This document shows positions 1 to 12,383 of a stretch of 12,383 bases of DNA, piece by piece. This stretch comes from a bacterium (GTDB lineage: Bacteria > UBA6262 > WVXT01). The notes under the pieces were generated by a model. It was not told where the DNA came from. It saw only the letters and a list, made by a program, of their open reading frames with translations, and did no database searches. Numbering within the stretch: the first letter of the stretch is position 1; each line of letters starts with the position of its first letter. The stretch covers positions 1 through 12,383 of the forward strand of contig JBHIBS010000043.1 in the NCBI GenBank assembly GCA_046759165.1. Direction: 5' to 3'. A program made the position numbers and the translations under genes.

Positions 1-471
1 GAAGCACTTAGCTCTCTAGATGTCGATTTCATAATTGTGGAAGGTTTCAAGGAGAAAAAGAGCTTTCCCAAAATTATATGTTTAAGAGAAAAGGGCAAAG
101 AGAAGAAACTTTCTGATGGACTGGAGATTGCACTGGTGGGTAAAGGAAATTTTGATCCTGATAGAGACATTTCCACCATAGCAGACTTGGTAGTAGAGAA
201 AGCATTCAAGTTGCCAAACCTGGACTGTGGAGATTGCGGATTTAATAGTTGCTATGAGCTAGCAAGAGAGATCCTGAAAGATAAAAGGAAAGTGAGTGAC
301 TGTACTCATCTGGGTCGAGATATAGAAGTGCAGGTGGCTGGAGAGCCAATGGAACTCAATCCCTTTGTATCTGACATTTTGCGCAAGACAATAAAGGGAT
401 TTCTCTCTGGTTTGAGAGGTTTCAGGAAAGGGAAAATTAGAATTAAAATTGGGGATGGAGAAGACCAATGA
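1..471 (+). CDS. mobB: Molybdopterin-guanine dinucleotide biosynthesis protein MobB with C-terminal putative Fe-S domain (5'-truncated)
   Basis: Frame 1 is open from base 1 (EALSSLDVDFIIVEGFK); D-x4-VEGFK is typical of MobB. It is followed by a CxxCxxxxC...C cluster (DCGDCGFNSC...SDC). The stop overlaps the next ATG (ATGA). Confidence 0.75.
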   Translation, partial: EALSSLDVDFIIVEGFKEKKSFPKIICLREKGKEKKLSDGLEIALVGKGNFDPDRDISTIADLVVEKAFKLPNLDCGDCGFNSCYELAREILKDKRKVSDCTHLGRDIEVQVAGEPMELNPFVSDILRKTIKGFLSGLRGFRKGKIRIKIGDGEDQ

Positions 472-1409
472 GGGCGAAAGAAGTTACCGGCTATATATAC
501 GGTCCAGTTCCCTCCTGGCGATTGGGGAGGTCGTTGGGCATTGATATTATACCCTTTAAGATTTGTAGTTTCAATTGTATTTATTGTGAGACAGGGAGGA
601 CAACTAACCTTACTGTAGAGAGAAAGGAGTATGTCTCTAAGGATTTGGTTGTTGAAGAATTGAAAGCTTTTTTGTTAAAAAGGAAGAATATCGACTATAT
701 TACTTTCTCTGGTTCAGGTGAGCCCACCTTAAATTCTAAGATTGGTGAAATGGTCAATGAAGTAAAAAAGCTCACAGACGTTCCTGTGGCTATATTGACC
801 AATAGCTCTCTTCTTAATAGAGAAGAAGTGCGTCGGGAATTGAGGAAGGCGGATGTCGTTCTTCCTTCTCTGGACGTGGTAAGCCAATCTCTCTTTGAAT
901 CACTCAATCGGCCGCATCCATCTTTGAAGGTAGAGGAAATAATTGAGGGATTAATTGAGTTTAGAAAAGAATTCAAAAATAAAATCTGGTTAGAAGTATT
1001 GCTGGTTAAAGGGATTAACGACGGTCCGGAAGACATTCATAAATTGGCAGAAGTTATAGAAAAGATGGAACCGGACAAGATACAACTGAATACTGTGGTC
1101 CGTCCTCCAGCAGAAGAAGAGGTTTTTGCCCTAAGTCAAAAACAGCTCTGCTCCGTCCAGAGGAAACTCCCAGGGAAAGTGGAGGTGGTTAGAAAATTCA
1201 GGAAAGTCTTAAAGGGAGAACATATAGAAAAACTGGAAACCGATATCAAGAATCTTCTTAAGAGAAGACCCTGCACGCTTAGCGATATTTCGTATGCTTT
1301 GAGGGTTAATCCCAAAGAGGTGATGGAAAACCTGACCATTCTGGAAAGGCATGCGGAGATAAAGGCGGAGCTACATAATAAAAAGAGATACTATATTTCC
1401 ATTCGATAG
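468..1409 (+). CDS. Radical SAM Fe-S oxidoreductase (COG0731-like), function unknown
   Basis: CxxxCxxC (CSFNCIYC), N-terminal YGPVPSWRLGRSLGID motif and SGSGEPTL; 313 aa. Confidence 0.85.
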   Translation: MRAKEVTGYIYGPVPSWRLGRSLGIDIIPFKICSFNCIYCETGRTTNLTVERKEYVSKDLVVEELKAFLLKRKNIDYITFSGSGEPTLNSKIGEMVNEVKKLTDVPVAILTNSSLLNREEVRRELRKADVVLPSLDVVSQSLFESLNRPHPSLKVEEIIEGLIEFRKEFKNKIWLEVLLVKGINDGPEDIHKLAEVIEKMEPDKIQLNTVVRPPAEEEVFALSQKQLCSVQRKLPGKVEVVRKFRKVLKGEHIEKLETDIKNLLKRRPCTLSDISYALRVNPKEVMENLTILERHAEIKAELHNKKRYYISIR

Positions 1410-1501
1410 AGCAAGCGCGGTGAGGGAATGCATCATAGAAAATTAACATAGTGACAGAGCTAACAGGTGACGCTGTTAACAGTGTCCAGCAGGGTAGAGA
1501 A

Positions 1502-2263
1502 GTGTATCCAGTACTTTTTAAGTTGGGGCCCTTCACTATTTATACATATGGATTAATGGTAGCAATTGGGTGTCTTGTCGGCTTCTTTTATATTCGGGGA
1601 GAGGCAAGGAGAAGAGCTGTCGATACCGATAAGATAATGAGTTTATTTCTCTGGGCCTTAATCTCTGGCTTTGTAGGAGCAAGGCTACTCTATATTTTTG
1701 TAGAATGGGAACGTTTCCTCAATGAACCTTTGAGAACGATTTTGGCCCGAGGAGGGTTCGTTTTCTACGGTGGATTTATTTTGGCTTTCGGAGTTGGCAT
1801 TTGGCAGACCAGAAGGAAAAGTTTAAATATTTGGAAGACTGCGGATATCTTTGCTCCGGGAGTTGCTATAGCCCATGCCATAAGTAGAATAGGCTGCTTT
1901 CTAAATGGTTGTTGTTATGGTGGTCCTACCGATTCCTGGTTGGGGGTTTCCTTTCCGCCAGAGAGTGCGGCGGGTTCTGTAGGACAACCTCTAATTCCGA
2001 TACAATTATTCTCTTCGTTGAATCTATTTATCATCTTCGCCGTTCTAGTCTCCTTAAGACCATACAAAAAATTTGATGGTCAATTATTCTGGCTATATGT
2101 TCTTCTCTATGGAGTGACTCGTTCTATAATTGAAATCTTTCGGGGCGATCCCAGAGGGCATATTTGGGTTTTTTCCACATCGCAACTTATTGGTATGATT
2201 TTTGCCATTTTATCACTCATAATGCTCGGGAAGTTGGGAAGAGAGAAAAAACAGAGATTGTAG
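1502..2263 (+). CDS. lgt: Prolipoprotein diacylglyceryl transferase (Lgt family, Cys-rich subtype)
   Basis: Multi-TM protein with YPVLFKLGPFTIYTYG, GARLLY, FYGG, RIGCFLNGCCYG and RSIIEIFRGD motifs. Start moved to GTG 1502 because the family N-terminus begins there; the ORF track starts at 1451. Confidence 0.85.
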   Translation: MYPVLFKLGPFTIYTYGLMVAIGCLVGFFYIRGEARRRAVDTDKIMSLFLWALISGFVGARLLYIFVEWERFLNEPLRTILARGGFVFYGGFILAFGVGIWQTRRKSLNIWKTADIFAPGVAIAHAISRIGCFLNGCCYGGPTDSWLGVSFPPESAAGSVGQPLIPIQLFSSLNLFIIFAVLVSLRPYKKFDGQLFWLYVLLYGVTRSIIEIFRGDPRGHIWVFSTSQLIGMIFAILSLIMLGKLGREKKQRL

Positions 2264-2270
2264 CTTGTAA

Positions 2271-2448
2271 ATAAGGAACCTTGTGCGGAAGGGGTGACAG
2301 AGAGCGAAGCGAACGCAATTAGGGGCGCCGGTCGCGACGAATAAGGAGCGACGACCGAACGGAGTGAGGGAAAGGCGCGGGCGCGAGTTGGTGAGCGCCC
2401 GGGGTTGAGTTTTCCCGTATTGAGCACAGGCAGATTCACATAAGGAGG
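2271..2448 (+). repeat. ~178-bp intergenic direct repeat, copy 1 (contains core element A1, 2325-2400)
   Basis: Aligns to 3251-3427 with about 14 differences by manual count (~92% identity). Confidence 0.95.
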
Positions 2449-2540
2449 GTCGCTGTTCCGACGAATAAGGAGGAACGAGCCAGCGACGCCTGCGAGTCGG
2501 TGAGCAGGCAGGTCACCGACTGGAGCGAAGCGAAAGGAGG
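2449..2540 (+). repeat. Two-hairpin structured element, B-type copy, ending in the ccdA ribosome-binding site
   Basis: Stems GTCGCT/AGCGAC, GTTCC/GGAAC (loop GACGAATAAGGA) and GCCTGC/GCAGGC (loop GAGTCGGTGA), then GAGCGAAGCGA-AAGGAGG. Homologous to 10949-11032 and 12256-12342. Confidence 0.9.
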
Positions 2541-2544
2541 TAGG

Positions 2545-3243
2545 GTGCTTCAACAAGTTTCACTGGTTATGGCCTTTTTTGCCGGGCTTTTGACGTTTCT
2601 TTCTCCCTGCATCTTACCGCTGATACCTGCTTACGTCTCTTTTGTTACCGGGGTGTCCATTGATGATTTAGTGAGTGGCAGAGGAGAAAAAGGGAAGATT
2701 ACCGCGAGAATTCTTTTAGAAATAGTGCTATTCATTTTTGGCTTCTCTTTAGTTTTCGTCTTGCTGGGAGCTTCAGCTTCCTACTTTGGGAGATTTGTGC
2801 TCTCACATCTGAATATTTTAAGAATTGTCGGTGGAATTTTAGTTATCCTGTTTGGCTTGTATATTGCTGGGATATTTAACATAAGTTTTTTCGGGCATGA
2901 GAGAAAGATTCATTTAAAGATGAAACCCACAAATATTTTTGGTTCTTTTATTGTGGGAATGGTTTTTGCTCTGGGCTGGACTCCCTGCGCCGGCCCTATT
3001 TTGGCATCAATACTTACCTATGCCGGCACCCAAGAGACTGTCAGCAAGGGAATCTTGCTTTTAGGTTCCTATTCTCTTGGATTGGGTATTCCCTTTCTGG
3101 TTTCGGGTCTCGCTGTTAATCTCTTTCTAAGGGGATTCCGTAGAATAAAGAGATACTCAAGGCTGATATCAACAGTAACTGGAGGGTTACTTATTGGATT
3201 TGGAATTCTAATTTTGACCGGCAAATTTCAATTCGTAATGTAA
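2545..3243 (+). CDS. ccdA: Cytochrome c biogenesis / DsbD-family transmembrane electron transporter CcdA
   Basis: Hydrophobic, about 6 TM segments, with two Pro-Cys motifs (FLSPCILPLIP and WTPCAGPIL). GTG 2545 follows AAGGAGG at 2534-2540. Confidence 0.92.
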   Translation: MLQQVSLVMAFFAGLLTFLSPCILPLIPAYVSFVTGVSIDDLVSGRGEKGKITARILLEIVLFIFGFSLVFVLLGASASYFGRFVLSHLNILRIVGGILVILFGLYIAGIFNISFFGHERKIHLKMKPTNIFGSFIVGMVFALGWTPCAGPILASILTYAGTQETVSKGILLLGSYSLGLGIPFLVSGLAVNLFLRGFRRIKRYSRLISTVTGGLLIGFGILILTGKFQFVM

Positions 3244-3250
3244 TTAATAG

Positions 3251-3427
3251 ATAAGAAACCTTTGCGGAAGGGGTGACAGAGAGCGAAGCGAACGCAATCA
3301 GGGGCGCCGGTCGCGACGAGTAAGGAGCGACGACCGAACGGAGTGAGGGAAAGGTGCGGGCGCGAGACGGTGAGCGCCCCGGGTCGAAGTTTCCCCTATT
3401 GAGCACAGGCTGATTCACATAAGGGGG
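3251..3427 (+). repeat. ~177-bp intergenic direct repeat, copy 2 (contains core element A2, 3304-3379), ending in the trxA RBS
   Basis: Near-identical to 2271-2448; ends ...CACATAAGGGGG, 4 nt before the trxA ATG. Confidence 0.95.
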
Positions 3428-3431
3428 AAAA

Positions 3432-3755
3432 ATGGAAATAGTGGTGAATGATGAAAATTTTGAGGATGAAGTTCTGAAATCAGAAGTGCCTGTTTTTGTG
3501 GATTTCTGGGCTGAATGGTGCGCGCCCTGTTTAATGGTTGCCCCAGTTATAGAAGAGATTTCCCAGAAATACGCAGACCGTTTGAAAGTGGGGAGACTTA
3601 ACGTAGACGAAAATCCTCTCACCAGTGCAAAATATGGGATTCGGAGCATTCCCACTTTCATAATCTTCAAGGATGGAAAAGTGCTCGGTCAGACTGTGGG
3701 CGCAATGCCCAGGGAAGCCTTAGAAGCGAAAATTGGAGAAATTCTGAATGAGTGA
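3432..3755 (+). CDS. trxA: Thioredoxin
   Basis: 107 aa with VDFWAEWCAPC active site and cis-Pro loop IRSIPT. Confidence 0.95.
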   Translation: MEIVVNDENFEDEVLKSEVPVFVDFWAEWCAPCLMVAPVIEEISQKYADRLKVGRLNVDENPLTSAKYGIRSIPTFIIFKDGKVLGQTVGAMPREALEAKIGEILNE

Positions 3756-4692
3756 GTATGATGTTATTGTGATTGGCGGTGGACCGGCAGGTTTGACTGC
3801 AGGTCTCTATACAGCCCGCTCGAAAGTGAGAACTTTGCTTCTGGAAAAGGTTGCTCCCGGAGGCCAGGCAGCAGTTGCTACGACAATAGAGAACTATCCA
3901 GGATTTCCGGAAGGGATTGAGGGATTTGAGTTGATGCAGAGGACCAGGAAGCAAGCTGAGAAATATGGACTGGAGATTAAAAGTAAGGAAGTTGTAAAGG
4001 TTAAGGTCTCTTCAAAAGATGAGCAGTCCAAAGGGAAACTGGAGAAAGTAGTTAACACAGAGCAAGAGGAGTACAAGACTGTAGCTTTAATTGTGGCTAC
4101 AGGGACAAGGCCGAGGAAATTGGGAGTCCCGGGTGAAGAGAGATTGATTGGTCGAGGGGTATCCTATTGCGCCACATGTGACGGACCCCTGTTTAAGAAT
4201 CGGAAAGTTGTTGTAGTGGGTGGCGGAGATACTGCAGTAGAAGAGGCACTATTTCTATCTAGGTTTGCAGAGAAGACCACTTTAATTCATCGCCGAGACA
4301 AGCTGCGGGCGACTAAAATTATCCAGGAGAGAGCGATTTCCAATCCAAAATTGGAATTTCTCTGGAAGTCAGTAGTGACTGAAATTTTTGGAGAAACTGA
4401 AGTGGAAGGTGTTAAAGTAAGAAATCTGGAAACGGGAAAAGATTTAACATTAGAAGCAAAGGGGGTTTTTGTGTACATAGGTACCCTCCCTAACACCGGG
4501 TTCCTGAAGGGTATTGTAGAGATGGACGAGAAAGGATTTATTATTACAGACGGAAATATGGAAACTTCAGTTAAAGGAATTTATGCTTGCGGAGATGTAA
4601 GGAAAAAAATATTGAGGCAGATAGTGACTGCCTGTGGTGATGGCGCAACCGCGGGTTTTGCTGCTGAACAGTATGTTGGGAAGTGGAAATAG
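3748..4692 (+). CDS. trxB: Thioredoxin reductase (NADPH, FAD)
   Basis: GGGPAG FAD motif, IENYPGF, SYCATCDG redox disulfide, GGGDTAVEEA and HRR NADPH motifs; overlaps the trxA stop. Confidence 0.97.
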   Translation: MSEYDVIVIGGGPAGLTAGLYTARSKVRTLLLEKVAPGGQAAVATTIENYPGFPEGIEGFELMQRTRKQAEKYGLEIKSKEVVKVKVSSKDEQSKGKLEKVVNTEQEEYKTVALIVATGTRPRKLGVPGEERLIGRGVSYCATCDGPLFKNRKVVVVGGGDTAVEEALFLSRFAEKTTLIHRRDKLRATKIIQERAISNPKLEFLWKSVVTEIFGETEVEGVKVRNLETGKDLTLEAKGVFVYIGTLPNTGFLKGIVEMDEKGFIITDGNMETSVKGIYACGDVRKKILRQIVTACGDGATAGFAAEQYVGKWK

Positions 4693-4742
4693 AAAAAGGA
4701 AATGTAGAATGTAGCTGTAGAGCGAAACTCTGCTTCGATGTA

Positions 4743-4797
4743 GGTAGTGTAGGGGCTTGTCCCCGTAAGAATTACGCCCATAAAGGGCTACACTACC
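4743..4797. repeat. GTAG-type REP-like cloverleaf palindrome
   Basis: GGTAGTGTAG (4743-4752) and CTACACTACC (4788-4797) are perfect inverted repeats enclosing three hairpins: GGGG/CCCC, CGTAA-GAA-TTACG and GCCC-ATAAA-GGGC. Confidence 0.65.
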
Positions 4798-4834
4798 CAC
4801 TTTGCTGCTACAAGCTTCAGAAAAGAGAGGAGAT

Positions 4835-5383
4835 ATGAAAAAAGCATTGCAAAAAGGGCTGATAATTTTTGCCCTTTTGGTTATCTGTAGTTCAGGCTGT
4901 GAGGTCAAGACAGAGAGAGAGGAGATAGGGAAACTCGAAGAGGAGATAAAAGCCGAGAAGGAGTGGGGAAATGCCCCAGATTTCACTCTTTCCAAGCTTG
5001 ACGGAAATAGTTTAACTCTTTCGGACTTTAAAGGAAAAGTGATTATTCTCAATTTTTGGGCCACCTGGTGTCCTCCTTGCCGAATGGAAATTCCAGATTT
5101 TGTAGAGCTTTATGAGAAATATAAAGATGAAGGCTTACTTATCATTGGGGTCAATCTGGACGGAGGAGACAGCCGTTCAGTTAAACAATTTTTGGAAAAG
5201 TATAAAATTAATTACCCTATAGTCCTTGGCAATGTTAAGGTCACCGAAGATTACGGAGGAATTAGAGCAATCCCCACTACTTTTGTTATTGATAGAAACG
5301 GCAATATCAGGGAGAAGTACGTCGGTTACCGGCCCAGAGCCACCTTCGAAGACCAGGCTAAAAAATTATTGGAAATTCCCTGA
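4835..5383 (+). CDS. TlpA/ResA-family thiol-disulfide oxidoreductase, probable lipoprotein
   Basis: Basic plus hydrophobic signal peptide ending SSGC (lipobox-like), APDFTL, NFWATWCPPC and IPTTFVID. GAGGAG lies upstream of ATG 4835. Confidence 0.9.
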   Translation: MKKALQKGLIIFALLVICSSGCEVKTEREEIGKLEEEIKAEKEWGNAPDFTLSKLDGNSLTLSDFKGKVIILNFWATWCPPCRMEIPDFVELYEKYKDEGLLIIGVNLDGGDSRSVKQFLEKYKINYPIVLGNVKVTEDYGGIRAIPTTFVIDRNGNIREKYVGYRPRATFEDQAKKLLEIP

Positions 5384-5410
5384 CAAGCATTCAAACAAAA
5401 GCTGTATAAT
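5380..5410 (+). promoter_or_regulatory. Possible sigma70-type promoter upstream of the NrdG-like gene
   Basis: CTGACA (5380-5385) and a perfect TATAAT (5405-5410). The 19-nt spacer is longer than optimal. Confidence 0.35.
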
Positions 5411-5414
5411 TGTG

Positions 5415-6128
5415 ATGAAAATTTTGATAAAGGGAATGATTGAAACTTCGTTCCTCGATTGGGATGGAAAGATCGTTTCCACTCTATATACGCCGTATTG
5501 TAATTTCAGATGTCCCTACTGTCAAAACTCAGGGCTGGTCCTGAATCCTGACCAATATGAGACAATTCCCTTGGAAATAATTTCAAATTTTCTGATAAGC
5601 CATCGAAATTGGATTGATGGAATATGTCTTACCGGCGGAGAACCCTGTTTCTTTGAAGATTTACCAGAATTTCTGAAAAAAATTCGCAATTTAGGAATGG
5701 AGATAAAGCTTGACACTAATGGCACTTTCCCAGAAATGTTGAAGAGAGTGATAGATATGGGACTAGTCAATTATGTGGCTATGGACATTAAAGCACCATT
5801 AACTTTTGACGCCTACAAGAAGTCAGTAAGGATAAACAGTAAGAAATTATTTGATAAGGTTAGAGAAAGCGTTAACTTAATGACCCATTCTGGAGTCGAT
5901 TACGAGTTCAGGACCACAGTGGTTCCCGGTCTCCACAGCAAGGAGGACATCTTGGAAATCGCACGGGAAATAGAGGGAACAAAGAAGTATGCCTTGCAGA
6001 ATTTTTCCAACCAAGAAACAATGGACCCCGAGTTCCAAAAAATAGTCCCTTACAAGATTGAAGAACTGGAAGAGATTCGCAAGCTCAGCCTTCAGTACGT
6101 TCAATGTTGTGTCGTTCGGGGAAAGTAG
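5415..6128 (+). CDS. nrdG: Anaerobic ribonucleoside-triphosphate reductase activating protein-like radical SAM enzyme (NrdG type)
   Basis: SFLDWDGK...CNFRCPYCQN, TGGEP, LDTNG, VAMDIKAP and YEFRTTVVP. Likely start is ATG 5415; the longer ORF-track start overlaps the upstream gene. Confidence 0.8.
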   Translation: MKILIKGMIETSFLDWDGKIVSTLYTPYCNFRCPYCQNSGLVLNPDQYETIPLEIISNFLISHRNWIDGICLTGGEPCFFEDLPEFLKKIRNLGMEIKLDTNGTFPEMLKRVIDMGLVNYVAMDIKAPLTFDAYKKSVRINSKKLFDKVRESVNLMTHSGVDYEFRTTVVPGLHSKEDILEIAREIEGTKKYALQNFSNQETMDPEFQKIVPYKIEELEEIRKLSLQYVQCCVVRGK

Positions 6129-6135
6129 AAATCAA

Positions 6136-6615
6136 ATGAAAGGGAATAAGATCGTTTCAATAAATAGAAGTGATAAGAAGGGCACTGTTAAAAAGCCTGT
6201 AAGAGAAGCAATCCTCAGGAGAAATTGGGGATTGATGAGGGATGCTCATGGCGGTTTGTCACATCGTCAGGTGAGCCTTTTAGGAATAGAAAATATTAGA
6301 AAGTTCGTTACTCGATTAGCAAAGCTCGAGCGCTCTAAGAATGTGAAGTTCAAGATTGGCCCAGGAGATTTTGCAGAGAATATTACCACTGGGGGCTTTG
6401 ACCTTAATGGCTTGCGTATTGGAACAAAGTTGAGGTTGGGAGATCGGGCTGTAATGGAGATTACTCAGCGGGGCAAAGAGTGCCACACCAAATGTGAAAT
6501 AAGGAAATTAATAGGAAATTGCATTATGCCCAAAGAAGGTCTATTTGCAAAGGTAATCTGTGGAGGAAAAATAAGGGTGGGAGACCCCATAGAAATTGAG
6601 GGGGAAGGATTATGA
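6136..6615 (+). CDS. MOSC domain-containing protein (Moco sulfurase C-terminal-like)
   Basis: DAH...RQVSLL, GDFAENITT, GKECHTKC, CIMPKEG and GKIRVGD motifs; ATG 6136 lies just after the upstream stop. Confidence 0.88.
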   Translation: MKGNKIVSINRSDKKGTVKKPVREAILRRNWGLMRDAHGGLSHRQVSLLGIENIRKFVTRLAKLERSKNVKFKIGPGDFAENITTGGFDLNGLRIGTKLRLGDRAVMEITQRGKECHTKCEIRKLIGNCIMPKEGLFAKVICGGKIRVGDPIEIEGEGL

Positions 6616-7385
6616 ACACTTTACCGATTAAAGAGAAACTCAAGGGGGGAGGATTTGTCGTCGGCCCTTTTATGAAGTGCCGTGATCCAGCAATGGTTGA
6701 AATAGTAGGCCTTGCTGGATTCGATTTTGCCATTTTGGATATGGAGCACAGTGCACTCTCTATTGAGAGCATGGAAGATTTGATAAGAATGGCAGGGGTT
6801 AGAGGCATTGATTCAATAGTTAGGGTTCCCGAAATATCGGAATCTGCGATTTCGGCACCGCTGGATGCAGGAGCAAGCGGGGTTTTAGTTCCGCACGTCG
6901 ACACCAAAGAGCAGGCAGAAGAGGTGGTATTTCTATCGAAATTTTCTCCTTTAGGGGAAAGGGGAATGGATGTATTTGCTCGTGCCGCTGACTATTCTCA
7001 CCTCCCCAAGGAGATTTACCTTAAGGAGGCGAATAGGAGAACTCTTTTGATTGTCCAGATTGAGGGGAAGAAAGGAGTGGAAAACCTCGATGATATATTG
7101 CTGGTTAAGGGTCTGGATACCATATTTGTTGGACCTTATGACCTCTCTCAGTCGCTGGGAGTTCCTGGTGAGATAGGCCATCCGAAGGTTAGGGAAAAAA
7201 TTAAGGAGGTGGTGGGAAAGGTAAGAAAGGCGGGTCTCTCGCTTGGAATATATGTGGATGATGTTGAGACGGCAAAGAGATGGATTAATTTGGGTGTTCA
7301 GTTTATTGCCCTTCTTGTGGATGTCGTGATATTTTTCCAGGCCTGCCGTTCTCTCGTTGCTCCTCTGAGAAAATCTGAAAGATAA
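6612..7385 (+). CDS. HpcH/HpaI (class II pyruvate) aldolase family protein
   Basis: AGFDFAILDMEHS, VRV, LDAGASGVLVPHV, QIE and FVGPYDLSQSLG motifs. Confidence 0.92.
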   Translation: MNTLPIKEKLKGGGFVVGPFMKCRDPAMVEIVGLAGFDFAILDMEHSALSIESMEDLIRMAGVRGIDSIVRVPEISESAISAPLDAGASGVLVPHVDTKEQAEEVVFLSKFSPLGERGMDVFARAADYSHLPKEIYLKEANRRTLLIVQIEGKKGVENLDDILLVKGLDTIFVGPYDLSQSLGVPGEIGHPKVREKIKEVVGKVRKAGLSLGIYVDDVETAKRWINLGVQFIALLVDVVIFFQACRSLVAPLRKSER

Positions 7386-7428
7386 TATGTAAAAGGTAGT
7401 CTATTTATCGCTGAGGAAGATATGCTCA

Positions 7429-7576
7429 GGATTTGCTTCGCTCGCTGACAATTTTTTGCTCTTCGAGCACCGCCAAAAATCTCAGGAGTTTACCGAAAGG
7501 GCAAGTCGCTCAGTTTCGGCTAAACTCTTTTCTTCGATTTTTGGGTAAAAATTCTAATGCTCGCTACACCCAATCC
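7429..7576. repeat. Long nested imperfect palindrome (MITE/REP-like structured spacer)
   Basis: Concentric arms: GGATT/AATCC (7429-7433/7572-7576), AATTTTT/AAAAATT (7450-7456/7547-7553), CCAAAAATC/GATTTTTGG (7473-7481/7536-7544), GAGTTTA/TAAACTC (7486-7492/7521-7527), CCGAAA/TTTCGG (7493-7498/7514-7519). Confidence 0.7.
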
Positions 7577-7676
7577 CCTTGCATTATGGGAATATGTTGT
7601 CCTCGTTTTTTGGTCAAAATTCCAATAGTTCTTCATAAGTTATCTTTTAATAAGGTAATTGACAGAGGAATCAATT

Positions 7677-9203
7677 ATGGCTGAATTCCTGTTAGGAATA
7701 GACATAGGGACCACTTCCTGTAAGGTGGGTCTATACGGTTTAAAAGGCAATATGGTTGCCCAAGCTTCCAAAAGTTATCCCACTTACCAGCCGGCTCCCC
7801 ATGAAATAGAGCAGAATCCCGAGGACTGGTGGAAGGCAGTAGAGATAGCAATTGGACAGATCGGGCGGAGACCGAAGGTAAAAATGTCTTCGATTGTAGG
7901 TATAGGCTTGAGCGGTCAGACTCCGACTCAGGTCTTTGTGGATAGAAAGGGCAAAATTTTGAGACGCGCAATTATCTGGAGAGATACAAGGAGTGAGGAC
8001 GAGGCTCGATGGATCCGGAGGGTGATAGGAAAGAGGAGAATGGAGAAGTTTCTGGGGATGGACTTACCCATACAGCCTAATTGGCCTCCCGCTAGACTTT
8101 TGTGGCTGAAGAAACATGAGCCCCAGATTTTGAACAGGACGTTCAAGATTCTTCAGGCCAAGGATTTTATTGGATACAAACTTACAGGTTGTTTCTTCTC
8201 AGATAGGTGGTGTTCTAAGGGGATGGTCAATTTAAAGACTGGTAGAGTTTCCAGTGAATTTTTTGGAGTTCTGGGAATTTCAGAGGAGATAGTTCCTGAG
8301 ATCTATAAACCATATGAGGTAGTTGGGAGAGTAAGAAAAGAGATAGGAAATCGCATCGGGATTCCCAAGGGCATTCCTGTAGTTGCAGGATGGAGCGATG
8401 CTCTATGTGGAATGCTTGCCACGGGTTCGCTCTCTGTTTCGGGTAGGGCTTTCAACATCACCGGCACTTCGGAGATAGTGGGGCTCACAACTCTTTCTAT
8501 TCCAAAATTGACTTATGGTCTTATGTCAATTCCCTCAGCCATAACTAATACTATTTCTGTTTTATACGGGCCGACTCAATCTGGTGGCGATTCGCTGAAG
8601 TGGGCAGGGGAAACGCTTCTCGACCTGGATGAAAAAACTGGCACCCAGGGTCTCTCTCTTACGGGATTGGATTCACTCTTGAGCCAGGCAGAGTCCATAG
8701 TTCCTGGAAGCAAAGGTATGATTTTTCTCCCCTATCTTGAAGGGGAAAGGGCACCGATTTGGGATGCGAATGCTAAGGGACTTTTAATTGGCATAACAAG
8801 AACGCATCGAAGATCTCACTTAATTAGGTCTATTCTTGAGGGCGTGGCTTACAGCGTGAGGCATTTGCTGGAAATTGCTGAGAAATCCGTGGGAAGAAAA
8901 GTTGAGAAAATTAGAATAGCGGGTGGAGGAGCGAAGATCGATCTCTGGAATCAAATTAGAGCAGATGTCACCGGCAGGTGCATAGAGAAGTTGCAGGTGT
9001 TAGAGACTGGAACGTTGGGTGCAGCCATGCTGGCAAGCTCGGGCATTGGCGTATATAAGAGCTTAAATGAGGTTAGTAAACAGATGGTTCACGTAGCCAG
9101 TTTAGTGGAGCCAGTTAGAGAACACCGTAAACAATATGATAAATTGTTTGGAATTTATAAAAGACTCTATCCTCTCCTGAAGCCGGTTTTCCACGAACTT
9201 TAA
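7677..9203 (+). CDS. FGGY-family carbohydrate kinase (xylulokinase-like; substrate not determinable)
   Basis: LGIDIGTTSCK, EQNPEDWW, IIWRDTRS, FLPYLEGERAPIWD, GGGAK and GAAMLA. AGAGGA lies upstream of ATG 7677. Confidence 0.92.
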   Translation: MAEFLLGIDIGTTSCKVGLYGLKGNMVAQASKSYPTYQPAPHEIEQNPEDWWKAVEIAIGQIGRRPKVKMSSIVGIGLSGQTPTQVFVDRKGKILRRAIIWRDTRSEDEARWIRRVIGKRRMEKFLGMDLPIQPNWPPARLLWLKKHEPQILNRTFKILQAKDFIGYKLTGCFFSDRWCSKGMVNLKTGRVSSEFFGVLGISEEIVPEIYKPYEVVGRVRKEIGNRIGIPKGIPVVAGWSDALCGMLATGSLSVSGRAFNITGTSEIVGLTTLSIPKLTYGLMSIPSAITNTISVLYGPTQSGGDSLKWAGETLLDLDEKTGTQGLSLTGLDSLLSQAESIVPGSKGMIFLPYLEGERAPIWDANAKGLLIGITRTHRRSHLIRSILEGVAYSVRHLLEIAEKSVGRKVEKIRIAGGGAKIDLWNQIRADVTGRCIEKLQVLETGTLGAAMLASSGIGVYKSLNEVSKQMVHVASLVEPVREHRKQYDKLFGIYKRLYPLLKPVFHEL

Positions 9204-9212
9204 TGTACACGC

Positions 9213-9272
9213 GCGGGTTCGATGAATCGAACCCCTGAAATGATTGCAGGTGGGATTTGTCGGATCCGCTAC
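9213..9272. repeat. Degenerate REP-like hairpins
   Basis: Perfect hairpin GGGTTCGA-TGAA-TCGAACCC (9215-9234), plus a weaker palindrome ending in CTAC (9249-9272). Confidence 0.45.
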
Positions 9273-9288
9273 CGATAGGAGGCATTGA

Positions 9289-10446
9289 TTGGAGGTGAAA
9301 AGACTAAAACAGTTAGCAAGAAATAACCAGAAAGGTTTGGTCGATTTCTTGAGAGATATAGTGAGAATTCCCAGCCTCTCTGGTCGAGAGGCGAAGATTG
9401 CTCGTCGGGTAAAAGAAGAGATGGAAAGGTCTGGATTTGACGAAGTGTTCATTGACGGCATTGGAAATGTGGTAGGACGAATCGGTTCGGGGAGAGTCAG
9501 GATACTATACGATGCACATATGGATACTGTGGATATTGGTGATAGAAAAAGCTGGAAGCACGACCCTTTCGCAGCGGAATATAGAGGTGGGATCATTTAT
9601 GGGAGGGGAGCATGTGATGATAAAGCAGGGGTCGCCTCAGCTATATATGGTGGTAAACTAATTGTAACTCTTGGTCTAAGAGGAGATTATACACTGTACA
9701 TTGCTGCCACCGTGGAAGAGGAGTCAGCTGGGGGTAAAGGCATTGAATATCTGATAAGGGAAGATAGACTGAAACCACATTTTGTTCTTCTCGCAGAGCC
9801 AAGCAGTCTGAATATTATTCGCGGACACAAGGGAAGGGTTGGGCTGAAAATTTCTCTCAGAGGCAAGTCGGCACATGCCGGCACGCCCTGGAAAGGGATA
9901 AATGCAATCTACAGAATGGCGCCATTAATTCGGAAGGTAGAAAAATTGAACAGTAGACTCCCCTCTACTCCTCCTCTGGGGAAAGGAACCGTAACCGTTA
10001 CCAAGATTGACTGCGAGAAAGCTTCCTTAAATGCCATCCCTGACAATTGTACTATCTACGTAGATAGGAGAACGAATACTCGGGAGACTAAACAGAGGGT
10101 AAAACGCGAATTGAGAACTCTTATGGGAAAGGGTGGAAAATTAGAAATTTTGCAAAAGTTCTTTCCTGCCTGGGAATTACCGCGGGAACACCCTTTGGTT
10201 CTCTCTTGCGTAGAGACTTATAGGGCTCTTTTTAAGAGGAGCCCTGAAGTTCTCCTCTGGCCATTTTGCAGCAATGGAAGTTATACTATGGGCGAGAAAC
10301 ACATACCTACGATAGTTTTTGGGCCAGGGGAGGAGAGAGTTGCCCACTCAGCTGATGAACAAGTCAAGGTCGAACATCTTATCAAGGGAGCAATGTTTTA
10401 TGCGATGCTACCTGTAATGATATCGAAAAGATTTAGGAAGACCTGA
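9289..10446 (+). CDS. M20-family metallohydrolase (YgeY/ArgE/DapE-like)
   Basis: DAHMDTV, GRGACDDKAG, EEE, AEPS, GKSAHA and AHSADE metal-ligand motifs; AGGAGG at 9277-9282, 6 nt before TTG. Confidence 0.9.
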   Translation: MEVKRLKQLARNNQKGLVDFLRDIVRIPSLSGREAKIARRVKEEMERSGFDEVFIDGIGNVVGRIGSGRVRILYDAHMDTVDIGDRKSWKHDPFAAEYRGGIIYGRGACDDKAGVASAIYGGKLIVTLGLRGDYTLYIAATVEEESAGGKGIEYLIREDRLKPHFVLLAEPSSLNIIRGHKGRVGLKISLRGKSAHAGTPWKGINAIYRMAPLIRKVEKLNSRLPSTPPLGKGTVTVTKIDCEKASLNAIPDNCTIYVDRRTNTRETKQRVKRELRTLMGKGGKLEILQKFFPAWELPREHPLVLSCVETYRALFKRSPEVLLWPFCSNGSYTMGEKHIPTIVFGPGEERVAHSADEQVKVEHLIKGAMFYAMLPVMISKRFRKT

Positions 10447-10512
10447 AGGCTTGGCCCTTAGGGCTCGAGCCCGGAGAGCGTGGGCTATATTCCTGTTCAA
10501 ATAATTTTTTAC

Positions 10513-10542
10513 TTGACAAAAAAGTATTGATTTTGGTATCAT
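10513..10542 (+). promoter_or_regulatory. Sigma70-type promoter with extended -10
   Basis: Perfect TTGACA (10513-10518), 18-nt spacer, TGn-TATCAT (10537-10542), AT-rich upstream. Confidence 0.7.
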
Positions 10543-10799
10543 TAAAAATTACCTAACCAAGCATAAGCAATTCTCACTTCGTCTTACAACTCCCGGTAAT
10601 AATCTACCGCTTTTAAGTTTACCATCCTTAAGCCACTAATTAGTTTCTCTAACCAGAGTTTATTATGGAACCTAATCAACAACTCTCACGTTTATGTATA
10701 CTGGCAAGAATTCAAAGTCAACTGCAAAGCAATTCTATATTTTTATAACATTCAGGAGGTGGTGCCTGTAAAGTCATGGGGTAAAAGTGTTAAAATTTT

Positions 10800-10853
10800 G
10801 CATAGATTGAATCTGTGCCTACAACACAATTGTAGGTACGGCTTTAGCCGTGC
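10800..10853. repeat. Back-to-back pair of GTAG-type REP-like hairpins
   Basis: GCATAGATT-G-AATCTGTGC-CTAC (10800-10822) and GTAG-GTACGGCT-TT-AGCCGTGC (10832-10853); each is a palindrome with GTAG at its foot. Confidence 0.6.
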
Positions 10854-10863
10854 AGAAAACAAG

Positions 10864-11032
10864 AGGGGCGCCGGTCGCGACGAATAAGGAGCGACGACCG
10901 AGCGGAGCGAGGGAAAGCTGCGGGCGCGAGACGGTGAGCGGCCCGGAGCGCTGTTCCGACGAATAAGGAGGAACGCGTCACGGACACGTGCGAGTCGGTG
11001 AGCAGGCAGGCCGCCGACTGAAGCGAAAGGAG
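10864..11032 (+). repeat. Adjacent A-type (10868-10944) and B-type (10949-11032) copies of the two-hairpin element, ending in the amidohydrolase RBS
   Basis: Loop GACGAATAAGGA at 10879-10890 and 10958-10969, GAGACGGTGA at 10928-10937, GAGTCGGTGA at 10992-11001; ends GCGAAAGGAG. Confidence 0.92.
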
Positions 11033-11041
11033 ATGAAAAAA

Positions 11042-11785
11042 ATGAAGATAGTCGACATTCATTTGCATTTGGGACCATGCAAGGTGTTTGATTTAGATAC
11101 TTCGGAAGAGGCGTTGATGGGCACGATAGAAAAGAATAAAGTTGATGCTGGGCTTGTTCAACCTTATCCAGGCACACCGGATGTCAAGAAAACCCACAAT
11201 GATATAGCTAAACTTGTGAAGAAGTACCCTAAGAAGATTTTTGGACTTGTAAATCTCAATCCCCATCAGGAAGAAAAAGAATATAATGCAGAGGTTGATA
11301 GACTCATAAGAGATGAAGGTTTCGTTGGTATAAAACTGCACACTATTGGTCATGCGATAAGTCCTCTGGCTACCGATGCAAAGAAGGTCTTTGAAGCAGC
11401 GAAAAGGCATAAAGTTCCGTTAATGATTCATACTGGAGCGGGAATTCCATTTGCTCTGCCTTCACTTGTTATACCTATGGCACAGGCTTATCCGGATCTC
11501 CCAATAATCCTTTATCATTCTGGTATGGCACATATATATTCAACTGAAGCTTACATTGCTGCAAAACTTTGCAAGAATATCTATTTAGAGGGTTCTTGGA
11601 TTTCTATTAATGAGAAAATCTGGTTTGTAAGCGACCTCGGGTCCGAGAGAATACTTTTGGGAACCGACTTGCCAGAGAATACGGCAGTGGAAATCTTCCA
11701 GTATAAATCTATGAACCTTAGCGATAACGACCTAGCAAATGTTTTGGGTGAGAATGCTATAAGGCTCTTCAACCTTAAGATATAA
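11042..11785 (+). CDS. Amidohydrolase-2 family TIM-barrel metallohydrolase
   Basis: IVDIHLH (HxH), GIKLH, IHTG, HSG and GTDLP. ATG 11042 is 9 nt after AAGGAG; ATG 11033 is an alternative. Confidence 0.88.
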   Translation: MKIVDIHLHLGPCKVFDLDTSEEALMGTIEKNKVDAGLVQPYPGTPDVKKTHNDIAKLVKKYPKKIFGLVNLNPHQEEKEYNAEVDRLIRDEGFVGIKLHTIGHAISPLATDAKKVFEAAKRHKVPLMIHTGAGIPFALPSLVIPMAQAYPDLPIILYHSGMAHIYSTEAYIAAKLCKNIYLEGSWISINEKIWFVSDLGSERILLGTDLPENTAVEIFQYKSMNLSDNDLANVLGENAIRLFNLKI

Positions 11786-11929
11786 TATAGAGGAGCTCTG
11801 CCTCTTAAAAGGCACGCTTTTCACAGTTCTCTTGCCGAGCAAGGGACTTATACCAGGAGGCAAGGAAAGGGGGGAATAGAAGGGAAGCAAAAGAAACATT
11901 TAATTTTTTGTCGAAAGGGGGGATGAGCG

Positions 11930-12226
11930 ATGATAGGAATGGGTTTTTCGGCTTTCTTGACGCTTTTGATTATTGCCATTGTAGTCTCGGTAATTTTATC
12001 TCTGGTGAAAGTTCGAGTTACTGGTGGGTTTATCGTTATGTTAATTGTCGGTTGGTTTGGTGCATGGTTGGGTTCTCCTGTTTTTGGATACTGGTGGGAG
12101 GCTTTGAGCGTCGAGGGCGTTTATATCGTACCAGCTGTTCTGGGTTCGTTAGTAGCCATCAGTTTGTGTGCCTCTAAAGGAAAATTTATTGAAGGAGTTC
12201 TGGCCAAATTAGCTAAGAAAGAGTAG
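11930..12226 (+). CDS. Small membrane protein, GlsB/YeaQ/YmgE (transglycosylase-associated)-like
   Basis: Three hydrophobic segments with IVGWFGAWLG and IVPAVLGS; purine-rich RBS 7 nt upstream. Confidence 0.7.
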   Translation: MIGMGFSAFLTLLIIAIVVSVILSLVKVRVTGGFIVMLIVGWFGAWLGSPVFGYWWEALSVEGVYIVPAVLGSLVAISLCASKGKFIEGVLAKLAKKE

Positions 12227-12255
12227 AAAATTTAGATTTTATTACAGAAAGGAGG

Positions 12256-12383
12256 GTCGCCGTCGCGACGAGTAAGGAGCGACAAGTCTGGCGACGGGTT
12301 CGAGATGGTGAGAACCCCGGCCGGATTGAGCGAAGCGAAAGGGTCGCCGTCGCGACGAGTAAGGAGCGACAAGTCTGGCGACG
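12256..12383 (+). repeat. Tandem copies (87-bp period) of the two-hairpin element; second copy truncated by the window end
   Basis: 12253-12296 is identical to 12340-12383. Unit: GTCGCC[GTCGC-GACGAGTAAGGA-GCGAC]aagtct-GGCGAC, then GGGTTC-GAGATGGTGA-GAACCC, then GAGCGAAGCGA. Confidence 0.93.

Follow-up and report, generated by a model that had tools for sequence, protein, structure and literature searches.

REP sequences are lineage-specific. MIRU are tandem intercistronic units of 40–100 bp that lie in the direction of transcription, vary in copy number per locus and are described as carrying short ORFs for translational coupling; they are not known outside mycobacteria and are not known to have a conserved two-hairpin fold. 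Integron attC sites form one array beside the integrase and possess R and L boxes. IS110/IS1111 elements, according to PMC11187229, are inserted in a single orientation without a duplication and are able to mobilize mini-elements in trans. A second source (10.64898/2026.09.22.753630) describes the TwoAYGGAY RNA motif of Rfam as two hairpins with conserved purine-rich, GG-containing loops that are often repeat-associated.

The window, i.e., the entire stretch of 12,383 nucleotides analyzed here (from genome G000), contains seven copies of a non-coding repeat that shares properties with these systems. Like REP, BIME and REPIN sequences, it is small, GC-rich, structured and extragenic, is present in tens of copies, often within operons, forms mosaic clusters and turns over fast. 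In contrast to REP sequences, its unit is made of two hairpins that abut, with a 12-nt loop that stays fixed, and its core is common to several phyla. The GTAG/GTGG 5' tag of REP and REPIN sequences is missing from the four subtypes found here, which start with a G-run followed by stem P1, and neighboring copies are always direct (period of 87 or 92 nt, or type A followed by type B), whereas REPINs form inverted doublets. GTAG-type hairpins at 4706–4800 of the window belong to a different repeat.

The likeness to MIRU is one of behavior only, without sequence relation: tandem intercistronic units, the direction of transcription and a position at translation signals. Unlike MIRU, the repeat implies no ORF, and its fold covaries. 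With MITEs it shares a non-autonomous, multi-copy nature and presence or absence between strains, and an outer element in Nitrospiraceae has terminal inverted repeats of ~25 nt. However, the window's B and D units are bordered by direct AGGAGG-type motifs rather than by terminal inverted repeats, no matching transposase was found, and the interior, normally free to drift in MITEs, is here the conserved part. Integron attC sites are similar as folded single strands that preserve structure over stem sequence and keep one orientation relative to neighboring genes, but the 33 arrays of G000 are spread across at least 25 contigs, flanked by housekeeping genes, and lack R and L boxes. TwoAYGGAY, as described, has in common the two hairpins, the purine-rich GG loops and the association with repeats; in contrast, the loop sequences here are different and P1 and P2 are nested. 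None of the Rfam 15 models, including TwoAYGGAY and ribozymes, matches the window at E ≤ 1 or, at E ≤ 0.1, the cores at six loci in other phyla, and no description of the repeat was found in the literature searched. The original prediction, made from the window alone, had likewise regarded the family as unrecognized.

Anatomy of the two-hairpin core

Each core begins with the G-run and P1, which encloses P2 with a 12-nt loop (loop 1, GACGRRUAAGGA). A short linker or a mini-hairpin follows P2 and leads to P3, which carries loop 2 (GAG..GUGA); the two helices abut directly, as had been proposed. Loop 1 (GACGARTAAGGA) occurs exactly at 2336, 2460, 3315, 10879, 10958, 12267 and 12354, and loop 2 (GAGWYGGTGA) at 2385, 2494, 3364, 10928, 10992 and 12302, all on the + strand and all matching the predicted positions. 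The seven occurrences of loop 1 compare with 0.15 expected (0 of 200 shuffles as high), the six of loop 2 with 2.3, and the seventh copy lacks loop 2 because the contig end cuts it. A one-mismatch match to loop 1 at 4525 lies without stems inside the thioredoxin-reductase gene.

The stems named in the prediction are present and complementary, including the GGTGC variant of P1, through which the 3315 copy has one G.T pair. In the A copies, the insert is a genuine mini-hairpin, whose 2-bp stem covaries (GC..GC, AC..GT, GT..AC) and, by our reading of the sequences, is retained in 10 of the 11 A copies of the genome. All three main stems covary: 15 of 17 pairs are altered on both sides, and 91% of cells are paired, compared with 64% in shuffles and at most 49% with the partner slid. 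RNAalifold recovers P2 and P3 independently. The stems are maintained by compensatory change and loop 1 stays fixed, in agreement with the proposed selection on single-stranded structure and loop sequence.

Across phyla, P2 is constantly 5 bp and P3 6 bp long, and our reading of the alignments reveals a common C-GA...GA-G frame in all three hairpins. The invariance of the loops in the cross-phylum alignment is partly imposed by the search pattern; all 15 Nitrospiraceae copies found by the model have an exact loop 1, but just 3 of them an exact loop 2. GGUGA, which loop 2 contains in many copies, is not kept in the other 12. The UAAGGAG of loop 1 is complementary to the 16S 3' end, and loop 1 is identical to Shine-Dalgarno (SD) top-strand sequence.

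Table 1. Positions of cores, units and outer repeats in the window of G000, with scores from covariance model R1.
Feature	Coordinates	Strand	R1 (bits)	Details
Outer hairpin-like repeat, copy 1	2267..2442	+		Encloses type A core in its apical part; 3' end GATTCACATA, then AGGAGG
Type A core	2318..2406	+	49.8	P1 GCGCC/GGCGC, P2 GTCGC/GCGAC, extra mini-hairpin, P3 GGGCGC/GCGCCC
Type B unit	2442..2540	+	77	Core 2442–2515; P1 GTCGCT/AGCGAC, P2 GTTCC/GGAAC, P3 GCCTGC/GCAGGC
Outer repeat, copy 2	3246..3427	+		Encloses type A core; ends 5 nt 5' of trx start codon (3432)
Type A core	3297..3385	+	45.2	One G.T pair in P1; loops and stems located
Type A core, decayed	10861..10949	+	34.1	Mismatches in P1 and P3
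Type B unit, decayed	10940..11034	+	49.2	Tail end GCGAAAGGAG, 7 nt before amidohydrolase start codon (11042)
Type D unit	12249..12342	+	83.1	P1 GTCGCC/GGCGAC, P2 GTCGC/GCGAC, P3 GGGTTC/GAACCC; tail ..GGATTGAGCGAAGCGAAAGG
Second type D unit	12343..12383	+	40.1	Tandem, period 87, cut by contig end; model positions 8–47

All seven copies of the window lie in spacers (lgt/ccdA, ccdA/trx, M20 peptidase/amidohydrolase, and 3' of a 98-aa ORF), confirming the predicted intergenic + strand location (Table 1). The two A copies of the lgt and trx spacers sit in an outer repeat, visible as a direct repeat of 173 nt (2276–2448 versus 3255–3427, 91% identity). The minimum-energy fold of the first A core includes P1, P2 and P3. 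The pair at 10861–11013 is decayed, as suspected from the sequence, with 34 and 49 bits compared with 45–50 for intact A and ~77 for intact B copies.

The intact B unit is bordered by AGGAGG on both sides (2443–2448 and 2535–2540). Its tail contains a stretch complementary to loop 2, and the predicted fold includes an alternative hairpin of loop 2 with the tail, which would make two folds mutually exclusive. The tail terminates in GCGAAAGGAGG, the SD of ccdA, whose GTG start at 2545 is fixed by seven orthologues. Similarly, the second outer repeat provides AAGGGGG as the SD of trx. The original prediction is silent on the SD sequences carried or abutted by the copies, on the nesting of A copies in a second repeat and on the occurrence of the core beyond its source genome.

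Spread and turnover of the copies

The window is a small sample of G000, in which the covariance model finds 39 copies in the 33 arrays (1.9 Mb genome). Further copies are found in every one of the 8 sister genomes from its family (3–36 matches each); neither of two genomes of the sister family yields a model match. The outcomes that would have refuted the original prediction, a strong match to a described family or a lack of covariation and of additional copies, did not occur. Five genomes of other phyla contain 15, 38, 4, 8 and 7 matches, and the core is also present in MAGs of Nitrospirota, Planctomycetota, Omnitrophota, Elusimicrobiota, delta-proteobacteria and others. In 105 of the 116 public stretches retrieved, a copy with both stems is present. 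In Nitrospiraceae, the core lies inside the element with terminal inverted repeats mentioned above, which measures ~230 nt.

The presence of copies varies between strains as well as between sister species. The lgt/ccdA spacer comprises 282 nt in G000 versus 14–27 nt in 7 of 7 sister genomes. The ccdA/trx spacer lacks the core in all seven; it measures 17–19 nt in G001, G003, G004, G005 and G006 and contains the outer element only in G008. The M20/amidohydrolase spacer is free of a canonical core in 5 of 5 sister genomes and holds other repeats instead. On related-strain contigs, 2266 is joined to 2535 and the lgt/ccdA element is absent; likewise, 3242 is joined to 3413 via 26 other letters and the ccdA/trx element is missing.

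Copies are also near-identical between genera. Type D, including the first D unit of the window, shares 98–100% identity with copies from another genus, represented by four genomes, compared with 77–87% identity between genera for the flanking genes. Moreover, the units multiply in tandem (periods of 87 and 92 nt) and inside other repeats: A copies are nested in the outer repeat, which also exists empty, in G008 and elsewhere in G000. A copy in G004 keeps the type D scaffold, with both hairpins and their loops swapped for unrelated ones.

Presence or absence between sisters and strains, near-identity across genera and the tandem and nested arrangement support mobility. We therefore regard the repeat as probably a new, apparently undescribed family of non-coding, non-autonomous structured mobile repeats of ~75–90 nt with a conserved two-hairpin core. 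The folded single strand (DNA, possibly RNA) would then serve as the substrate of an enzyme acting in trans to copy or move the unit. Among the empty and filled pairs, none is clean enough to give an unambiguous end or target duplication: AGGAGG flanks the B unit (2443, 2535) and TGATTCA flanks the outer element in G008, but such duplications are indistinguishable from element ends because both motifs belong to elements at other loci.

Placement relative to genes

In the window's family, copies are in sense orientation, usually 25–55 nt 5' of a start codon, with SD sequence on both sides. An AGGAGG-type motif forms the 5' border of the unit and the tail closes with GCGAAAGGAGG; therefore, the downstream gene retains its SD sequence. 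In G000, 13–15 of the 33 arrays end 25–55 nt before an SD and start codon, and 22 arrays are sense and one antisense, an orientation that is inseparable from that of replication because strand switches are few (90 of 1394 adjacent gene pairs). Neighboring genes are diverse (lgt, ccdA, trx, amidohydrolase, tRNA-Gly, PhoU, XseB, ComEC, enolase), and at ten picked loci from other phyla a real, unrelated gene follows just downstream in sense.

Orientation is different in other lineages. In G041 (Nitrospiraceae), 7 of 8 copies are antisense to Pfam-backed genes and lie just 3' of stop codons, and G042 has 8 sense and 12 antisense copies by crude ORF calls. By GC skew, 13 of 14 copies in G041 are on the C-rich strand, i.e., on one replication strand, whereas the window copies are on the G-rich strand; placement relative to both skew and genes is opposite between G000 and G041, with skew confounded with gene direction in G000 and G042.

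The placement in G000 could be read as a sign that the core acts as RNA. It would form a compact 5' untranslated or intercistronic module that is cleaved, self-cleaving or bound by a common factor (the ribosome, or a protein reading GA-framed hairpins) and insulates, stabilizes or boosts downstream translation, its spread on repeats being secondary. The sense arrays before start codons, the downstream genes at the ten loci and a copy retained before enolase in four Nitrospirota species agree with this reading, as do UAAGGAG in loop 1, GGUGA in many loops 2, the shared GA frame and the predicted exclusive folds of type B. Indeed, an invariant 12-nt loop and fixed helix lengths across phyla are more typical of functional RNA than of known transposon ends. 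Nevertheless, we consider an RNA role unlikely, if a genuine possibility. The copies are dispensable, being absent from sister genomes and strains; they turn antisense behind stop codons in G041 and in about 12 of 20 cases in G042; and the sense bias of G000 is itself confounded with replication. Three arrays of G000 precede tRNA genes, where an SD is useless. Additionally, stem mismatches in G000 (4 G.T versus 4 A.C) indicate no strand preference, GGUGA is lost in most Nitrospiraceae copies, and the G004 copy has replaced both loops. For a mobile repeat, the sense orientation in the window's family would instead follow from the SD-bearing border, which may be the target or may mark the only insertions that survive in an 88% coding genome, and not from a service of the RNA to its host.

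A bolder variant, which we hold to be decidedly unlikely, takes the core as a self-propagating, structure-dependent homing module of undescribed kind. It would be the substrate or guide of an unrecognized system of single-strand recombination, or else a novel small RNA of the processing or self-cleaving kind. In either case, it would settle in the ribosome-binding sites of at least six phyla and restore the SD in the process, its fixed loop 1 (..UAAGGAG) being read against the universal SD/anti-SD.

Candidate mobilizing enzymes

The original prediction suggested looking for copies beside HUH/RAYT, IS110 or reverse transcriptase genes. No mobilizing enzyme was found: none of Y1 transposase, IS110 and reverse transcriptase follows the distribution of the core, and no gene recurs beside it in 116 loci. 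Insertion sequences frequently go unassembled in MAGs, so that a missing transposase is weak evidence. For reverse transcriptase, none of the 9 family genomes and one of the 5 others gave a match.

Seven of the 9 family genomes encode Y1_Tnp, with several genes each; it is missing from the remaining two and from 2 of the 5 others. Y1 genes would be required if the units were miniature IS200/IS605 or REP/RAYT-type derivatives with each hairpin bound by one Y1 HUH subunit, and with the motif that precedes the unit and recurs at its 3' end being a cleavage or target sequence rather than a target duplication. The paired hairpins and their common frame, the recurrence of an AGGAGG-type motif at left flank and right end and the strand-specific placement in G041 are compatible with this idea. 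Miniature IS200/IS605 elements (PATEs) similarly have hairpins near each end, a short motif that adjoins the left end and recurs at the right end, and perhaps a strand-specific placement. We give it little credence, however. PATE ends match a tnpA-bearing parent, but the four IS200-like tnpA loci contain no core (one unrelated copy lies 1.4 kb off, with a normal gene between). A cognate RAYT is flanked by its repeats, whereas two RAYT-like genes in G000 have different repeats of their own on their flanks. Y1_Tnp gives no match in G006, G007, G041 and G043, which hold 24, 8, 15 and 4 copies, an absence weakened by MAG incompleteness. Finally, G000 and G041 show opposite strand biases with respect to skew and genes, and the GTAG tag and inverted doublets are lacking.

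A kinship of the core with the bridge or seek RNA of IS110/IS1111 elements, as a solo guide-like module or a preferred landing site, is highly improbable. The idea draws on an IS1111-type element at G000:C2, which is inserted between ..CACATAAGGAGGTAGA and GGAGGGTAATC+ATG, i.e., in a ribosome-binding site, with a left flank resembling the 3' end of the outer repeat. The identity of loop 1 to the SD top strand and the single orientation, lack of duplication and trans mobilization described in PMC11187229 point the same way. On the other hand, 15 IS110-family loci from 8 genomes, searched with the model with filters off, do not contain the core as an element part; the single match is 1.3 kb away and missing from an identical second copy. 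The loop-1-like string in the non-coding end of the IS1111-type element is no more than expected by chance given the edits allowed, subterminal inverted repeats like those of the element are missing from the units, and only four of the 9 family genomes and three of the 5 others possess the transposase family.

A riboswitch or protein-binding leader governing a particular regulon is almost untenable and already largely refuted: two adjacent hairpins with conserved unpaired bases, lying upstream and sense in the window's family, would suit it, and some riboswitches, e.g., c-di-GMP-I, reach tens of copies per genome, but the neighboring genes are unrelated, the orthologous spacers lack the core in 7/7, 7/7 and 5/5 sister genomes, and tandem arrays, nesting in other repeats, antisense copies in other lineages, presence or absence between strains and the missing Rfam match all speak against it.

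The prediction had left the choice between a mobile element and a cis-regulatory RNA. Its first half is upheld by turnover, near-identity and tandem or nested arrangement, while a regulator of particular genes is not supported, given the unrelated flanking genes, the orthologous spacers without copies and the lineage-dependent orientation. The exception is enolase: in the four Nitrospirota species, the copy is kept at the same upstream position with compensatory changes, which looks like long retention.

Copies in the window and spread of the family

The original prediction of a non-coding repeat family is upheld: the observation is real, and the copies form a structured family that matches nothing in Rfam 15. 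Its core consists of stem P1, which encloses hairpin P2 with loop 1, and the abutting hairpin P3 with loop 2. Loop 1 (GACGARTAAGGA) is present on the + strand at all seven positions predicted, with 0.15 occurrences expected and none of 200 shuffled sequences matching the count. Loop 2 occurs on the same strand at all six of its predicted positions, the seventh copy being truncated by the end of the contig. The complementary stems are likewise in place, with their pairing confirmed, and 7/7 copies lie in spacers as had been claimed (see table). An eighth, stemless loop 1 match carries one mismatch and falls into the thioredoxin-reductase gene. We distinguish four subtypes of copies (A, B, C, and D), of which C is found outside the window.

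Positions of core copies, other repeats, and candidate mobility loci (window numbering unless a contig or locus is named)
Feature	Coordinates	Location
Window copies		lgt / ccdA spacer
Window copies		ccdA / thioredoxin gene spacer
Window copies		M20 peptidase / amidohydrolase gene spacer
Window copies		3' of 98-aa ORF
Small repeat, hairpin CCTACAA..TTGTAGG then CGGCTTTAGCCG	10796-10860	just upstream of the A+B pair
GTAG-containing hairpin repeats	4706-4800	spacer past trxB
Multi-copy stretch	7474-7570	spacer before FGGY kinase gene
RAYT-like Y1 gene	G000:C4:49828-50160	
RAYT-like Y1 gene	G000:C40:2673-3005	
IS1111-type element	G000:C2 (L203 780-2085)	inside ribosome-binding site

Three further repeats share the window. 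Pieces of the small repeat upstream of the A+B pair, which differs from the core, recur many times in five sister-genus genomes (26-65 nt, 77-100% identity). The GTAG repeats are a place where contigs of other runs accumulate and break off, visible as a spike in depth with loose ends at 4743-4796. The stretch before the FGGY kinase gene reaches a summed contig depth about 10 times that of its neighbours; its base 7545 differs in almost all contigs, and some skip 7492-7528.

A profile search of the window's genome (G000; assembly of 1.885 Mb, 165 contigs, 42% G+C, with the window as contig C43) returns 44 copies at E<0.001. A scan of the genome and its relatives with a covariance model had been proposed along with the original prediction. 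We built this model on 107 distinct short-form copies out of 119 passing a filter of ≥4/5 P2 pairs and ≥5/6 P3 pairs, the 12 long type A forms being excluded. It finds 39 copies in G000 (E≤0.01), grouped in 33 arrays, and more in relatives and other phyla. As about nine arrays reach a contig end, the true copy number is higher, and the core repeat probably breaks the assembly into contigs in these MAGs.

Among 12 species genomes of the phylum (E≤0.001), the model finds 3-36 copies in each of the eight further genomes of the family and none in the two genomes of the sister family; the last genome yields a single weak match. In all, the model was applied to about 130 of 199,900 species genomes. 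Scanning for the exact pattern, with each prokaryotic species represented by one genome, returned at least 116 stretches; of the 116 listed, 105 hold a copy in which both stems are present and the other 11 match by chance. Judged by record labels, Nitrospirota form the majority among the matches listed, which further include Planctomycetia, Omnitrophota, Elusimicrobia, Endomicrobia, Gaiellales, and Ratteibacteria, as well as delta-proteobacterial, Syntrophaceae, and Thermodesulfobacteriota MAGs and MAGs labelled Clostridia. Five such genomes of other phyla hold 15, 38, 4, 8, and 7 model-found copies. The five pattern matches in viral contigs all lack stems, as expected of chance matches, and none is a true core; the plasmid collection searched contains no core match.

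Structure and covariation of the core

In the alignment of copies, 91% of the cells of the three-helix structure are paired, compared to 64% in column shuffles, none of which reaches 91% (0/500), and at most 49% when the partners are slid. Both sides change in 15 of 17 pairs, and the covariation score is 0.63 vs 0.17. Pairing of P2 and P3 is favoured by the input filter, while P1 was unfiltered and shows covariation in 6/6 of its pairs; its pairing of 79% is an underestimate because the delta-type copies are shifted by one column. Of the three helices, RNAalifold run without imposed structure finds P2 and P3 and misses P1; it also predicts a C-G pair within loop 1, which is invariant.

Helix lengths are constant, with 5 bp in P2 and 6 bp in P3, and a ..TTGAG tail is conserved. 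By our reading of the alignments, a C-GA...GA-G frame surrounds every hairpin, including the type A mini-hairpin, and would allow tandem G·A pairs. Folding of single sequences yields P2 and P3 in most window copies with modest z-scores (-0.4 to -4.8), so that single-sequence folding alone is insufficient to show the structure. Loop invariance across phyla is partly built in, since the pattern scan required the loops. The model finds 15 copies in G041, a Nitrospiraceae genome: 15/15 carry loop 1 exactly, while only 3/15 fit the pattern of loop 2, in which the centre varies and GAG..GTGA is kept. At E≤1, the window has no match to any Rfam family, nor do the cores of six other-phyla loci at E≤0.1. 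We did not find the motif described in the literature, whose supplementary files may contain lists of unnamed motifs.

Turnover and placement at genes

The family behaves as a mobile repeat rather than a fixed regulator. All eight family genomes in which ccdA was found share the order lgt-ccdA-trx-trxB. G000 has 282 nt between lgt and ccdA and 189 nt between ccdA and trx; the former spacer is 14-27 nt long in seven others, the latter 17-19 nt in five. In two more sister genomes, the latter spans 114 nt, filled by the outer repeat without a core (G008), or 71 nt with a degenerate variant (G007). Before the amidohydrolase gene, G000 carries the A+B pair and four sister genomes carry other small repeats. 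Moreover, related-strain contigs from other studies link 2266 to 2535 (shorter side 69 and 37 letters) and 3242 to 3413 with 26 different letters between (shorter side 54), and others contain extra tandem B copies. Tandem D units repeat every 87 nt and tandem B units every 92 nt. Four genomes of another genus contain copies of the 90-nt type D unit at 98-100% identity, compared to 77-87% DNA identity for the neighbouring genes.

At the same amidohydrolase gene, a sister-genome locus (L145, G004) retains the outer stem, linker, and tail of type D with both hairpins swapped for ones with CCCGA stems and GAATAA/AGATAA-type loops. A loose contig end with the same variant appears at window position 12281 in two sequencing runs. 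Hairpin modules seem exchangeable between repeat families.

Units of the window's family end in ribosome-binding sites. B and D units carry AAGGAGG at the left border and a 3' end ..GAAGCGAAGCGAAAGGAGG, followed by a start codon after 4-8 nt. A and C cores lie within the apical part of the outer repeat, a larger hairpin-like element which starts GATTCAC.TAGATAA.. and ends ..TTTCCCCTATTGAGCACAGGCTGATTCACATAAGGAGG, with the start codon 5-8 nt on. Of the 33 G000 arrays, 22 share their strand with the downstream gene and one faces a gene on the opposite strand; for the other ten, that gene is lost at a contig end. A Shine-Dalgarno (SD) sequence and start codon (ORF ≥60 aa) follow 25-55 nt past the core in 13-15 of the 33 arrays and, behind another repeat, 86-146 nt past it in four; three arrays lie upstream of tRNA-Gly genes. 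As the units bring an SD at their ends, each insertion leaves the gene with one, and the ribosome-binding sites of dozens of housekeeping genes are therefore occupied and not destroyed. This constitutes a natural case of mobile DNA rewriting 5' leaders genome-wide. Strand switches are few in G000 (90 of 1394 adjacent gene pairs), and sense orientation is consequently inseparable from replication orientation there. At the end of G000 contig C29 and the start of C85, a type A core is preceded by the 5' three quarters of a tRNA-Gly gene and followed by the full gene, which suggests a tandem duplication of the core plus partial tRNA.

Sense placement near starts is common in other lineages too. 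A sense copy directly before enolase is retained in four Nitrospirota species with compensatory stem changes; in two of the four (L095, L098), the 3' arm of the ~230-nt element that bears the core holds an extra nested insertion of ~60-75 nt. Ten other-phyla loci all precede a real downstream gene (10/10) of unrelated function; having been selected for a sense ORF downstream, they yield no rate. In G041, a ~230-nt element with ~25-nt terminal inverted repeats has the core in its middle. The core stands antisense, directly past the stop codon, at 7/8 loci with a Pfam-backed neighbour gene, and 13/14 copies on a 2.87-Mb contig lie on the C-rich strand by GC skew. The delta-type genome (G042) has 8 sense and 12 antisense placements among 20 copies by crude longest-ORF calls, and 15/20 copies on the C-rich strand, a skew that is uninformative because it follows local gene direction there. 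Another genome (G045) was left out of the orientation count, as crude ORF calls gave no usable neighbours at several loci.

Nature of the family and candidate enzymes

REP, BOX, MIRU, and MITEs are examples of a common kind of small structured repeat, and most such families conserve the end at which a known transposase recognises them. To our knowledge, each known family is restricted to a narrow group of organisms. Here, in contrast, conservation lies in an internal two-hairpin core with fixed loop and freely covarying stems, common to very distant, mostly uncultured phyla and set on different outer backbones without a visible linked enzyme. The behaviour resembles that of REP/BIME, MIRU, and MITE families, but defining tests set the core family apart from each of the three. 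A further unusual trait, in this lineage, is that it takes up ribosome-binding sites and renews their SD. Judged by Rfam 15 and the literature searched, these non-autonomous structured repeats form a family not described before. On balance, we favour mobile repeats that an enzyme recognises as a folded single strand, and the core offers a well-defined substrate for seeking a mobilising or RNA-binding activity.

A function of the core at the RNA level is clearly less likely, and the rest of the probability is spread over the other named rivals. Loop 1 contains UAAGGAG, the complement of the 16S 3' end (..GGATCACCTCCTTTCT), and loop 2 of many copies contains GGUGA, which together spell a full SD. 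This split SD is weakened by 12/15 model-found Nitrospiraceae copies, in which loop 2 lacks GGUGA; one sister copy has both loops replaced, and the idea is thus a lead only. As a test for the folding strand, stem mismatches in G000 comprise 4 G·T vs 4 A·C and favour neither strand; in P2 and P3 of the alignment they number 16 G·T vs 9 A·C, a figure biased by the filter, which counted G·T as paired. Were the core an active RNA or guide-like module, it would represent a new class.

Several candidate mobilisers were considered, and the three enzyme families among them do not track the core. Clustering of the 1774 ORFs around the 116 loci listed gives no family common to several phyla beside the core. 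Y1 HUH transposase genes occur in 7/9 family genomes and 3/5 others, a distribution that fails to track the core, and four IS200-like tnpA loci scanned contain no core. IS110-family transposases are present in only 4/9 family genomes and 3/5 others; the covariance model finds no core within 15 of their loci, and a loop-1-like string in the non-coding end of IS1111 occurs at chance expectation. A reverse transcriptase (RVT_1) is present in 0/9 family genomes and 1/5 others.

The IS1111-type element of G000 has inverted ends of 16 nt, its transposase frame is split, and the left flank of its insertion site is similar to the 3' terminus of the outer repeat. Passages of one source describe such IS110/IS1111 insertion as orientation-specific and duplication-free, with mini-elements movable in trans (PMC11187229).

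The two RAYT-like genes of G000 are each bordered by short repeats of their own, which differ from the core. The repeat at the C4 gene has ~15 matches genome-wide and the inverted pair around the C40 gene has five; on contig C76, one copy of the former takes the place of the 5' portion of a type C core.

Follow-up and report, generated by a model that had tools for sequence, protein, structure and literature searches.

With a probability of about 0.5, the B copy, the repeat unit directly upstream of ccdA, belongs to a group of modular, GC-rich, structured repeats that behave as non-autonomous mobile DNA and are copied in and out at Shine-Dalgarno (SD) sequences, guided by homology. In the genome G000 and its relatives, these repeats would constitute an unusual operon-compatible mobile element, one that supplies a working ribosome-binding site (RBS), or keeps one, at the RBS sites that it occupies. 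G000 is a draft genome of 165 contigs (1.885 Mb, 41.9% G+C, 92% complete), and the window, i.e., the whole stretch of DNA analyzed here, is its entire contig C43 with 12,383 nucleotides. The public runs that best match G000 are, by label, hydrothermal vent metagenomes. Pfam assignments of the genes in the window agree with the gene names given in the first-pass annotation. The longest ccdA open reading frame begins within the B unit, an example of how such repeats mislead the calling of start codons.

Three subtypes of the element occur in the window: A, with an extra segment inside the helix P1; B; and C, arranged as an 87-nt tandem array. The A copies sit in a larger composite, whose L arm (..ATAAGGAACCTTGTGCGGAAGGGG) base-pairs with its R arm (..TTTCCCCTATTGAGCACAGGCTGATTCACATAAGGAGG); at some loci, the same arms close a plain hairpin without a core. 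The L arm of the lgt-ccdA spacer opens with the decayed SD-like sequence ATAAGGAAC; in this arm, CCTTGTGC and GGGG (2291-2294) have GCACAGG and CCC, respectively, as their pairing partners in the R arm. The adjoining "mini" module includes GAGCGAAGCGAA, which is common to the tails of B and C, and the A-type core of this composite is built from P1, P2 with the loop GACGAATAAGGA, the extra internal segment, and P3 with the loop GAGTTGGTGA. Self-comparison of the window reveals a 173-nt repeat (2276-2448 and 3255-3427, 91% identity). The second composite, in the ccdA-trxA spacer, comprises an L arm, the mini module, an A core (3301-3383), and an R arm with the end TAAGGGGG, followed by the ATG at 3432. 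In the B core, P1 is formed by 2449-2454 and 2482-2487, P2 by 2455-2459 and 2472-2476 (loop 2460-2471, with AAGGAGG at 2467-2473), and P3 by 2489-2493 and 2504-2508 (loop 2494-2503). The MFE fold uses a competing helix between 2495-2503 and 2513-2521; compensating changes are absent among the B copies by eye, and this B-specific helix is therefore not taken as a pseudoknot.

All of the sequence details described in the first-pass annotation can be read directly from the letters. The B copy (2449-2533) is bracketed by AAGGAGG at 2442-2448 and 2534-2540, and another AAGGAGG (12249-12255) is found immediately 5′ of the copy at 12256. Near 10949, ..CCCGGAG precedes a B copy whose last bases are ..GAAGCGAAAGGAG, 9 nt upstream of the amidohydrolase ATG at 11042. 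The A copies begin in AGGGG, as seen at 2321, 3300, and 10864, and the trxA spacer, which has no B copy, reads ...GATTCACATAAGGGGGAAAA-ATG(3432). The proposal that ..GATTCACATAAGGRGG in this spacer is the paralogous unoccupied allele of the B site does not hold: this 16-mer is not a unique allele but closes another repeated module, the R arm, at its 3′ end, and the module end has ∼18 copies in the genome, mostly directly 5′ of start codons. AAGGAGG occurs 9 times in the window, compared to 3.67 ± 1.9 times in shuffled sequences (2 of 200 shuffles reach 9), and 5 of the 9 lie within or at the edge of elements.

Table 1. Features of the window with their positions (CM, structure-based covariance model)
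Feature	Positions	Strand	Evidence or remark
LGT gene	1451-2263		Pfam
L arm of composite, lgt-ccdA spacer	2270-2294	+	Same arm at at least 10 loci
Mini module TGACAGAGAGCGAAGCGAACGCAATTA	2295-2321	+	Recurs in C1, C33, C35, C40, and at window positions 3274-3300
A-type core	2322-2404	+	CM match 2314-2417, E 3.2e-8
R arm, end GATTCACATAAGGAGG	2405-2448	+	AAGGAGG 2442-2448 is the left repeat copy bracketing B
B-type core	2449-2521	+	CM match 2438-2526, E 1.6e-15; covariation
B tail GGAGCGAAGCGAAAGGAGG	2522-2540	+	Right AAGGAGG 2534-2540 is the ccdA SD (GTG 2545)
DsbD_TM/CcdA gene	2545-3243		GTG start; Pfam
Paralogous composite without B, ccdA-trxA spacer	3246-3427	+	Window self-comparison, relatives' spacers
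Thioredoxin (trxA) gene	3432-3755		ATG at 3432; Pfam
Pyridine-nucleotide disulfide oxidoreductase gene	3748-4692		Pfam
A-type core, first unit of A+B array, amidohydrolase 5′ UTR	10864-10948	+	CM match
B-type unit fused to A core	10944-11032	+	Tail ..GAAGCGAAAGGAG is the SD for ATG 11042
Amidohydro_2 protein gene	Start ATG 11042		Pfam
AAGGAGG directly 5′ of C-type array	12249-12255	+	
C-type tandem units, 87-nt period	12256-12383	+	Contig end cuts second unit; CM match

Each unit shows a core of three helices, with P1 enclosing P2 (5 bp, with GACGARTAAGGA as its 12-nt loop), and with P3, a stem with the loop GAGNNGGTGA. The tail of the unit contains GCGAA repeats and ends in AAGGAGG. The alignment used for covariation comprises 52 sequences, namely, 2 window copies and 50 of 52 dissimilar loci from several phyla; one C-type copy identical to that of the window and one long A-type copy were excluded. 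The 17 pairs of P1 to P3 are 89.6% paired in this alignment, and changes on both sides are found for 15 pairs (255 cells). None of 500 shuffles reaches the covariation score, and slid controls are at most 48.4% paired. The invariance of the loops in the alignment is by construction since the loops served as the search pattern; the stems were unconstrained. Rfam release 15 gives no match at an E value of ≤1 in the window, leaves the motif unmatched in 8 loci of other phyla, and matches only tRNA and RNase P RNA in 16 further G000 loci. As the three-helix core is widespread and is without an Rfam family, it is a candidate new structured nucleic acid motif. Kink-turn, hammerhead, and other ribozyme cores, compared with the loops by eye, did not fit. 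Literature searches with the loop sequence match unrelated primers only, and keyword searches, which covered abstracts and excerpts, lead to reviews of other repeats in which the element is undescribed.

An nhmmer search of G000 yields 47 matches, or 44 after iteration, and the CM yields 39, corresponding to 39 merged loci. The repeats break assemblies: ∼17 contig ends of G000 lie inside copies by our own reading of the contexts, and the true copy number of this genome is therefore higher. All eight same-family genomes contain CM matches (3 to 39 per genome), and within a single genus, the copy number ranges from 10 to 39. Both same-order genomes are without CM matches; elsewhere, the model finds one marginal match in a same-class genome and two matches in one unrelated genome. 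A search of the species collection with the exact two-loop pattern gives at least 116 loci; viral contigs give no match. Among the 80 matches listed, most belong to Nitrospira/Nitrospirota, and others belong to deltaproteobacterial lineages, Omnitrophota, Planctomycetia, Elusimicrobia/Endomicrobia, a Gaiellales, and an alphaproteobacterium. The listed "Clostridia" MAGs carry the same B, C, and A types and are evidently close kin of G000. Between genera, C units are 98 to 100% identical and B units are 93 to 97% identical, compared to only 74 to 91% for the adjoining coding sequences; this near-identity is a sign that the units have probably spread recently.

The placement of the elements goes beyond chance. 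The fixed orientation proposed in the first-pass annotation is found at 37 of 39 loci of G000, where the element is on the same strand as the flanking open reading frames, as called by our own crude codon-usage caller. The claim that the RBS is regenerated at the 3′ end applies to all 10 assessable terminal ..GCGAAAGG tails, which close in AGGAG(G) and are followed by a start codon within 4 to 10 nt; otherwise, six such tails are followed by another unit and one by a contig end. By our own reading of the contexts, 19 to 20 of 31 assessable loci end in an SD and a start codon. The remaining loci are directly 5′ of a tRNA or RNase P RNA gene (5 loci, neighbors agreed by Rfam), otherwise placed (6 loci), or at contig ends (8 loci). 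The family as a whole thus needs no RBS, since some cores adjoin tRNA and RNase P RNA genes. The genes downstream are unrelated to each other and include DsbD_TM (CcdA), thioredoxin, Amidohydro_2, Memo, SnoaL, ScpA, S15, RecO, CdhD, 2-Hacid_dh, and PSP1. A consensus scan finds no promoter inside the element; the A+B array of the amidohydrolase gene lies ∼330 nt downstream of a promoter-like TTGACA-18-TATCAT (10513-10542).

The same-family genomes G001 and G003 to G008 are syntenic here and were used for comparison of orthologous spacers. The first-pass annotation had expected filled and empty alleles, the latter with a single SD, and such alleles are found at the lgt-ccdA, SnoaL-like, and amidohydrolase sites. 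The lgt-ccdA spacer, which holds a 272-nt composite in G000, is empty in seven of seven relatives, leaving a short plain spacer with one SD, for example, TAG-TCGAGGAGGCATT-GTG. One contig of run X4 and two of run X5, both other metagenome runs, skip 265 to 268 nt at this site. The ccdA-trxA spacer, occupied by a composite without B in G000, is empty in five relatives, partly filled in G007, and filled without a core in G008. At the SnoaL-like gene, G000 contains a solo B copy (..CACAAGGAGG-B-..AGGAGGTGAAACATG), and two of the three informative relatives are empty (G001, ..AATAAGGAGGTAAAACATG; G006, ..AACAAGGAGATGAAACATG), with G008 carrying a diverged variant. Exactly one SD is present in these empty relatives, compared to two around the element in G000. 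The A+B array at the amidohydrolase gene has empty counterparts in three of five relatives, G003, G006, and G008 (..AAAAAAAGGAGGGGAAAATAATG); other variants fill the site in G001 (B-like) and G004 (C-like), and a decayed left copy, CAAGAGGG, is common to G000 and G001.

Arm composites show the same kind of distribution, with empty sites in four of five relatives at scpA and in three of three informative relatives at recO. At the 2-hydroxyacid dehydrogenase (2-Hacid_dh) gene, CTGATTCAC is found on both sides of the composite in G000, and the empty site of G008 has a single ..TTGATTCACATAAGGAGG. The PSP1 site departs from this simple pattern, as it is plainly empty in no relative; there, hairpin repeats of other GC-rich kinds precede the same native SD in each of them. 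Two contig joints (3304 to 3388 and 2540 to 10948) were rejected; their sides measure only 23 to 29 nt, and they probably stem from other repeat copies. Sequence comparison thus shows the presence and absence of elements in register with the SD as apparent gain and loss, where each apparent insertion could, in this contig-level comparison, instead be a loss in the relatives; the contigs show no excised junction or circle directly. The first reading of gain and loss at the RBS, with a fixed orientation and a regenerated SD, is largely borne out. For the RBS as a target, the sense orientation and the SD-registered presence and absence stand, whereas targeting itself would be an interpretation of this pattern, and copies are also found beside genes for tRNA or RNase P RNA instead of an RBS.

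The junctions give indications of how the elements may move. The right repeat copy is constant (..GCGAAAGGAG), and the left copy resembles the local sequence. The flanking direct repeat is always SD-like and, in the composites, extends from ATA up to CTGATTCAC. B-B junctions share AGGAGG, and C-C junctions (..GCGAAAGG joined to GTCGCC) share only AAGG. Because of this short C-C overlap and the variable length, the flanking repeat is not a fixed-length target site duplication. Copies in other phyla carry (R)AGG(G) before P1 without an SD context, and the left duplicate is therefore partly intrinsic. Of the duplicated flank described at first, the direct repeat is present, but its left copy belongs in part to the element, and its length ranges from AAGG to AAGGAGGG. 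Tandem arrays are found in other phyla too, e.g., a 61-nt array in an alphaproteobacterial MAG. The third AAGGAG(G) of the unit is that of the P2 loop, which is exactly where truncated forms stop. The S15 leaders of G003, G006, and G008 consist of the hairpin and GACGAATAAGGAGG alone, serving as the SD, and the C94 copy is truncated at TAAGGAGG. At two tRNA genes, the 5′ part of the tRNA and the upstream spacer are repeated on both sides of the core, with GGG or CAAG at the joint, which looks like microhomology-mediated tandem duplication.

From these flanks, we infer homology-guided copy-in/copy-out as the most likely mechanism. The unit would be bounded by the same short sequence as the target, and template switching or slippage, or simple recombination between an element end and an SD, would lead to insertion, tandem multiplication, and precise deletion. 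Units with the tail ..GCGAAAGGAGG (B and C types) are found 3′ of AAGG or AAGGAGG, with their own tail as the new SD. The hairpin-arm composite (L arm, core, and R arm) lies just 5′ of the SD, with the end ..GATTCACATAAGGAGG. Since both subtypes are in sense orientation and in register, the SD remains 4 to 10 nt from the start codon, and the operon would continue to work. A transposase making a fixed staggered cut appears to account for the flanks less well than copying and deletion guided by an SD-like sequence. Against homology-guided copying, 7 bases of homology are short for recombination. In addition, a core conserved across phyla points to some conserved partner, whether protein or RNA function, and the homology-copying model names none.

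A more tentative reading takes the core as a cross-phylum structured selfish element with a putative conserved partner and "RBS homing" as a feature of one vent lineage. The SD link is limited to the lineage of G000 because the orientation relative to genes is mixed in other phyla. At high-GC loci of other phyla, crude gene calls give 16 same/same, 24 opposite/opposite, 13 convergent, and 6 divergent arrangements. Such a mixture in high-GC phyla would point to selfish DNA or an independent small gene; a cis-acting leader would not be expected to show it. RBS homing, if true, is a site- and orientation-specific integration at the SD that replaces the SD with the element's own, so that the element can spread via operons and from genus to genus with hardly any burden on the host. 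If SD homing is real, mobile DNA colonizes the constrained intergenic bases of operons without polar effects, and RBS regions evolve via cassette exchange, not point mutation.

It is unlikely that the units owe their movement to a dedicated enzyme, as non-autonomous partners of an HUH/Y1 single-strand (IS200/IS605- or RAYT-like) system or another site-specific recombinase. The IS200/IS605 family of single-strand transposition is known for orientation-specific insertion beside a short target and for precise excision. Here, insertion would take place in one orientation 3′ of AAGG(AGG), with the right end of the element equal to the target, and precise excision would occur without a true duplication. 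The variable, native-looking left flank and the constant right copy resemble those of peel-and-paste elements, the target is asymmetric and the orientation toward it strict, the loops of the hairpins are conserved, and the distribution across phyla is patchy. The one orientation and the precise empty sites match the IS200/IS605-type pattern, but microhomology copying predicts the same pattern. Two homologues of the REP-associated tyrosine transposase (RAYT) are found in G000 (NF047646, 85.8 and 80.1 bits; cutoff, 80). The repeat on the flanks of these genes, however, is of another kind (AAAAAGGGGTCAGAGTCATTTTT type, 23 copies) and not the core. In a set of 41 genomes, RAYT members occur in 27 and cores in 11, and the two distributions do not match up; G006 (24 cores) and G007 (10 cores) yield no RAYT match. 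A role of RAYT as the cognate mobilizer is not supported on these grounds. The two hairpins of a unit are also unlike each other, and no neighboring protein recurs at 116 loci of other phyla, where clustering returns only orthologous housekeeping genes and translated repeat DNA. In the 92%-complete draft of G000, no reverse transcriptase and no autonomous insertion sequence with the same ends were seen. As for MITE-type features, terminal inverted repeats are found in the arm composite (CCTGTGC...GCACAGG and GGGG...CCCC), B and C units have internal hairpins only, and a fixed-length, copy-specific target duplication was rejected, as the flank is always SD-like and variable in length.

Also doubtful is a functional RNA leader acting in cis, be it a standby or loading site for ribosomes, a 5′ stabilizer, or, in the arm composite, an anti-SD switch. 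The sense bias at RBSs would then arise from selection, not targeting, and the elements would have spread by ordinary duplication and recombination. The covariation fits a single-strand structure on the given strand, with G-U pairs tolerated, the amidohydrolase array lies in a 5′ UTR downstream of the promoter-like site, and the units are more conserved than the adjoining genes. In the lineage of G000, moreover, the copies occupy likely transcribed positions in sense orientation. Sister-genome orthologues, however, manage without the element, the copy number in the family varies from 3 to 39, the downstream genes have no function in common, and the motif is found in either orientation in other phyla. 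A riboswitch or cis-regulatory leader of a consistent gene set was rejected, as the structure is conserved but the genes are unrelated and orthologues occur without the element. AAGGAG(G) in the loops and tail provides up to three SD-like sites per unit, but variants replace the GGA of the P2 loop by pairing bases (GATGAATAAATC); the SD-likeness of this loop is thus not required and looks like a by-product. For the trxA leader, TTTCCCCT of the R arm can pair with the SD AAGGGGGAA in the MFE fold, and GGGG of the L arm competes for it, but the whole leader folds no better than shuffled sequences (z, −0.09). An anti-SD switch in the arm composite, with TTTCCCCT pairing with either the GGGG of the L arm or the SD, is possible, for a predicted fold no stabler than shuffles. 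The folding energies predicted for the B unit (z, −3.08), its reverse strand (z, −3.43), and the C unit (z, −2.01) do not by themselves choose the strand. A coincidence of ordinary REP-like hairpins with ordinary SD sequences is hardly credible: AGGAGG is common in G000 (1703 on both strands), and other kinds of intergenic GC-rich hairpins are abundant in the relatives, but the tail and SD are found at 10 of 10 array ends, the direct repeats line up exactly with the one SD that the empty sites have (SnoaL and amidohydrolase), and one orientation prevails at 37 of 39 loci.

Among known systems, STAB-SD of the Bacillus cryIIIA gene is an SD-like sequence upstream of the real RBS, which acts via the ribosome as a 5′ mRNA stabilizer. 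The elements share the SD-like sequence upstream of the real RBS, but STAB-SD is a single site, not a folded repeat family, and is not known to be mobile. REP/REPIN-RAYT systems are similar in their short GC-rich hairpins with many copies, and RAYT homologues occur in G000; in contrast, the elements show no co-occurrence with RAYT, whose genes are flanked by another repeat, and loops conserved across phyla are unusual for REPs. The pneumococcal BOX elements are modular (boxA, boxB, and boxC) and variable in length, are located in transcribed regions, and form predicted RNA stem-loops (PMC3049150). These features are shared, but as far as the excerpted account goes, BOX has terminal inverted repeats and IS-linked target duplications and no tie to the RBS, and good SDs are lacking according to those authors (PMC3049150).

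The Neisseria REP2 and Borrelia IR repeats lie directly upstream of genes, bring the RBS with them, and contain two internal stem-loops, in which they resemble the elements described here (PMC3184786, in part). With REP2, a promoter and the ATG come along as well, and the genes so marked form a coregulated set (PMC3184786, in part); the elements of G000 show no promoter in the consensus scan, use the native start codon, precede unrelated genes, and are inserted or deleted in register with the SD. MIRUs are units of 40 to 100 bp with ∼40 to 50 copies per genome, which are intercistronic in operons, cotranscribed, and often in tandem, and transposition was suggested by the existence of both filled and empty sites and by short direct repeats (PMC3184786, in part). 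The elements likewise occupy operon spacers in sense orientation and have both filled and empty sites. MIRUs contain small open reading frames, which overlap stop and start codons (PMC3184786, in part); the elements here have the SD at their end, use the SD as the flanking repeat, and possess a three-helix core common to distant phyla. MIRU, Neisseria REP2/Borrelia IR, and BOX are the closest known systems, and none of them, as portrayed in the excerpts of these sources, combines an SD flank, a cross-phylum core, and near-identity between genera. The elements are interspersed intergenic repeats, and there is a fair chance that their core represents a new class of structured mobile element.

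The longest open reading frame of ccdA, the DsbD_TM/CcdA gene downstream of the B-type core, begins at GTG 2500, a position within the B unit (window 2500-2544). Orthologues place the true start at GTG 2545 and not at 2500; automatic annotation would therefore make ccdA too long. Around the same unit (window 2440-2541), one contig in each of the two runs that match the window best joins position 2541 back to 2440, a return of 102 nt. This joint could reflect a further B unit in tandem here, another locus or a circle junction, all of which look alike on contigs. Contig depth also rises about tenfold in 4/4 runs across window 7435-7600, and contigs of the runs show joints of 7491 to 7529 and 7589 to 7422 within or near this stretch. 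This is a putative further repeated or variable segment, close to where the 514-aa ORF begins.

Elsewhere in the draft genome G000, 5' fragments of tRNAs precede core copies at C85:1-270 together with the end of C29 (17061-17201), and at C27:20036-20318. The Gly-like piece is cut within the T stem and the Glu(TTC)-like piece immediately 3' of the anticodon loop. At both loci the upstream spacer and the tRNA start recur 3' of the core, an arrangement that looks like microhomology-mediated tandem duplication. The Glu-like arrangement is also present in one relative (locus L067). The RNase P RNA gene next to the A-type copy at locus L148 matches Rfam RF00010 with 174 bits.

The two D-type cores share GCGGATTAGGGAGTTTG upstream and GGACAGAGA..GGTGGACATTTGG..CGCCAGAGG downstream, with the C25 copy of the region located 5' of an ORF starting MALIVQKYGG. 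No Rfam family matched this GC-rich region, which may represent a separate unannotated RNA.

In the relatives G001, G003, G004, G006 and G008, several further GC-rich hairpin families occupy the same spacers, for example CCGAT-loop-ATCGG hairpins, GGAGTAGCGAAAC..GTTTCGC and GCAGACTGAAGTCTGC. These families substitute for each other from species to species and are found swapped even into helix P2 or P3 of the core.

Features recorded outside the window (contigs are those of G000)
Feature	Location	Loci
D-type cores (two) within a longer conserved GC-rich region	C25:4697-5022; C5:86-468	
A-type copy with R-arm-like tail, immediately 5' of RNase P RNA gene	C39:3788-4123	L148
R-arm ends immediately 5' of tRNA genes	C22:~13800; C54:~102	
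Other hairpin repeat families in relatives		L151-L155, L163-L170, L184-L195
REP-associated tyrosine transposase (RAYT) homologues (two; 229 and 223 aa)	C4:49731-50482; C40:~2620-3290	L171, L172

An A-run/GGGGTCAGAGTCA/T-run repeat, present 23 times in the G000 genome, lies on both sides of the C4 RAYT homologue, its copies there being inverted relative to each other. The C40 homologue has a related GGGGACAGGCTAC-type repeat upstream and lies between putative aspartate-semialdehyde-dehydrogenase-like and isopropylmalate-dehydrogenase-like ORFs, one on each side and named by eye.
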